From Actinomycetota bacterium (GTDB lineage Bacteria; Actinomycetota; Actinomycetes; S36-B12): a stretch of 64,000 nt of DNA. Of the stretch, positions 1 through 64,000 are shown in pieces. Position numbers and translations under genes: made by a program. The notes beneath the pieces were generated by a model, which saw only the letters and a program-made list of their open reading frames with translations, ran no database searches and was not told where the DNA came from. Location: positions 55,893 through 119,892 of the forward strand of contig JAFMCH010000002.1 of assembly GCA_017857875.1 (NCBI GenBank). Reading direction: 5' to 3'. Position 1 is the stretch's first letter. Each line of letters begins with the position of its first letter.

Positions 1-756
1 GTGATTGCCGCGGAGGACACCCGACGGTTACGACGCCTGGCAGCAGATTTGGGTGTCGTGGTCACCGGGCGCGTGATTTCGATGCATGACTCGGTCGAAG
101 CCCAGCGGATTAACGGCATCTTGACCTCATTGTTGGATGGCCTGACGGTCGTCGTCGTCAGTGACGCCGGCATGCCAGCCATCAGTGATCCGGGATACCG
201 GCTCATTCGGGCCGCCATTGACGCCGAGATCGAAATCTCAGTGCTACCGGGCCCAAGTGCCGTGCTGGCCGCTTTGGTGGTGTCGGGTTTGCCGGTGGAT
301 CGTTTCTGTTTTGAAGGGTTCATTCCACGCAAGTCCGCAGAAAGGCAGCGGTATCTCGATGCCCTCACCGAAGAACGGCGAACGATGGTGTTCTTTGAGG
401 CGCCACACCGGATTGAGGCGACGCTGGCTGACCTGATCGCCGCTTTCGGACCCGAGCGGCAGGTGGCCCTGTGTCGCGAATTGACCAAGACGTATGAGGA
501 GGTCATCCGCGGCGATTTGGCTTCCGTGCTGGCATCAGCCCAAGCAACTGCGCCCCGCGGCGAGATCACCCTGGTCGTCGGCGGCGCACCGGCGCCCGAT
601 CGAGTGGGAACTCCACAGGAGTGGGCTGATCAAGTGGCCGCTCATATCGCGGCTGGAGAGACGAAGAAAGACGCCATGATCACGGTCGCTCGACAGCTCG
701 GGGTGCCGCGGCGCGAGGTGTACGACGCCGTGGTGGTGCACCTCGGGCAGCGGTGA
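1..756 (+). CDS. rsmI: 16S rRNA (cytidine1402-2'-O)-methyltransferase RsmI, 5' end cut by window edge
   Basis: The ORF is open from base 1. It carries the tetrapyrrole-methylase-fold motifs SDAGMPAISDPGYRLI and VLPGPSAV...FEGFIPRK typical of RsmI. Confidence 0.85.
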   Translation: MIAAEDTRRLRRLAADLGVVVTGRVISMHDSVEAQRINGILTSLLDGLTVVVVSDAGMPAISDPGYRLIRAAIDAEIEISVLPGPSAVLAALVVSGLPVDRFCFEGFIPRKSAERQRYLDALTEERRTMVFFEAPHRIEATLADLIAAFGPERQVALCRELTKTYEEVIRGDLASVLASAQATAPRGEITLVVGGAPAPDRVGTPQEWADQVAAHIAAGETKKDAMITVARQLGVPRREVYDAVVVHLGQR

Positions 757-776
757 CTTGCGTAGGATCGGCGATC

Positions 777-2363
777 ATGGCCGCTTACTACGTGACGACG
801 CCGATCTACTACGTGAACGACGCCCCGCATATCGGCCACGCCTACACCACCACCGCGGGCGATGTGTTGACTCGCTGGCACCGGCAGCGGGGTGAGTCGG
901 TGTGGTACCAGACTGGAGTCGATGAGCACGGCACCAAAGTGCAGCGGGCGGCTGAAGCCGCAGGAGTTTCTCCCCAGGAGTGGTGCGATCGACTCGTCTC
1001 GCAGGCCTGGATTCCAGTTTTGGATACGATCGATGCGGCGAACGATGGATTCATTCGCACAACGCAGGAACAGCACCGTCTCGGTGTTCAGCGTTTCTGG
1101 GAGGTAGTGCGCGACAACGGTTATGTGTACCAAGCCGACTACGAAGGCCCATATTGCGTGGGTTGCGAGGAATTCAAATTGCCCGGCGACGTGGTAACGA
1201 CCGACGACGGCACGATCATGTGTCCGGTACATGATCGACCGGTTGAGATGCTGAGCGAAGCGAACTGGTTCTTTCGATTATCGGCGTTTACCGAGGCGCT
1301 CATTTCTCACTACGAGAATGATCCGTCCGCAATTGAGCCGGTGAGCGCTCATAACGAGGTGATGAGTTTTCTACGTCAGGGATTGCGCGATATCTCAATG
1401 TCGCGGTCCAGTGTCACGTGGGGGATAGGCCTGCCTTGGGACGAAAAGCAGGTTACCTACGTGTGGTTTGACGCGCTTTTGAATTACATCACCGCCATCG
1501 GTTACGGAACTGAGCCCGGTAGCGAACAGGCGATGGAGTTTGAGCGTATCTGGCCTGCTGATGTGCACCTGGTGGGCAAAGACATCTTGCGTTTTCATGC
1601 CGTGTACTGGCCGGCAATGTTGATGGCTGCTGGGCTTGCGTTGCCGCGCAAGGTGTTTGCGCACGGTTGGTTGTTGGTGGGGGGCGAGAAAATGAGCAAG
1701 ACTCGCCTGACCGGCATCGCTCCAGAGTTCATCGTTGACCACTTTGGATCCGATGCTTTTCGGTATTACTTCATGCGTGCCATCAATTTCGGCCATGATG
1801 GCTCGTTTTCGTGGGAAGACATGAATGCTCGATACACGTCGGAGTTAGCCAATGGGCTTGGCAATCTCGCTTCACGGGGGACGGCCATGGTTGAGCGCTA
1901 TCGCAACGGAGTGCTGCCAGCAGCTGGTCCGCCTACGGATGCGGAAACACACCTGCAGACGCTTTTGCTCAGTACGGTGGAGCGGTGTGATGAGCGAATG
2001 TTGGCGTTGGATTTCGCCGAGGGGATAGCTGCTATTCGCGAGTATGTCGAGGCGGTGAACCTATACGTGACCGAGCAACAACCATGGGCGTTGGCTAAGG
2101 ATGACGCGCAGGCCGAACGTCTCAATTCGGTCCTCTACACGATCATCGAATCGCTGCGTGCGATCTGCGTGTTGTATTTCCCGGTGATGCCCAAAGCGAT
2201 GGCGGCGCTGTGGCAAAGCCTCGGGGCACATGCGGCTCTAGGAGAGATTGCCGATCAGCGAATTCAGTCCACCGCTCAATGGGGGCAGATGCCGGCTGGG
2301 ACGGTAGTGTCGAAGGGCGAAAACCTATTCCCACGGTTAGCCGATGCTGATGTCCAAAGCTGA
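777..2363 (+). CDS. metG: methionine--tRNA ligase
   Basis: Class I aaRS motifs APHIGHAYT (HIGH) and KMSKT (KMSKS) are present. I chose the ATG at 777 (MAAYYVTTPIYY) inside the 753..2363 ORF as the start. Confidence 0.95.
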   Translation: MAAYYVTTPIYYVNDAPHIGHAYTTTAGDVLTRWHRQRGESVWYQTGVDEHGTKVQRAAEAAGVSPQEWCDRLVSQAWIPVLDTIDAANDGFIRTTQEQHRLGVQRFWEVVRDNGYVYQADYEGPYCVGCEEFKLPGDVVTTDDGTIMCPVHDRPVEMLSEANWFFRLSAFTEALISHYENDPSAIEPVSAHNEVMSFLRQGLRDISMSRSSVTWGIGLPWDEKQVTYVWFDALLNYITAIGYGTEPGSEQAMEFERIWPADVHLVGKDILRFHAVYWPAMLMAAGLALPRKVFAHGWLLVGGEKMSKTRLTGIAPEFIVDHFGSDAFRYYFMRAINFGHDGSFSWEDMNARYTSELANGLGNLASRGTAMVERYRNGVLPAAGPPTDAETHLQTLLLSTVERCDERMLALDFAEGIAAIREYVEAVNLYVTEQQPWALAKDDAQAERLNSVLYTIIESLRAICVLYFPVMPKAMAALWQSLGAHAALGEIADQRIQSTAQWGQMPAGTVVSKGENLFPRLADADVQS

Positions 2364-3213
2364 TCAGGGGCGACCATCGACACCTGAACCGCTACCTTCA
2401 CCGGTGGTTGACTCGCACTGTCATCTAGATGTCGTTGACAGGCATCTGAAGGGATCCGACGAGGAACTCGGTGTCGAAGCAGCCCTTGCCCGCGCGGCAT
2501 CGGTAAACGTCACGCGAGTCGTTCAGGTGGGCTGTGACGTCGCATCATCGCGGTGGGCGGTGAGTGTTGCCGAAGAGTTTGATTCGGTGATCGCGGCGGT
2601 TGCAATTCACCCCAATGATGCTGCACGCGTAGGAAACCTCGATGGCGTCCCTGCTCTTGATGCGCAAATCGACGAGATCGAATCGCTCCTGGTGAACCCG
2701 TGCGTTCGTGCAGTGGGTGAGACGGGTCTGGATTACTTTCGAACCGGTGACGATGGCAAACCAGCTCAGCAGCACTCTTTTCGCCGCCATATCAACCTGG
2801 CCAAAAAGTACGACCGCACACTCGTGATTCACGATCGAGATTCCCACGATGATGTCATCGCCATCCTGCGCGAAGAGGGTGCTCCAAATCGCGTTGTTTT
2901 CCACTGCTTTTCCGGCGACGTGGCCATGGCGCGCATCTGCGCTGACAATGGCTGGTGGTGCTCTTTCGCTGGGGTTGTTACGTTTCCCAGTGCCGAGCAA
3001 TTGCGTGAAGCCCTTATTGTCTTGCCACGGGAATTACTTTTGGTCGAGACAGACGCACCATACTTGACGCCCGCGCCCCATCGAGGCCGCGTGAATGCTT
3101 CGTATTTGATCCCGCATACGGTTCAGATGATGTCGGCGACGCGCGGTGAGTCGATAGAGGAACTTTGTTTAGCTCTATGGGACAACAGTATGCGCGCATT
3201 TGGTGTCTGGTAG
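2344..3213 (+). CDS. tatD: TatD-family metal-dependent hydrolase/DNase
   Basis: N-terminal DSHCHLD, HCFSG and ETDAPYLTP motifs are present. Length is 289 aa. The position after metG matches actinobacterial synteny. Confidence 0.85.
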
Positions 3214-4081
3214 CGATGCTTCGGGTAACACTGTGAGTGACGGACTCCTTGGCGCCAAGCAGGTGCGTGACATTGCGGAGTCCCTTTTTTTGCGCCCAAC
3301 AAAACAGCGTGGACAGAACTTTGTGATTGATCCGAATACGGTTCGAAGAATTGTGGATCGATCGGCGATTTCCGTGAATGACATCGTGCTCGAGGTTGGT
3401 CCTGGCCTTGGGTCGCTGACGCTCGGCCTACTGCCGCGTGCTGGGCAGGTGGTCGCTATCGAAATTGAGCAGGTGCTAGCTGATCAGCTACCACGAACGG
3501 TTGCCAAACAGCAGCCCGATTCCATCGATCGGCTGATCGTGATTACGGCTGATGCGGGGGCAGTCACGTCGCTTCCGAGCCCACCCACTGCGCTTGTTGC
3601 CAACCTGCCCTACAACGTCGCTGTTCCGGTGTTGCTGAACCTGCTCGCGCGTTTCCCCAGCATTGAGCAAGGTTTGATTCTCGTTCAAGCCGAAGTGGCG
3701 GACCGGTTGGCTGCCGCACCCGGCAGTCGAATCTATGGTGTCCCCTCAGCAAAGCTGGCTTGGTACGCGAAGGCGCAACGGGCTGGTCGGGTTCCGGCGA
3801 GCGTCTTTTGGCCGGTTCCGCGTGTGGAATCCGGGCTCGTTGCCTTCTCGCGACAGCCCGCACCTGATACGGCGGCCTCGCGAGAGCAAACCTTCGAGGT
3901 TATCGACGCTGCTTTTGCTCAGCGTCGCAAGACGTTGCGGGCGGCACTAGCCACGTGGGCGGGATCGCCGGCGCAAGCAGAGCAGATCCTGCTCGCAGCC
4001 GGGGTTGATCCCAGTGTGCGTGGTGAGCAACTAACGGTTTCAGGGTTCGCGCAGATCGCCGCAGCGGGTATGAGGGTGTAG
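3200..4081 (+). CDS. rsmA: 16S rRNA (adenine1518/1519-N6)-dimethyltransferase
   Basis: QNFVIDPN, the SAM-binding motif [10 protein letters not shown] and the NLPYNV motif are present. The exact start is uncertain because the ORF overlaps the tatD 3' end. Confidence 0.9.
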
Positions 4082-4096
4082 TGCGGTCCACCTAGA

Positions 4097-5023
4097 GTGG
4101 GGGATATGACCGTTCGGGCTAGTGCACCGGCCAAGACGAATGTGGTGTTGTCGGTTGGGCGCAAGCGCGCAGACGGGTACCACGGCCTCGCGACGATATT
4201 TCAGGCATTGGATCTGCGCGATGAAGTGGTGGTAGCTCAGCGACCGGCTGGTGCCGGTGTCCAAGTATCTGTAAGCGGTGCCGATGCGGACGCTGTGCCC
4301 GACGACCACACGAATCTCGCTGCGCAGGCTACCCACTTGATGGCAGAGCGCTATGACATCAGCCCTGATGTGCAGATCACGATCACCAAAGCGATTCCGG
4401 TCGCTGGTGGCATGGCCGGTGGCAGCGCCGACGCTGCGGCAACGCTGGTTGCACTGAATGCACTTTGGCACCTGCACTTGTCGCGAGATGCCTTAGCGGA
4501 ACTTGGTTTTCAACTAGGTTCAGATGTCCCGTTCTCGCTGCACGGGGGCACGATGCTGGGCCTAGGTCGCGGCGAGCGGCTGACACCCGTGCTTTCGACG
4601 GGGGTGCTGCACTGGGTGGTTGCGGTGTGTCATGGCGGACTCTCAACGCCATCGGTATACCGGGAGTTCGACCGGTTGACCGCGAGTCGTAATTGTGGGG
4701 ATCCTAGTGTGCCAGATGCAGCGCTGCAGGCGCTGCGCACCGGTGACGTGGCAGCGCTAGGTGGCCGGTTGGCCAACGACCTGCAACCTGCTGCACTGCA
4801 CTTGATGCCGTCATTGGCTCAGGTGCTCAGCGACGGGAGCGATGCTGGCGCCTTGGGTGGCATCGTTTCGGGAAGCGGCCCAACCGTAGTCTTCCTGGCC
4901 CGAGATCGCGAGCATGCGATAGATCTTGCTGTGCTTATGAGTGCGAGTGGTCGCCTCCGTCGTGTTCACGCCGTTACGGGCGGTGCCCTGGGAGCGACAG
5001 TGGAGTCAACCGACGACGACTAG
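4097..5023 (+). CDS. ispE: 4-diphosphocytidyl-2-C-methyl-D-erythritol kinase
   Basis: N-terminal APAKTN, the GHMP-kinase motif PVAGGMAGGSADAAA and a C-terminal SGSGPT motif are present. An alternative ATG start lies at 4106. Confidence 0.9.
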   Translation: MGDMTVRASAPAKTNVVLSVGRKRADGYHGLATIFQALDLRDEVVVAQRPAGAGVQVSVSGADADAVPDDHTNLAAQATHLMAERYDISPDVQITITKAIPVAGGMAGGSADAAATLVALNALWHLHLSRDALAELGFQLGSDVPFSLHGGTMLGLGRGERLTPVLSTGVLHWVVAVCHGGLSTPSVYREFDRLTASRNCGDPSVPDAALQALRTGDVAALGGRLANDLQPAALHLMPSLAQVLSDGSDAGALGGIVSGSGPTVVFLARDREHAIDLAVLMSASGRLRRVHAVTGGALGATVESTDDD

Positions 5024-5058
5024 CGTATGTGCCCTGCCGTAGGTATTTGCTGTGACGG

Positions 5059-5670
5059 TTACTGTTTTGAGTCAGATCGCAACGGTTGTGGCGAGGATTC
5101 CAGATGTGACAGTCCATTCCAGGCAAGGTTGACGATGTGGGCGACGACTTCCTCTTTCCGCGGCTTACGCACATCGAGCCACCACTGTCCGGTGAGCGCA
5201 GTCATCCCCACCAGCATTCGCGAATACGCCGGAGCTAAGCCTTTCGGTAGTCCATGGGCGGCAAATTGTTGGGCCAGTTCATCTTCGACCTGCCCCGCGA
5301 TATCGACGATCAGGCTCGCGAAGGATCCCGTTTGTTGCGAGACGGGTGAGTCACGTACCAAAATCGCAAAACCCTCGGAGTTCTCGTCAATGTAGTCAAA
5401 AAGAGCGAGGCCGGCTTGTTCAAGGAGTTGCCGCGGATGGTCGCCATCAAGCGCGCTCGTTATGCGCTCCATCAGGGTGTTCATTTCGCGGTCCACGACC
5501 ACGGCGTAAAGACCTTCTTTGCCGCCAAAGTGTTCATAAACAACTGGTTTTGACACGTCAGCTTTAGCCGCGATCTCTTCTACGCTGACCGCCTCGTAGC
5601 CCTTTTCGGCGAACAACTTTCGCCCCACCGCCAACAGTTGCTCGCGCCGTTCGCGGCCAGACATACGCAT
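5059..5670 (-). CDS. TetR-family transcriptional regulator
   Basis: An N-terminal TetR HTH is present (EKGYEAVSVEEIAAKADVSKPVVYEHFGGKEGLY). The gene lies 17 nt downstream of the desaturase gene on the same strand. Confidence 0.9.
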   Translation of the reverse strand: MRMSGRERREQLLAVGRKLFAEKGYEAVSVEEIAAKADVSKPVVYEHFGGKEGLYAVVVDREMNTLMERITSALDGDHPRQLLEQAGLALFDYIDENSEGFAILVRDSPVSQQTGSFASLIVDIAGQVEDELAQQFAAHGLPKGLAPAYSRMLVGMTALTGQWWLDVRKPRKEEVVAHIVNLAWNGLSHLESSPQPLRSDSKQ

Positions 5671-5686
5671 GGAGTGACCTTAGTCG

Positions 5687-6691
5687 TCAGGAAGGAGATG
5701 TGGGTTCGACCCAGCCCGGAATCCGACGGCGCACCTTCGGATCCTTCAACCGTGCGGCGAGTCGTTCGGGTCTGGGCCAGCGCACGTCAGTGATCAGTCG
5801 AATCTTTTCCATGACGCGAATAATCTCGGCGCTCGCGTCGAACTGGCCACGCAGAACGCCGTGACGCGCGGACGTGGGATCAGCGTGGTGCAGGTTATGC
5901 CATGACTCACCCAGTGATGGAAAGGCGAGCCAGGGAACGTTCGTGGCGTTGTCGCGTGTCCTAAACGGGCGGGTGCCAAACACGTGACAGATGGAGTTAA
6001 TCGACCATGTCACGTGGTGCAACAAGGCGACGCGAATGAGGCCGGCCCAGAAGAATGCTGTGAGGGCACCGAGCCATGACCAGGTGATCAATCCACCAGC
6101 GATGGCGGGAAGCAACAGCGACGCCGCGACGAGCCAGCCAAAGTTGCGCGAGAGCCAATCGAGGTCGCGATCGGCACGAATATCGGGCGCATACCGATCG
6201 ATGGAGGTGTTCTGGTTGTCAAATAACCAGCCCACGTGTGCAAAGGCGAGACCCTTGGCGAGGGCCTTGCGAGAGGTGCCGTAGCGCCACGGACTATGGG
6301 GATCGCCCACGTCGTCACTGCGGGCATGGTGCAGACGGTGATCGGCCACCCACTGGTCGAGTGAGCCTTGAATGGCAAGGCCTCCTGCAAGAGCAAGGCC
6401 GACGCGGACGAACCGACCTGATTTGAATGAGCCGTGAGTGAAGAGTCGGTGGTAGCCAATGGTGATGCCGATGGCCGACACCAGGTAGAACAGCGCCGCT
6501 AGGCCCACGTCGAGCCACGACAGCCAGCCGCCCCATGCCACCGGTATGGCCGCGACAACAGCAAGTAGCGGAACGACAACGAAGGCTCCGATAGTTATGC
6601 GCATGCCGATGGCCAAGGGCACCGTCGCTGGTGCAGCCTTGGGGTTTGCAGTCATCGTGGACTGAGTGGGAGCGGGTGATGTGGACGCCAT
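5687..6691 (-). CDS. membrane acyl-CoA (stearoyl-CoA-type) fatty acid desaturase
   Basis: Three His boxes (HRLFTH, HRLHHARSD, HNLHHADP) and hydrophobic spans are present. I moved the start to the ATG at 6691, which is preceded by GAGGAG. The longer 430-aa ORF runs antisense through tRNA-Gln. Confidence 0.85.
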   Translation of the reverse strand: MASTSPAPTQSTMTANPKAAPATVPLAIGMRITIGAFVVVPLLAVVAAIPVAWGGWLSWLDVGLAALFYLVSAIGITIGYHRLFTHGSFKSGRFVRVGLALAGGLAIQGSLDQWVADHRLHHARSDDVGDPHSPWRYGTSRKALAKGLAFAHVGWLFDNQNTSIDRYAPDIRADRDLDWLSRNFGWLVAASLLLPAIAGGLITWSWLGALTAFFWAGLIRVALLHHVTWSINSICHVFGTRPFRTRDNATNVPWLAFPSLGESWHNLHHADPTSARHGVLRGQFDASAEIIRVMEKIRLITDVRWPRPERLAARLKDPKVRRRIPGWVEPTSPS

Positions 6692-6745
6692 GGGTAACTC
6701 CTCGGCTGATGCTGGCCACGCAGCAACGCAACCTACGCCACCGTA

Positions 6746-6763
6746 ACCTACGGAGCCGTAGGT
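6746..6763. promoter_or_regulatory. 8-2-8 inverted repeat, candidate TetR operator
   Basis: ACCTACGG-AG-CCGTAGGT lies 55 nt upstream of the desaturase start codon. An extra AACCTACG half-site copy lies at 6730-6737. Confidence 0.3.
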
Positions 6764-6868
6764 CGCCCAATGGAGGTCGGGTTTTGCGCTGAGACCAACC
6801 AGCATGGGCAAGGCCGGATCCCCCATAGATCCCCCGACAGGGCGGGGTGGCACACTTAGGCGCTGCAA

Positions 6869-6939
6869 TCCCGGCTCGTCTAATGGCAGGACAAGAGACT
6901 TTGAATCTCTGAATGGGGGTTCGACTCCCTCGCCGGGAG
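6869..6939 (+). tRNA. tRNA-Gln (anticodon UUG)
   Basis: Hand fold: acceptor TCCCGGC/GCCGGGA, D arm GTCT-AATGGCA-GGAC, anticodon arm AGAGA-CTTTGAA-TCTCT, T arm GGGGG-TTCGACT-CCCTC, discriminator G. No CCA is encoded. Confidence 0.85.
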
Positions 6940-6967
6940 CTGAGGTCGAGGGGTAGGGTGCGACCCG

Positions 6968-8479
6968 ATGAACGCCCATCCCGGCTCGAGCCCACCGGTC
7001 GTGGTCATCCTCGCCGCTGGCGAGGGCACGCGAATGAGATCAGCGCGACCTAAAGTCCTGCATTCCATCGCCGGCCGAACGCTGCTTCAACACGTGATTG
7101 CCGCTGCCGCGGCTGTCGAACCGGCCCATGTCATGGTGGTGGTCGGGCACGGCAAGGACGAGGTCATTGCCCACCTCGACGAGGTGGCTCCCTGGGTTGA
7201 CACGGTCGTGCAGCAGGTGCGGGCAGGCACCGGCAACGCGGTTCGCGTGGCCATGGATGCGCTCATCCGGGGCGGACACCTGACACTAGAGGGCAGCGGC
7301 CCGGTGATCGTGTTGAGCGGGGACACACCACTACTGACCGGCGAAACTGTCAGGCACCTTTTGCTTACCCACCAGACACAGGCCGCGGTCGGAACATTGC
7401 TCAGCGCTCAGTTGCGTGATCCGGCAGGTTACGGACGCATCGTCCGCGACGACGCAGGGGACATATCGGCCATTGTTGAAGACAAAGATGCCGATCTTGT
7501 GGTTCGAGCCATCGACGAGATCAATGCTGGCATGTATGTCTTCGAAGTGGAGCAATTGCTTGCGGCGCTCTCTCAATTGACGACTGATAACGCCCAAGGC
7601 GAGGAATACCTGACCGACGTGCTCGCCTCGCTGCGCGAACGAAGCCACCGGCTGATTGCGGAATTGGTCACTGATGTAGACGAGATCCTTGGCGTCAATG
7701 ATCTCGTTCAGTTGGCGCAGGCCGCAGCGATCATGCGCGATCGCATCAACGAAGGATGGATGCGTGCAGGTGTGGCGATGATCGACCCCGCCAGCGTGTG
7801 GATTGATGTTGATGTCGACCTCGAACCTGATGTTGTCCTCATGCCGCAAACGCATTTGGTGGGACCGACGAGCGTAGCTTCCGGAGCTCAAATTGGGCCC
7901 GGCACAACCCTGACAAGTTGCGAGGTCGCGGCTGACGCGATGGTGCGACACACAGTTGCCGAGTTGGCGGTGATTGGCCCGCGGGCGACGGTCGGGCCAT
8001 TTACCTACCTGCGACCGGGCACGAGATTGGGTGCGGGGTCGAAGGCTGGTGCATATGTAGAAATGAAGAACGCTGATCTTGGAGATGGTGCCAAGGTGCC
8101 GCATTTGTCCTATGTCGGCGATGCCACGATTGGCGAGAACAGCAATATTGGTGCGGCCACAGTCTTCGTCAATTACGACGGTGTGGCCAAACACCACACG
8201 GTGGTTGGCCGCGATGTTCGAATCGGCAGTGACTCAATGTTGATCGCCCCGGTTGAGATTGCAGATGGTGCCTATACCGCGGCGGGTTCGGTCATTACCG
8301 ATGATGTCCCGCCAGGTGCAATGGCGGTCGGCCGAGCGCGTCAACGAAATATTACGGGGTGGGTTGCTCGGCGCCGCGCTGATACCGCCTCGGCTGTGTC
8401 GGCACACTCAGCAGAAGAAGCCTTGAAATCCACATCATCTGAGTCGGGTATTCCGGCATCGAAGGAAGGAGATCAGTGA
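6968..8479 (+). CDS. glmU: bifunctional UDP-N-acetylglucosamine pyrophosphorylase / glucosamine-1-phosphate N-acetyltransferase
   Basis: The N-terminal nucleotidyltransferase motif LAAGEGTRMRS..PKVLH is present. The C-terminal half shows hexapeptide-repeat (left-handed beta-helix) character. Length is 503 aa. Confidence 0.95.
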   Translation: MNAHPGSSPPVVVILAAGEGTRMRSARPKVLHSIAGRTLLQHVIAAAAAVEPAHVMVVVGHGKDEVIAHLDEVAPWVDTVVQQVRAGTGNAVRVAMDALIRGGHLTLEGSGPVIVLSGDTPLLTGETVRHLLLTHQTQAAVGTLLSAQLRDPAGYGRIVRDDAGDISAIVEDKDADLVVRAIDEINAGMYVFEVEQLLAALSQLTTDNAQGEEYLTDVLASLRERSHRLIAELVTDVDEILGVNDLVQLAQAAAIMRDRINEGWMRAGVAMIDPASVWIDVDVDLEPDVVLMPQTHLVGPTSVASGAQIGPGTTLTSCEVAADAMVRHTVAELAVIGPRATVGPFTYLRPGTRLGAGSKAGAYVEMKNADLGDGAKVPHLSYVGDATIGENSNIGAATVFVNYDGVAKHHTVVGRDVRIGSDSMLIAPVEIADGAYTAAGSVITDDVPPGAMAVGRARQRNITGWVARRRADTASAVSAHSAEEALKSTSSESGIPASKEGDQ

Positions 8480-9471
8480 GCAGCCTTACGATCCCCCCGA
8501 GTAAGCGCCTGGTGCTGTTGTCAGGACGGTCACACCCAGAACTCAGTCAAGAGGTAGCCGATCAACTTGACGTTGATCTGTGTCCGGTATCCGCCTATGA
8601 CTTTGCCAATGGCGAGATTTTCGTCCGGTTTAAAGAATCTGTGCGCGGCTGTGACGCCTTTGTTCTGCAAAGCCACACCGCGCCCATCAACACCTGGATC
8701 ATGGAGCAGTTGATCATGGTCGATGCGCTCAAGCGTGCTTCGGCAAAGCGCATCACCGTCATCGCCCCGTTTTATGGCTACGCCCGTCAGGACAAGAAGC
8801 ATCGTGGCCGTGAGCCGGTATCGGCCCGTCTCATGGCTGATCTGTTCAAGGCAGCTGGCGCGGATCGGCTGATCTCGGTTGACCTGCACACGTCACAGAT
8901 TCAGGGTTTCTTTGACGGGCCCGTCGATCATCTGTTCGCCCTCCCGTTGCTTGCGGATCACGTCGCCAAGAATGTCGATCGGTCACTCATCACGGTGGTC
9001 TCGCCCGATGCGGGGCGGGTGCGCGTGGCTGAAAAGTGGACAGACATCCTCGGCGCCCCTTTGGCCATCATTCACAAGCGTCGCGATCCTGATGTGCCTA
9101 ATCAGGTGACGATGCTGGAGGTTGTGGGCGATGTTCAGGGGCGGATATGTGTCGTGGTCGACGACATGATCGACACCGGCGGCACGATCGTGCAAGCTGC
9201 CGAAACCCTGTTCAACAATGGAGCGGCCCAGGTGATTGTGGCAGCTACTCATGGCATCTTGAGTGATCCTGCGCGCGAGCGGCTGGAGAATTCCCGCATT
9301 AGTGACGTCATTGTGACCAACACGCTTCCGATCGCTCCTGATCGGGTCTTTGACAAGCTGACCGTGCTATCGATTGCACCGTTATTAGCCAAGGCGATTT
9401 ACGAGGTATTCACCGATGGCTCAGTCACACGAATGTTTGAGCCCGACGAGCCGGCGCTGGTGGTGAACTAG
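8476..9471 (+). CDS. prs: ribose-phosphate pyrophosphokinase
   Basis: YGYARQDKK, DLHTSQIQGFF and the PRPP-binding VVDDMIDTGGT motif are present. The start forms a GTGA overlap with the glmU stop. Confidence 0.95.
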   Translation: MSSLTIPPSKRLVLLSGRSHPELSQEVADQLDVDLCPVSAYDFANGEIFVRFKESVRGCDAFVLQSHTAPINTWIMEQLIMVDALKRASAKRITVIAPFYGYARQDKKHRGREPVSARLMADLFKAAGADRLISVDLHTSQIQGFFDGPVDHLFALPLLADHVAKNVDRSLITVVSPDAGRVRVAEKWTDILGAPLAIIHKRRDPDVPNQVTMLEVVGDVQGRICVVVDDMIDTGGTIVQAAETLFNNGAAQVIVAATHGILSDPARERLENSRISDVIVTNTLPIAPDRVFDKLTVLSIAPLLAKAIYEVFTDGSVTRMFEPDEPALVVN

Positions 9472-9569
9472 CCCTTCGCGGCTAGTGATCCCCCTGTCAT
9501 TCGCTTCGTCGGTGGGGGTAAGGTGGGGTTGTTCTAGGCGAGGGTGGCGCATGCTTCACCGTTATCGAC

Positions 9570-9597
9570 AGAACCAGAGCGTCACGCTCATGGTTCT
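9570..9597 (+). promoter_or_regulatory. stem-loop in prs-rplY intergenic region
   Basis: AGAACCAGAGCG-TCA-CGCTC(A)TGGTTCT forms 12 bp with one bulged A. There is no T-tract. Confidence 0.35.
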
Positions 9598-9664
9598 TCG
9601 CGGTTGGCTTGTGACGTAACCGAGCTAAATGTCCGCTGATAGCAATGACTAAAGGAGTCTCCAC

Positions 9665-10126
9665 GTGTACGTGCCTTTGCAAGCCGAACTTCGCAGCGAT
9701 TTCGGCAAAGGTGCCGCCCGAAAGCTTCGCCTAACAGGGCGAATTCCGGCGGTGATGTATTCGGGGGGGTCTGAGGTTGTGCACGTATCGGTTCCGGAGC
9801 ATGAGTTGACCCTGGCCCTACGCAAGCCATCGGTGACGTTGGAAATTGTTGTCGATGGTGCCAAGACCCTGACCAAGCCTCGCGACGTGCAACGAGATCC
9901 GGTCCGTCGCAACATTGAACACATTGATCTGATCGTCATCGATGACACCGAAGCGAAGAAGCGCGTTCAGCGCTCGGCTGCCATGGCCGCTGAGGCCGAG
10001 GCTGCAGCGGCAGCGGCCGAAAGTGCCCCTGAATTCTCCGGGTCCTATGCGACCGAGGGCTCGTTAGAGGACGAGGGTGTTCAGGTCGCTGCAGATAATC
10101 AATCAGCCGACGGTGAGGCTTCCTGA
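9665..10126 (+). CDS. rplY: 50S ribosomal protein L25 / Ctc family
   Basis: N-terminal LQAELRSDFGKGAARKLRLTGRIPAVMYSGG is typical of L25. AAAGGAG lies 7 nt upstream of the GTG start. The C-terminal tail is acidic and Ala-rich. Confidence 0.85.
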   Translation: MYVPLQAELRSDFGKGAARKLRLTGRIPAVMYSGGSEVVHVSVPEHELTLALRKPSVTLEIVVDGAKTLTKPRDVQRDPVRRNIEHIDLIVIDDTEAKKRVQRSAAMAAEAEAAAAAAESAPEFSGSYATEGSLEDEGVQVAADNQSADGEAS

Positions 10127-10155
10127 CCTCGGTTAGTTGATGGAGCGGTAACCAC

Positions 10156-10779
10156 ATGGCACAGCAATCACCTCCATGGATAGTGGTGGGGTTGGGAAAC
10201 CCAGGAGACCGCTACGTCGCTACCCGCCACAACATCGGTGAAATGGTCGTCGACCATCTCGTCGACGAATCACACGGTCGATGGAAGTCCTCCCGCAAGA
10301 CACGCAGTGATATCTGTCAAGAGCGCTGGGGCGACGACCAGGTGGTGTTAGCTCGACCGCACAGTTTCATGAACGAATCGGGCGGTCCGATCAGCTCGCT
10401 CATGCAGTTCTTCGGATCATCAAGTGCCACGCTCGTGGTCCTGCACGATGAGCTGGACCTACCTTTTGGTGCCTTACGCATCAAGGCGGGTGGTGGTGAC
10501 AACGGGCACAACGGCCTGCGCAGTGCCCGCGCCAGTCTTGGCACGGGTGAGTTCATCCGTGTGCGCGTGGGGATCGGGCGCCCGCCTGGGCGTCAAGATC
10601 CAGCAGACTATGTCTTGCGTCCATTCACGACAGGTGAACGGAGTGAACTCGCTGAGGTTGTGGCCCGAGCGGGAGCGGCGGTGCGCCGCATCGTGAGCGA
10701 TGGTGTTGCCGCGGCACAAAATCAGTTCAATAGTGGAGCAGACAAGACCATAGACGAGGCTGGGAGAGACCCGAAATGA
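10156..10779 (+). CDS. pth: peptidyl-tRNA hydrolase
   Basis: VGLGNPG..Y..TRHNIG, HDELDLPFG and GHNGLRS motifs are present. Confidence 0.95.
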   Translation: MAQQSPPWIVVGLGNPGDRYVATRHNIGEMVVDHLVDESHGRWKSSRKTRSDICQERWGDDQVVLARPHSFMNESGGPISSLMQFFGSSSATLVVLHDELDLPFGALRIKAGGGDNGHNGLRSARASLGTGEFIRVRVGIGRPPGRQDPADYVLRPFTTGERSELAEVVARAGAAVRRIVSDGVAAAQNQFNSGADKTIDEAGRDPK

Positions 10780-11603
10780 CTGACCAACTCACCGATATGC
10801 AGATATCAGCGGTGATTGCGGCAGAGGCCGGTGCGCTGTTGATGGACCTTCGCCAAACGTTCGGGCAGCCTTCGGACCAGGAGGCAGAAAAGGAACTCAA
10901 GTCCCTTGGCGATCGGCGATCGCATAATCACATCGTGGCGCGCTTTGGCGAGCTTCGACCGGATGACCTCGTGCTGAGCGAAGAGGGAGTTGATGATTCG
11001 GATCGGCTAGCAGCAGACCGTGTCTGGATTGTTGATCCGCTTGACGGAACCCGAGAGTTTGGTCAAGGTCGTGATGATTTTGCGGTGCATATCGTCCTGT
11101 GGTCTCGAGATCCATCTGCGCCAACAGGCGGTCGGCTCAGTGCGAGCACCGTGGAATTACCGGCACAGAAAATTACACGACGCCAGGACGATATCGCCCC
11201 CATGCTCCCGGGTCTCCCGCACGAGCGACCGGTCCGGATCGTGGCATCTCGCACTCGGCCTCCGGCAACTTTGGGAGTTGCGGTCGACATCATGGCTGCG
11301 AGTTTGGCTGAACAGGGATTCACCGCCGGCGTCGAAGTGATCGACGTTGGTTCGGTAGGCGCGAAGGTCAACGAGATTCTTTGTGGCCGAGCCGACGCAT
11401 ACGTGCACGACACCGGCTTCTGGGAGTGGGATGTCGCCGCTCCGCTAGCGATCGCTCACGCGTATGGACTGACCGCATCGCACATTGACGGTCGACCGGT
11501 TGAGTTTAATTCGCCTCACCCGTATGTCACAGACCTGATCGTAGGTAACCCGGGCGTTGTTTCTGAGCTTCAGGTCGCGATGGTCGAGGCCAGTCAAGCG
11601 TGA
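10776..11603 (+). CDS. cysQ: 3'(2'),5'-bisphosphate nucleotidase, inositol-monophosphatase family (CysQ-like)
   Basis: The IMPase motif WIVDPLDGTREF is present, along with DDFAVHIVLW and WEWDVAAP. From memory, the overall layout resembles actinobacterial CysQ. Confidence 0.75.
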   Translation: MTDQLTDMQISAVIAAEAGALLMDLRQTFGQPSDQEAEKELKSLGDRRSHNHIVARFGELRPDDLVLSEEGVDDSDRLAADRVWIVDPLDGTREFGQGRDDFAVHIVLWSRDPSAPTGGRLSASTVELPAQKITRRQDDIAPMLPGLPHERPVRIVASRTRPPATLGVAVDIMAASLAEQGFTAGVEVIDVGSVGAKVNEILCGRADAYVHDTGFWEWDVAAPLAIAHAYGLTASHIDGRPVEFNSPHPYVTDLIVGNPGVVSELQVAMVEASQA

Positions 11604-14600
11604 CGCTGGCCGGACTCAGGGCGACTCTGACCCAGGACACAACACTCGAACGTATCTTGGCCACGGCGGGCCATGGCCACCAATCTGAGCACCTGGTCGC
11701 TCCTGAAGCGAGCCGGCCTTTCCTGGCCGCAACGATTGCTGATGCGCTCACTAGTGCCGAGGACTTAGCGAGCGACGACGTCCCACCGTTGGTTCTGGTG
11801 GTGACGGCCTCGGCCGTTGAGGCAGAGGATCTCGTAGCTGGCATTCGCGATTTATGCGGGGCCGAAGCTGCCGAAGTTTTTCCCGGGTGGGAGACCCTGC
11901 CGCACGAGCGCCTCAGTCCGGCCGCAGACACCGTCGGCCAGCGCATTGAGGTCTTGACGCGTTTGGCCCGCGCGGATGGGTCGCTCAGGGTCATCTGCGC
12001 CCCCGTTCGGGCTGTTTTGCAGCCGATTATCAGTGATCTTGGCTCCTTCGAGCCGATTGTTGTAAATGCGGGCGATGACGTTGACTTGATGAAACTTGCT
12101 GAAGGTCTCGTCACTTTTGGTTACGTCCGAACCGACCTTGTCGAACGTCGCGGCCAGTTTGCGCTACGCGGTGGAATTCTTGATGTGTTTGCACCCAATG
12201 ACGAGCACCCAGCGCGGATTGAATTATGGGGTGACACTGTTGAAGAGGTACGTGCTTTTTCGGTGGCTGATCAGCGCTCGCTGCATCTGGTCACCGATGG
12301 CCTTCGGGCATTGCCGGTACGCGAGTTGCTCTTAACTGCGCAAGTGCGCTCTAGGGCGAAGGACCTGGCCGTGAGTCACCCGGAGCTAGCGGGTATTGCT
12401 GAACAATTGGCCGAGGGCATCGTTGTTGACGGTATGGAGGCGCTGGCGCCGGTGTTAGTTGATCGACTGGAGTTATTGGTCGATCAGTTACCGCAGGATT
12501 CGGTTATTTTGTTATGCGATCCGGACAAAGTGCGGGGTCGGGCCAAGGATCTCGTGCAAACTTCGCAGGAGTTTCTTGAGGCGTCCTGGCACAACGCTGC
12601 GGCGGGTGCGGCGACGCCCTTGGATCTTGGAGCAGCGGCTTATGCCGATCTCGACGATGTCGAGCAGGCAGCGACTGGTCGAGGAGTCGCCGTGTGGACG
12701 ACCGCGCCGTTTGCCTCGTCAACTGTCGATGCCGTAATCGAAGTGATGGCTTTGCCGACGTATCGAGGTGATATCAGACAGGTAGTTTCTGATCTTCGCG
12801 GATGGCTCGCAGAAGGGCGGTCTGTTGCTGTCGTCGCTGAAGGCCACGGAACAGCAGAGCGTTGGGCACACAGTCTCCGCGATGAGGGCTTGAATGTTCA
12901 AGAAGTACCCGACATCGATAAGTTCCCGCCGACCGATGTCGTGACCGTTTCTACGGCACGCCTTCGCGAAGGTATTGTGCTGCCGCACATTGTCGTCGTT
13001 ACCGAGAGCGACATCCTCGGGCAACGCAATGCCACTCGCGAGTCACACAAGATGCCCTCAAAGCGACGGCGCGCGGTTGATCCAATGCAGTTGGCAGCGG
13101 GTGATTTTATCGTCCACGAGCAACACGGGGTCGGTCGCTACGTTGAGATGGTCCAACGTGAAGTTGCCGGTGCGACCCGCGAATACTTGGTCTTGGAGTA
13201 TGCATCATCCAAGCGCGGACAACCCGCTGATCGATTGTATGTGCCCACCGACCAACTTGATCAGGTAACGCGGTACGTCGGCGGTGAATCGCCTAGCGTT
13301 CATCGGCTTGGCGGTAGCGATTGGCAGAAATCAAAAGCTCGAGCGCGTCGAGCTGTTCGCGACATTGCCGGTGAATTAGTGCGCTTGTACGCCGCGCGTA
13401 CCTCGACTCCGGGTCGAGCCTTCGGGGCAGACACCGAATGGCAGCACGAACTTGAAGATGCGTTCGCTTATGTCGAAACTGCTGATCAACTGGCATGTAT
13501 CGACGAGGTGAAGGCCGACATGGAGAAACCCATACCTATGGACCGGGTGATCTGTGGTGACGTTGGCTACGGGAAGACGGAGATTGCCATCCGGGCGGCG
13601 TTTAAGGCGGTTCAAGATGGCACACAGGTGGCGGTCTTGGTGCCCACAACGCTTCTGGTGCAGCAGCATCTTGGCACTTTTTCTCAGCGCTATGCACCGT
13701 TCCCGGTGAAGGTTGCCGCACTGTCAAGATTCCAAACTGACGCAGAAGCAAATGCAGTGATCAGTGGGATTGCCGATGGGACCATTGATGTAGTGATCGG
13801 CACACACCGCCTCTTGGGCGCAAAGGTTAAGTTCAAAGACCTCGGCCTTGTCATCGTTGACGAGGAGCAGCGCTTCGGCGTGGAGCACAAGGAGCACCTC
13901 AAGACATTGCGGGCAAGCGTTGATGTGTTGACAATGTCGGCGACCCCGATCCCAAGAACGCTGGAGATGTCGCTTACGGGTATTCGCGAGATGTCCACGA
14001 TTCAGACTCCACCCGAACAACGTCACCCGATTTTGACCTTCGTCGGCCCATACGACGACAAGCAGGTAGCTGCGGCGATTCGCCGGGAACTTATCCGCGA
14101 CGGTCAGGTCTTTTTTGTGCATAACCGGGTGGATTCCATTGATCGGGCCGCAGCGCGCGTTCGGGAGTTGGTGCCCGACGCTCGTGTGGCGGTTGCGCAC
14201 GGGCAGATGAACGAGCACGAACTTGAACGCATTGTGGTGTCGTTCTGGGAGGGAGATATCGATGTGCTGGTGTGTACGACGATCGTAGAAAATGGAATAG
14301 ATATTTCAAACGCCAATACGCTCATCGTGGATCGAGCCGATGTGATGGGACTGTCGCAACTGCATCAATTGCGTGGCCGCGTAGGGCGTGGGCGCGAGCG
14401 GGGATACGCCTATTTCTTGTATCCGGCGGAGAAGCCACTTAATGAAACCGCCTATGAACGTTTGTCCACGATTGCCCAGCACAACGACTTGGGATCGGGC
14501 ATGCACATCGCTATGAAGGACCTGGAGATTCGTGGTGCGGGAAACCTCCTCGGCGGTGAGCAGAGCGGGCAGATAGCTGAGGTGGGCTTCGATCTGTACG

Positions 14601-15130
14601 TGCGGCTGGTCGGTGAAGCTCTCGCAAACTATCGCGGTGAGAGCGCCGAGGAGCACGTGCAGACCCGCATCGAACTACCAATCGATGCGCACATTCCGCA
14701 TGAATATGTGGCCGAGGAACGCCTCCGCCTGGAGGCATATCGACGTCTGGCTGATGCCCATGATGCTGTGGCTATCGATGCTGTTGTCGAGGAACTAGTG
14801 GACCGATACGGCCCGCTCCCCGATCCGGTGGAGAGGCTGCTGGTCGTTGCCCGGTTCAGGGTGCGAGCTCAAGCAGCCGGGTTGGAGGAGGTCATTGCCC
14901 AGGGCAGCAAGATTCGAGTTCATCCTGTTGAGTTGCCGGAGTCTGCTCAAATGAGACTTGCGCGGCTCTACCCGGGAACCATCGTCAAGTCGGCGATCCG
15001 TACCATTCTTTTACCGTGTCCGAGGACGGCCACGGTGGGAGGCAAGCCCCTGACCGGTATTGAATTGTTGGCATGGGCCACCGAGTTGGTGGATGTCTTG
15101 GCCCCGATCGAGTCAGTCAGGAGTGCATAG
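11600..15130 (+). CDS. mfd: transcription-repair coupling factor
   Basis: Length is 1176 aa. A CarD-like RNAP-interaction segment (DFIVHEQHGVGRY), Walker A GDVGYGKTE, the DEEQRFG box and helicase motif VI QLHQLRGRVGR are present. Confidence 0.95.
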   Translation: MTLAGLRATLTQDTTLERILATAGHGHQSEHLVAPEASRPFLAATIADALTSAEDLASDDVPPLVLVVTASAVEAEDLVAGIRDLCGAEAAEVFPGWETLPHERLSPAADTVGQRIEVLTRLARADGSLRVICAPVRAVLQPIISDLGSFEPIVVNAGDDVDLMKLAEGLVTFGYVRTDLVERRGQFALRGGILDVFAPNDEHPARIELWGDTVEEVRAFSVADQRSLHLVTDGLRALPVRELLLTAQVRSRAKDLAVSHPELAGIAEQLAEGIVVDGMEALAPVLVDRLELLVDQLPQDSVILLCDPDKVRGRAKDLVQTSQEFLEASWHNAAAGAATPLDLGAAAYADLDDVEQAATGRGVAVWTTAPFASSTVDAVIEVMALPTYRGDIRQVVSDLRGWLAEGRSVAVVAEGHGTAERWAHSLRDEGLNVQEVPDIDKFPPTDVVTVSTARLREGIVLPHIVVVTESDILGQRNATRESHKMPSKRRRAVDPMQLAAGDFIVHEQHGVGRYVEMVQREVAGATREYLVLEYASSKRGQPADRLYVPTDQLDQVTRYVGGESPSVHRLGGSDWQKSKARARRAVRDIAGELVRLYAARTSTPGRAFGADTEWQHELEDAFAYVETADQLACIDEVKADMEKPIPMDRVICGDVGYGKTEIAIRAAFKAVQDGTQVAVLVPTTLLVQQHLGTFSQRYAPFPVKVAALSRFQTDAEANAVISGIADGTIDVVIGTHRLLGAKVKFKDLGLVIVDEEQRFGVEHKEHLKTLRASVDVLTMSATPIPRTLEMSLTGIREMSTIQTPPEQRHPILTFVGPYDDKQVAAAIRRELIRDGQVFFVHNRVDSIDRAAARVRELVPDARVAVAHGQMNEHELERIVVSFWEGDIDVLVCTTIVENGIDISNANTLIVDRADVMGLSQLHQLRGRVGRGRERGYAYFLYPAEKPLNETAYERLSTIAQHNDLGSGMHIAMKDLEIRGAGNLLGGEQSGQIAEVGFDLYVRLVGEALANYRGESAEEHVQTRIELPIDAHIPHEYVAEERLRLEAYRRLADAHDAVAIDAVVEELVDRYGPLPDPVERLLVVARFRVRAQAAGLEEVIAQGSKIRVHPVELPESAQMRLARLYPGTIVKSAIRTILLPCPRTATVGGKPLTGIELLAWATELVDVLAPIESVRSA

Positions 15131-15132
15131 TG

Positions 15133-15750
15133 GTGAGCGTTCGACGTCGTTTCGTATCGGCGGCCGTGGCTGTTGCAGCCGCAGGTTTCGTGCTTTCAGC
15201 GTGCGGGGGTGGCCAGGCGGCCGGTTCAGCGGCCGTGCTCGGCGACCAGCGCATCACGACCGGTGCGGTAAGCGATGCGTTGACTGAGATCAATGAGGGT
15301 CTCGGTCGGCCGGCCAATACGCCTAACGCCGCGGCCGTACAGAGCAATGTGCAGCGGCTGATTCGCGGCAATCTTGTCGATCAGGCCGCAGACCGCCTGG
15401 CCGTGAGCGTTGACGAGGGCGCCGTTGACCGTGAATTGCTCAACACGCTGGCAAACGCCGGAGGCCAGCAGGCTCTTGACGATGCACTGTTGCAGAGTGA
15501 TATCCCGCCATCGGCCATTGCTGATGAGATTCGCGTCTCGCTGCTGCTAGGTGAAATCGGCGCTGCCCTCGCTCCCGATGCAGACCAGCAGGTGCGAAAC
15601 ACCCTGGTGTTCGAGTACCTGGTCGCGCTGTCGAATGAACTAGACGTCACCGTGAGTGCCCGGTTTGGCAGTTGGGATACGGCTGAGTTAGCCGTCGGCC
15701 CCATTCCGACGGATGTGGCCTCACCTGTTTCGTCGCCGCTGGGCGGATAA
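15133..15750 (+). CDS. putative lipoprotein, function unknown (possibly SurA N-terminal-domain-like)
   Basis: A signal peptide with lipobox (VLSAC at ...AAAGFVLSACGG) follows the GTG at 15133. No catalytic motif is recognised. Confidence 0.5.
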   Translation: MSVRRRFVSAAVAVAAAGFVLSACGGGQAAGSAAVLGDQRITTGAVSDALTEINEGLGRPANTPNAAAVQSNVQRLIRGNLVDQAADRLAVSVDEGAVDRELLNTLANAGGQQALDDALLQSDIPPSAIADEIRVSLLLGEIGAALAPDADQQVRNTLVFEYLVALSNELDVTVSARFGSWDTAELAVGPIPTDVASPVSSPLGG

Positions 15751-15755
15751 ACCCC

Positions 15756-16424
15756 GTGGTGGCAGGCGATGGGGTTCGCGAACTTGTTGCCATCATGGAT
15801 CAACTTCGGTCACCGGGCGGGTGTCCGTGGGATGCACGCCAGACGCACCAGAGTTTGGTCGAGTACCTCGTTGAAGAAACCTATGAGGTAGTAGAAGCCA
15901 TCGAAGGTCAAGATTCCAGCGGGCTTTGTGAAGAACTAGGGGACCTACTTCTGCAGGTGGTTTTTCATTCTCGAATTGCTGCCGAATCAGAGTCGGCCCC
16001 CTTTGACATAGACGATGTTGCCGCAGGAATCGTGGCCAAACTCATTCGTCGGCACCCGCACGTATTTGCTACTGAGGATGTGGACGGGGTTGACGGAATC
16101 GAGTCTCGCTGGCAGGAACTGAAGAGGCAAGAAAAAGGCCGCGATTCAGTAACCGAGGGCATCCCAAGTTCACTTCCAGCCCTGTTGTTCGCCAACAAAG
16201 TTCTCTCGCGCAGTGCACATATTGGCGCGATTCCACAGCAACACTTGAAAGCGGAGTCTGCACTTGCTGAGGTGCGCGACGAGGAAGCTTTCGGTGATTT
16301 CCTCCTTGCGTTGGTGTTCGCTGGCCGTGCCCACGGCTGGGACAGTGAGATGGCGCTGCGCGCGGCCAATCATCGTTTTGTGGATGACGTCAAAGCCATT
16401 GAACTAAATGTGAATACGCCGTGA
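15756..16424 (+). CDS. mazG: nucleoside triphosphate pyrophosphohydrolase MazG
   Basis: MazG-type motifs are present (CPWDARQTHQSL..YLVEETYEVVEAIE and ELGDLLLQVVFH). The position after mfd is as in other actinobacteria. Confidence 0.85.
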   Translation: MVAGDGVRELVAIMDQLRSPGGCPWDARQTHQSLVEYLVEETYEVVEAIEGQDSSGLCEELGDLLLQVVFHSRIAAESESAPFDIDDVAAGIVAKLIRRHPHVFATEDVDGVDGIESRWQELKRQEKGRDSVTEGIPSSLPALLFANKVLSRSAHIGAIPQQHLKAESALAEVRDEEAFGDFLLALVFAGRAHGWDSEMALRAANHRFVDDVKAIELNVNTP

Positions 16425-18067
16425 ACGAGGCACAGCTTGAGTTTGCGGCGGCCTCGCGTTCGGCCATCAACACCCTTATTGAATCTGATCCGGTCGCCGC
16501 GACGTCGCTGGGAGATCATCGATGTGATGATCGACTGCCGGATCGCACCGACGGTGCCGTTACGCGGCTCACCGCAATCCTCGATGAACACCTGGCTCGT
16601 CTTGATGCCGTGGACGATGTAGATCTAGAACTCTCTGAGCAGGTGGATCTGGAAATCCTGCGCGCACGTGTAACGGCCGTGCGTTTTGACATGGCCGAGG
16701 TGCAGCGACATAAGTGGGATCCGCTGATGTGGAACCCATCCTCGGCTCTGTACCTGTTGACTTCGCGCGCATTCGCACCCGTCGAGGAGCGATGGGCGAG
16801 TGCGCGTGCGCGATTGCAGGAGGTGCCGGCCTATCTCGCCGACGGGCGTTCGACGCTGGGTGAAATGTCAGGCATCCACGTCGAGACGGCGATTGCTCAG
16901 TTGTCAGGATTCGACGCCGTGGCTGAACGCCTCTCAGCGCTCGCCGATGAAGTCGGCACTCCGATCGGTGATGAGATCGCAGCTGCTGAGGTTGCTGTTG
17001 CCGAGCATGTGTCGTGGCTGCGCGAACAGTTACCGGTTTCAATGCGCGATCCGCGTCTCGGAGTCCGGTTGTACAGCGCTGCTGTGTGGAATCACCTCGA
17101 CGAGGAGATCGGGCCCGGCGCCATCGTGGAAGCAGCCGAGTCGCATCTGGATGAGGTCACCACTCGCATGCGCGAGGTGGCAGCGGAGTTTCTGGGTACC
17201 CGGGTGACCGAGCAGGGCATCGTGCAACGCGCTCTGGATCAGATCGCGCAGCGGGCGCCGGTCACAGACGCGACGGTCCTTCCGATCGTTCGACGCGCAC
17301 TGGCGCGTTGCACGGAATTCGTTCGAGATCATGACCTGGTGACGGTGCCGGATCTGGACACCCGAATTATTGACATGCCCGAGATTCATCGTGGAATCGC
17401 GGTCGCCTACTGTGACGCGCCCGGCCCATTAGAAGACACGGATGTCGCAACCTATGTGGCGGTTGCTCCAACTCCTGATGATTGGACCACCGAGCAGGTC
17501 GACTCTTTCTATCGTGAATACAACGAGGTCCTCCTGCATGAATTGACGATTCATGAGGCGATGCCCGGCCACGTTCTGCAACTGGCTCACGCGCGCCGCG
17601 ATCGACACGGAAGTCTGGTCCGAAGGTTCGGCCGTAGCGGGGTCTTCGTAGAGGGATGGGCGGTCTACGCCGAGCAGATGATGCTTGATGCAGGATACAC
17701 CGCTAACGCCGAACCAGATGCTGGTCAGGCTATTGCATTGCAGCACTTGAAGATGCAGGCACGCATGTCGCTGAACGCAATCTTGGACGTGCGAGTTCAT
17801 GGTGGTGACATCGTCGAACACGAGGCGATCGATCTGTTGGTGCGACGTGGATTCCAAGAGCCTAGTGAAGCCCAAGGGAAGTGGCGACGGGCACTCTTGA
17901 CGGCCACGCAACTGCCCACGTACTTCGTTGGTTACCTGGCGGTGCGCTCGATTGCCGACGACCTGCGGGTGCTTCATCCGGGCTGGTCCAGTAGGCAGGT
18001 GCACGACTTGGTTTTGTCAGAAGGTTCGCCTGGCCCTCGACACCTACGCGCACTACTGGGCCTGTAG
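16421..18067 (+). CDS. DUF885-family protein (putative metallopeptidase-like)
   Basis: Length is 548 aa. It carries the HEAMPGHVLQ (HExxPGH) motif characteristic of DUF885. Confidence 0.7.
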   Translation: MNEAQLEFAAASRSAINTLIESDPVAATSLGDHRCDDRLPDRTDGAVTRLTAILDEHLARLDAVDDVDLELSEQVDLEILRARVTAVRFDMAEVQRHKWDPLMWNPSSALYLLTSRAFAPVEERWASARARLQEVPAYLADGRSTLGEMSGIHVETAIAQLSGFDAVAERLSALADEVGTPIGDEIAAAEVAVAEHVSWLREQLPVSMRDPRLGVRLYSAAVWNHLDEEIGPGAIVEAAESHLDEVTTRMREVAAEFLGTRVTEQGIVQRALDQIAQRAPVTDATVLPIVRRALARCTEFVRDHDLVTVPDLDTRIIDMPEIHRGIAVAYCDAPGPLEDTDVATYVAVAPTPDDWTTEQVDSFYREYNEVLLHELTIHEAMPGHVLQLAHARRDRHGSLVRRFGRSGVFVEGWAVYAEQMMLDAGYTANAEPDAGQAIALQHLKMQARMSLNAILDVRVHGGDIVEHEAIDLLVRRGFQEPSEAQGKWRRALLTATQLPTYFVGYLAVRSIADDLRVLHPGWSSRQVHDLVLSEGSPGPRHLRALLGL

Positions 18068-18104
18068 CCACCTTTATCCGCAACCACAGGCATTGGCCCG
18101 GTAG

Positions 18105-19397
<1,293 letters not shown>

Positions 19398-19423
19398 GCC
19401 CCATCGGCATGAGACCATGAGGT

Positions 19424-19837
19424 ATGGCTGCTGCGCGTACTCCGTGGACTGGGCGCGCCGTCATTTTGCTGTGCGTCCTGGCAGCGCTCGTGATCACCCT
19501 TGCCATTCCAGTGCGTGAACTGCTGTCCCAGCGCGGTGAAATCGACCAGTTGCGCACGGCAGTTGAGCTGGCGGAGGTTCAGGTGGATGACCTCAATGAG
19601 CAAGTGTCGGATTGGCAGGATCCCGCATACATCACCGCGCAGGCACGAAGTCGGCTGCACTTTGTGTTTCCAGGCGAGGTCGGTTACGTCGTGCTCGGTG
19701 CCGATGATCGACCGCTCGACCCTGAAAGGATCCCCCAGACCGAGGTCTCCGGAACCTGGTTTGAACGTGGATGGGCAGCACTACGCACCGTGGACGAGGG
19801 TGTAACCGGACCGGTTGAGCCCGCGACAGCGCCGTGA
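19424..19837 (+). CDS. septum formation initiator family protein (FtsB/DivIC-like)
   Basis: A single N-terminal TM helix is followed by a coiled-coil segment (QRGEIDQLRTAVELAEVQVDDLNEQV). The position after eno is conserved. Confidence 0.7.
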   Translation: MAAARTPWTGRAVILLCVLAALVITLAIPVRELLSQRGEIDQLRTAVELAEVQVDDLNEQVSDWQDPAYITAQARSRLHFVFPGEVGYVVLGADDRPLDPERIPQTEVSGTWFERGWAALRTVDEGVTGPVEPATAP

Positions 19838-20352
19838 CCTGGCAAGCCAGCGGCGGCGCGGCAGACATGAGCACCGCGGACCGCGAAGTCGTTGCCGAGC
19901 AGTTGGGCAGGCCACCGCGCGGTGACATGACCGTTGCCTGGCGATGTCCCTGTGGCAAACCAGCCGTTGTCAAAACCCACCCGCGGCTGCCCGATGGTAC
20001 CCCCTTTCCCACGGTTTACTACCTCACCTGCCCTCGGGCCAGCGCCGGATGTAGTCGCTTGGAAAGTGAGGGTGTGATGCGTGAGATGGAGGCGGCGCTC
20101 GGTGAAGATGTAGCACTCGCGCAGGCCTATCAAAGCGCGCATGAGAACTATCTGCTTGATCGCATTCAACTTGCCGATGTGGCCGAAATTGAGGGAATAT
20201 CAGCCGGGGGCATGCCCACTCGGGTGAAGTGTTTGCACGTGCTTCTCGCCCATGCACTGGCCGCAGGGCCCGGGGTGAATCCGCTAGGTGACCAGGTTGA
20301 GGCTGCCCTGGGTGCTTGGTGGCTACCGCATGGCTGCTCTGGTTCGCTATGA
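19834..20352 (+). CDS. DUF501 domain protein
   Basis: The protein is Cys-rich (CPCG...LTCP). Its conserved position between the ftsB-like gene and ppx matches the DUF501 family from memory. Confidence 0.65.
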   Translation: MTWQASGGAADMSTADREVVAEQLGRPPRGDMTVAWRCPCGKPAVVKTHPRLPDGTPFPTVYYLTCPRASAGCSRLESEGVMREMEAALGEDVALAQAYQSAHENYLLDRIQLADVAEIEGISAGGMPTRVKCLHVLLAHALAAGPGVNPLGDQVEAALGAWWLPHGCSGSL

Positions 20353-21326
20353 CGAGGGTTGCCGCAGTCGATTGCGGTACGAATTCTATTCGCCTTCTAG
20401 TCGCTGATGTTTCTCGCGAAAATGCTTCGGCCGGTGGAGTCGGTTCACTGCAGATTCGTGAACGTGAGCGCGTCATGACTATCGTTCGGCTGGGTGAGGG
20501 AGTGGATCGAACCGGGCAGTTCAGCGCTGATGCACTTGAGCGGACATTCGCTGCCTGTGCGGACTATGCCGGGATCATCGATTCTCACGATGTGTCCGTT
20601 GTTCGGTTCATCGCGACCAGTGCCAGTCGAGATGTTTCCAATCGGGAGGCCTTCATTGATGGCGTGCGGCAGCGACTGGGCGTGACGCCGCAGGTGATCA
20701 CCGGTGTCGAAGAGGCCCAGTTGTCATTCGCTGGTGCGCTTGGCGGATTGGGAACCGCCCTGCTACCCGCACCGGCTTTAGTGGTCGATATCGGTGGCGG
20801 TTCTACAGAGTGCGTCCTGGGCTCGACTGATGAGACATCGTTGACACCCGACGAGTCCTTTTCAGCGGACATCGGATGCGTTCGCCTTACTGAGCGGCAC
20901 CTACATGGTGACCCGCCCACTGTCGAGCAGATTCGTGCTGCTCGACGCGATATCAACGAAGCTCTCGATGCGGTGGAAGGCCAGGTTGGGTTGGCTAAAG
21001 CTGCCAGCATGGCGGGCTTAGCCGGCACGGTCACGACCATGAGCGCCATTGCACTCGACCTTCGCGAGTACGACCCGAAGATGTTGCACGGAAGTTTGTT
21101 GACCGTCGCACAAATCGACGCAATCACAGAGCAGTTGCTGACCATGACTCGGGCGGAGCGGGCATTGATTCCAGCGATGCATCCTGGCCGCGTTGATGTC
21201 ATCGCCGGTGGCGCATTGGTCTTGCAGGCGGTTGTCGCGCGCACCGCGTTGGACCACATCGTCGTCAGTGAGGCAGACATTCTCGACGGAATTGCGCTGA
21301 AGCTTGGTGAAGAGTTCGCCGACTGA
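20349..21326 (+). CDS. ppx: exopolyphosphatase / guanosine pentaphosphate phosphohydrolase family (Ppx/GppA)
   Basis: ASKHA-fold motifs AAVDCGTNSIRLLVA and DIGGGSTE are present. The ATG at 20349 forms an ATGA overlap with the DUF501 stop. Confidence 0.88.
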   Translation: MTRVAAVDCGTNSIRLLVADVSRENASAGGVGSLQIRERERVMTIVRLGEGVDRTGQFSADALERTFAACADYAGIIDSHDVSVVRFIATSASRDVSNREAFIDGVRQRLGVTPQVITGVEEAQLSFAGALGGLGTALLPAPALVVDIGGGSTECVLGSTDETSLTPDESFSADIGCVRLTERHLHGDPPTVEQIRAARRDINEALDAVEGQVGLAKAASMAGLAGTVTTMSAIALDLREYDPKMLHGSLLTVAQIDAITEQLLTMTRAERALIPAMHPGRVDVIAGGALVLQAVVARTALDHIVVSEADILDGIALKLGEEFAD

Positions 21327-21388
21327 CGGCCCTGCTCCTCGCATTTGGTGCGCAGGTGCACATTGTGCGCTGAGTAGACTCTGGATTT

Positions 21389-22396
21389 GTGTCTATCACC
21401 ATTCGAGATGTTGCTGCGGCGGCAGGGGTGTCAACCGCCACCGTGTCCCGGGCCCTGCGAGGGCTTCCGCACGTAGATGCGGAAACTCGAGAACGCATAG
21501 AGCGGGTGGCCAAACAGATGGACTACGTGGTTTCGCCGAGTGCGTCACGGCTGGCGAGCGGTCGTACGGGCACGATCGCTGTCATCACACCGTTCTTTGC
21601 TCGCTGGTTCTTCTCGACGGTCCTCAGCGGTGTGGAAAGCGTGTTGCAACGGGAAGAGATCGACCTTCTGGTCTTTGAAGTGGGCGATCCGGCCGTCTCC
21701 TACCGAATGCCTCCGGAGCAGCGGTTGCGTGGACGCGTGGATGGGCTCTTAGTTGTCGCGCTTCCCTCGGATGAGGCAGAGGTGGCTGAACTATTGGCCT
21801 TGGGACTGCCCGTGAGTCTTATTGGTGCTTCGGCCGAGGGTGTGCCGTCGGTCGGTATTGACGACGTTGCCGCAGCACGTACAGCAACCCAGCACCTGAT
21901 CAATCTTGGTCACGAGCGCATCGCCATCATTACCGGCCAGCCCAACCCCACCGGTTTTACTCCTGCAAGTGATCGCGAGCGTGGTTACCGCGAGACGTTG
22001 GCCGCGGCGGGGGTGTCCCTAGATGCTCAACATCGTGCCCACGGGTACTTTACGGTCGCCGGAGGCGAACAGGCGATGACGTCCTTATTGGCAGAGCCTC
22101 GACCACCGACCGCCGTCTTTGCCGCATCAGATGAAATGGCGTTCGGAGCGATTCGGGCGTTGCGTCGGCATGGCCTGGTTCCTGGCCGCGATATCGCGAT
22201 CGTGGGGCTAGATGGCCACGATCTGGCTGATTTGCTGGACCTGACCACCGTAGTTCAGCCGGTGCGAGATCTAGGGCGGATGGCAGCAGATGCCCTTGTC
22301 GCTCAATTGAGGCTGCCGGTGGCTGATCGCGGTGCGGCAGTTAAGGCGACATTAGTGCCCACGACCTTGACCGTCCGCGGCAGTACTGTGCCGTAG
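21389..22396 (+). CDS. LacI-family transcriptional regulator
   Basis: The N-terminal HTH ITIRDVAAAAGVSTATVSRALRG is followed by a periplasmic-binding-protein-like sugar-binding domain. Confidence 0.9.
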   Translation: MSITIRDVAAAAGVSTATVSRALRGLPHVDAETRERIERVAKQMDYVVSPSASRLASGRTGTIAVITPFFARWFFSTVLSGVESVLQREEIDLLVFEVGDPAVSYRMPPEQRLRGRVDGLLVVALPSDEAEVAELLALGLPVSLIGASAEGVPSVGIDDVAAARTATQHLINLGHERIAIITGQPNPTGFTPASDRERGYRETLAAAGVSLDAQHRAHGYFTVAGGEQAMTSLLAEPRPPTAVFAASDEMAFGAIRALRRHGLVPGRDIAIVGLDGHDLADLLDLTTVVQPVRDLGRMAADALVAQLRLPVADRGAAVKATLVPTTLTVRGSTVP

Positions 22397-22437
22397 CCGA
22401 ACGTGCGGAATACGCGCTCGAGCAGCTAGTCGATCAG

Positions 22438-23520
22438 TTAGTCGCTGATGCGCGGTCGGTCACCGTCGTTGGCAAAGACATAGTGCCGCAGCGGACGTAC
22501 GCGCACTGAATCTCCGATTCGCGTGCCGATGGATCCGGGCTCGCGCGCGATCAATCCCATTGCCTGACCATCGACCTGTGGTGTGTCGCCGTAGACATAG
22601 GCATCAGCACCAAGTTCTTCAACCAGGTTGACTTTCATTTCTGCGCCCTCGTCACTGATGTGGAGGTCTTCGGGACGAATGCCCAGAAGTACCGATGTGG
22701 CCGAGCCTGCTCGTTTGAGAACCTCGCGCTCGACCGCCACGGTGTAGTCGCCGAAACGAACTCCGCCATCAACGATCGGTGCCTGAACGATGTTCATGGA
22801 CGGGGATCCGATGAATGCACCGACGAACGCGTTTGCGGGCGCTTCGTAAAGTTCGCGCGGCGACGCGGCCTGCTGTAGGACACCAGCACTAAGTACAGCA
22901 ACTCGGTCACCCATGGTCATGGCCTCAACCTGGTCGTGAGTTACGTAAAGAGTTGTTGTGCCCAAGCGCTTTTGCAGTGCAGCGATCTGCGTTCGCGTCG
23001 ATACTCGGAGTTTTGCATCGAGATTTGAGAGTGGTTCGTCCATCAAGAAGACTTCCGGCTCCCGAACGATGGCCCGGCCCATAGCCACGCGTTGGCGTTG
23101 ACCGCCGGACAGTGCCTTAGGTTTGCGTTCGAGGTATTCGGTGAGGTCGAGCAGGGTTGCAGCGTCGGTGACACGGCGAGTGATTTCGTCTTTCGAAACC
23201 TTCTGGATCTTCAGTGCGAAAGCCATGTTCTCGGCAACGCTCATGTGCGGGTAGAGCGCGTAGTTCTGAAACACCATCGCAATGTCGCGGTCTTTTGCGG
23301 CAACCTTGGTGACATCTTGATTGCCGATGAGGATACGGCCAGAAGAAATGGGTTCAAGACCGGCCAACATGCGCAATGAAGTGGACTTGCCGCACCCGGA
23401 GGGTCCGACCAGAACGAGAAACTCGCCTTCAGCGATATCAAGGCTCAGCTCATACACGGCAGGTGTGTCGCCGCCGGGGTAGACAAGGCTCACATCATCG
23501 TATTGGACACTTGAACTCAT
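22438..23520 (-). CDS. sugar ABC transporter ATP-binding protein (MsiK/UgpC/MalK-type)
   Basis: Walker A GPSGCGKST, signature LSGGQRQRV and Walker B FLMDEPLS are present, with a C-terminal MalK-like regulatory domain. I prefer the ATG at 23520 (AGGAAG 11 nt upstream) over the GTG at 23529. Confidence 0.9.
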   Translation of the reverse strand: MSSSVQYDDVSLVYPGGDTPAVYELSLDIAEGEFLVLVGPSGCGKSTSLRMLAGLEPISSGRILIGNQDVTKVAAKDRDIAMVFQNYALYPHMSVAENMAFALKIQKVSKDEITRRVTDAATLLDLTEYLERKPKALSGGQRQRVAMGRAIVREPEVFLMDEPLSNLDAKLRVSTRTQIAALQKRLGTTTLYVTHDQVEAMTMGDRVAVLSAGVLQQAASPRELYEAPANAFVGAFIGSPSMNIVQAPIVDGGVRFGDYTVAVEREVLKRAGSATSVLLGIRPEDLHISDEGAEMKVNLVEELGADAYVYGDTPQVDGQAMGLIAREPGSIGTRIGDSVRVRPLRHYVFANDGDRPRISD

Positions 23521-23652
23521 GCGTCTCACCGCTTCCTGATGTGCCGTCTGACACGTGCGTGTCGGGTTACTGTCGGGGTCAGTGGGTCTCGGCTGAGGCT
23601 AGCGGTTTCCGGGCGCCTTGGTAACCCTTATGTGTCGAGGAGGTTGCCAAAT

Positions 23653-23666
23653 CGTAACCGATTACA
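23653..23666. promoter_or_regulatory. candidate LacI-family operator 1
   Basis: CGTAACCGATTACA matches the generic LacI/GalR pattern TGNAANCGNTTNCA at 13/14 positions. It lies in the divergent msiK-like / binding-protein intergenic region. Confidence 0.4.
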
Positions 23667-23718
23667 GACGCTTGTTACATGAATTTCCCTTGCTCTGCGG
23701 CCTGAACCGGGCAAGACT

Positions 23719-23732
23719 GCAAACCGTTTACA
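23719..23732. promoter_or_regulatory. candidate LacI-family operator 2
   Basis: GCAAACCGTTTACA matches the pattern at 12/14 positions. It shares AACCG.TTACAGAC with site 1 and lies about 80 nt upstream of the binding-protein ATG. Confidence 0.35.
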
Positions 23733-23813
23733 GACATCCCGGGGGATGACCATCCGTCGGGTCTGGTTGCGCTTTGGATTCTCAATGAGCCAGGGCACGA
23801 GATAGGAGACGGA

Positions 23814-25238
23814 ATGACTGCACCCTTGCGTCGTCGCGGCGTCATCCTCCTCGCAGGCGGAGCGGCGGCCACTTTGCTGCTCGCGGCCTGTGGTGGTTCG
23901 GATGATTCTGGCGGTTCAGCGACGCCCACCAATACCGATGCAAGTCCGACGGCAAGCCCGACGGGTGACGTGCCTGCAGGTTGCGAGCCCTACGCCGGAT
24001 ACCTCGGCAATGAAGGTCAATCTGTTTCAGTGTTCACCTCAATTCTGCCGCCCGAGCAGCAGAAGTTCGAGGAATCCTGGGCAAAGTTCGAAGAGTGCAC
24101 CGGAATCGACATCGTCTACGAAGGTAGTGATCAGTTCGAAGCCCAACTGCCGACCCGCATCGCCGGCGGAAACGCTCCTGATATCGCGTTTATTCCGCAG
24201 CCTGGCTTGCTTCAGACCCTCGTCGAGCGCGGCGGTCCGGTGGCAGCACCCGCGACCACCTCGGCCAACGTCGACCAGTACTTCAACCCGGCCTGGAAGG
24301 CCTACGGAACCATTGACGGCACCTTCTATGCCGCTCCGTTGGGCTCGAACATGAAGTCCTTCGTGTGGTACTCGCCGTCGGTGTTCGCTGATAACGGCTA
24401 CACCGTGCCGACCACCTGGGATGAGATGTTCACCCTCTCTGATCAGATGGTGGCTGACGGAATTACTCCGTGGTGTGGCGGTATCGAGTCTGGCGGTGCT
24501 ACCGGTTGGGCGGCTACCGACTGGCTCGAGCAGGTCATGCTTCGCCTCTACGGTGGCGATGTCTATGACCAGTGGGTCAACCACGAGGTCGTATTCAACT
24601 CACCTGAGGTCACCGAGGCGATGAACGTTGTGGCTGGCTGGATGAAGAACGAGGAGTACGTCAACGGCGGTCACGTGACGGGTCAGGGCTACGGCAATGT
24701 GGCCTCTATCGCCACGACAGCATTCCAAGATGCTGGCAAGGGCATCATTCCTGGTGAGTGCGGCATGTTGCAGCAGGCTTCGTTCTATGCGGCTCAGTGG
24801 GAAAGCTTCAAAGAGGGTGCCGTAGTTGCTGAAGACGGCGACGTCTTTGCTTTCTACCTGCCTGCGATTACTGACGCTGTGCCCACGCCGATCGTTGGCG
24901 GCGGAGAGTTTGTGACCGCTTTCTCTGATGCTCCTGCGGTTCAGGCTGTGCAGAACTTCCTGTCCTCGTCAGAGTTCGCCACCGCGAAGGCCGCTCTGGG
25001 TGCTTGGGTGTCGGCAAATAACGGCGTGCCGTTGGATACCTATGCATCTCCCATCGATCGTCTATCGGCTGAGTTCCTCACCAACCAAGAGGGCACTTTC
25101 CGGTTCGACGCATCAGACCTCATGCCAGCTGCTGTCGGCGCTGGTGCTGAGTGGACCCAGATGACCGCTTGGTTCGCAGAGGACAAGCCAACCGAAGCGG
25201 TATTGCAGGCAATTGATGATGCCTGGCCCTCATCCTGA
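23814..25238 (+). CDS. sugar ABC transporter substrate-binding lipoprotein
   Basis: A signal peptide with lipobox LLAACGGS is present. Length is 474 aa with family-1 solute-binding character. AGGAGA lies upstream of the ATG. Confidence 0.85.
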   Translation: MTAPLRRRGVILLAGGAAATLLLAACGGSDDSGGSATPTNTDASPTASPTGDVPAGCEPYAGYLGNEGQSVSVFTSILPPEQQKFEESWAKFEECTGIDIVYEGSDQFEAQLPTRIAGGNAPDIAFIPQPGLLQTLVERGGPVAAPATTSANVDQYFNPAWKAYGTIDGTFYAAPLGSNMKSFVWYSPSVFADNGYTVPTTWDEMFTLSDQMVADGITPWCGGIESGGATGWAATDWLEQVMLRLYGGDVYDQWVNHEVVFNSPEVTEAMNVVAGWMKNEEYVNGGHVTGQGYGNVASIATTAFQDAGKGIIPGECGMLQQASFYAAQWESFKEGAVVAEDGDVFAFYLPAITDAVPTPIVGGGEFVTAFSDAPAVQAVQNFLSSSEFATAKAALGAWVSANNGVPLDTYASPIDRLSAEFLTNQEGTFRFDASDLMPAAVGAGAEWTQMTAWFAEDKPTEAVLQAIDDAWPSS

Positions 25239-25311
25239 TCGCGTGGATGACGTTCAACAAGTACGTGGTCACCTCATGAATCGCTTCATCGCAGATTCAT
25301 GAGATGACTGA

Positions 25312-25353
25312 CAGCGGGGCTCGAAGAGAGTAGACACTCTTCGAGCCCCGCTG
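25312..25353 (+). promoter_or_regulatory. GC-rich intercistronic stem-loop (17-bp stem) between binding-protein and permease genes
   Basis: CAGCGGGGCTCGAAGAG...CTCTTCGAGCCCCGCTG forms the stem. It is preceded by a second 9-bp inverted repeat, TCATGAATC-N11-GATTCATGA, at 25274-25302. There is no T-tract. Confidence 0.55.
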
Positions 25354-25390
25354 CACATGAGGACAGCGACGATCAAAGGAGGAATCGGCT

Positions 25391-26374
25391 ATGGGAGACG
25401 AGATCCTCAACGGCCTACCGAAGCTCGGCACCGCAGCTGCTGGCATCGCTGTGTTCTTCGGTGTATTGATGCTGGTGTTTTTCGTTTTGGGCAAGGTGCG
25501 GGGCCGTTTCTCGGGGCCCGTGGCCGGTATCGCCTTTCTTGGCCCGGCAATCCTCCTGCTTGTTGCTGGTCTCGTGGTGCCTGCTATCCAGACGATCGGC
25601 AAGAGCACGCAAAATGCAGCCGGTACGAAATTCATCGGCTGGGAAAATTACGCCTGGGTCTTTGGCACCGACACCAACCGTCAGATCCTCACCAATACAT
25701 TCATGTGGCTGATCATCGCGCCACTGTTCTCAACCCTTTTTGGTCTCACGCTTGCCCTGCTACTAGACCGGATGCGTCGGGAGTCGATCCCCAAGTCCCT
25801 GATCTTCATGCCGATGGCGATCTCGTTCGTCGGTGCCAGCATCATTTGGGACCTGGTCTATGCCTATCGCGATCCGGCGAAGCCCCAGGTCGGCCTGCTC
25901 AGTCAGGTCGCGATTTGGCTAGGCATCGAGAATCCACCCAACTGGTTGCTGCTGCAGCCGTGGAACAACTTCTTGCTCATGGTCATCATGATTTGGATTC
26001 AGACGGGCTTCGCCATGGTTGTCCTGTCCGCGGCCATCAAGGCAATTCCGGGCGATGTGGTCGAGGCGGCAACCCTTGATGGGGCAACCGGCTGGCGTCT
26101 GTTTTCCCGCGTCACGATTCCGATGATTCGCGGCACACTCATCGTGGTAATCACCACGATCATGATTGCGACACTCAAGATCTTCGACATTGTGCGTGTC
26201 ATGACAAACGGCAACTTCGGTACTCAGATCGTGGCAAATGAAATGTATGCACAATCGTTCGTGCAGTTCGACTATGGCCGAGGTAGCGCTCTTGCCGTGG
26301 TGTTGTTCGTCGCCGTCATTCCTCTTGTCATTTACAACGTTCGCCAGTTGCGGAAAGAGCAGGCAATCCGATGA
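25391..26374 (+). CDS. sugar ABC transporter permease
   Basis: There are six hydrophobic spans and the EAA loop EAATLDGATGWRLFSRVTIPM. AAGGAGG lies upstream of the start. Confidence 0.9.
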   Translation: MGDEILNGLPKLGTAAAGIAVFFGVLMLVFFVLGKVRGRFSGPVAGIAFLGPAILLLVAGLVVPAIQTIGKSTQNAAGTKFIGWENYAWVFGTDTNRQILTNTFMWLIIAPLFSTLFGLTLALLLDRMRRESIPKSLIFMPMAISFVGASIIWDLVYAYRDPAKPQVGLLSQVAIWLGIENPPNWLLLQPWNNFLLMVIMIWIQTGFAMVVLSAAIKAIPGDVVEAATLDGATGWRLFSRVTIPMIRGTLIVVITTIMIATLKIFDIVRVMTNGNFGTQIVANEMYAQSFVQFDYGRGSALAVVLFVAVIPLVIYNVRQLRKEQAIR

Positions 26375-27330
26375 GTGTTGAAGCGCATCAACTTATCGCC
26401 ATACCGCAGCCCGATCAGCCCAAACCGTCGATCCCGGTTGCTGTACGCAAGACACTCAGCAGTCCCTGGGCAACGGGCTTTGTCATCTTGCTTACCGTTT
26501 TGTGGACGATTCCGACCTTTGGCTTGCTGACTACATCGCTACGGCCATCTGAGGACGCCAACAATTCGGGCTGGTGGACCATTTTCACCAATCCGAGTTT
26601 CACAATGAACAACTACTCGGAGGTTCTCACCGGCGGTGACACGATCCCCGGTGGAATCTTGCCGTACTTTTTCAACTCCTTTGCGATTGCCATTCCCGCG
26701 GCCCTGTTTCCGCTGGCTCTGGCCACCATGGCGGCCTATGCGTTGGCGTGGATACCGTTTAAGGGCGCAACCACCATCTTCTTCGTTGTCTTCGCGTTGC
26801 AGGTCGTTCCGCTGCAGATGGCCTTGCTGCCGCTGCTGCAGATGTTCAACCTCGGCTGGTCGATTGGGCCAATAACCGTGGTGCCCGATCTTGATTTATC
26901 CGGAACCTACATACCGCTCTGGGTAGCCCACACCATGTTTGCCCTGCCGCTGGCGGTGTTCTTGATCCATAACTTCATCGCTCAATTGCCCAGGGACCTC
27001 ATGGAGGCAGCCCGTGTGGATGGTGCCGGTCACTTCACGATCTTCTGGCGGATCGTGTTGCCGCTGTCAGTGCCGGCGATTGCATCATTTGCGATTTTCC
27101 AGTTCCTGTGGGTCTGGAATGACCTATTGGTGGCGCTGACCTTCGCCGGCGGCACGCCAGATGTCGCGCCGATCACGGCCTATTTGGCAAGTATCAAGGG
27201 CACCTATGGTGCACAACTTGATCTCATCACAGCCGGAGCATTCATTGCGATCATCGTGCCGCTGATCGTGTTCTTTGCTCTGCAGCGGTTTTTCGTGCGC
27301 GGCTTGTTGGCAGGTTCAGTCAAGGGCTAG
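26371..27330 (+). CDS. sugar ABC transporter permease
   Basis: The EAA loop EAARVDGAGHFTIFWRIVLPL is present. The start forms an ATGA overlap with the upstream permease. Confidence 0.9.
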   Translation: MSVEAHQLIAIPQPDQPKPSIPVAVRKTLSSPWATGFVILLTVLWTIPTFGLLTTSLRPSEDANNSGWWTIFTNPSFTMNNYSEVLTGGDTIPGGILPYFFNSFAIAIPAALFPLALATMAAYALAWIPFKGATTIFFVVFALQVVPLQMALLPLLQMFNLGWSIGPITVVPDLDLSGTYIPLWVAHTMFALPLAVFLIHNFIAQLPRDLMEAARVDGAGHFTIFWRIVLPLSVPAIASFAIFQFLWVWNDLLVALTFAGGTPDVAPITAYLASIKGTYGAQLDLITAGAFIAIIVPLIVFFALQRFFVRGLLAGSVKG

Positions 27331-27346
27331 GGCGTCAGGCCGGGCG

Positions 27347-28720
27347 CTATGCCTGACGAGCGGCCAACAAGTCTCGATACCAGTGCGCACTGTCCTTTGG
27401 TGTTCGTTGTTGGGTCACCGGGTCGACAGCGAAAATTCCGAAACGTTTGGTCATGCCCTCCGCCCATTCAATATTGTCGAGCAGAGACCAGGCGAAGTAC
27501 CCGCGAACGTCAACGCCCTCATCCCTTGCCTGTAACGCGGCCTCGATATGTGAGCGTAGGTAGTCCATTCGAAGCGGGTCGTGCACATGCGGGCCATCAT
27601 GAACGTCGCCCATTGCCGCACCGTTTTCGGTAATCCAGATCGGCGTTCCAGGTAAGGCTGTAGCCATGGTGTGCAGGATTGACGTGAGTCCTGCGGGCAC
27701 GACCTCCCAGCCCATGTCAGACCTGGGCTCTCTGGGCTTGAACTGAGCCGGCGGGCAGCCAGGATAGGCGCTGAGGACTTGCGTCTCGACCTGGCTGAGA
27801 GGTGTTGACGCTGGCAGGCCGCGTACCCGGTTGACCGTGTAGTAGTTCTCACCGATCCAGTCGATGGGTGCGGCAATAGTTGACAGGTCATCGTCCCCAA
27901 CAAAAGCAAAGTCGGTGAACTGTGCGAGGGACTTGCGTAGACCATCACTTACCCCGCGACCGGCCAGCAGGTCGAGGAAAAACTGATTGTGCAGGCGGTC
28001 GATGTGTGCGCTGGCGGCCATGGTTTCGGGTTGCTCATCCTCAGGAAGCGTGGGGATGAGGTTCAACACGATGCCGCAGTTGCGTGCCTGCGCTGCTCGC
28101 AGACGCGGCATGGCCAAGCCGTGGGCCAGCATGAGGTGAAAGGCAGCGGTCATCGCGCTATTTGGGTCGGTGATACCCGGTGCGTGGATGCCAGCGGCGT
28201 AGCCAAGATAAGCCGAGACCCATGGCTCGTTAAGGGTTGCCCAGCGACCTACGCGATCACCGAACTCTTCCGCCATGCGTTGGGAATAGTCGGCAAATCG
28301 TTCGCAGGTGTCGCGCTCGAGCCAGCCGCCTTGATCGCCCAGTGCACTGGGCAAATCCCAGTGATACAGCGTTGCGACGGGTTCGATGCCCCGCTTGATG
28401 AGTCCGTCGATGAGTCGGTTGTAGAAGTCGATGCCGTGGGGTGAGAAAGCACCTTGACCCGTGGGCTGGACCCGTGGCCAGCTGATGCTGAACCGATATG
28501 CGTCGATGCCCAGCCATGTCAACCAGTCGAGGTCATCATCAAGGTGGGCGATGTGGTCGCACGCAGGATCGGCCGTCGTTGCATCGATGATGGTGCCGGG
28601 CTTGGCGGCGAAGTCATCCCAAATACTGGGTCCGCGCCCTGCACTATCGCCTTCAATCTGCCACGCTGATGTAGCGACACCACATTGAAATCCGGGTGGA
28701 ATGACAAGCTCGGGAGTCAT
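27347..28720 (-). CDS. GH1 beta-glucosidase
   Basis: The GH1 catalytic motifs TLNEPW (acid/base Glu) and ITENGAA (nucleophile Glu) are present. Length is 457 aa. Confidence 0.92.
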   Translation of the reverse strand: MTPELVIPPGFQCGVATSAWQIEGDSAGRGPSIWDDFAAKPGTIIDATTADPACDHIAHLDDDLDWLTWLGIDAYRFSISWPRVQPTGQGAFSPHGIDFYNRLIDGLIKRGIEPVATLYHWDLPSALGDQGGWLERDTCERFADYSQRMAEEFGDRVGRWATLNEPWVSAYLGYAAGIHAPGITDPNSAMTAAFHLMLAHGLAMPRLRAAQARNCGIVLNLIPTLPEDEQPETMAASAHIDRLHNQFFLDLLAGRGVSDGLRKSLAQFTDFAFVGDDDLSTIAAPIDWIGENYYTVNRVRGLPASTPLSQVETQVLSAYPGCPPAQFKPREPRSDMGWEVVPAGLTSILHTMATALPGTPIWITENGAAMGDVHDGPHVHDPLRMDYLRSHIEAALQARDEGVDVRGYFAWSLLDNIEWAEGMTKRFGIFAVDPVTQQRTPKDSAHWYRDLLAARQA

Positions 28721-28758
28721 GTCGCTGATGCTCGCATAGCGGGGTCAGGCTGGCTAGG

Positions 28759-29466
28759 GTGTTGGCCATGGCTACCCGTGTAGATATCGATTCGACGTCC
28801 GACCCGCTGCAAGGATTGCTTGCGATTCCAGAGTCCGGCATGGGGCCCGGTGTGATCGTGATCCAAGAGTGGTGGGGACTGGTTCCGCAGATCGAGCGCG
28901 TGGTCGATCGATTCGCCGAGGCCGGTTTTACCGCTATCGCCCCCGACCACTACCGCGGAGTCCGGGCGAGCGAGCCAGACCAGGCGGGCAAACTCATGAT
29001 GGGTCTGAAAGTGTCAGCCGCGGCCAGCGATATTGCATCGGCGGCCGACTACCTTGTGCGATCCGGGCACGTTCCCGGTGACAAGGTTGGCGTGATCGGT
29101 TTCTGTATGGGTGGAGGGCTGGCACTGCTGGCCCCGACCGTGAGTCCGCATATTGACTGCGCGTCAGCCTTTTATCCGGCCATGCCGTGGCCTGACTACC
29201 ACCCTGAGTGGGCCAATTACGCTGGCCGAGAGGCTCTGGTGCACCAGGCTGAGAGCGATATTCCAAACACGGGTGCGGATATCGCTCGATACGCCGAGGC
29301 GATCGCGGCGAATGGCGGCACCGCAACGGTTGTCGACTACCCGGGTTCCCATCACGCATTCTTCAACGAGGATCGCCCTGAGGTCTACGACGAAACGATG
29401 GCTCAGGTGGCCTGGGATGCGACGCTGGCCATGTTTCATCGACGCCTTATCAACCCATTCGCCTGA
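28759..29466 (+). CDS. dienelactone hydrolase family protein
   Basis: The alpha/beta-hydrolase nucleophile-elbow context GVIGFCMGGG and the terminal YPGSHHAF motif typical of DLH-family proteins are present. Confidence 0.8.
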   Translation: MLAMATRVDIDSTSDPLQGLLAIPESGMGPGVIVIQEWWGLVPQIERVVDRFAEAGFTAIAPDHYRGVRASEPDQAGKLMMGLKVSAAASDIASAADYLVRSGHVPGDKVGVIGFCMGGGLALLAPTVSPHIDCASAFYPAMPWPDYHPEWANYAGREALVHQAESDIPNTGADIARYAEAIAANGGTATVVDYPGSHHAFFNEDRPEVYDETMAQVAWDATLAMFHRRLINPFA

Positions 29467-29512
29467 TATTCCCCGATAGCGTTCGACAACTCCGAGTTCG
29501 AGGTCAGCACCT

Positions 29513-30202
29513 GTGACGTCCAAGCGACTCAGCAAAGACCTACTTGGTGAGCTCGACGCCGAGATCGAGGCTTGTCGAGCGTGTCCTCGTTTGGTCGCAT
29601 GGCGCGAGCACGTTGCCCAGACGAAGCGTGCGGCGTTTAGCCGAGACGAATACTGGGGTAAACCGGTGCCCGGTTTCGGGGATCCGCATCCGCAGGTGTT
29701 GATCGTGGGTTTGGCTCCAGCCGCTCATGGAGCGAATCGAACCGGTCGCGTTTTTACCGGGGATCGAAGCGGTGATTGGCTTTTCTCGGCCCTACATCGA
29801 GCCGGTTTTGCACAGCAGGCGACGTCGATGTCGCGTGATGACGGGCAGCGATTGGTCGGTGCCCGTGTGACGGCTGCGGTTCGTTGCGCCCCTCCAGAAA
29901 ACAAGCCCACGACGAACGAGCGAGACGAGTGCTCGGGCTTTCTGGCGCGTGAACTCACGCTGACGAAACCAAGGGTAATCATTGCGCTGGGAGGATTTGC
30001 CTGGATCGCAGTGTTACGAGTACTCCGCGAGATGGGCTACCCGGTTCCGCGACCACGACCTCGCTTCGGTCACAGCACAGAGGTTGTGATCGGCGATGTC
30101 ACGTTGATTGGGTGCTATCACCCCAGTCAGCAGAACACATTTACCGGAAGACTTACCGAGGCCATGTTGGACGACGTGATGGCGAAGGCGCGGGCCCACT
30201 AG
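29513..30202 (+). CDS. uracil-DNA glycosylase, family 4/5 (family-5 UdgB-like motif A)
   Basis: The N-terminal Fe-S ligand pattern CRACPRL is present, with later Cys residues. Motif A reads GLAPAAHGANRTGRVFTGD, which is the family-5 type, and HPS is present near the C-terminus. Confidence 0.8.
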   Translation: MTSKRLSKDLLGELDAEIEACRACPRLVAWREHVAQTKRAAFSRDEYWGKPVPGFGDPHPQVLIVGLAPAAHGANRTGRVFTGDRSGDWLFSALHRAGFAQQATSMSRDDGQRLVGARVTAAVRCAPPENKPTTNERDECSGFLARELTLTKPRVIIALGGFAWIAVLRVLREMGYPVPRPRPRFGHSTEVVIGDVTLIGCYHPSQQNTFTGRLTEAMLDDVMAKARAH

Positions 30203-30252
30203 CGGCGAGTCCACTCTTCGGGGTCGCTGAAAGTGCGCTAGCGTCCGTGCCT

Positions 30253-30774
30253 ATGTCCAACGGTGATTCGTATGCGATTACGGTTGTGGGTCATGACCGC
30301 CCCGGCATAATCGCTGACGTAACTGGGGCGATTGCTGATCTTGGCGGCAACCTCGAAGACTCCTCGATGACACTCCTGCGCGGCCACTTTGCTTGGACAC
30401 TCGTGGTGACGGGTAGTGACCCGGTTGAGATTGAGCACCGCCTAGAGTCCCTGCGTCACAATGGTTTGCGAATTTCCGTGATTGCACTACCTGAGGCCCC
30501 GAGTCATGGTGATGCGGGAGCGGTGTACGTCATGAGCGTTCATGGCGGCGACCGGCCGGGGATCGTGTCTGCGTTGACAAAGGTGATCGCTGAGGCAGGA
30601 GGCAATATCGTCGACCTGACGACGCGGCTGTCCGGCGATCTTTATGTTTTGGTGGCCGAGGTCGTTCTTCCGGCCGACACAGATATTGCCGTGGTGGAGC
30701 GAAACCTCAGTGAGGCGGCGACAGCCGTGGGCGTAGGAGTCACCCTGCGCCCGGAGGACATCGATCTTCTGTGA
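30253..30774 (+). CDS. tandem ACT-domain protein (GcvR-like)
   Basis: Two ACT-type segments are present (ITVVGHDRPGIIADVTGAIADLGGNL and MSVHGGDRPGIVSALTKVIAEAGGNI). I chose the ATG at 30253. Confidence 0.7.
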   Translation: MSNGDSYAITVVGHDRPGIIADVTGAIADLGGNLEDSSMTLLRGHFAWTLVVTGSDPVEIEHRLESLRHNGLRISVIALPEAPSHGDAGAVYVMSVHGGDRPGIVSALTKVIAEAGGNIVDLTTRLSGDLYVLVAEVVLPADTDIAVVERNLSEAATAVGVGVTLRPEDIDLL

Positions 30775-31313
30775 CGGATCTACTGCCGGACCTTCCTAAG
30801 TTGCATGTAGGTCGTCAACGTGACGTCCTGCGCGCACCACACGCGGCATTGGCCACTACATGCATCGAGGTTGATCCGCACAGCGATGACACGGTGGCGC
30901 TGGCCGCTGACCTGCTGGCCACAATGGATGTATCGCCAGGCTGCGTGGGGCTCGCTGCGAATCAAATTGGCGTGTCGGCGCGCGTGTTCTGCCTCGATGT
31001 CTCTGCTCACCCGAAAGCGCGCACCTGTCACGGACGATTCGTGCTCGTTAATCCAGTGATTGAGGTGGCCACGCGCAAGGAACGGGCACGGGAGGGATGC
31101 ATGTCAGTGCCGGATTTCACCGGCGATGTCCGCCGTGCATCGAGGCTGGAGATCCGTGGATATCTACCCGGCACCGCCGAACCGGTCTTGATCAAGACCG
31201 ATGCCTTCGAGGCCCGCGCAATCCAACATGAAGTCGACCACCTCGATGGCCTGTTGTTCGTCGACCGGGTGGTCGATGCTCGCGCCCTGCATCCCCGCCA
31301 GACCTACCTGTAG
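30771..31313 (+). CDS. def: peptide deformylase
   Basis: The three PDF motifs GLAANQIG, EGCMSVP and QHEVDHLDG are present. Confidence 0.9.
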   Translation: MTDLLPDLPKLHVGRQRDVLRAPHAALATTCIEVDPHSDDTVALAADLLATMDVSPGCVGLAANQIGVSARVFCLDVSAHPKARTCHGRFVLVNPVIEVATRKERAREGCMSVPDFTGDVRRASRLEIRGYLPGTAEPVLIKTDAFEARAIQHEVDHLDGLLFVDRVVDARALHPRQTYL

Positions 31314-31355
31314 CGGCCCGTTCGGACCGCCCCTAGGCCAACGCAAGCGAGCTTG

Positions 31356-31428
31356 TGCCCCCGGAGGGAGTCGAACCCTCACTGTGCCGGGTTTAAGCCG
31401 GGTGTCTCTGCCATTGGACTACGGGGGC
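31356..31428 (-). tRNA. 73-nt class-I tRNA; anticodon reads UAA by hand fold (identity unresolved)
   Basis: Minus-strand fold: GCCCCCG / TA / GTCC-AATGGCAG-AGAC / A / CCCGG-CTTAAAC-CCGGC / ACAGT / GAGGG-TTCGACT-CCCTC / CGGGGGC / A. The acceptor stem has 7/7 pairs and the T stem 5/5. U8, A14, GG in the D loop, U33 and A37 are all present. Confidence 0.75.
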
Positions 31429-31499
31429 GTAGGCAAGGCCTGGCGAACCATTGTGGGTTACGGTAGAGGAAGACCCGATCTTCTCTGAGGAGACCACCC

Positions 31500-32378
31500 A
31501 TGCAGACCACTAATCCGATTCTGTCCCGCATCGATCGCGAAGCCACCGCTCGTGCCCAGACGGGCGGCGCCGGCTTTGCTTATGAAGAGGGCCGCTCCGC
31601 CGTTGCTGCGGCCCAAGCACCGGCCCCCGGCCAGGCGGGCGCAACCCCACGTGTTCCGATGTTTGGCGGGGGGCTCCCGGGCACTTCCGCGCCGGTCACG
31701 TTTGCCGATGTCATGGCCAAAAGTGGCGTGCTGTTCGTTGTGGTCGTGCTCAGCGCGGTCGTCGGCTGGCAACTCGCCAACATCGACGGCCTGGGCACCA
31801 TCGTCGTTTTCGTTGCTATTTTTGCCACGTTGGGTCTGGGTTTGACCAATGCGTTCAAGAAGGTCGTCAGCCCGCCTCTGGTCCTGGCCTACGCACTGGT
31901 TTCTGGCATCATGCTCGGCGCGGTCAGCAACTGGTACAACACCCTCGCGCTGTCGGTGAACTACGAAGGGCTCGTCCTTCAAGCCGTGCTCGCCACCATG
32001 ACCACCTTCGGGGTCATGCTCCTGCTGTACGGCACCGGCATCGTGAAGGTCAACAACCGCTTCATGAAGGTCATGATTGGCGCGATGGCGGCGTACTTTG
32101 TCATCGCCATGGCATCGTTCGTCGGAGCGATGTTCGGCGTTGGCGGTGGCTGGGGCTTCTATGGAGTCGGCACCCTGGGTCTCCTCCTCGCCCTGGCCGG
32201 CGTACTGCTGGCCGCGTTCAGCCTGATGCTCGATTTTGAGGCAATCAAGCAGGGCATCGCGATGGGCCTGCCTGAGCGTGAGTCCTGGCGATTGTCCTTT
32301 GGCCTCCTGGTCACGATCGTCTGGCTATACCTGGAGATTCTTCGTTTCTTGACCCTGCTAGCAGCGGGGCGCGAGTAA
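31500..32378 (+). CDS. Bax inhibitor-1/YccA-family integral membrane protein
   Basis: N-terminal MQTTNPILSR and a Pro/Ala-rich linker are followed by about 7 hydrophobic spans. The layout is as in actinobacterial BI-1-like proteins (family assignment from memory). Confidence 0.65.
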   Translation: MQTTNPILSRIDREATARAQTGGAGFAYEEGRSAVAAAQAPAPGQAGATPRVPMFGGGLPGTSAPVTFADVMAKSGVLFVVVVLSAVVGWQLANIDGLGTIVVFVAIFATLGLGLTNAFKKVVSPPLVLAYALVSGIMLGAVSNWYNTLALSVNYEGLVLQAVLATMTTFGVMLLLYGTGIVKVNNRFMKVMIGAMAAYFVIAMASFVGAMFGVGGGWGFYGVGTLGLLLALAGVLLAAFSLMLDFEAIKQGIAMGLPERESWRLSFGLLVTIVWLYLEILRFLTLLAAGRE

Positions 32379-32399
32379 CACCGTTCGCGCAACGACAGG

Positions 32400-32723
32400 A
32401 TGAACGCTCCGATCGACGACTCGTTTCACCATGAACTACATCGGGTCGTTGACCGGCTGCGTTCGATGCCGGTCTCGCAATTGGAGCGCCCCTGGCACGG
32501 TTATGCATCGCGCGCTGAGGGTGTGCGTGCCCTGGCGCAATGGTGCGTTGAGCGCACGCTGTTGCCGGCAAGTCTCGGGCAGCCGTCGGTTCCAGACGTT
32601 GGACCCCTGGCGGTGGGCGATCAACTCTCCGTGACCTGCATGGATCTGTATCGTGCGCCGCGGTCGCCAGAAGTTCTCGCTGAAGCAGAACGTCGGCTAA
32701 GGGAACTTCGGATTACGCTGTAG
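32400..32723 (+). CDS. hypothetical protein
   Basis: This is a 107-aa ORF with no motif recognised. Its 3' end overlaps the convergent MBL-fold gene by 27 nt. Confidence 0.4.
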   Translation: MNAPIDDSFHHELHRVVDRLRSMPVSQLERPWHGYASRAEGVRALAQWCVERTLLPASLGQPSVPDVGPLAVGDQLSVTCMDLYRAPRSPEVLAEAERRLRELRITL

Positions 32724-33419
32724 AAACCCTCGCACCGCTTCGCGTGCCTGCGAGGAGATTTCGGGTCCGTGAGTGAAAGCGGCGGTGGTGTAGTTGAACT
32801 CGGCCAACACGTGCGCGGTGTGCGCGTTTTGTCGATACGACGTGCACATGGCGGCGATCGGCCAGGTGATACGTGAGCGCATGTTCCAGATTGAATCCCC
32901 CGTAATGAGCACGCCGCTGTCACGATGAAGGAGCGATATGTGTCCGGGAGTGTGTCCGGGGGTGTGGATCACTTCAAGTTCGCTGCCGATGTCTATCACT
33001 TCACCGTCGGTCAACTCGCGGGCCACCTTGACCGGCTCAAACCCACCACCTGGCAGGCGATTAACGAGTGCGCCGAGCCGCGTTGTCGCATCTGCAGGGG
33101 CTGATGATCCGGCGCGAATGAACGGTGCGTCGTCGCGATGCACGTCAATACCCATGGCAGCCGAATCTCTCACGAGAATGGCTGCCCCACCAGCGTGATC
33201 AGCGTGAGCGTGGGTCAGCAGGATACGTGTGACGTCCTGCGGTGATTTCCCGATCGCGGCGAGACCGCGAACAATCGTGCCGGGTGCTCGCTTCAACCCA
33301 CAATCAATCAGCGTGACGCTGTCGTCGTCGTCAATAATCGCGAAACTGTTGATGAAGTTGCCGAGGGTCGGTATGCGATAGATCTGACGACCGAGGGGAA
33401 CTATTGGCGTTGCGCTCAC
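32697..33419 (-). CDS. MBL-fold metallo-hydrolase
   Basis: The metallo-beta-lactamase motif LLTHAHADHAGG is present, with a later HTPGHTPGH. Confidence 0.85.
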   Translation of the reverse strand: MSATPIVPLGRQIYRIPTLGNFINSFAIIDDDDSVTLIDCGLKRAPGTIVRGLAAIGKSPQDVTRILLTHAHADHAGGAAILVRDSAAMGIDVHRDDAPFIRAGSSAPADATTRLGALVNRLPGGGFEPVKVARELTDGEVIDIGSELEVIHTPGHTPGHISLLHRDSGVLITGDSIWNMRSRITWPIAAMCTSYRQNAHTAHVLAEFNYTTAAFTHGPEISSQAREAVRGFLQRNPKFP

Positions 33420-33443
33420 GGTCTCAGCGTAGGCTCTGCACCC

Positions 33444-34823
33444 ATGCGCGTTGTTGAATCTGTTGTAGATCTCATTGGCGACACTCCGCTCGTACGTTTG
33501 CGGCGGGTGACCGAGGGCATCGCGTGTCCGGTTTATGCGAAGGTCGAGTACGTCAACCCGGGCGGTTCAGTCAAGGACCGCATCGCCTCGCGAATGATCG
33601 AGACTGCTGAGGCCCGTGGCGATCTAGCGCCCGGTGGCACGATTGTTGAGCCCACGAGCGGCAACACCGGGGTTGGGTTGGCCTTGATCGCCCAGCAACG
33701 GGGCTACCACTGCATTTTTGTCTGCCCTGACAAAGTGAGTCAGGACAAGCAGAACGTGCTGCGGGCCTATGGCGCAGAGGTGATCGAATGCCCCACCGCC
33801 GTGGAGCCAGATGACCCCCGCAGTTACTACAGCGTGAGCGACCGCTTAGCTCGAGATATCCCCGGTGCCTGGAAGCCTGATCAGTACTCCAACCCTGATA
33901 ACCCTCGATCGCACTATGAGACGACCGGCCCGGAGTTATGGCAACAGACCGAGCACCGCATTACCGATTTCGTCGCGGGAGTGGGAACGGGTGGCACCAT
34001 CACCGGAACTGGGCGATACCTGAAGGAGGCCAGCAACGGTCGGGTGCGCATTATTGGTGCAGACCCGGTGGGTTCTGTCTACTCGGGTGGAACGGGCCGC
34101 CCATACCTGGTTGAAGGTGTCGGCGAAGATTTCTGGCCGACGAGTTACGACCCGGAGATCGCCGATCAGATTGTGGCCGTCAGTGACGCTGACGCATTCG
34201 CCATGACTCGTCGGCTGGCCCGAGAAGAAGGTCTATTGGTGGGCGGCTCATGCGGCATGGCCGTTGTTGCTGCGCTTGAGATTGCTCGTCAGCGCGGACC
34301 AGAGGATTACGTTGTGGTGCTGCTTCCTGATTCTGGTCGTGGATATTTATCGAAGGTGTTCAACGACGACTGGTTGGCGTCTTATGGATTTGCTACCGGT
34401 GGTCAGGATGCGGCCTCGCAAGAGCGCACGGTTCACGATGTGTTGCGCCACAAAGCAGGTGATCTCCCTGCGCTGGTGCACACGCACCCGACCGAGACTA
34501 TTCGCGACGCGATCAACATCATGCGCGAATTCGGAGTGTCACAGTTGCCGGTGGTCAAGGCCGAGCCGCCGGTCGTGGCTGCCGAGGTGGTGGGTTCGGT
34601 GGCTGAGCGCGATCTATTGGATGCACTGTTCAACGAACGTGCGACGCTAGCGGACACTGTTGAAGCGCACATGAACGAAAAACTTCCGCAGATCGGTGCT
34701 GGCGAATCCGTGTCCAATGCCATTGCGGCTCTGCATGAAGATGATGCCGTCTTGGTGTTGGAATCTGGCCAGCCGATCGGCGTCCTGTCGCGCTCGGACC
34801 TGCTGGGCCACTTGAGCGCTTAG
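33444..34823 (+). CDS. cbs: cystathionine beta-synthase
   Basis: A PLP fold-II domain (NPGGSVKDR, SGNTG, GTGGT) is followed by tandem C-terminal CBS domains. Length is 459 aa. Confidence 0.9.
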   Translation: MRVVESVVDLIGDTPLVRLRRVTEGIACPVYAKVEYVNPGGSVKDRIASRMIETAEARGDLAPGGTIVEPTSGNTGVGLALIAQQRGYHCIFVCPDKVSQDKQNVLRAYGAEVIECPTAVEPDDPRSYYSVSDRLARDIPGAWKPDQYSNPDNPRSHYETTGPELWQQTEHRITDFVAGVGTGGTITGTGRYLKEASNGRVRIIGADPVGSVYSGGTGRPYLVEGVGEDFWPTSYDPEIADQIVAVSDADAFAMTRRLAREEGLLVGGSCGMAVVAALEIARQRGPEDYVVVLLPDSGRGYLSKVFNDDWLASYGFATGGQDAASQERTVHDVLRHKAGDLPALVHTHPTETIRDAINIMREFGVSQLPVVKAEPPVVAAEVVGSVAERDLLDALFNERATLADTVEAHMNEKLPQIGAGESVSNAIAALHEDDAVLVLESGQPIGVLSRSDLLGHLSA

Positions 34824-35512
34824 AAGTCGGGGAGAGACACCCCACTGGCTGAATGACACCGGTAGCCATTGGGCACCTTGTAGAGGTATTGCTGGTGGTA
34901 GCCCTCAGCGAAGTAGAACGGCCAATCAGATGCCGGTGCGATCTCGGTGGTGATCTGTGGGTAGCCCCTCGCCGCGAGCGCGGGGCCATATGCGTCAGCA
35001 CTGCGAGTGACAAGGTCTTGCTGCTCGGCTGATGTGGTGTAAATGGCGCTTCGGTACTGGGTGCCCGTGTCGTTGCCCTGGCGGAAACCCTGGGTGGGAT
35101 CGTGCTGTTCCCAGAAGTGGCGAAGAATCGTTTCGGTGGAGATGACCTCTGGTCGGTAAGCGACCATGACCGCCTCTGTGTGCCCGGTCTTGCCGGTGCA
35201 GACCTCCTCGTAGGTGGGGTGTGGTGTGTAGCCGCCTTGGTAGCCCACCGCTGTTGTGTACACCCCGGGCAGCCGCCAGTAGATTTCCTCGGCTCCCCAA
35301 AAGCAACCCATGCCCAAATAGATGACCGCTAGGTCACCTGGCCACGGCTGTTCGGGTAGGTCTCGCAACGGGGTACCCAAGACGGCATGATCGGCCGGGA
35401 TGGTGAAGGGGTAGTCAGATCGACCCGGCAGCGCGGTATCAGCGTCGACCATGCGGGATTTGCGACCGAGGAGCCCGGCGAAGACATCGGAGCCCATATC
35501 TGAAAGTGCCAT
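34820..35512 (-). CDS. msrA: peptide-methionine (S)-S-oxide reductase
   Basis: The active-site motif GMGCFWGAE is present. Length is 230 aa. Confidence 0.92.
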   Translation of the reverse strand: MALSDMGSDVFAGLLGRKSRMVDADTALPGRSDYPFTIPADHAVLGTPLRDLPEQPWPGDLAVIYLGMGCFWGAEEIYWRLPGVYTTAVGYQGGYTPHPTYEEVCTGKTGHTEAVMVAYRPEVISTETILRHFWEQHDPTQGFRQGNDTGTQYRSAIYTTSAEQQDLVTRSADAYGPALAARGYPQITTEIAPASDWPFYFAEGYHQQYLYKVPNGYRCHSASGVSLPDF

Positions 35513-35595
35513 GGGGTCACCCTACGTCGGGTGCGCCCTACGTGCCTGGCCCTGGGCTGCGGACAATGAGGCGCGCGGGGCCTAGGCTGAGATCC

Positions 35596-36762
35596 ATGAC
35601 CACATGGGACGCTGCGGGCTTTGACACACGTGCTATTCACGCCGGGCAGGAACCCGACCCGCTCACCGGAGCTGTGGTTCCTGCGGTCTACCAAGTATCA
35701 ACGTTTGCCCAAGACGGCGTAGGCGGGCTACGCGGGGGTTATGAGTATTCACGAAGCGGCAACCCGACACGCACCGCACTGCAGGAATGTCTGGCCAGCC
35801 TCGAAGCGCCCGGAATCGACCAGGCTCGAGGCTTGGCCTTCGCATCTGGTCTTGCCGCCGAAGACACGCTGTTGCGTGTGATCGGTGCACCCGGAGGCCA
35901 CGCCATCATCGGTAACGACACCTACGGGGGCACCTACCGGTTGTTCTCTCAGGTGGCGCTGCCCTGGGGACTGGAGCACACCGCTGTTGATCTCACCGAT
36001 CTTGATGCCGTGCGCGCTGCCATTATCGCGGGGCGAACCTCGATCATCTGGGCCGAAACCCCAACAAATCCGCTCCTGACCGTGGTTGACATTGCCGCGT
36101 TGGCCGAGATCGCCCATGCCAACGGGGCGCTTTTGGTGATCGACAACACGTTTGCGTCGCCGTACCTGCAACGCCCAATTGAGCATGGTGCCGATGTCGT
36201 CGTGCATTCGACCACCAAGTACCTCGGTGGGCACAGCGATGTCGTAGGTGGTGCGCTCGTTGTCGCTGACGGTGAATTGGCTGAAAGAGTCGCCTATCAC
36301 CAAAACGCGATGGGAGCGATACCTGGCCCCTGGGACTCATGGCTGGTGCTGAGAGGCATCAAGACTCTTGGGGTGCGGATGGATCGTCATTGCTCGAATG
36401 CCCGAGCCATCGTCAGTATGTTGTCGGACCATCCGCGAGTCACGCAGGTGCTCTATCCCGGAATCCCGACCCACGCTGGACACGCTGTTGCGCAACGACA
36501 AATGAGTGATTTCGGCGGCATGATTTCGTTCCGCGTAACCGGTGGTGCCGATGAGGCCGTGGCCATTTGTGGTCGTACGACCGTCTTCACTTTGGCGGAG
36601 TCACTTGGCGGCGTTGAATCCCTCATAGAACATCCCGGGCGCATGACACATGCATCTGTCGCGGGATCAGCCCTTGAGGTGCCCGACGATCTCATCCGGT
36701 TGTCCGTGGGTATCGAAAGTGTTGACGATTTGATGACCGACCTGACCAAAGCCCTTCAGTGA
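35596..36762 (+). CDS. cystathionine gamma-lyase/gamma-synthase (Cys/Met-metabolism PLP family)
   Basis: The PLP-lysine motif HSTTKYLGGHSDVVGG is present, with N-terminal FDTRAIHAGQ. I chose the ATG at 35596, because upstream ORF codons overlap the msrA start. Confidence 0.9.
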   Translation: MTTWDAAGFDTRAIHAGQEPDPLTGAVVPAVYQVSTFAQDGVGGLRGGYEYSRSGNPTRTALQECLASLEAPGIDQARGLAFASGLAAEDTLLRVIGAPGGHAIIGNDTYGGTYRLFSQVALPWGLEHTAVDLTDLDAVRAAIIAGRTSIIWAETPTNPLLTVVDIAALAEIAHANGALLVIDNTFASPYLQRPIEHGADVVVHSTTKYLGGHSDVVGGALVVADGELAERVAYHQNAMGAIPGPWDSWLVLRGIKTLGVRMDRHCSNARAIVSMLSDHPRVTQVLYPGIPTHAGHAVAQRQMSDFGGMISFRVTGGADEAVAICGRTTVFTLAESLGGVESLIEHPGRMTHASVAGSALEVPDDLIRLSVGIESVDDLMTDLTKALQ

Positions 36763-38210
36763 GGGAGCCCGGTGCGCTCGGTTGGCCGCGTGGCGACTTC
36801 GCCGTTGACATCGCGGCCCGGGTGCGCGCCGGTGACCTGACTGCTCGCCAGGCAACCACAGAGGCCTTGCAACGTATTGCCGCCTACGACAGTGACATCA
36901 ATGCGTTCGCCGTCGTGCGTGCCGAGCGAGCCTTGATCGAGGCTGACGTGATTGATCAGCGATCTGATCGAGCCGCTCTGCCACTCGCAGGTGTGCCGGT
37001 GGTGGTGAAGGACAATATCGCCGTTGCTGGCGAGCCCATGCGCAATGGATCGGCCACGACCTCGGCGGTGCCACAGATGACAGACCATCCGGTTGTGCAA
37101 CGCATTCGTGACGCCGGGGGCGTCATTGTCGGGATCACGCGCGTACCGGAGTTCTGCGTCTTCGGTGCAACGGACTCGGTGTTTGGAGTGACCCGCAACC
37201 CGTGGAATCTCGGTCGCACCCCCGGGGGATCCAGTGGTGGCTCGGCGGCTGCGGTGGCAGCGGGAATCGTGCCGCTTGCCCACGGGAATGACGCAATGGG
37301 CAGTATTCGAATTCCAGCCGCCTGCACTGGTCTGGTGGGCATTAAGCCTGGAATAGGTGTGGTGCCGGCTCACCTGGGTGCGACGGACTGGTTTGGTCTT
37401 GCCGAGAACGGCCCACTCGCCAGGTCAGTCGCTGATGCAGCACTTTTCTTATCGGTGATGGCCCAACAACCTGACCTCGCAGATGTGTGTATGCCCCAAC
37501 GGATCAGGATTGCGATGTCGACCAGACGTCCGGTGGCTGGCCTGCCGCTCGATAGCGGGTGGGCAGCTGCTGTTGAGCGGGCAGCGGCCGTGGCACGGAT
37601 GATGGGGCACGACGTTCGGCGTGATGATCCGACGTATCCCACCGGTGCTGCCGTGTCGGGCATTGCTCGTTGGTTGGCTGGCGCTGCCACCGATGTCGAG
37701 GAGGTGGGTGTTGGCCCGTCGCGAGTCGCGGCTAATGGAGCCCGACTTGAGCCCCGCGTGTATCGGCATGCTGCACTTGGTCGTGGCATTTTGGGTCGCC
37801 GCTGGTTGCGCGAGCCGATGCTCGGCCCGAAACTTCGAGATTCATGGGTGCGCCGAGCAACAGCGTTTCTCACTGAGTACGACGTGCTGCTCACGCCGGC
37901 GTTGGCACAGCCGCCATTGGAGTCTAGGCGTTGGCATGATGCGGGCTGGATCGTAAACATGATCACCAATGCGAGTTATGCGCCCTTTGCCGCTCCGTGG
38001 AATGTCGCAGGGTTTCCGGCGATGGTGATACCTGTTGGTGTGCACCCAGACTCGGGTACACCAGTTGCGGTGCAATTGGTTGCGCGTCCCGGCCGCGAGA
38101 AAATGCTGATTGGATTGGCCGCGAGTATTGAAGCTGAATTAGCCGCCTCAGTGGTGTCAGCATCTGATGAGCGCCTCGAGAGTCGCTCCTCCGTTATCGC
38201 CGAATCCTAG
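36759..38210 (+). CDS. amidase (amidase-signature family)
   Basis: The AS-family motif GGSSGGSAAAVA is present with a conserved upstream K. The last 54 nt overlap the convergent histidine kinase gene. Confidence 0.85.
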   Translation: MREPGALGWPRGDFAVDIAARVRAGDLTARQATTEALQRIAAYDSDINAFAVVRAERALIEADVIDQRSDRAALPLAGVPVVVKDNIAVAGEPMRNGSATTSAVPQMTDHPVVQRIRDAGGVIVGITRVPEFCVFGATDSVFGVTRNPWNLGRTPGGSSGGSAAAVAAGIVPLAHGNDAMGSIRIPAACTGLVGIKPGIGVVPAHLGATDWFGLAENGPLARSVADAALFLSVMAQQPDLADVCMPQRIRIAMSTRRPVAGLPLDSGWAAAVERAAAVARMMGHDVRRDDPTYPTGAAVSGIARWLAGAATDVEEVGVGPSRVAANGARLEPRVYRHAALGRGILGRRWLREPMLGPKLRDSWVRRATAFLTEYDVLLTPALAQPPLESRRWHDAGWIVNMITNASYAPFAAPWNVAGFPAMVIPVGVHPDSGTPVAVQLVARPGREKMLIGLAASIEAELAASVVSASDERLESRSSVIAES

Positions 38211-39848
38211 GTAGTACGAACCGCCACTGAGTTCGTCAAGGAACCTCATGCCGACGCCCTCCTTTCGATTCTTTCCCACTGGTCCGACTCCATTGTCTGA
38301 CACACGAAGTCGAAAATTGTTTGGGTCTGCAGGAGGCCAGCGTTCGAGTGACGCACTAACTTCTGTCGCCAAACCGTGCCGAACGGAATTGGTCACGCAC
38401 TCTTGGAGCACCAAAAAGAACAGTGTTTGTTGAACTAAAGTGAGGTTTCCGGTGCTGTTGACAAAGTGCATCGTGAGAACTGGAGCCCATTCATCTTGAA
38501 GCTGTGCCATCCGATCTTCAAGCGTGGTGGTCTGCTGCTCGATAAATTCCGCCTTTGCGTCAGTAATGATGCTGAGCACTCGTTCTTCGATCTCGCCCGG
38601 GTTGAATTGCGCGCCAGTGGGATAGCCCATCTTGAGAGCCAAGACTCGGTTTTGCACCGTGCTGTGGAGATGCTGGGCCAATCGCCGCTTGACAAACGAG
38701 TCCACCGCACGGCTTATCGAACCGCCCATCGAGATGTCGGTCTGCCAAAGATCCGAACCCGCCTGTTGGCTTATTGGCGGTAATTGAAGCAGTGAAAAGA
38801 TGGAAATTACCAGGGTGAACAGCATGAGAATCACAAGGTTTTGCGGAATTGAGATGGCCAGGGTCAAGAGAGTCGGGCCACCTAGAAGCAGGTATTGATT
38901 AACGAGCACGACTAAAACGCTCAGCGTAGTGAGAACGCCGAGGTAGCTGGCGATAGCCAGCCACCCTCGCATCAACAGGCTCTTTTGGAAAAAATTCTGC
39001 GCAATTCGCAATCCAGCAGCAAGGATGATGAAGTCAATAATTGCTGCCGGTATGACTGCTGCTATGCGGTCGGGAGCCAGAAAGAGATTCGAACCGATCA
39101 ATCCAATGAAGTACAACGCTGCTGCCACGAAAGGTAGTTCGAATGGGCGGAGCACTACTGAGTCTCGCGTGGCACCGCGCAGAATCAAGTACCTGTCAGC
39201 CCATGAACGACGGGTGAATCCGCGGGCCATGAGTGGCTTTATGCATTCAGCGATGGCTTTGTCGCTGGCTTCGAATGCGGCCAGGTTGCCGGTGCTCTTG
39301 GCTAATTGATCGCTGACCGTGGCTGATAGCTCATCAAAGACGGCCGATACGCCACCAATCAATTGCGTGGGAGTGGTGGCCGATTGTTCTGCTTCCAGTT
39401 GGAGTCTTTGCCGCGTGCGGTAGTTGTTGCGGGCGATTTCGATCAGTGACATGGCAACAATGGCAACACCCCCGAGAAGCATTGCGGTGAGAAGGGTCAG
39501 GGGAGTGAGACTGGCAGGCACCGCCCCGAGCAATCGTTCGGCGACGTGCCCGACAAGGAGCACGACGACGCCCATCGCAGCGCCAAAGATGAAGACAAAC
39601 ATGGCGTGGACGGGTGTTTGGTATCTGGCTCGGAAGATCGTGGCCTTCGCTGCTTCGGCGAGCACCCAGACCACCGCGAGCAGGAGGAACCCAACGAGTA
39701 ATCGGGTGCCGATACTCGACAGTGCTGGTGCAGGCGTGAAGACAAGACTGATTGCGATGACAGTCGGAATTCCGAAGAGCAGGAACTGATGTCTAACCAG
39801 GAGGCTAGACCCGCCGATAGCCGAGAGATTTTCTCCGAACTTAGGCAT
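38157..39848 (-). CDS. polytopic membrane sensor histidine kinase (NarL/LuxR-partner, HisKA_3-like)
   Basis: By eye there are about 8-9 hydrophobic spans. A degenerate H-box (RRLAQHLHSTVQNRVLAL), N-box (ECVTNSVRHG) and G-boxes (DNGVG, GVGMRFL) are present. The ATG at 39848 overlaps the response-regulator stop (ATGCCTAA). An alternative GTG start lies at 39863. Confidence 0.7.
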   Translation of the reverse strand: MPKFGENLSAIGGSSLLVRHQFLLFGIPTVIAISLVFTPAPALSSIGTRLLVGFLLLAVVWVLAEAAKATIFRARYQTPVHAMFVFIFGAAMGVVVLLVGHVAERLLGAVPASLTPLTLLTAMLLGGVAIVAMSLIEIARNNYRTRQRLQLEAEQSATTPTQLIGGVSAVFDELSATVSDQLAKSTGNLAAFEASDKAIAECIKPLMARGFTRRSWADRYLILRGATRDSVVLRPFELPFVAAALYFIGLIGSNLFLAPDRIAAVIPAAIIDFIILAAGLRIAQNFFQKSLLMRGWLAIASYLGVLTTLSVLVVLVNQYLLLGGPTLLTLAISIPQNLVILMLFTLVISIFSLLQLPPISQQAGSDLWQTDISMGGSISRAVDSFVKRRLAQHLHSTVQNRVLALKMGYPTGAQFNPGEIEERVLSIITDAKAEFIEQQTTTLEDRMAQLQDEWAPVLTMHFVNSTGNLTLVQQTLFFLVLQECVTNSVRHGLATEVSASLERWPPADPNNFRLRVSDNGVGPVGKNRKEGVGMRFLDELSGGSYYLGFGDNGGATLEALIRC

Positions 39849-40491
39849 AGTTCTCGCCGGCACGGTCCAGGTAGATCCTGGCCAGGTGAACTCGTTGGTT
39901 TCGCGTGAGATGCGAAGGAATTTCTAAGACTTTGGATAGTCGGTTGATGGAAATTGCGACAGAAGCCTCCGAGATACCCCGTATTTTCGCAATCTCTGAA
40001 TTGGAATGTCCTGCAGCTAGCAGAGCCAGGGTTTCCATTTGTTTGTCGGTGAGATTGGCGAGTGGGCCCGCTAGCTCTATCGAGTCGTCTCCTTCGTGAG
40101 CAGCCACTCGCGTGATCGCCGCTGCCAACTCGGTTCCTTCGATGACGCTTGACTTGAGGAGATACACAGAGTTTTTGGCAACCCTCGGCCATGCGCCGCC
40201 GACCACGATTCGCGGATCCTCATAACTGGTGAGGTAGACGATGCCGAGATCAGGTGTTACCTCTTGCCAGGCAAGGGCGACGTCAAAACCGGTCAGCCCG
40301 TCACCTAGGTGCAGGTCGGCCACCAGGACGTCAATCTCAACGGTGCCGATGCGTTCGAGGCTGTCGCGAGCAGTTGGAGATAAGAAGCAGACGTCGAAGC
40401 CATCTCGGTCAAGGGCCTGGCCGAGTGCATGGCGTAGCAGTCCGTTGTCCTCTACCAGGCCGAGTCGAATACGTGGGAGGACTCTGTCCAC
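39841..40491 (-). CDS. LuxR/NarL-family response regulator
   Basis: A receiver domain (LVEDN..., DVLVADLHLGDG) is followed by a C-terminal LuxR HTH (LTDKQMETLALLAAGHSNSEIAKIRGISEASVAISINRL). The GTG start has GGAG 7 nt upstream. Confidence 0.9.
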   Translation of the reverse strand: MDRVLPRIRLGLVEDNGLLRHALGQALDRDGFDVCFLSPTARDSLERIGTVEIDVLVADLHLGDGLTGFDVALAWQEVTPDLGIVYLTSYEDPRIVVGGAWPRVAKNSVYLLKSSVIEGTELAAAITRVAAHEGDDSIELAGPLANLTDKQMETLALLAAGHSNSEIAKIRGISEASVAISINRLSKVLEIPSHLTRNQRVHLARIYLDRAGENYA

Positions 40492-40575
40492 TCGAGGTCT
40501 CCAATTCCTGCCGTTGTCTGTGGGGTGACCGAACGCACGGTCGTGAGGGAATACCGACCGTGCGATTATAAAAAT

Positions 40576-40587
40576 GTAATGCTAACC
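40576..40587 (+). repeat. 12-nt direct repeat copy 1 (GTAATGCTAACC)
   Basis: This exact 12-mer recurs at 40652-40663. It lies in the AT-rich region between the response-regulator gene and the secreted-protein gene. Confidence 0.6.
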
Positions 40588-40641
40588 CATCTATTGTTAT
40601 TTTGACTTTACAAAATTTCAACCCATTGCTACCGTCCTGGC

Positions 40642-43080
40642 ATGAACTTGCGTAATGCTAACCTAACACTTTTGACCTCTGTGAGCCTCGTTTGTGCGGC
40701 GCTAGCGGCCGCTCCCGCGGCGCAGGCCGCCTTCGCATCCGACCCGCCCGGTAAGTCTTCCACGGTGACCGTGTCCGTTGACGGCGTGACCGTCGGAATC
40801 GCCAATGATGCCAAGAACAGCGCGGGTGACTCTCTCAGCAGGGCGTTCGGTGGTGGAAATTTTGATGATTCAGGAATCAATGAATTGTCCGCGATGTACA
40901 CCGCAAGGCCCGATGGCGCGAGCGGCAACGCTTTGGCGTACCTGGCGGCTGAGGGCGGAGTGATCGAAAATTCCTGCGTTGGCGGGGTTACCTCTGAGTT
41001 CTATCAACGAGCTCAGGTGACTCTCTCTGGCCTGCCAGCAAGCAACACGAAGGTCTGGGCATTCTACGATCCCGCTGTCGGATCCGGGGAGGTCGTCAAA
41101 ACCTTCCCGCACTTCGACGAGAATTGGCCAAACCCGATCGTTGACGGTAACGGAGTTGCCATCGCCAATCAGCGTATTACCGCAACTGCAAACCTGCCCA
41201 CCCTGTGTGACAACTCGACGCTGTTCGTCAATGGAGATGATTCGGGTGTGTTGGTGCTGGGGACCGGTAGCTATACGCGATCCACAGCGGGAGTGTTCAA
41301 GTCCACCTCCTCAGGGACGGTGAGTTTCGACGCTTACGTGCCCATGAACGGAGCATCAGATGACTCCACGTCAATTTTCCTGGCGTTGGGACTTGTGGTT
41401 GATGTTGGTGACGATGGAGTCGATGACACGACCGACGACGTAGCCATTGAGACTTGGCTGTCTAGTGAACCCTACTGGAGTACACCTGGTCCCTCCGGCG
41501 ACGTGAATTTCGTTGTGCCACCGTGTAGTTCACCACAAGCAACTGATGAAGCGTGTGTTGAATCCATCTCGGGTGTCTTTGCTGCAGATGGAACGACCCG
41601 ACAGGATTCTGGTTATGCGGTCAAAATGACTTTGACCGGCGATGCAAACGATCTGTCGGCGTATGTTGATCTGGCTCCGACACAGCCGATTGGCACCAGT
41701 GGCTACTCGGTACCGGCAAACTCAATCGCTAAGTTGGCCATTAGTTGGCCTACGGATGGGGATCCCTACTTCGGTGGAGGACTCCCCTTTGGTACCGATC
41801 CCGGTGAAGTGGACTTCACCAACGCGGTCGCCGACACCCCAATTCTTGTGGACCCGGCGACGACAGATGATACGTCGAACACGAATAGGTGGGACATCAA
41901 GACGACGGGTGGTCGAGTAGTGACCACCATGATCGGCCAAGCTCGCACCACATCCGATGCGATCTCGCGCGATACCTGGTGGCCTCAATGTGAAGTCGAC
42001 ATCGTTGGTGGAGCGACGCAGCAGGATAAGTGCGGCGAGGGTATGACCGGAGCCGTGACAAGCGACTACATGGTCTTCTCGCACGTACCAGCAAGAATGC
42101 ACCTGAGCGTGGCTGGGGGAGAATCCAATCTCGCCGGCGGACTCGTCTCGACAAATGGTCAGAGTTTCGCCTTCGGTCCAGAGACAATGTCGGGAGTTTC
42201 GTTCCAGTTTGCTGTGGCAGGCCCGTCCTATGACTTCAACGGCAATCCACGAAGTGCTGACGGCTTCTACTTCGTGTGCATGCCGGAGGACTATCTGACA
42301 GCAGTCTTCGATGCCACAACAGATGAGGCGGTCAGTAGTTTCGTGGGTACTCGCGATAACACGCCCGTAGGAACGTCTTTTTCCAGCGGCACTTGCGGTG
42401 ATGGCGAGCCGGGAGCGATCGCCGCCCTCAACCCATTCGGATACTCTGCTCCGCTGTTTAGACTTGCACCGGCAGCGGCACCGGTTGTTGTTCCCCCCGC
42501 CCCGGTTGTCTATCCACCGGGAGCACCAACCGCGGTCGCGGTCGAGATCGGTGATGGCTCGGCCAACGTGACCTGGTCTGCCCCGGAATGGTCTGGTTCA
42601 TTCCCGGTTACCAATTTTGAGATCTCGGCAACCCCCGGTGGCAAGAGTTGTTTAGTCCAGGCCCCAGCACTCAGTTGTCAGATCACCGGATTGACAAACG
42701 ACATGCCGTACACGTTTGCCGTCAGGGCGCTTAACGCTGCCGGATGGGGAGCTTGGTCATCGGCAAGTCCTGAGGTAACGCCCGTCGAACCTGTTGTGCC
42801 GACAATCACCATCTCCGGACAGCGCGGCGAAATTCGGGGAAGGCAAGGCGTCATCGTTAGCGGCTCTTCCGTGGGTTTGAGTCAGGGTGCTCTCGTGCAG
42901 CCATGGGTCAAGCTTGCCGGTCAATCTGCCTACAGCCAGGGTGTTGCGTCAACTTCGGTCGACGACTCCGGCACGTTCTCCTGGCAGCGTCGAACCGGGA
43001 AGAAGGTCTACGTATATTTCGTGAGCGCAGACGGCGTGAAGTCGGATCGCATCATCCTGCAGAGCGCGCGAGCGCGGTAG
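40642..43080 (+). CDS. secreted protein of unknown function with one fibronectin type III domain
   Basis: A Sec signal peptide ends in AQA-AF. An FN3 domain spans about aa 626-714 (nt ~42517-42783; ...ANVTWSAPEWSGSFPVTNFEISA...GLTNDMPYTFAVRALNAAGWG). I recognise no motif in the first ~600 aa. There is no LPXTG motif and no C-terminal TM helix. Confidence 0.7.
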   Translation: MNLRNANLTLLTSVSLVCAALAAAPAAQAAFASDPPGKSSTVTVSVDGVTVGIANDAKNSAGDSLSRAFGGGNFDDSGINELSAMYTARPDGASGNALAYLAAEGGVIENSCVGGVTSEFYQRAQVTLSGLPASNTKVWAFYDPAVGSGEVVKTFPHFDENWPNPIVDGNGVAIANQRITATANLPTLCDNSTLFVNGDDSGVLVLGTGSYTRSTAGVFKSTSSGTVSFDAYVPMNGASDDSTSIFLALGLVVDVGDDGVDDTTDDVAIETWLSSEPYWSTPGPSGDVNFVVPPCSSPQATDEACVESISGVFAADGTTRQDSGYAVKMTLTGDANDLSAYVDLAPTQPIGTSGYSVPANSIAKLAISWPTDGDPYFGGGLPFGTDPGEVDFTNAVADTPILVDPATTDDTSNTNRWDIKTTGGRVVTTMIGQARTTSDAISRDTWWPQCEVDIVGGATQQDKCGEGMTGAVTSDYMVFSHVPARMHLSVAGGESNLAGGLVSTNGQSFAFGPETMSGVSFQFAVAGPSYDFNGNPRSADGFYFVCMPEDYLTAVFDATTDEAVSSFVGTRDNTPVGTSFSSGTCGDGEPGAIAALNPFGYSAPLFRLAPAAAPVVVPPAPVVYPPGAPTAVAVEIGDGSANVTWSAPEWSGSFPVTNFEISATPGGKSCLVQAPALSCQITGLTNDMPYTFAVRALNAAGWGAWSSASPEVTPVEPVVPTITISGQRGEIRGRQGVIVSGSSVGLSQGALVQPWVKLAGQSAYSQGVASTSVDDSGTFSWQRRTGKKVYVYFVSADGVKSDRIILQSARAR
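40652..40663 (+). repeat. 12-nt direct repeat copy 2 (GTAATGCTAACC)
   Basis: This exact copy lies 76 nt downstream of copy 1, inside codons 4-8 of the secreted-protein ORF. Confidence 0.6.
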
Positions 43081-43119
43081 ATCGAGAGGGGATGTGGCTG
43101 CATCGAAGTGGAGTGGTGA

Positions 43120-44367
43120 CTAGGTCCCAGAAGGCTTGCGCACGAGCGTTTCCTTACTGCGCAAAACGAGGACAAGTACGACCGCTGACGCCAACGCTCC
43201 GGCGAGGAAAGCCCACGAGAACCCTGCGGTATCGAGTAGATAGCCCGCTAGTAGTGGTCCGATGACGCTGCCGAGGTCGCTCATCATCTGGAACACCGCG
43301 ATCGGAATACCACCGCGACGTCCACCCATCAGGTCGCCTACGGCCGCTGCTGGTGCGGAGGATCGATAGGCCACTGCGACGCCAAGTACACCCATTGCGA
43401 TAAACAGAAGCAAGGTTGCCAATGTTGTCTGGCCTGAAATTACATCAGCCAGAACAAGAATTGACATGCCTAGAATTGTCGCCACCACACCAATCACCAT
43501 TGCCGGCCGGCGACCGCGCAGATCGGCCATGCGCCCGGCGGGAAGCAATGTCACCGCCTGTGTGGCAGCCGCTGCTAGAAAGGCGAAACCCGAAAGCCCT
43601 GCGCCTTGACGTAGCCCTTCGATGACGAACAGCGGGATCAACGCTGCCCGTATGCCGAACGTGACGAAACCGTTCAGGAAGTTGACGCCGAGGGCCGCAC
43701 GGTATTCGGGCATCTTGAGGAATCGCCATAGTTCAGCCGAGCGACGATTGTTGCCGGATTCGGACGAAACCACTTCCTCCTCGCGCTCCACCAGGTGCGC
43801 CCGGGTGAGGAAGATCAAGGCGACGACCATCGCTATGCCGAGAGTGGCTGCATAAACGAAGAAAGGAGCACGAAACGACCATGCCAGTACTAATCCGCCT
43901 ACGGCAGGACCGGTGACACCGCCAAACAGGAATCCGGCCTGGAAGGCTGCCGAGGCACGGCCACGTTGTTCGGCAACCACCACCCGCAGCAACAATGCGA
44001 GTGCCGACACTGTGAACATCGATGAGCCGATGCCCCCGATTCCTCGCAGCACGAGCAGTTGGCCGAATGTTTGCGAAAGGCCAGCCAGGGCACTCGAGAC
44101 CGCAACGATGCCGAGGCCGGTCGCCAAGATCACTCGTTCACCGAATCGATCCGTGAGCCACCCGGCGCCGGGTGAGGAAATGAACCGCATGAGCGCGAAC
44201 GCTGACACCACCCCGGAGGCAGCCAGAGCACTAACGTCGAAACTACGAGCAAAGATAGGGATAGCGGGAATCACAATGCCGAAACCCAGTGCAACAAAAA
44301 AGGCGATAGACGCCAAAATCGTGACTTCGCGGGGGAGGTCCCGAAGTAGCGGGAGTCGCGATGGCAC
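43120..44367 (-). CDS. MFS transporter
   Basis: There are about 12 hydrophobic spans, and the MFS loop motif GWLTDRFGER lies between TM2 and TM3. Confidence 0.85.
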   Translation of the reverse strand: MPSRLPLLRDLPREVTILASIAFFVALGFGIVIPAIPIFARSFDVSALAASGVVSAFALMRFISSPGAGWLTDRFGERVILATGLGIVAVSSALAGLSQTFGQLLVLRGIGGIGSSMFTVSALALLLRVVVAEQRGRASAAFQAGFLFGGVTGPAVGGLVLAWSFRAPFFVYAATLGIAMVVALIFLTRAHLVEREEEVVSSESGNNRRSAELWRFLKMPEYRAALGVNFLNGFVTFGIRAALIPLFVIEGLRQGAGLSGFAFLAAAATQAVTLLPAGRMADLRGRRPAMVIGVVATILGMSILVLADVISGQTTLATLLLFIAMGVLGVAVAYRSSAPAAAVGDLMGGRRGGIPIAVFQMMSDLGSVIGPLLAGYLLDTAGFSWAFLAGALASAVVLVLVLRSKETLVRKPSGT

Positions 44368-44409
44368 CGGCTCACTGTATGCCTCGACAAGGTTCCGGTA
44401 GCCAGCGGA

Positions 44410-46362
44410 TCAGCCAGTTCTGCGGCCCCGGCGAGCGCGCACGTAGTCGCTCATCACCTGATTGCCAAGGTGCGCGCCGTCAACAGCGAAGACACGACCG
44501 CCGTTGCGTCGGGCCATGGCGTCGAGGAAACGCTCCAGGCGTGGGTCATCGCCGAGTCGAAACCAAGAGATCGGCACTCCCTTCCGAGTGAGCTGATCTA
44601 CCGCACCAACGGTCTCCTGAACCGTCTCTCGATCGGGTGGCCACATAAACCACCAATCACCATCGGGAAGCAGGTGCGCGGTGGGTTCACCATCGGTCAC
44701 TACGAGGCAAACAGGCTCCGCTCCGCGATGGCGGTCGAAGAAATGCGAAGCCAGGATTAGGCCGTGATGCAGGTTAGTTCCCTGAATGTCCGCGGCGTCA
44801 AGATTGGGGAGTTCGTTAGGTGCGACAGTTCGAGCGAGATTTGCAAAGGTGATGATCTGCATTGCATCCAAGGGGTACTGGGAAGAAGCGAGATACTGCA
44901 GTGCCATTGCCGTGGTCTTGGCAGCCTGCCATGTGTCGTTCATTACCATTGAGAATGACTGATCAACCAAGAGTGCAACAGCGGCGCGCGACCGTGTCTC
45001 GGTCTCCCGAACCTCGAAGTCGTTGGGTGATAGCTTCATTCGTCCGCGTTGTCCACCCGCAACATGCCGTTGAATCGCGTTACCGACGGTACGAACGACG
45101 TCTAGAGGTTGCTCATCACCAAACTCCCACGATCGAGACTGACCGGTGAGTTCACCCGCCGCGCCACTTCGCCGAACATCGTGCTCTCCGCGTGAGCTTG
45201 CATCCAGATCAGAGAAGACTCGACGAAGTGCGGTGAGACCGATGCGACGCAAGGCTTTTGGCGTGAGTTCGAGTCGATCAGTCAGGTACCCTTGATCTCG
45301 TAGTCGTCGCTCAATCTCGCGTAACTGCTGTATGTCGTCGGCAGCTGATCGACCCAGTGCGCGCTCAACGGCATCAACGTCAACATCATCAAGAGTTGCG
45401 CCTGGGTAGTTTTGGCCCAGCTGGGCGTCTAATTGCTCAAGGTCGGCCAGTTCGGCTAATGCGTCCGTGGCATCGGGCAGGTTGAGTCCTTGCTCGCCGC
45501 GCATTCGTTGTGTCCCTTGCCAGGGCAGATCTGGTCGCAGTGCTTCGAGATGATCGCGCAATTGGCTCATCTGGGCTTGAATGTCTAGATCGCCCATTGC
45601 CTGGGCCATCAGGTCAGACAGTTGCTCGCGTTGTTCTGGCGTCATCGAGTCCAGCATGCGTTGCATCGCCGCGGCTCGACGCGCAAGATCATCCAGCAAC
45701 TCAGTGAAGGTCTTGGGTGCTTCGGGAAAGAAATCCCCGTGTTTATCCATGAAGTCGTCGAACATGTCTGAGACGTCTTCGCCTTGTCGATGAGCGGCCA
45801 TCATCTGGTTCAGGTCGCCCAGCATCTGGGCTAGGCGCTGCTGATCCTCGGGTGAACTGGGCGATGAAAGGGCTTGACTGAGCCCGGAAAACTGCTGGTC
45901 GAGCACCTCGCTTTGCAGCAGTTCATTGATGCGATCGAACGCCTCTTGGGCTGATGGTGATTGCCAGTCGTAGGACTTCAACTCGCGCACGGCACTGGCG
46001 GTGTCGGTGGGCAGTGCGTCAAGGCGCGTCTCGCGAAAACGAGCGTCATCTGACGGATCCGGAAACAGGTGCTCTTGTTCATCGGCGACGGCCTGGTCAA
46101 GAAGTTTGCGTACCTCGTCCAGCGTGCCCCCCAGTTGGCCACTATTGGATAACTCGCGTCGACGCTGCTGAATCCGCTGGCGCATCTCCTGCAGGCCACG
46201 TTGTTCGGAGGTTCCCTGCTGGAGCAAATCACGCAGGGCATCACGCAGGTTGCTGCCAGACATCATGCGATCAGCCAGGTCATCCACCACGCCGCCGAGG
46301 TCGAACGGATCCGCTAGCGGATCGGGTCCGTCGCGATAGGCGCCGTAGCGATAGCGGCTCAC
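44410..46362 (-). CDS. VWA-domain protein (partner of the upstream AAA+ ATPase)
   Basis: Length is 650 aa. The N-terminal ~430 aa is helical and acidic. The C-terminal von Willebrand A domain carries the MIDAS motif DQSFS (VALLVDQSFSM). The GTG start directly abuts the upstream TAG. Confidence 0.8.
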   Translation of the reverse strand: MSRYRYGAYRDGPDPLADPFDLGGVVDDLADRMMSGSNLRDALRDLLQQGTSEQRGLQEMRQRIQQRRRELSNSGQLGGTLDEVRKLLDQAVADEQEHLFPDPSDDARFRETRLDALPTDTASAVRELKSYDWQSPSAQEAFDRINELLQSEVLDQQFSGLSQALSSPSSPEDQQRLAQMLGDLNQMMAAHRQGEDVSDMFDDFMDKHGDFFPEAPKTFTELLDDLARRAAAMQRMLDSMTPEQREQLSDLMAQAMGDLDIQAQMSQLRDHLEALRPDLPWQGTQRMRGEQGLNLPDATDALAELADLEQLDAQLGQNYPGATLDDVDVDAVERALGRSAADDIQQLREIERRLRDQGYLTDRLELTPKALRRIGLTALRRVFSDLDASSRGEHDVRRSGAAGELTGQSRSWEFGDEQPLDVVRTVGNAIQRHVAGGQRGRMKLSPNDFEVRETETRSRAAVALLVDQSFSMVMNDTWQAAKTTAMALQYLASSQYPLDAMQIITFANLARTVAPNELPNLDAADIQGTNLHHGLILASHFFDRHRGAEPVCLVVTDGEPTAHLLPDGDWWFMWPPDRETVQETVGAVDQLTRKGVPISWFRLGDDPRLERFLDAMARRNGGRVFAVDGAHLGNQVMSDYVRARRGRRTG

Positions 46363-47820
46363 CTACTTCTCCTCGTGAACCGTTGCGGCGTAACGCACTC
46401 CGTTGGCGGAGTCATCTTTACTGATGCGCCGGGCTAGCCACAGGCCTTCCAGAGCAAACTCAACACAGGCGGCGGTGAGTTCGGCGGTTACGTCGGCGTC
46501 TTCACCCTCGCATGCATTCACCAGGTGTGAAAGGCCGGTGAAGGACCCTATTGAGGCGAGAATCTGGGGCGAACTGACCATGTCGCCAGACTCCACGGTT
46601 CCACCCTCGTCGAGACGCTCGGTAAGACCGCTGAGATCCAGCCCGCCAAGGTGCTGGCGGAAGGTTTCGGCGATTGCCCGACGTGCCAGGTGTGCCAAGA
46701 TTTCCAGCTCGCGGCCTTCCTCGCTGACCTCAAACTCGACCTTGCCGCGAAGAGTGGGAATCACACCCATGAGGTCACCGACGCGGGCTGTTGAGGCTTC
46801 ACCGAGCAGAGCCGAGCGACGCAATGCGGCTCCAGAGAGTGCCTCGGTGCAGGCAACTGCAAAACGCGCCGACACGCCGCTGCGTTGGTCAACGGCGGTT
46901 GACTCCCGCACCTGCCGGGCAAACCTGGCTACCGTCTCGATCAGGTGGGCAGGAACCGGCGCTACTAATTGGGCCTCCTGGGTAATCAAGGTGACCTCTT
47001 CAGGAACGTCCAGCGGGTAATGCGTCGTGATTTCGGCACCGAATCGATCCTTCATGGGTGTGATGATGCGGCCCCGATTGGTGTAGTCCTCAGGATTTGC
47101 ACTCGCTACGACAAGGAGATCGAGTGGGAGTCGCAACGTGTATCCACGAATCTGGATATCACGCTCCTCCAGCACGTTAAGCAAGGAAACTTGGATTCTC
47201 TCGGCTAGATCGGGCAACTCATTGACCGCGAAAATACCGCGGTTCGTGCGCGGCACGAGGCCGAAGTGAATGGTTTCCGGATCGCCCAGGGTGCGGCCCT
47301 CGGCCACCTTGACGGGGTCGATATCACCGATCAGATCACCTACGGACGTATCCGGTGTGGCCAATTTCTCGCCGTAGCGCTCGCTTCGGTGCACCCAATC
47401 GATGGGCAGTTCATCGCCGCACTCATCGGCCAGGCGAATACCGAAGGCACTCACCGGTTCCATCGGGTCATCGTGAATCTCTGACCCCGCGATAATCGGC
47501 ATCCACTCGTCGAGCAACGCAACAAGGGATCGAATGAGTCGGGTCTTTCCCTGGCCTCGCTCACCGAGCAGGACAAAGTCATGACCGGCGAGCAGCGCGC
47601 GTTCCACCTGTGGCAGCACCGTGTCATCGAATCCGACGATGCCTGGAAACGCCGGTTGCCCGGTCTGCAGCCGATCAATTAGGTTGGCCTGGATCTCAGC
47701 TTTCACCGTGCGTGGCACGTAGCCGGTTTCGCGGAGGCCCCCGAGGGTGTCTGGCAAGGGCTTGGGCGGGCGCGGCGGTTCGTTGGGCGACGGGATCCTT
47801 CGGGCGGGTCGGTTGGCCAT
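46363..47820 (-). CDS. AAA+ ATPase, Mg-chelatase ChlI/BchI- or MoxR-like
   Basis: Walker A GERGQGKT and the Walker B region IFAVNELPDL are present, along with ASANPEDYTNRG..PMKDRF. Length is 485 aa. Confidence 0.8.
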   Translation of the reverse strand: MANRPARRIPSPNEPPRPPKPLPDTLGGLRETGYVPRTVKAEIQANLIDRLQTGQPAFPGIVGFDDTVLPQVERALLAGHDFVLLGERGQGKTRLIRSLVALLDEWMPIIAGSEIHDDPMEPVSAFGIRLADECGDELPIDWVHRSERYGEKLATPDTSVGDLIGDIDPVKVAEGRTLGDPETIHFGLVPRTNRGIFAVNELPDLAERIQVSLLNVLEERDIQIRGYTLRLPLDLLVVASANPEDYTNRGRIITPMKDRFGAEITTHYPLDVPEEVTLITQEAQLVAPVPAHLIETVARFARQVRESTAVDQRSGVSARFAVACTEALSGAALRRSALLGEASTARVGDLMGVIPTLRGKVEFEVSEEGRELEILAHLARRAIAETFRQHLGGLDLSGLTERLDEGGTVESGDMVSSPQILASIGSFTGLSHLVNACEGEDADVTAELTAACVEFALEGLWLARRISKDDSANGVRYAATVHEEK

Positions 47821-47848
47821 GTGTCGACGTTACGGGAGGATGGTGCAC

Positions 47849-49231
47849 ATGGCACAGGCGAGCGGTGGAATGGTCGGTCACCCGGTCGCGCCTGTCGCCC
47901 GTTGTTCGGTGGGTTTTGCTCAGGGAAACCTGGAACAGGGTGTGATCAACGCTGTGCGCGAGGCTTCAGCCGGCTTGGGCACATCATCGCCCCTGCTCGC
48001 CATCATCACCGTCTGCGCGCCGAGTGATCCCGAAACCGGGGGGCGCGTGTTGGGACATGCATCGGCACTCGTTCGCGAGTTGTCGCCCGAGTGCACGGTG
48101 ATCGGTGCCACCACCCACGGTGTCCTGGCCGCAGCTCAGGCGGTTGAGGTGGCTCCAGGCGTGAGCGTATGGCTGGCATCGTGGCCGGGAACGCCACCGC
48201 GTCCTTTTCGCGTACATGCCCGCGTGGAAGGGCCAGAGCAGGTCGCCGTCCATGGCCTTCCTGACCTGACCGACGATGACCGCCTTGCGTTCGTGTTAGC
48301 TGACCCGCACACCACACCGGTGGACGACATACTCGCCGCATTCGATCGAGTAGATGGGCCGTTGCCGCTGGTGGGGGCGCTCGTGTCCGGCGGTGTTGAC
48401 GATGATGACACCCGGCTGCTGCTGGGCGGCTCAGTGCTGACTGAGGGCGCCGTTGGTGTGGTGCTGGATGCAAAATCACCGGTACGGGCCATGGTCAGCC
48501 AGGGATTCCAGCCGATCGGCCCCGCACTTGCCGTGACGTCTGCACGTGGGGGCTACCTCATTGAGTGGGGCGGTCAGCCAGCCCTCACTCGCGTACGGTC
48601 GATTGTCGCTGAGCTTCCCGCCGAAGAGCAGGCACTCGCCGTGCGCGGCCTGCACATGGGATTTGCCCACGACCCGCGCTCATCAGGCGACACCGCAGCT
48701 GACTTTTTGATGCGTCCGATCATCGGCATCGATCCGGTGGCTGGAGCAATCACCATCGGCGAGGAACTGCAGGTCGGCCAGCTACTGCGGTTGCATCTGC
48801 GGGACGCTGACTCAGCGCATGAAGACCTTGTCGATGTAGTGGATGCTGTTGTGAGCGCGCAGCAACCGGTGGGGGCGTTCATCGTGACCTGCAGTGGTCG
48901 GGGCAGGTCGATGTTCACCACCAGTGGCCATGATTCGTCAACATTCACAGACCTTTCGGGCACTTCCGCCGTTGGCGGACTCTTCGCTGCGGGTGAGGTG
49001 GGGCCTGTCGGTGGTCGTAATCACCTACACAGTTTCACGGCGGTCTTTCTCATTGTTGACCCGGTGATCGACCCGGTTGCCGTCGAGGTTGAGCGTCGGG
49101 CGCCGATCGACGAGTTGCACGCACCGTTCACGGATGACGACGGTGACGCTTTTGACGCTGAACTCGCTGCTCTGCTGGGCAATGACTCCGACCATGCCGA
49201 AGACCCCACACCGCCGCGTGACCCCGAGTAG
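47849..49231 (+). CDS. FIST-domain (FIST_N + FIST_C) putative sensory protein
   Basis: FIST-like segments are present (GATTHGVL..., IVTCSGRGRSMF, FAAGEVGPVGGRNHLHSFTAV). I chose the ATG at 47849, which has GGAGGA 9 nt upstream. The C-terminal tail is acidic. Confidence 0.7.
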   Translation: MAQASGGMVGHPVAPVARCSVGFAQGNLEQGVINAVREASAGLGTSSPLLAIITVCAPSDPETGGRVLGHASALVRELSPECTVIGATTHGVLAAAQAVEVAPGVSVWLASWPGTPPRPFRVHARVEGPEQVAVHGLPDLTDDDRLAFVLADPHTTPVDDILAAFDRVDGPLPLVGALVSGGVDDDDTRLLLGGSVLTEGAVGVVLDAKSPVRAMVSQGFQPIGPALAVTSARGGYLIEWGGQPALTRVRSIVAELPAEEQALAVRGLHMGFAHDPRSSGDTAADFLMRPIIGIDPVAGAITIGEELQVGQLLRLHLRDADSAHEDLVDVVDAVVSAQQPVGAFIVTCSGRGRSMFTTSGHDSSTFTDLSGTSAVGGLFAAGEVGPVGGRNHLHSFTAVFLIVDPVIDPVAVEVERRAPIDELHAPFTDDDGDAFDAELAALLGNDSDHAEDPTPPRDPE

Positions 49232-49306
49232 TGCTCGCACGCTGACTCATCCACAGCGGTCAGACATCTATTGGGTTGAGCAGCAGGTCAGATCTAGGTT
49301 GACCGT

Positions 49307-49825
49307 ATGAGGGATTCAGATCGCGCCGCGGTGTATGCGGTGGAAGACCAGGTGGCGGTCGCGCTAGAACGTGGTGGCGTCATTGATTTCTTCGGTTCTA
49401 CGTTGGTGTTGCCTACAGAGCGACGCTTTGGCGATATTGCATCGATTCAGCGTTATGTAGATCTGGTTATCTCACGATTGTCCTTGCCGATGAGGCGCGT
49501 GCAACCTGTCACTGTTCGCAGTAGAAAGGGCGCCACGAAGGCTCACTATGAACCGGCGCGAGAGGGTGGCACGGCTGTGATCGCCGTTCCAATCGACGGT
49601 GTGGTCGGGTCGAACTGGGCGGCTCGCGAAACCGTTGTGCTACACGAAATTACACATCACATTGTGATGACCTCCGCAGTACCGTCAACGAGTTCTCATG
49701 ACCGGTACTACCGCGGATCACTTGTCCGTGTCTACCGCGAGATATTGGGCGATGAGGCGGCTTTGGTGCTCAGCAGCGCGCTAGCGGCGGCTGGCCTTGA
49801 TGTTGCACAGCTGGAGTCGTCATGA
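49307..49825 (+). CDS. putative HExxH metallohydrolase (resembles the actinobacterial TIGR04338-type family, from memory)
   Basis: Length is 172 aa. The single zinc-motif candidate HEITHH and an N-terminal RAAVYAVED segment are present. Confidence 0.5.
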   Translation: MRDSDRAAVYAVEDQVAVALERGGVIDFFGSTLVLPTERRFGDIASIQRYVDLVISRLSLPMRRVQPVTVRSRKGATKAHYEPAREGGTAVIAVPIDGVVGSNWAARETVVLHEITHHIVMTSAVPSTSSHDRYYRGSLVRVYREILGDEAALVLSSALAAAGLDVAQLESS

Positions 49826-50640
49826 GCACGTCACAGCGAGTCATTGATCGCATTGCGGCCCTCTTAGCGAAAGCCGAGCGAACCGAGCACCCTGAGGAGG
49901 CAGCCGCGTATTTGGCGAAGGCTCAATCGCTGGCCACTCAATCGAGTGTCGATTTAGCAATGGCGCGCGCTCGAACAGCTCGGCGGGAGGAGCGCGAACA
50001 ACCCACTCAACGGACGATCACCATCGGTGAGCGCGGCAAACGAGCCAACACTCATCTCGTGACGCTCTATGTGTCGGTCGGTCGGTGCAATGACCTGCAG
50101 ATCGATGTTGCGCATAACTCCACATACGTGATCGCCTACGGCATGCCCAGTGATATTGACCTCACCACCGCGCTATTTGCCTCATTGGCAACCCAAATGA
50201 CCGCATCGGCCACTTCCTGGTTAGCGCTCGGCACGTGGCGCGAGGACTCTTATCTTTCTCGTGAAGGTTTCGCTAAGCCACACACAGCGCAAACCGCTCG
50301 AACCGCCTTTTATAGAGCCTTTATTGACCGCATTGCGACAAGGCTGCAGCAGGCGCGAGATGAGGTGATTGACCGGATCAAGAGTGAATCAGTATCGGTC
50401 GCTTCGGATATTTCTGCCTCCGGTCAGACAACCGGCGCACTGGTCCTGAGAGGCAAGGAAAAGGAGATACGCAACTTCTATAAGTCAGCCTCGTCGGCCC
50501 GTGGCTCCTGGAGTGGATACTCCGGATCAATGACGCGACATGGCGGTGCAGCCGCACGGGCTGGACGCACGGCGGGGGATCAAGCACGGCTGGCGCGTGC
50601 GCGTGAGATTTCAGGAGTGGACCGCGCTATCGGCGAGTAA
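49822..50640 (+). CDS. DUF2786-domain protein
   Basis: The N-terminal RIAALLAKAERTEHPEEAAAYLAKAQSLA is the hallmark DUF2786 helix pair. The start forms an ATGA overlap with the upstream gene. Confidence 0.65.
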   Translation: MSTSQRVIDRIAALLAKAERTEHPEEAAAYLAKAQSLATQSSVDLAMARARTARREEREQPTQRTITIGERGKRANTHLVTLYVSVGRCNDLQIDVAHNSTYVIAYGMPSDIDLTTALFASLATQMTASATSWLALGTWREDSYLSREGFAKPHTAQTARTAFYRAFIDRIATRLQQARDEVIDRIKSESVSVASDISASGQTTGALVLRGKEKEIRNFYKSASSARGSWSGYSGSMTRHGGAAARAGRTAGDQARLARAREISGVDRAIGE

Positions 50641-52051
50641 GGGTCATCGGCAAGGCAGGAGAGGGTCGTAAAGTCACCATGGGGTTCGGTGTGATTGATT
50701 GCCCGGCAACAAGTTGTGGGGTCCAACGCTGGCCAAGAGTGGCGAGGATGAGGGCCGCTTCGGTCCACGCGAATGCCTCACCGATGCAGCGTCGATTGCC
50801 CCAACCAAAAGGAAACCAGGAGCCGCGGGGTTGACCGGGGGCAGTTTCATCAAAGTCACCATCAGTGGTGAGCCAGCGTTGTGGGCGAAATGCCAGCGGC
50901 TGATCCCACCAGCGACTATCACGCTGCTGCACGTACTGGCTGGCCAAGCAGATGGCCCCGCGCGGAATCTGCCATCCATCAATCTCCACATCGGTCAGCA
51001 GTCGACGACCCATCACCCAGGCTGCCGGGTAAAGGCGCAAAATTTCAGCGATGGTGGCTCGTGTGCGCGGCAGCGAATCCAGGTCGGCCATCGACGGGTT
51101 TCGTCCGGCAAGTACCTGATCGAGTTCATCGGTCAGCCAGGTGCGGGCGACCGGGTTTGTCGCCAGCATCAGCCAGCCCCACGCCATGGTCATGGCCGTG
51201 GTTTCGTGGCCCGCCAGCACGAGAGTCATCGCCTCATCACGAACCTGTTCATCAGTCATTCCACTGCCCTCATCCTGCGCTGAGATAAGCATGCTGAGCA
51301 TGTCGTCCTGATCGCCACCGGCTCTGTGGGTGTCGATTAAGCGCTGCACGACCTCATCAAGGGCTGCAGCCGCCATCACTGCCTTGCGTCGGCCTGGACT
51401 TGGTATGCGGAGCGCTGCTGGACCCATGATGAGCCTTTGGCCCATGCCCTCGAGCACGGTTGAGAGCGCCTCGCCTACGCGTCCGGCGTCACCGGAAAGG
51501 TCACTACCAAAAAGAGTGCGGCCGACGATGGCAAGTGTAAGTGCTGACATGTCTTGCACCATGTCGACGCGTTTTCCGTCCTGCCATTCGCGTTCATGAA
51601 TGACGGTCAGCTCACTCATCTGCTCGGCGTACCGGTTAATGCGGTCTCGGTGGAAGGCAGGCTGCACCAAGCGTCTTTGCCGAAGGTGGACGGCTCCCTC
51701 ACTTGTTAAGAGTCCGTTTCCCAGTAACGCTTTGGCTCCTTGAAGCCCCCGGCCTTTGATTGTTTCTTTGCCGTGCGTGTGCATCACCGTAAGGATCGCG
51801 TCAGGCGAATTCAAGAAGTACAAGTGCTCGCCCAGCAATCGAGTATGAGAAAGCGTGGGGTGTCGTTTCGCGTCTGCGACGAATAGATCCAAAACATCAG
51901 GGCCTTTGCGGAACCCTTGAATGAGCCCAAGAGACGAGATACCGGGTGGGCGCGCGATTGTCGAATTTCGATCCTTGGGAGGTTCGATGTCGCTGTGCTT
52001 CACACGCTGGGTGGCGCGGCGGGTGGCTTCGCGAACCGACAGGGTGCTCAT
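50627..52051 (-). CDS. cytochrome P450
   Basis: The heme-binding FPFGWGNRRCIGEAFA, I-helix LAGHETT and ExxR (EILR) motifs are present. The start is uncertain. I chose the ATG at 52051, because the ORF start at 52147 would overlap ilvA. Confidence 0.88.
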   Translation of the reverse strand: MSTLSVREATRRATQRVKHSDIEPPKDRNSTIARPPGISSLGLIQGFRKGPDVLDLFVADAKRHPTLSHTRLLGEHLYFLNSPDAILTVMHTHGKETIKGRGLQGAKALLGNGLLTSEGAVHLRQRRLVQPAFHRDRINRYAEQMSELTVIHEREWQDGKRVDMVQDMSALTLAIVGRTLFGSDLSGDAGRVGEALSTVLEGMGQRLIMGPAALRIPSPGRRKAVMAAAALDEVVQRLIDTHRAGGDQDDMLSMLISAQDEGSGMTDEQVRDEAMTLVLAGHETTAMTMAWGWLMLATNPVARTWLTDELDQVLAGRNPSMADLDSLPRTRATIAEILRLYPAAWVMGRRLLTDVEIDGWQIPRGAICLASQYVQQRDSRWWDQPLAFRPQRWLTTDGDFDETAPGQPRGSWFPFGWGNRRCIGEAFAWTEAALILATLGQRWTPQLVAGQSITPNPMVTLRPSPALPMTLTRR

Positions 52052-52100
52052 GGTTGAAGTGTGCACCGGATCACCGCTGATGTCATGACAGGATGCGTAT

Positions 52101-53327
52101 GTGACTGACCGAACAACATCACGCCGGCTGCCGGATTTGGCCGACATTGAGGCGGCGCGTGAAGTTCTGGCACCGGTTATCCGTCACAATCCGCTGGCGG
52201 GTGCGCGCTGGTTGACAGATCGGGTCGGGTCGTCGGTCTATCTTGCGCCGGAAAACCTTCAACGTGCTGGATCCTTCAAGATTCGCGGCGCCTACGTCTA
52301 CCTCAGTCGGTTGACTGCGCAGGAGCGGTCACGCGGAGTGGTGGCTGCATCGGCAGGCAATCACGCGCAGGGAGTAGCGCTCGCGGCTCAGTTGCTAGGT
52401 ATTGAGGCAACGGTGTTCATGCCTGAAGGCGCCAGCATTCCGAAGGTTTCGGCGACCCGTGCCTACGGTGCGTCTGTTCGGTTTGCGGGGGAGACCATCG
52501 AGGGGGCCCTCAAGGCCGCAACACACTTCGCTGCGGAAACCGGTGCCATCTTGGTTCACCCGTTCGACCACCCTGATGTTGTTGCCGGTCAGGGCACCTT
52601 GGGTCTTGAGATTCTCGAACAGTGTCCGCAGGTCAAGACGGTTGTGGTGTGTACGGGCGGCGGCGGATTGCTCGCTGGCGTAGCCCTGGCGGTCAAGTCA
52701 CTGCGCCCTGACGTCAAGGTGATTGGCGCGCAAGCTGCCGGGGCCGCGGCCTACCCGGCTTCACTCCAGATGGGCTCGCCGCAGACATTGGAATCAATGC
52801 GCACCATGGCTGATGGCATTGCGGTGGGGCGACCCGGCGATGTGCCGTTCGCGATTATCCAAGACCTCGTCGATGACATCCGCATCGTTAGCGAGGACTC
52901 ACTCGCCCGCGCGCAGGTGCTCTTGTTGGAGCGAGCAAAGATGGTGGTGGAGCCAGCCGGTGCCGCGGCCGTCGCAGCTATTTTGGATGACCCCGAATCC
53001 TTTGATGGCCCAGTCGTGGCAACGCTGTCGGGGGGCAACGTCGATCCGTTGCTGTTGATGCGCGTCGTGCGCCATGGCCTCGCCGCGGCGGGGCGTTACA
53101 CGACGCTGAAATTGCGAATGTCCGACCGCCCTGGCTCATTGGCGGGCCTCTTGCATGACATCGGAACTCATGAGGCGAATGTTGTTGATGTGCGCCACAC
53201 CCGCACCGAACCGCGACTATCTATCGATGAGGTGGAGATCGCCATCGAGCTAGAAACTCGTGGCCCCACCCATCGCGATGAGGTCATCAGTGACCTTCGA
53301 GCGCGCGGCTACGTGATTATCGACTAG
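52101..53327 (+). CDS. ilvA: threonine ammonia-lyase (threonine dehydratase)
   Basis: The PLP-lysine motif GSFKIRGA and the GGGGL loop are present, with a single C-terminal ACT-like regulatory domain. Length is 408 aa. Confidence 0.9.
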   Translation: MTDRTTSRRLPDLADIEAAREVLAPVIRHNPLAGARWLTDRVGSSVYLAPENLQRAGSFKIRGAYVYLSRLTAQERSRGVVAASAGNHAQGVALAAQLLGIEATVFMPEGASIPKVSATRAYGASVRFAGETIEGALKAATHFAAETGAILVHPFDHPDVVAGQGTLGLEILEQCPQVKTVVVCTGGGGLLAGVALAVKSLRPDVKVIGAQAAGAAAYPASLQMGSPQTLESMRTMADGIAVGRPGDVPFAIIQDLVDDIRIVSEDSLARAQVLLLERAKMVVEPAGAAAVAAILDDPESFDGPVVATLSGGNVDPLLLMRVVRHGLAAAGRYTTLKLRMSDRPGSLAGLLHDIGTHEANVVDVRHTRTEPRLSIDEVEIAIELETRGPTHRDEVISDLRARGYVIID

Positions 53328-53387
53328 CCGTCGACGAGCGCAGTCGTAGCGGTGGGTCGAGCATTTTCACCCGTGTAGCCTCTGCAT

Positions 53388-54338
53388 GTGGTTGCAGTCA
53401 TCGAAGCTCACGGTCTGGTCAAGAAGTTTGGTGATGTGGTCGCCCTGGATGGTCTCGACCTAGTCGTCCCCGAGGGCACGGTTGTGGGGCTGCTAGGCCC
53501 CAATGGCGCGGGCAAGACAACGGCCGTTCGCATCTTGACGACCCTGCTCAAGCCAGATACCGGGAACGCCACGGTAGCGGGCTTTGATGTTGTGAGACAG
53601 CCAAATAAGGTGCGTGGCGTCATTGGCTTGACCGGGCAATATGCGGCCGTTGATGAGTACCTCACCGGTCGGGAGAACCTGCGGATGTTTGGCGACCTCT
53701 ATCACTTGAAGGCCTCCTATGTGCGTGAGCGCAGTTTGGAATTGCTCGAGCGCTTCGATCTGGCCGATGCAGCCGATCGCTCGCTACGCACATATTCCGG
53801 TGGCATGCGTCGCAGACTCGACCTGGCGGCCAGCCTCATCGCCAAGCCCAGCATTTTGTTCCTTGACGAACCCACGACTGGTCTTGATCCACGATCACGA
53901 CTGGGGCTTTGGGAGGTGATCACCGATCTTGTGGCAGAAGGCACGACGGTGTTGCTGACCACGCAATACCTCGAAGAAGCTGATCAACTGGCTGAGGAAA
54001 TCGTTGTCATCGACCACGGTCGCGTCATCGCGAAGGGCACGTCGGACACCCTCAAGGATGATGTGGGCGGCGACCGCATTGAGGTCGTTTTGACCGATCG
54101 TGGCCTGCTCGAGCGGGCCGCCGCTCTGTTGGCGCCTGTCGCTACCGGCGAAATTGTGACTGATCACGAGGAAGCACGGGTCGCTGTTCCGGTGACCGGT
54201 GGCTCGGCCTCACTGATTGATGCCATTCGGCGCCTTGATAGCGAGGGAATTGACATCGCAGACGTTGTGCTTCGTCGACCGACCCTTGATGATGTGTTCC
54301 TTACCCTGACGGGTCATGTTGCAGAGGACGAATCATGA
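53388..54338 (+). CDS. ABC transporter ATP-binding protein (DrrA/ABC-2 exporter type)
   Basis: Walker A GPNGAGKTT, signature YSGGMRRRL and Walker B ILFLDEPTTGLD are present. Confidence 0.9.
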   Translation: MVAVIEAHGLVKKFGDVVALDGLDLVVPEGTVVGLLGPNGAGKTTAVRILTTLLKPDTGNATVAGFDVVRQPNKVRGVIGLTGQYAAVDEYLTGRENLRMFGDLYHLKASYVRERSLELLERFDLADAADRSLRTYSGGMRRRLDLAASLIAKPSILFLDEPTTGLDPRSRLGLWEVITDLVAEGTTVLLTTQYLEEADQLAEEIVVIDHGRVIAKGTSDTLKDDVGGDRIEVVLTDRGLLERAAALLAPVATGEIVTDHEEARVAVPVTGGSASLIDAIRRLDSEGIDIADVVLRRPTLDDVFLTLTGHVAEDES

Positions 54339-55204
54339 GTGCTGCTGAAAAGACCGCCGGGTCGGCGCCGACGCGGTCGCGTCCCATCGTGGGTTGGGGC
54401 GTGCACGATGGTTTGGTCGTTGCGCGACGCAACCTCATTCAAACCGTTCGAGTGCCCGAACTGCTCTTCTTTTCCTTGGTTCAGCCTGTCATTTTCGTGT
54501 TACTTTTCGCCTTCGTTTTCGGTGGAGCAATTCCAATCCCAGGAGCCGACCCGGGTTCGGCCCCTGATACGAGCGTCTATCGGCAGTACCTGATGCCTGG
54601 GATTTTCGGCCAGACGGTTGCCTTTGCTGCTGCAGCCTCGACAGTAGGACTAGCCGAGGATATGCATCGAGGGCTGATCGATCGCTTCAGGTCGCTTCCT
54701 ATGTCGACCGGTGCCGTCCTTTTTGGTCGCACCTTCGCTGATGCAGCCCGCCAGATCTTGGTGCTGATCGTGCTCGGCATTACCGGGTATTTGGTTGGCT
54801 GGCGCATCAACGATGGCGTATTCAACGCAACGCTGGCCTTCATCCTGCTGTTGTTCTTTGCCTACACCGTTGCCTGGGTTGGTTCGTGGATCGGCTTGTA
54901 CATGCCAAATCCCGAGACCGCGAATACAGCCGGATTGGTGTGGTTGTTCCCGTTGACGTTCTTGTCGAATGCCTTCGTGCCGATCACATCTATGCCCGAC
55001 TGGTTGCAGCCGATTGCTCAGTGGAATCCGATCTCATCGCTAGTTCTGGCCACGCGAGACCTGTTCGGAAATCCGACGGGCATCATTGGTGATGCGTGGC
55101 CGCAACAAAATCCAGTGCTCTACACGTTGATTTCGTGTGCGGTGCTGATCGCGATCTTCGCGCCGTTGTCTATACGTCGATACCGACGCACTACCGCTCG
55201 CTGA
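54335..55204 (+). CDS. ABC-2 type transporter permease
   Basis: There are six hydrophobic spans. The start forms an ATGA overlap with the ATPase gene. Confidence 0.85.
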   Translation: MSAAEKTAGSAPTRSRPIVGWGVHDGLVVARRNLIQTVRVPELLFFSLVQPVIFVLLFAFVFGGAIPIPGADPGSAPDTSVYRQYLMPGIFGQTVAFAAAASTVGLAEDMHRGLIDRFRSLPMSTGAVLFGRTFADAARQILVLIVLGITGYLVGWRINDGVFNATLAFILLLFFAYTVAWVGSWIGLYMPNPETANTAGLVWLFPLTFLSNAFVPITSMPDWLQPIAQWNPISSLVLATRDLFGNPTGIIGDAWPQQNPVLYTLISCAVLIAIFAPLSIRRYRRTTAR

Positions 55205-55220
55205 TGAGTTCGGCGAGTAC

Positions 55221-55712
55221 CTAAGTGCTGTAGGGCTCGACCTTCAGGATTTTCACCGTCATCTGATTGCCATTTGTCAGCGTGTAGGTAGCCTCATCGC
55301 CGACGTGGCGCCCTAGCACTGCTTGGCCTAGCGGAGATGTGGGGGAGTAGACCTCGATTGATGCATGCGCGGCCTCCTCCCGTGAACCAAGGAGAAACGT
55401 CTCATCATCGTCAAATTCGACGAAGCGGATAGTGATGACCTTGCCGTGGGACACCTCATCGACGGCTGCGTCGGGAACACCGATCCGCGAGTTCTCCAAT
55501 AGGTGCCGCAACTGGCGCACGCGAGCCTCGTTTTTCCCCTGCTCCTCTTTGGCTGCGTGATAGCCACCGTTTTCCTTGAGGTCACCCTCGTCGCGAGCCA
55601 ATTCGATGCGTTTGGTGATCTCACTTCGACGTGCGCCGGTGCGCTCAGCGAGTTCAGCTTCCAGTCGATCAAAGGCCTCCTGGGTGAGCCAGGTCACATC
55701 CTCTGCGGTCAT
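55221..55712 (-). CDS. greA: transcription elongation factor GreA
   Basis: An N-terminal coiled coil (WLTQEAFDRLEAEL...ARDEGDLKENGGYHAAKEEQ) is followed by a C-terminal FKBP-like domain. Confidence 0.95.
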   Translation of the reverse strand: MTAEDVTWLTQEAFDRLEAELAERTGARRSEITKRIELARDEGDLKENGGYHAAKEEQGKNEARVRQLRHLLENSRIGVPDAAVDEVSHGKVITIRFVEFDDDETFLLGSREEAAHASIEVYSPTSPLGQAVLGRHVGDEATYTLTNGNQMTVKILKVEPYST

Positions 55713-56203
55713 TAACCCAGGTTAGCCGCGGGTTCCCACGGCTGCTCAGGAGGCAGCACCCCGGGTGGGAATTGCGGGGGCATCACTCGATCAGGAAGGC
55801 CGCCAGCCGCACAGCCCAGTAGTTCCACGACGTATGCCGGGGCAATGGTTCGCAGTGCGTATGTCTGTTGTACGTAGGTGGTGCCGCGGGGCAGGTTGAC
55901 CGTGGCATAGCCCACATCGGCCCGAGTTTGATCTTGTGCCCGGATCACGCACACCACGTCGCTGTCGGCAGATCGACGCACGTCAAAGGTTACATCGACG
56001 TGCTCGGCTGAAACTACGTTCCAGGCGAGCAGCTCCGATTGCACGTCATCGGATCCCAACTGATAGCCGACCCAGGCAATGGCCGAAATAAAGGCGGCGA
56101 CGACCACACCGATTCCGGTGTAGACCCACCATGGTGTGGGGCGGATGCCGTACCGGTCCCGTAGCTCGGGGCTGAGCTGGCTTACGGGGACTCCACTGGG
56201 CAT
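55712..56203 (-). CDS. DUF4307-like membrane-anchored protein
   Basis: A single N-terminal TM helix is present. The gene sits immediately upstream of greA with a TAATG overlap. The family call is from memory of this conserved position. Confidence 0.55.
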   Translation of the reverse strand: MPSGVPVSQLSPELRDRYGIRPTPWWVYTGIGVVVAAFISAIAWVGYQLGSDDVQSELLAWNVVSAEHVDVTFDVRRSADSDVVCVIRAQDQTRADVGYATVNLPRGTTYVQQTYALRTIAPAYVVELLGCAAGGLPDRVMPPQFPPGVLPPEQPWEPAANLG

Positions 56204-56252
56204 GGCACACCTCCTCGCGCGAGCTTCGGACTGACTTGCGACACTAGCCTGT

Positions 56253-57146
56253 GTGACCGAACCACTCAGACTACTGTCCGTGCACGCTCACCCAGACGAT
56301 GAGGCGAGCAAGGGTGCGGCAACCTCCGCTCGATACGTTAAGGAGGGCGTGGAGGTAATGGTCGTCACGTGCACCGGCGGCGAGCGTGGTGATGTACTGC
56401 ATGAGGCAGCGCAGACTGAAGTGGACGAACTCGGCTTGCCGGCGGTTCGTCAGCGCGAAATGGCCGCAGCCGTTGCGGCATTGGGTGTCCAGCACCGATG
56501 GTTGGGATTTGAAGATTCCGGTTATCCGGCCCATCTTGACGGTGGAGAGCCTGAACCATTGCCGCCGGGTTGTTTCGCCGATGTACCGCTTGAGGATGCG
56601 ACGGCGGCGTTGATTGCCATCATCCGAGAGTTTAGGCCGCAGGTGATGACGACCTATGACGAAAACGGTGGATACCCCCATCCCGATCACATCCGAACCC
56701 ATGAAATCGCTTGGGAAGCTTTTCACTATTCCGCTGACACCAAGAAGTATCCGGGCGGCGAACCCTGGCAGGTAGCAAAGCTTTACTACAACATGACTTT
56801 TCATCAGCAGCGTGTGCAGGCTTTGCATGATGCCCTCACCGATCGCGAGATTGAGTCGCCCTTTGCACGCTGGCTAGACCGGTGGGCCGAAGAACCGCCT
56901 GAGGATGATTCGTGGCGCATCACAACGCGCGTCAACGTCGAGGATTTTTTTGATCACCGCGATGCAGCTCTTTTGGCGCACCACACGCAGGTTGATCCGG
57001 CGGGACTTTGGTTTGCCGTTCCCCGGGATGTGGAACGGGATGTCTGGCCGACCGAGGACTTCCAACTGGCATTGAGTCGTGTTGATTCGCAGACCCCAGA
57101 AGATGACCTCTTCGCAGGACTAAGGAGTGCCCCATGGCTGGGCTAA
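56253..57146 (+). CDS. mca: mycothiol S-conjugate amidase (LmbE-like deacetylase family)
   Basis: VHAHPDDE and TCTGGERGD motifs are present, which are Mca-type rather than MshB-type. The gene is divergent from the greA cluster, as in mycobacteria. Confidence 0.8.
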   Translation: MTEPLRLLSVHAHPDDEASKGAATSARYVKEGVEVMVVTCTGGERGDVLHEAAQTEVDELGLPAVRQREMAAAVAALGVQHRWLGFEDSGYPAHLDGGEPEPLPPGCFADVPLEDATAALIAIIREFRPQVMTTYDENGGYPHPDHIRTHEIAWEAFHYSADTKKYPGGEPWQVAKLYYNMTFHQQRVQALHDALTDREIESPFARWLDRWAEEPPEDDSWRITTRVNVEDFFDHRDAALLAHHTQVDPAGLWFAVPRDVERDVWPTEDFQLALSRVDSQTPEDDLFAGLRSAPWLG

Positions 57147-57415
57147 CCGTGCTAGCGACGCAAGCGTGGGTGTCCCTCGTGGCGGCCGACCCGAGTCCGT
57201 TGCCCGATGAACCGCCCATCGACCCTTCGCGGGTGACACCCGGACTACTGGGCCTCGTAGCGTTCTTGTTCTTAATCGTGGCCGTGGCTTTTCTCTATCG
57301 TTCGTTGCGTAAACAACTGAAGCGGGTCGACGATGATCTGCCAGACGCCGGTACCCCGCGACGTCTCGGATTCGACGATCCCTCGGACAGCCATGGAAAA
57401 CCCACCAGTCCGTAG
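57134..57415 (+). CDS. small single-pass membrane protein, unknown function
   Basis: This is a 93-aa ORF with one TM helix (LLGLVAFLFLIVAVAFLY). It overlaps both neighbouring genes. Confidence 0.4.
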   Translation: MAGLTVLATQAWVSLVAADPSPLPDEPPIDPSRVTPGLLGLVAFLFLIVAVAFLYRSLRKQLKRVDDDLPDAGTPRRLGFDDPSDSHGKPTSP

Positions 57416-58178
57416 CGCATGGAGCGTTGCGACCACGCCTCGCTGGATTAGTTTGACGGTGGTGGCTGTGCTGGCCACGGCGCTGTGTGTGTTCTTGGCC
57501 TACTGGCAGGGCAGTCGCACCCAGGACATCTTAAATGCCGAGCGTGCGGCCTTATCGGCGCCGGTCTTGATTGACCAGGCGCTGAGTGAGGACGGAGCCT
57601 TGCCAAACGCGGCGATTGGCCGACCGGTTGTCGTGGTGGGTACATATGAGCCGGCCAGTCAACGGGTTGTGAGTAATCGAGTGTTGCCCACGGCTACTGA
57701 AGACCTGCCCGGTGTGTGGGTGGTGGCGAGCGTTAGGTCGGGCTCGTGGGCAGTGCCGGTACTTCGTGGCTGGATACCCGAGGACGAGGTCGACGCATTG
57801 GCGTTGCCGGAGGGACTGGTGGAGATCACCGGTGTGCTGCAGCCGTACGAAGCGTTCTACACCGAGTCAACACCGTCGGCGGGTGAGCCACTTATCGCCA
57901 TTACCGCTGAGGCTCTTCGGATATCACCAGATGTTGTCGGCGGGTTCGTAGTTTTAGCATCGCAAGTGCCGAAGGACGTGGGTGATCCGATTCCGGTTCC
58001 TCCCACCGTGCAAACCTCTGACGTTCCGTTCCCATTTCAAAATTTTGCGTACACCATTCAGTGGCTTGTTTTCGCCGGAGTTGTTTGGTTCATGTGGGGG
58101 CGCTGGTTACGTCTAGACGTGCTTCGGGCCCGCGAGGAAGAGCGCGAAACTCCCCAGCGGGATAACCTGAAGACATGA
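57393..58178 (+). CDS. SURF1-family protein
   Basis: An N-terminal TM helix followed by YWQGSR and a C-terminal TM helix are present. I chose the ATG at 57393. Confidence 0.65.
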   Translation: MENPPVRSAWSVATTPRWISLTVVAVLATALCVFLAYWQGSRTQDILNAERAALSAPVLIDQALSEDGALPNAAIGRPVVVVGTYEPASQRVVSNRVLPTATEDLPGVWVVASVRSGSWAVPVLRGWIPEDEVDALALPEGLVEITGVLQPYEAFYTESTPSAGEPLIAITAEALRISPDVVGGFVVLASQVPKDVGDPIPVPPTVQTSDVPFPFQNFAYTIQWLVFAGVVWFMWGRWLRLDVLRAREEERETPQRDNLKT

Positions 58179-58504
58179 ATGGGGCGTTGCTTCGATTTCG
58201 TGTCATGGCTTGGGTCACCGGCGTATTGCTTGCTGTCATGACCGTCGTGGGATTGCCCCTGAAGTATGTGTTCGAAGCAACCGATAGCGGTTTCGCCGGA
58301 TCGTTCTATGCCATCGGTTGGCAGGCGCATGGCTGGCTCTATGTGCTCTACCTCGTAACGGCACTTGATATCTGTTTTCGACTGCGCTACAGCGTTTTTC
58401 GCACTCTGGCAGTCTTGATCGCCGGTACGATTCCTTTTGCGTCGTTCTTTGCTGAACATCTGATTGCCAAGGAAGTGCGAGCCAGGCAGGCAGCTGCCGT
58501 CTAA
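58175..58504 (+). CDS. DUF3817-like small membrane protein
   Basis: Length is 109 aa with 3-4 TM helices and N-terminal LLRFRVMAWVTG. The family call is from memory. Confidence 0.6.
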   Translation: MNGALLRFRVMAWVTGVLLAVMTVVGLPLKYVFEATDSGFAGSFYAIGWQAHGWLYVLYLVTALDICFRLRYSVFRTLAVLIAGTIPFASFFAEHLIAKEVRARQAAAV

Positions 58505-59391
58505 CCGTGCGGGGCATCCTCTAACGATGCCATCGGATTCTTGTCCGGCCGCGTGGCCAGGTAAGAACCTAAGATCACCAGCGGGAAACCGATGATCAAG
58601 CCAAACGTGATTGGTTCGGACAAAATAACGACTCCGAGCAGGACTGCCACGGCTGGGTTGATGAAAGTGATGACTGTGGTGCGGGCCGGCCCTGCCTCGG
58701 CAATCAATGCGAAGAGCAGCACGAACGCAATTGCCGTGCACAAGACGCCAAGAGCGATAACCGACCACCAAGCACTGACGGCTACCGGCTCACTTGGCCA
58801 TTGAAGCCACACGAACGGAGCGTAGACAACGGAATTGATCAATAGGGCAAGCGTGATGACACCGAGGCTCGGCACGTTGCTAAGTCTCATCGCGATGATG
58901 ATCGGACCGAAGGCGTAACCCGTAACGGTGATCAGCGCCGCACCCACGCCGAGGTACTGGCTGCCCTGCACGTCTAGCCCGACGAGCAACGCGACGCCGC
59001 TCACACCCACCATGAGTCCGACCACGCGCATTCCCTTGAGCATCGGGTCGAGGCCCAGAACACGGGCGATAACCGCGGCCACGATGGGAACAGCTGCGAT
59101 CACTAAGGCCGTTGTGGAACTGGTGAGTCTTTGTTCTGCGTATCCCAGCATAAGGAACGGAATTGTGATTTCAACGAAAGCGAAAAGCACGATCCACCGC
59201 CAGTAGCGCAGTGCCGGTATGAGTTGACGGCGCAGGAGGGTGATGGGCAGTAGGAGTAGCCCGGCCAGCGCAACTCGAAGGCCCACAAGCACAGAGGGTT
59301 CGAGGTAATCAACGGCTACTCGAATGAACAGGTATGGCGTGCCCCAAATGAGCGCGAGGGCAATGAACAGCGACCAGCCACGACGCGACAC
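58501..59391 (-). CDS. EamA/DMT-family transporter
   Basis: There are about 10 TM spans in two EamA-like halves. Confidence 0.85.
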   Translation of the reverse strand: MSRRGWSLFIALALIWGTPYLFIRVAVDYLEPSVLVGLRVALAGLLLLPITLLRRQLIPALRYWRWIVLFAFVEITIPFLMLGYAEQRLTSSTTALVIAAVPIVAAVIARVLGLDPMLKGMRVVGLMVGVSGVALLVGLDVQGSQYLGVGAALITVTGYAFGPIIIAMRLSNVPSLGVITLALLINSVVYAPFVWLQWPSEPVAVSAWWSVIALGVLCTAIAFVLLFALIAEAGPARTTVITFINPAVAVLLGVVILSEPITFGLIIGFPLVILGSYLATRPDKNPMASLEDAPHG

Positions 59392-59442
59392 AGGTATCCC
59401 TCGAAAAGTTGTGAGACTGACGTTCAGTAATCGTGTCGAATA

Positions 59443-59754
59443 CTAGAAGGCTGGCGCTGGAGCGGTGAAGGTGCCAATAATCGCCAGCGACAGCAAGATG
59501 ACACTAATGCCGAGTCCGATATAGCCGGTGATGAGCCCCGTCATTGCCTGGCTTCGTCCTCCACTATGGGTGCTCGTGCTGCGCCGCAGCCCCACGTGGC
59601 CGAAGGCAATGGCCAAAATCGGCAAAACCGGCACAAACCACAGGCACACACCGATGGTGACTGATGATACGCCCAGCACCATTGCGGTGATGCTGGCTGT
59701 GTTCGACCTTCGACCTTGGTATTCGGTGCCTGGAGCTCCGGCGGAGTAGGTCAT
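59443..59754 (-). CDS. DUF4190-like small membrane protein
   Basis: There are two TM helices with the AIAFGHVGLRR loop typical of DUF4190. Confidence 0.55.
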   Translation of the reverse strand: MTYSAGAPGTEYQGRRSNTASITAMVLGVSSVTIGVCLWFVPVLPILAIAFGHVGLRRSTSTHSGGRSQAMTGLITGYIGLGISVILLSLAIIGTFTAPAPAF

Positions 59755-60320
59755 GGCTGGACGCTATCGGTAGCCGTGAGTCGCCATTCGATCTCGCGGT
59801 GAGTTAGGGCAAAGCCGCGAGCCAGGTAGTTGCCGAGGGCTGCAGTCGCATCGAGGTCGCAGGTGTGCACGACGCAGGCTTGGGTCCCGGGTAATGACCA
59901 CGCCAGCGCGATGGCTTGTTCGAGGAGCCATCGGCCGATGCCGCGCCCGTGATACATCGGGTAGAGGCCGAAAAAAGCCAATTCAACCGAGCCGCCCGCA
60001 CACTGGTCGAGTTCGGCGTAGCCGATCACGTCGTTCCCGTCGAGGGCAACGAGCAGGTGGTGCTGGGGTCGGTCAGTCCAGGCCGTCCACTGCTCGAGGG
60101 ACCAGTCTTGCCGGTCTACCCAGCCCCACGCGGCGCCGATGTCGAGGTAGAGCTGGCGACTGATGGCCTTGTTGGTGCCGGTCACCTCGCGCAGGTACAC
60201 GCCATTGGGGGCAGCCGATGCGGCCTGATCGGGCGCCTGGGTCATCTGCAGGTGGGTCACGGTGATGGCTGTGGCGCCATCTCGCGGCCCCTCCACGAGC
60301 TGGCCCCATCGAACGCCCAC
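59751..60320 (-). CDS. GNAT-family N-acetyltransferase
   Basis: The acetyl-CoA binding motif YHGRGIGRWLLEQA is present. Confidence 0.75.
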   Translation of the reverse strand: MGVRWGQLVEGPRDGATAITVTHLQMTQAPDQAASAAPNGVYLREVTGTNKAISRQLYLDIGAAWGWVDRQDWSLEQWTAWTDRPQHHLLVALDGNDVIGYAELDQCAGGSVELAFFGLYPMYHGRGIGRWLLEQAIALAWSLPGTQACVVHTCDLDATAALGNYLARGFALTHREIEWRLTATDSVQP

Positions 60321-60404
60321 ATCATTACCCTAATGAAATCCTTGCCCGACCCAGATTGACCCGACCCGAACTAATTGCCGGGTCACCGGGAAGTTTGACG
60401 GTGA

Positions 60405-61841
60405 ATGCGGTTTACTCAGCCTGTGTCGGATGGCCTGCTCGTTGACCTCTCCCGGTTGCAGTTCGCGCTGACAACTTTGGTCCACTACCTGTTTGTCCCG
60501 CTGACGCTCGGCTTGGGTCCGTGGGTAGCGATCTTTGAAACCTTGCGCTACCGCACCGGAGATGAGCGGTACGCCCGATTGTCAAGATTTTTCGGGTCTC
60601 TGTTGCTGATTAACTTTGCCATCGGTGTCGCCTCAGGCATCATCCAAGAGTTCCAGTTCGGCATGAACTGGGCGGTGTTCAGTCGTTTTGTCGGTGATAT
60701 TTTCGGTGCCCCGTTGGCGATGGAAGGACTCTTTGCGTTCTTCTTGGAGTCAACCTTTCTGGGCCTGTGGATTTTCGGCCGCGACCGGCTGCCTCGACTT
60801 CTGCATTTGAGCACGATTTGGCTGTTCGTCATCGGTACCTGGCTATCGGCGTACTTCATTCTCGCCGCCAACTCGTTCATGCAAAATCCCGTCGGTTACG
60901 AACTTGACCCCATCAGTGGCGATGCCGTGCTCACCGGCTTAGGGGAGGTGTTCTTCCAGCCCCTGACGATCTGGGCGTGGTTACACACGATCGTGGGCGG
61001 CGTGATCGCTGCCACGGTGTTCGTCTTCGGCGTCAGCGCCTACCACCTCAAGCGAGGCCAGCACCTGGACCTGATGCGCAAGACATTCCGAGCAGCGATC
61101 GTCACGGGCATCGTTGCCGGTGGTATTCAACTGTTTGTTGGTGATGTTCTCGGCGTCATCATGGTTGACAAGCAGCCGATGAAAATGGCTGCGGCTGAGG
61201 CTGTTTGGGAGACAACGGGGCCGTGTGCGTCGCTAGGGATCGTGGCGATCCCTGACACGGCTGCGCGAGACAACTCATTCGAGGTGGGTATCCCCTGCCT
61301 GTTGTCGATCGTTGCGACCAACTCCTTAAGTGGAGAGGTTGTCGGGATGAACGAGTTGCAGGCCCAATATGAGGAGCAGTACGGGCCTGGCGACTACACC
61401 CCCAACGTTTGGGTCGCGTTTTACGGATTCCGCGCGATGATCGGGTTCGGACTCCTCGGATCAGCATGGATGGTGTTGGCGTGGTGGTTCACGCGGCGCG
61501 GTCGAATGCCAACCTCGCGTTGGTTCTGGGGTATCTCGATTTGGATGATCGCTGCACCCTGGCTGGGCAACCTTTTCGGTTGGATTTTCACCGAGAACGG
61601 TCGCCAACCGTGGGTTGTTTACGGCCTGCTCAAAACCGAAGACGCCGTGTCTGATTTGAGCGTCGGTCTCGTTGCTACGAGTCTGGCCGGTTTCGTGGCG
61701 CTCTACACGATCATCGGCGTGGTCGAGTTCCGCCTCATCCGCCGATATGCCATTCGCGGACCGATGGAGCCGAGTGACCCGATGCCGGGTGAGCCTCCCC
61801 CTGTAGTGAGCAGTTCAGCGGGTAAAGGTTGGACCTCGTGA
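60405..61841 (+). CDS. cydA: cytochrome bd ubiquinol oxidase subunit I
   Basis: N-terminal LSRLQFALTTLVHYLFVPLTLG and a Q-loop region are present, along with GWIFTENGRQPWVV near the C-terminus. Confidence 0.95.
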   Translation: MRFTQPVSDGLLVDLSRLQFALTTLVHYLFVPLTLGLGPWVAIFETLRYRTGDERYARLSRFFGSLLLINFAIGVASGIIQEFQFGMNWAVFSRFVGDIFGAPLAMEGLFAFFLESTFLGLWIFGRDRLPRLLHLSTIWLFVIGTWLSAYFILAANSFMQNPVGYELDPISGDAVLTGLGEVFFQPLTIWAWLHTIVGGVIAATVFVFGVSAYHLKRGQHLDLMRKTFRAAIVTGIVAGGIQLFVGDVLGVIMVDKQPMKMAAAEAVWETTGPCASLGIVAIPDTAARDNSFEVGIPCLLSIVATNSLSGEVVGMNELQAQYEEQYGPGDYTPNVWVAFYGFRAMIGFGLLGSAWMVLAWWFTRRGRMPTSRWFWGISIWMIAAPWLGNLFGWIFTENGRQPWVVYGLLKTEDAVSDLSVGLVATSLAGFVALYTIIGVVEFRLIRRYAIRGPMEPSDPMPGEPPPVVSSSAGKGWTS

Positions 61842-62848
61842 TGCTCGCTTACACGTTCTTTATCGTGATCGCGTTTGTATGGTCGGTCTTTTTGTTTCTC
61901 GAAGGGTTTGACTTCGGGGTCGGCATGCTCACCCGACTCGTTGGTCGCACGCCGGCTGAGCGCGGCACCATTTTACGGGCGATCGGACCCAACTGGGATG
62001 CCAATGAAGTGTGGTTGCTCACCGGTGGCATTCTCATCTTCGCGGCTTTCCCTGCTTGGTACGCGGCTTCATTTCCCTCGGCCTACATTCCACTGCTTCT
62101 GCTTGTCTTCTGCCTCATCATTCGGGCGCTGTCGATCGAGTATCGCTCGAAAAGGCCAAGTGAGCGTTGGACCTCGACCTGGGACAGCTTGACGTTTGCA
62201 ACAGGGCTGCTGCTTCCGCTTTTGGTGGGTGTCTTCTGGGCCGGCATGGTGCACGGCATTCCGATTGACGCAGATGGTCGCTTCACCGGCGACACGTTGT
62301 GGTCGCATATAAATGCCTATTCCGTACTCGGCGGGATCGCTGTGGTGGTCTATTCGATCGCGCACGGGGCAGTTTTCTTGCAAAACAAACTCGATCTGTC
62401 CTGGAAATCGCGACTCGAACCTTGGGCCAATTACGCCGGAATGGCGACGTTGGTTTTGATGGCTGGATTCTCGATTTGGACGGTGCTGGCGTATTCCGCG
62501 GACCTCCTGGGCATTGTCATCGCCGGCGTCGTTGTCATCGCATTTGCTGCCGCTTTCGTAGCCCAGCGCGCAGGCCGATCGTTATTGTCGTTCTGGCTGA
62601 ACGGAATTGGTATCACCGCGTTTATGGCACAGATTTTCGCCGCCCTCTACCCCAACGTGTTACCCAGCACTGTTGATGACGGTTTCAACCTCACCATTGA
62701 GCAGGCTGCCGCCAGCGATTATGCGCTGACCGTGTTGGCTATCACGGCAATTATCGGGATACCAGGTGTCATGGCCTATCAAGCCTGGTCTTTTTGGGTG
62801 CTGCGTGGTCGACTCAAGCGCGAGGAACAGCCCAGCGAGACCTACTGA
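61829..62848 (+). CDS. cydB: cytochrome bd ubiquinol oxidase subunit II
   Basis: N-terminal FLEGFDFGVGML and GPNWDANEVWL motifs are present. The gene overlaps the cydA 3' end. Confidence 0.93.
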   Translation: MDLVMLAYTFFIVIAFVWSVFLFLEGFDFGVGMLTRLVGRTPAERGTILRAIGPNWDANEVWLLTGGILIFAAFPAWYAASFPSAYIPLLLLVFCLIIRALSIEYRSKRPSERWTSTWDSLTFATGLLLPLLVGVFWAGMVHGIPIDADGRFTGDTLWSHINAYSVLGGIAVVVYSIAHGAVFLQNKLDLSWKSRLEPWANYAGMATLVLMAGFSIWTVLAYSADLLGIVIAGVVVIAFAAAFVAQRAGRSLLSFWLNGIGITAFMAQIFAALYPNVLPSTVDDGFNLTIEQAAASDYALTVLAITAIIGIPGVMAYQAWSFWVLRGRLKREEQPSETY

Positions 62849-62875
62849 AGAATCCTTGCTGCCATGTCACGGCTG

Positions 62876-64000
62876 CTAGATCAGGTCAGCGAGGGCGTTA
62901 AACAACCGGTCGACATCGTCGCGGGTGCTGTACGGGGCTAGACCAACCCTGATCGCACCGTGGTCGTCAAGCCCGAGATGACGGGAGCATTCCAGTGCAT
63001 AGAAACTGCCAGACGGTGCCTCAACATTTCGGTCAGCAAGACGTGGTGAAACCTCGGCGCTCACTAAACCATCAACGCTGAACAGAACCGTCGGTGTGCG
63101 ATGAATCGCCCGACTGTAGATCTGCACCCGCGGCATCGTCGTCAAACCTGAAACGAGATAGTCCAACAGGGACTCCTCGTATGCCTCCAAGGCTGCGAAA
63201 GATCGGGTGAGATTTGACCTTCGCGTCTCGTCATTTGCAGTGTCGGCAGGAGGCACCAGGTTGGCCAGCACGTCGACAGCGGCTGTCACGCCGGCGAGTA
63301 ACTCATACGGCAGAGTTCCTAGTTCGAAACGCTCAGGCACGTCCATGGTTGAGGGAGCGAGTTTATCCGGGAAAAGTGACTGGAGGGTAGCGTGATCGGC
63401 AACGAGCGCGCCCAGGTGTGGGCCGAGGAATTTGTAGGGTGAGCACACGAAAAAGTCAGCCCCCATTGCACCCACATCAGGCAGTGAGTGAGCGGTTAGA
63501 TGCACGCCGTCTACAAACATGAGCGCCTCGGACTGGTGAGCCAGGTGGGAGATAGCCGCGATATCTGGCCGCGTTCCAATGAGATTCGATGCGGCGGTGA
63601 CGGCCACCAGGCGGGTGCGCGATGACACCACCGCAGTGAAAGCCTCGACTGGTAGTTCGGTCGTATCAGGGTCAAAGTCGACCCAGCGGATGGTTGCACC
63701 AGCGCGTTCGGCGGCGATCACCCACGGGCGAACATTTGCGTCGTGGTCGAGGCGTGAGACCACAACCTCATCGCCGGGACCCCAATCTTGGGCCAGGGTG
63801 CGCGCCAGATCAAAGGTTAGTTGCGTCATGCTGCGACCGAAGACAACGTCTTGTGAGTGAGCACCGACGAGGTCGGCGATAGCTAAGCGAGCAGACACCA
63901 CGAATGAATCCGCACGCTGTTGCGGAACAGTGGCCGTGCCCCGATTGGAGAGCGGCCCAAGGAGTGAGTCGGCGATCGCGGTGGCGACTGCTAGCGGGGT
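62876..64000 (-). CDS. class-V aminotransferase-fold PLP enzyme (cysteine desulfurase-like), N-terminus beyond window
   Basis: The PLP-lysine context CSPYKFLGPH is present. The reading frame stays open upstream of the listed GTG through to base 64000 (TPLAVATAIADSLLGPLSNRG...), so the gene is 5'-truncated by the window. Confidence 0.8.
   Translation of the reverse strand, partial: TPLAVATAIADSLLGPLSNRGTATVPQQRADSFVVSARLAIADLVGAHSQDVVFGRSMTQLTFDLARTLAQDWGPGDEVVVSRLDHDANVRPWVIAAERAGATIRWVDFDPDTTELPVEAFTAVVSSRTRLVAVTAASNLIGTRPDIAAISHLAHQSEALMFVDGVHLTAHSLPDVGAMGADFFVCSPYKFLGPHLGALVADHATLQSLFPDKLAPSTMDVPERFELGTLPYELLAGVTAAVDVLANLVPPADTANDETRRSNLTRSFAALEAYEESLLDYLVSGLTTMPRVQIYSRAIHRTPTVLFSVDGLVSAEVSPRLADRNVEAPSGSFYALECSRHLGLDDHGAIRVGLAPYSTRDDVDRLFNALADLI

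Follow-up and report, generated by a model that had tools for sequence, protein, structure and literature searches.

A type I tRNA-Leu(UAA) gene at a conserved chromosomal position in Actinomycetota

The window, by which I mean the whole 64-kb stretch of DNA analysed here, carries a 73-nt tRNA gene that very probably encodes a functional tRNA-Leu(UAA) of type I, the kind with a short variable loop: a decoder of UUA that would, by analogy with Streptomyces, be charged by LeuRS. The preliminary description of this DNA treated a class I tRNA with a UAA anticodon as odd, but such a tRNA is routine and positionally conserved in this lineage and in many actinobacterial families. The short tRNA-Leu(UAA) is ordinary for its lineage and belongs to a known kind, the bacterial type I tRNA-Leu, which textbooks and the 2019 Streptomyces paper (PMC6614811) treat as rare. 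What is new is modest: the UAA isoacceptor, beside the CAA isoacceptor, is also type I, and it is found widely across Actinomycetota at a conserved position. The gene itself is an ordinary housekeeping tRNA, and its proper annotation is tRNA-Leu(UAA).

The gene and its fold

ARAGORN, run on the 64-kb window, reports a tRNA-Leu(taa) on the minus strand at 31355-31428, and Rfam gives a full-length match to RF00005 at 31356-31428 on the same strand (55.5 bits, the gathering score being 29; E = 3e-9). The fold first proposed for the minus-strand tRNA is reproduced by both programs, and both adopt the register in which the anticodon had been read as UAA; no software picked another. The match is to a complete cloverleaf scoring above the RF00005 gathering score, in which U8, A14, G18G19, U33 and the T-loop are all present, the acceptor stem is paired at 7 of 7 positions and the T stem at 5 of 5 (Table 1). 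The gene does not encode CCA. In the earlier reading C27-C43 was the sole flaw of the molecule, but Rfam marks two stem pairs as non-Watson-Crick, C27-C43 and the D-stem pair C13-A22. ARAGORN finds two tRNAs in the window, this one and a tRNA-Gln(ttg) at 6869-6940 on the plus strand.

The minimum-free-energy fold of the single sequence is likewise a cloverleaf, with a z-score of only -1.42; folding stability alone is no evidence for a tRNA gene. Position 38 of the tRNA is C, and the A36-A37-A38 context, which is the one used by MiaA, is absent. A scan of positions 31150-31650 for sigma-70 promoters and intrinsic terminators gave no match, and it is uninformative because actinobacterial promoters fit the consensus used poorly. 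An ochre-suppressor-like UUA anticodon on the plus strand was considered and rejected, as the T-loop, the D-loop GG and the Rfam match all belong to the minus strand.

Table 1. Coordinates of the tRNA gene, its parts and its flanking genes in the window
Feature	Position	Strand	Basis
Type I (short variable loop) tRNA-Leu(UAA), 73 nt	31356..31428	-	ARAGORN, Rfam RF00005 and synteny
Discriminator A73	31356..31356	-	Sequence and Rfam
Variable loop A44 C45 A46 G47 U48, 5 nt	31381..31385	-	Rfam alignment
Anticodon loop CUUAAAC, 7 nt	31391-31397	-	Sequence; invariant in 7 syntenic orthologues
Anticodon U34 A35 A36	31393..31395	-	Sequence and ARAGORN/Rfam register
D arm of tRNA-Leu architecture: stem GUCC/AGAC, C13-A22 mismatch, loop AAUGGCAG (A14, A15, G18, G19, A20a, G21)	31404..31419	-	Rfam alignment, leuZ alignment
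Peptide deformylase gene (def), convergent with the tRNA	30771..31313	+	Pfam PF01327, synteny in relatives
BaxI_1 (Bax inhibitor-1/YccA-like) membrane protein gene, divergent from the tRNA	31500..32378	+	Pfam PF12811; adjoins the tRNA in all syntenic loci

A conserved chromosomal position

The tRNA-Leu(UAA) gene lies between def and BaxI_1, antisense to both, and Pfam matches place UDG, ACT, MBL-fold and CBS-PALP genes near it; the G+C content of the window is about 59-60%. The BaxI protein has its homologues in MAGs of aquatic Actinomycetota, some of them labelled Nanopelagicales. I used this protein to fetch the loci of relatives (their BaxI proteins are 57-100% identical to that of the window), so that the retrieval was independent of the tRNA sequence. 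A minus-strand tRNA(taa) of 74-76 nt occupies the same place in all 18 of the 18 loci that cover the region upstream of the BaxI gene, and the possibility, raised earlier, that orthologues carry a more conventional anticodon is not borne out in any of them. When the syntenic loci are aligned, the tRNA is nearly invariant and its flanks are unalignable; the loop CUUAAAC is identical in every sequence, and one acceptor pair shows a compensatory change, from C4-G69 to U4-A69. Since the anticodon loop is invariant in orthologues that were anchored by a protein, a sequencing variant or a drifted copy is excluded.

The MBL-fold hydrolase gene of the neighbourhood (window 32697-33419, minus strand) is also kept in synteny, and its orthologues match PF23023 (Anti-Pycsar_Apyc1). 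By this match the encoded protein looks like a cellular relative of a phage family of cyclic-nucleotide-degrading enzymes.

Distribution across genomes

Further relatives were collected from a species-representative genome collection with the pattern GGCTNAAACC..CAG..GGTTCGA..CC, set to class I spacing and with position 34 left free. There were at least 120 matches, mostly from Actinomycetota, and among those listed 85 carry a UAA and 35 a CAA anticodon. Positions 30-33, 35-40, 45-47, 52-58 and 61-62 were imposed by the pattern, and invariance there is evidence only in the protein-anchored loci. ARAGORN calls a short tRNA-Leu for all matches listed except three, of which two lie at the end of a locus and one, L201 (Solirubrobacterales), is a chance match without a tRNA and was rejected.

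Hosts among the matches listed include Cellulomonas, Aeromicrobium, Microbacterium, Cutibacterium, Propionibacteriaceae, Promicromonospora, Demequina and Isoptericola, as well as Nanopelagicales, Frankiaceae and Coriobacteriia, and the CAA form is found in Kitasatospora and Sphaerisporangium; outside Actinomycetota, the matches listed come from Dormiibacterota (UAA) and from one Chloroflexia MAG (CAA). Homologues of BaxI_1, def, UDG, ACT or CBS-PALP lie within 8 kb of at least 36 UAA loci, and of no CAA locus, among the matches listed. As the UAA loci share a neighbourhood and the CAA loci do not, the UAA gene is an orthologue that has long kept its position, and the CAA gene is a separate paralogue.

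Two genomes deserve separate mention. A Cellulomonadaceae MAG (JBQGOU01) holds a type I UAA gene (L163) and a type I CAA gene (L196) together, and short tRNA-Leu may thus serve the entire UUR box in some Actinomycetota. A MAG labelled Brevundimonas sp. contains a type I tRNA-Leu(CAA) identical to a Cellulomonas-type sequence (L160; JBCECL010000009.1, 2984-3016), and the presence of this contig in a proteobacterial MAG probably reflects contamination during binning or the transfer of a segment.

A leucine-type body

Across the 69 unique UAA sequences, both partners vary in 13 of the 21 stem pairs, and standard pairs fill 94.5% of cells; by this pattern of covariation, the structure of the tRNA-Leu(UAA) is under selection. 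Every one of the 85 unique relatives, UAA and CAA types together, has the C13-A22 mismatch and, in its D loop, A14; the D loop of these relatives has the form AAYNGGYAG and the variable loop the form NCAGY. All 69 unique UAA-type sequences have U at position 8, followed by A in 67 and by G in 2, and A73 is present in 67 of the 69. Because C13-A22, the AAYNGGYAG loop and A73 were not imposed by the search pattern, the body of the molecule points to leucine.

The tRNA had also been compared, in its D and T arms, with the tRNA-Gln of the window. For the T arm the comparison stands, as this arm is identical in the two molecules, but the D arm of tRNA-Gln is one nucleotide shorter and lacks the 13-22 mismatch, so that the Gln-like impression is superficial. 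The D arm of the tRNA-Leu(UAA) is Leu-type and its anticodon is invariant in the protein-anchored orthologues, neither of which fits a Gln/Glu-type body with a drifted anticodon. Origins from a tRNA-Phe(GAA) by a G34U change and from a tRNA-Ile(UAU) by a U36A change were likewise considered and rejected, given the Leu-type D arm and the age and conservation of the family.

At the top of the anticodon stem, C27-C43 or C27-U43 (window 31402 and 31386; also in L015 and L018) is seen in 10 of the 69 unique UAA-type sequences, each with the GUCC/AGAC D stem of the group to which the window belongs. Elsewhere among the UAA type, positions 27-43 are nearly always G-C, G-U or A-U, and U27-U43 is found in 6 of the 16 CAA-type sequences. 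That the clade of the window has C27-C43 or C27-U43 where most lineages have a standard pair counts against function.

Meaning and use of TTA codons

The use of TTA codons in the window, for which single examples had been given before, is confirmed in the 58 ORFs: TTA accounts for 81 of 19,162 codons (4.2 per 1000) and occurs in most genes, and TTG stands at 21.8 per 1000. With TTA in ordinary use, a reader of UUA is needed. Leucine makes up 164 of the 255 orthologue residues aligned to TTA codons of the window (0.64) and 0.61-0.72 of those aligned to the other five leucine codons, as against 0.07-0.13 for the TTC, ATC and GTG codons that served as controls for Phe, Ile and Val. At some TTA positions the leucine is near-invariant, as at residues 135 (27 of 28) and 302 (24 of 24) of the CBS-PALP protein. 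In the reverse direction, 18 of 24 TTA codons of relatives align to leucine in the proteins of the window. The aligned residues show no sign of recoding or mis-decoding at TTA, there being no excess of Gln, Glu, Lys or Gly.

An all-against-all codon test on ORFs pointed in the same direction but was noisy, with the TTC control giving leucine as the plurality residue, and the noise probably stems from the inclusion of spurious conserved antisense ORFs. This test was set aside and the conclusion rests on the protein-anchored tests: judged by alignment to orthologues, TTA behaves as a leucine codon in the organism of the window.

Comparison with known leucine tRNAs

The tRNA-Leu set of Streptomyces coelicolor comprises four members of type II and a single type I member, tRNA-Leu(CAA) or SCOt09 (Fan et al., 2019, NAR 47:6369, PMC6614811), the variable loop of the latter being A44 C45 A46 G47 C48 (PMC6614811). 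The sole LeuRS of this species leucylates both types, type I at a kcat/Km of 6.25 and type II at one of 14.2 per s per uM (PMC6614811). For charging of the type I tRNA, U8:A14 (an identity element for the S. coelicolor enzyme, ScoLeuRS) and the 5-nt length of the loop matter, and the leucine-specific domain of LeuRS is needed, with L732/G733 in ScoLeuRS (PMC6614811). The Streptomyces type I tRNA-Leu is not a substrate of the E. coli LeuRS, nor is human mitochondrial tRNA-Leu(UUR) a substrate of the S. coelicolor enzyme (PMC6614811). According to Pettersson & Kirsebom (2011), as cited in PMC6614811, the type I tRNA-Leu(CAA) of S. coelicolor can replace bldA when its anticodon is changed to UAA. 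The whole S. coelicolor genome contains 145 TTA codons (PMC6614811).

The tRNA of the window shares with this type I tRNA-Leu(CAA) the 5-nt variable loop (ACAGU against ACAGC), U8:A14, G18G19, A73 and the architecture of the D arm. The two differ at position 34, which is C in S. coelicolor and U in the window, and they are paralogues and not orthologues; the window tRNA is known from its sequence. A CAA tRNA of Kitasatospora (L140) has both the ACAGC loop of the S. coelicolor tRNA and the architecture of the window tRNA, and in both L140 and the window tRNA a UUR-family anticodon is set in a CUYAAAC loop. The window tRNA combines the features of a type I tRNA-Leu, namely the 5-nt loop ACAGU, a leucine anticodon (UAA), U8 and A14, with a codon, TTA, that aligns to leucine. 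The UAA isoacceptor is type II in Streptomyces, whereas in the window it is type I.

When the window tRNA is aligned with E. coli leuZ (type II, UAA), the two differ markedly in one place only, the variable arm, which is cleanly deleted from the window tRNA. The window tRNA is 73 nt long, against 87 nt for leuZ, and is without the 10-12 extra nucleotides of a long variable arm. The two have in common the anticodon, A73, the acceptor start GCCC and the architecture of the D arm, in which leuZ has a G13-A22 mismatch and the loop AAUCGGUAG and the window tRNA has C13-A22. A 13-22 mismatch with A22 and a loop of the form AAU(N)GGYAG are shared by the window tRNA with canonical type II tRNA-Leu(UAA), the kind to which leuZ and bldA belong. 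Of the type II features, then, the Leu-type D arm and A73 are present and the long variable arm (>10 nt) is not. The codon read by bldA is rare and belongs to auxiliary genes, whereas the TTA codons of the window, at the frequency given above, are spread over most of its ORFs and are neither rare nor confined to auxiliary genes.

Type I tRNA-Leu(UUR) of animal mitochondria (summarised in PMC6614811) resembles the window tRNA in its short variable loop, UAA anticodon and A73, but it is organellar, has a relaxed structure and is served by a dedicated mitochondrial LeuRS. Short tRNA-Leu genes are also annotated as tRNA-Leu in the GenBank records of phages; they are 73-75 nt long and 75-82% identical to the window tRNA, and examples are the tRNA-Leu(gag) (74 nt) and tRNA-Leu(caa) (75 nt) of Mycobacterium phage Bonray and that of Pseudomonas phage vB_PseuGesM_254. 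Unlike the window tRNA, these are encoded by phages and have CUN-family anticodons too, and they are known by annotation only. In the limited literature covered, I found no paper on a UAA isoacceptor of type I or on how far it extends through the phylum, and no report of type I tRNA-Leu in Actinobacteria besides PMC6614811; a 2023 review of tRNA identity is without mention of Streptomyces.

Proposed function and alternatives

By analogy with the Streptomyces experiments, the LeuRS of the organism would charge the window tRNA with leucine and, like bacterial LeuRS in general, would be blind to its anticodon. Recognition would proceed through the Leu-type core (U8:A14, A15/U48, G18G19 and the 13-22 mismatch) and the acceptor end, as in S. 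coelicolor tRNA-Leu(CAA). The failure of the E. coli LeuRS to charge the Streptomyces type I tRNA-Leu implies that charging depends on a lineage-specific LeuRS. A LeuRS is usually about 800-1000 aa in size, and no ORF of this size was seen in the ORF list of the window, judged by length only. On the ribosome, the charged tRNA would read UUA as leucine and, if U34 is modified as I suppose, probably UUG too, and it may be the main or only reader of UUA in the genome. The gene itself is an old one at a conserved chromosomal position in Actinomycetota, and no drifted copy of a tRNA of another isotype.

It is unlikely, though worth weighing, that the window tRNA is a redundant minor leucine isoacceptor, a back-up or condition-specific type I tRNA beside a type II tRNA-Leu(UAA) that is encoded elsewhere and carries the bulk of UUA decoding, like bldA in Streptomyces. 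Both types of tRNA-Leu are indeed present within one Streptomyces cell (PMC6614811), and the 64 kb of the window hold only 2 of the tRNA genes of its genome. However, the two Streptomyces types differ in anticodon (CAA in type I, UAA in type II) and are not duplicates (PMC6614811), and in the Cellulomonadaceae MAG type I serves for both UAA (L163) and CAA (L196). A near-invariant tRNA held at one position across families in which the flanking proteins are 30-70% identical fits an essential decoder.

The preliminary description offered an atypical leucine isoacceptor as one of several options, and the Leu-type D arm, A73 and the alignment of TTA to leucine in orthologues favour it over the others. 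One of these, now very improbable, was a class I body of Gln, Glu or Lys type (or, one may add, of Gly type) whose anticodon has drifted to UAA, so that a synthetase other than LeuRS would charge it and UUA would be mis-decoded. Its T arm is that of tRNA-Gln, the D loops look alike, and deliberately mistranslating tRNAs are reported in Actinobacteria. But GlnRS, GluRS and LysRS read the anticodon and would reject UAA, an additional nucleotide and a 13-22 mismatch mark the D arm as that of a leucine tRNA, both being absent from tRNA-Gln, and no protein-anchored orthologue departs from the anticodon loop, so that the anticodon, invariant over deep divergence, has not drifted. Mis-decoding, for its part, finds no support in the TTA codons themselves, which align to leucine at the rate of the other leucine codons and behave as leucine codons. 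It is just as improbable that the molecule is a non-decoding tRNA-like RNA that acts off the ribosome, whether as an aminoacyl donor for a non-ribosomal transferase, as a regulatory RNA or as an integration target. A conserved position beside a membrane-protein gene could suggest a local role, and at least 120 viral contigs have similar short tRNAs, some copies of which may be attachment sites. However, the elements used in translation are complete (U33, A37, G18G19, the T-loop TTCGA and acceptor and T stems of 7 and 5 pairs), the anticodon is strictly conserved, which would be needless in a donor tRNA of an anticodon-blind synthetase, and TTA is regularly used and needs a reader. Pfam matches in the neighbourhood include no gene for a tRNA-dependent transferase.

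With the functional type I tRNA-Leu(UAA) as the preferred reading, a broader proposal can be put forward tentatively, and I regard it as plausible without leaning towards it: that in most Actinomycetota, and in Dormiibacterota, UUA is read by the type I tRNA-Leu(UAA) as the ancestral decoder and usually the sole one, that the type II bldA of Streptomyces is the exception, and that recognition of both tRNA types is a phylum-wide property of LeuRS. Judging by the survey of genomes and phages, Actinomycetota commonly have short tRNA-Leu of the UAA and CAA kinds, which also occur in some neighbouring phyla and in many phages. Such a spread bears on tRNA isotype models, on the co-evolution of LeuRS with its tRNAs and on the choice of orthogonal LeuRS/tRNA pairs.

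Short leucine tRNAs in viral sequences

Class I tRNAs with the CUYAAAC loop occur in at least 120 IMG/VR viral contigs; among the matches listed, 91 have a CAA and 33 a UAA anticodon. From these sequences, short tRNA-Leu seems common in phages or at the ends of prophages. In phage Bonray (L260; MK112533.1, 31819-32054) the two short genes stand in a tandem of three tRNA-Leu genes, with the anticodons cag (86 nt, type II), gag (74 nt) and caa (75 nt). One viral-contig tRNA sequence recurs 32 times in sample 3300045988 among the matches listed.
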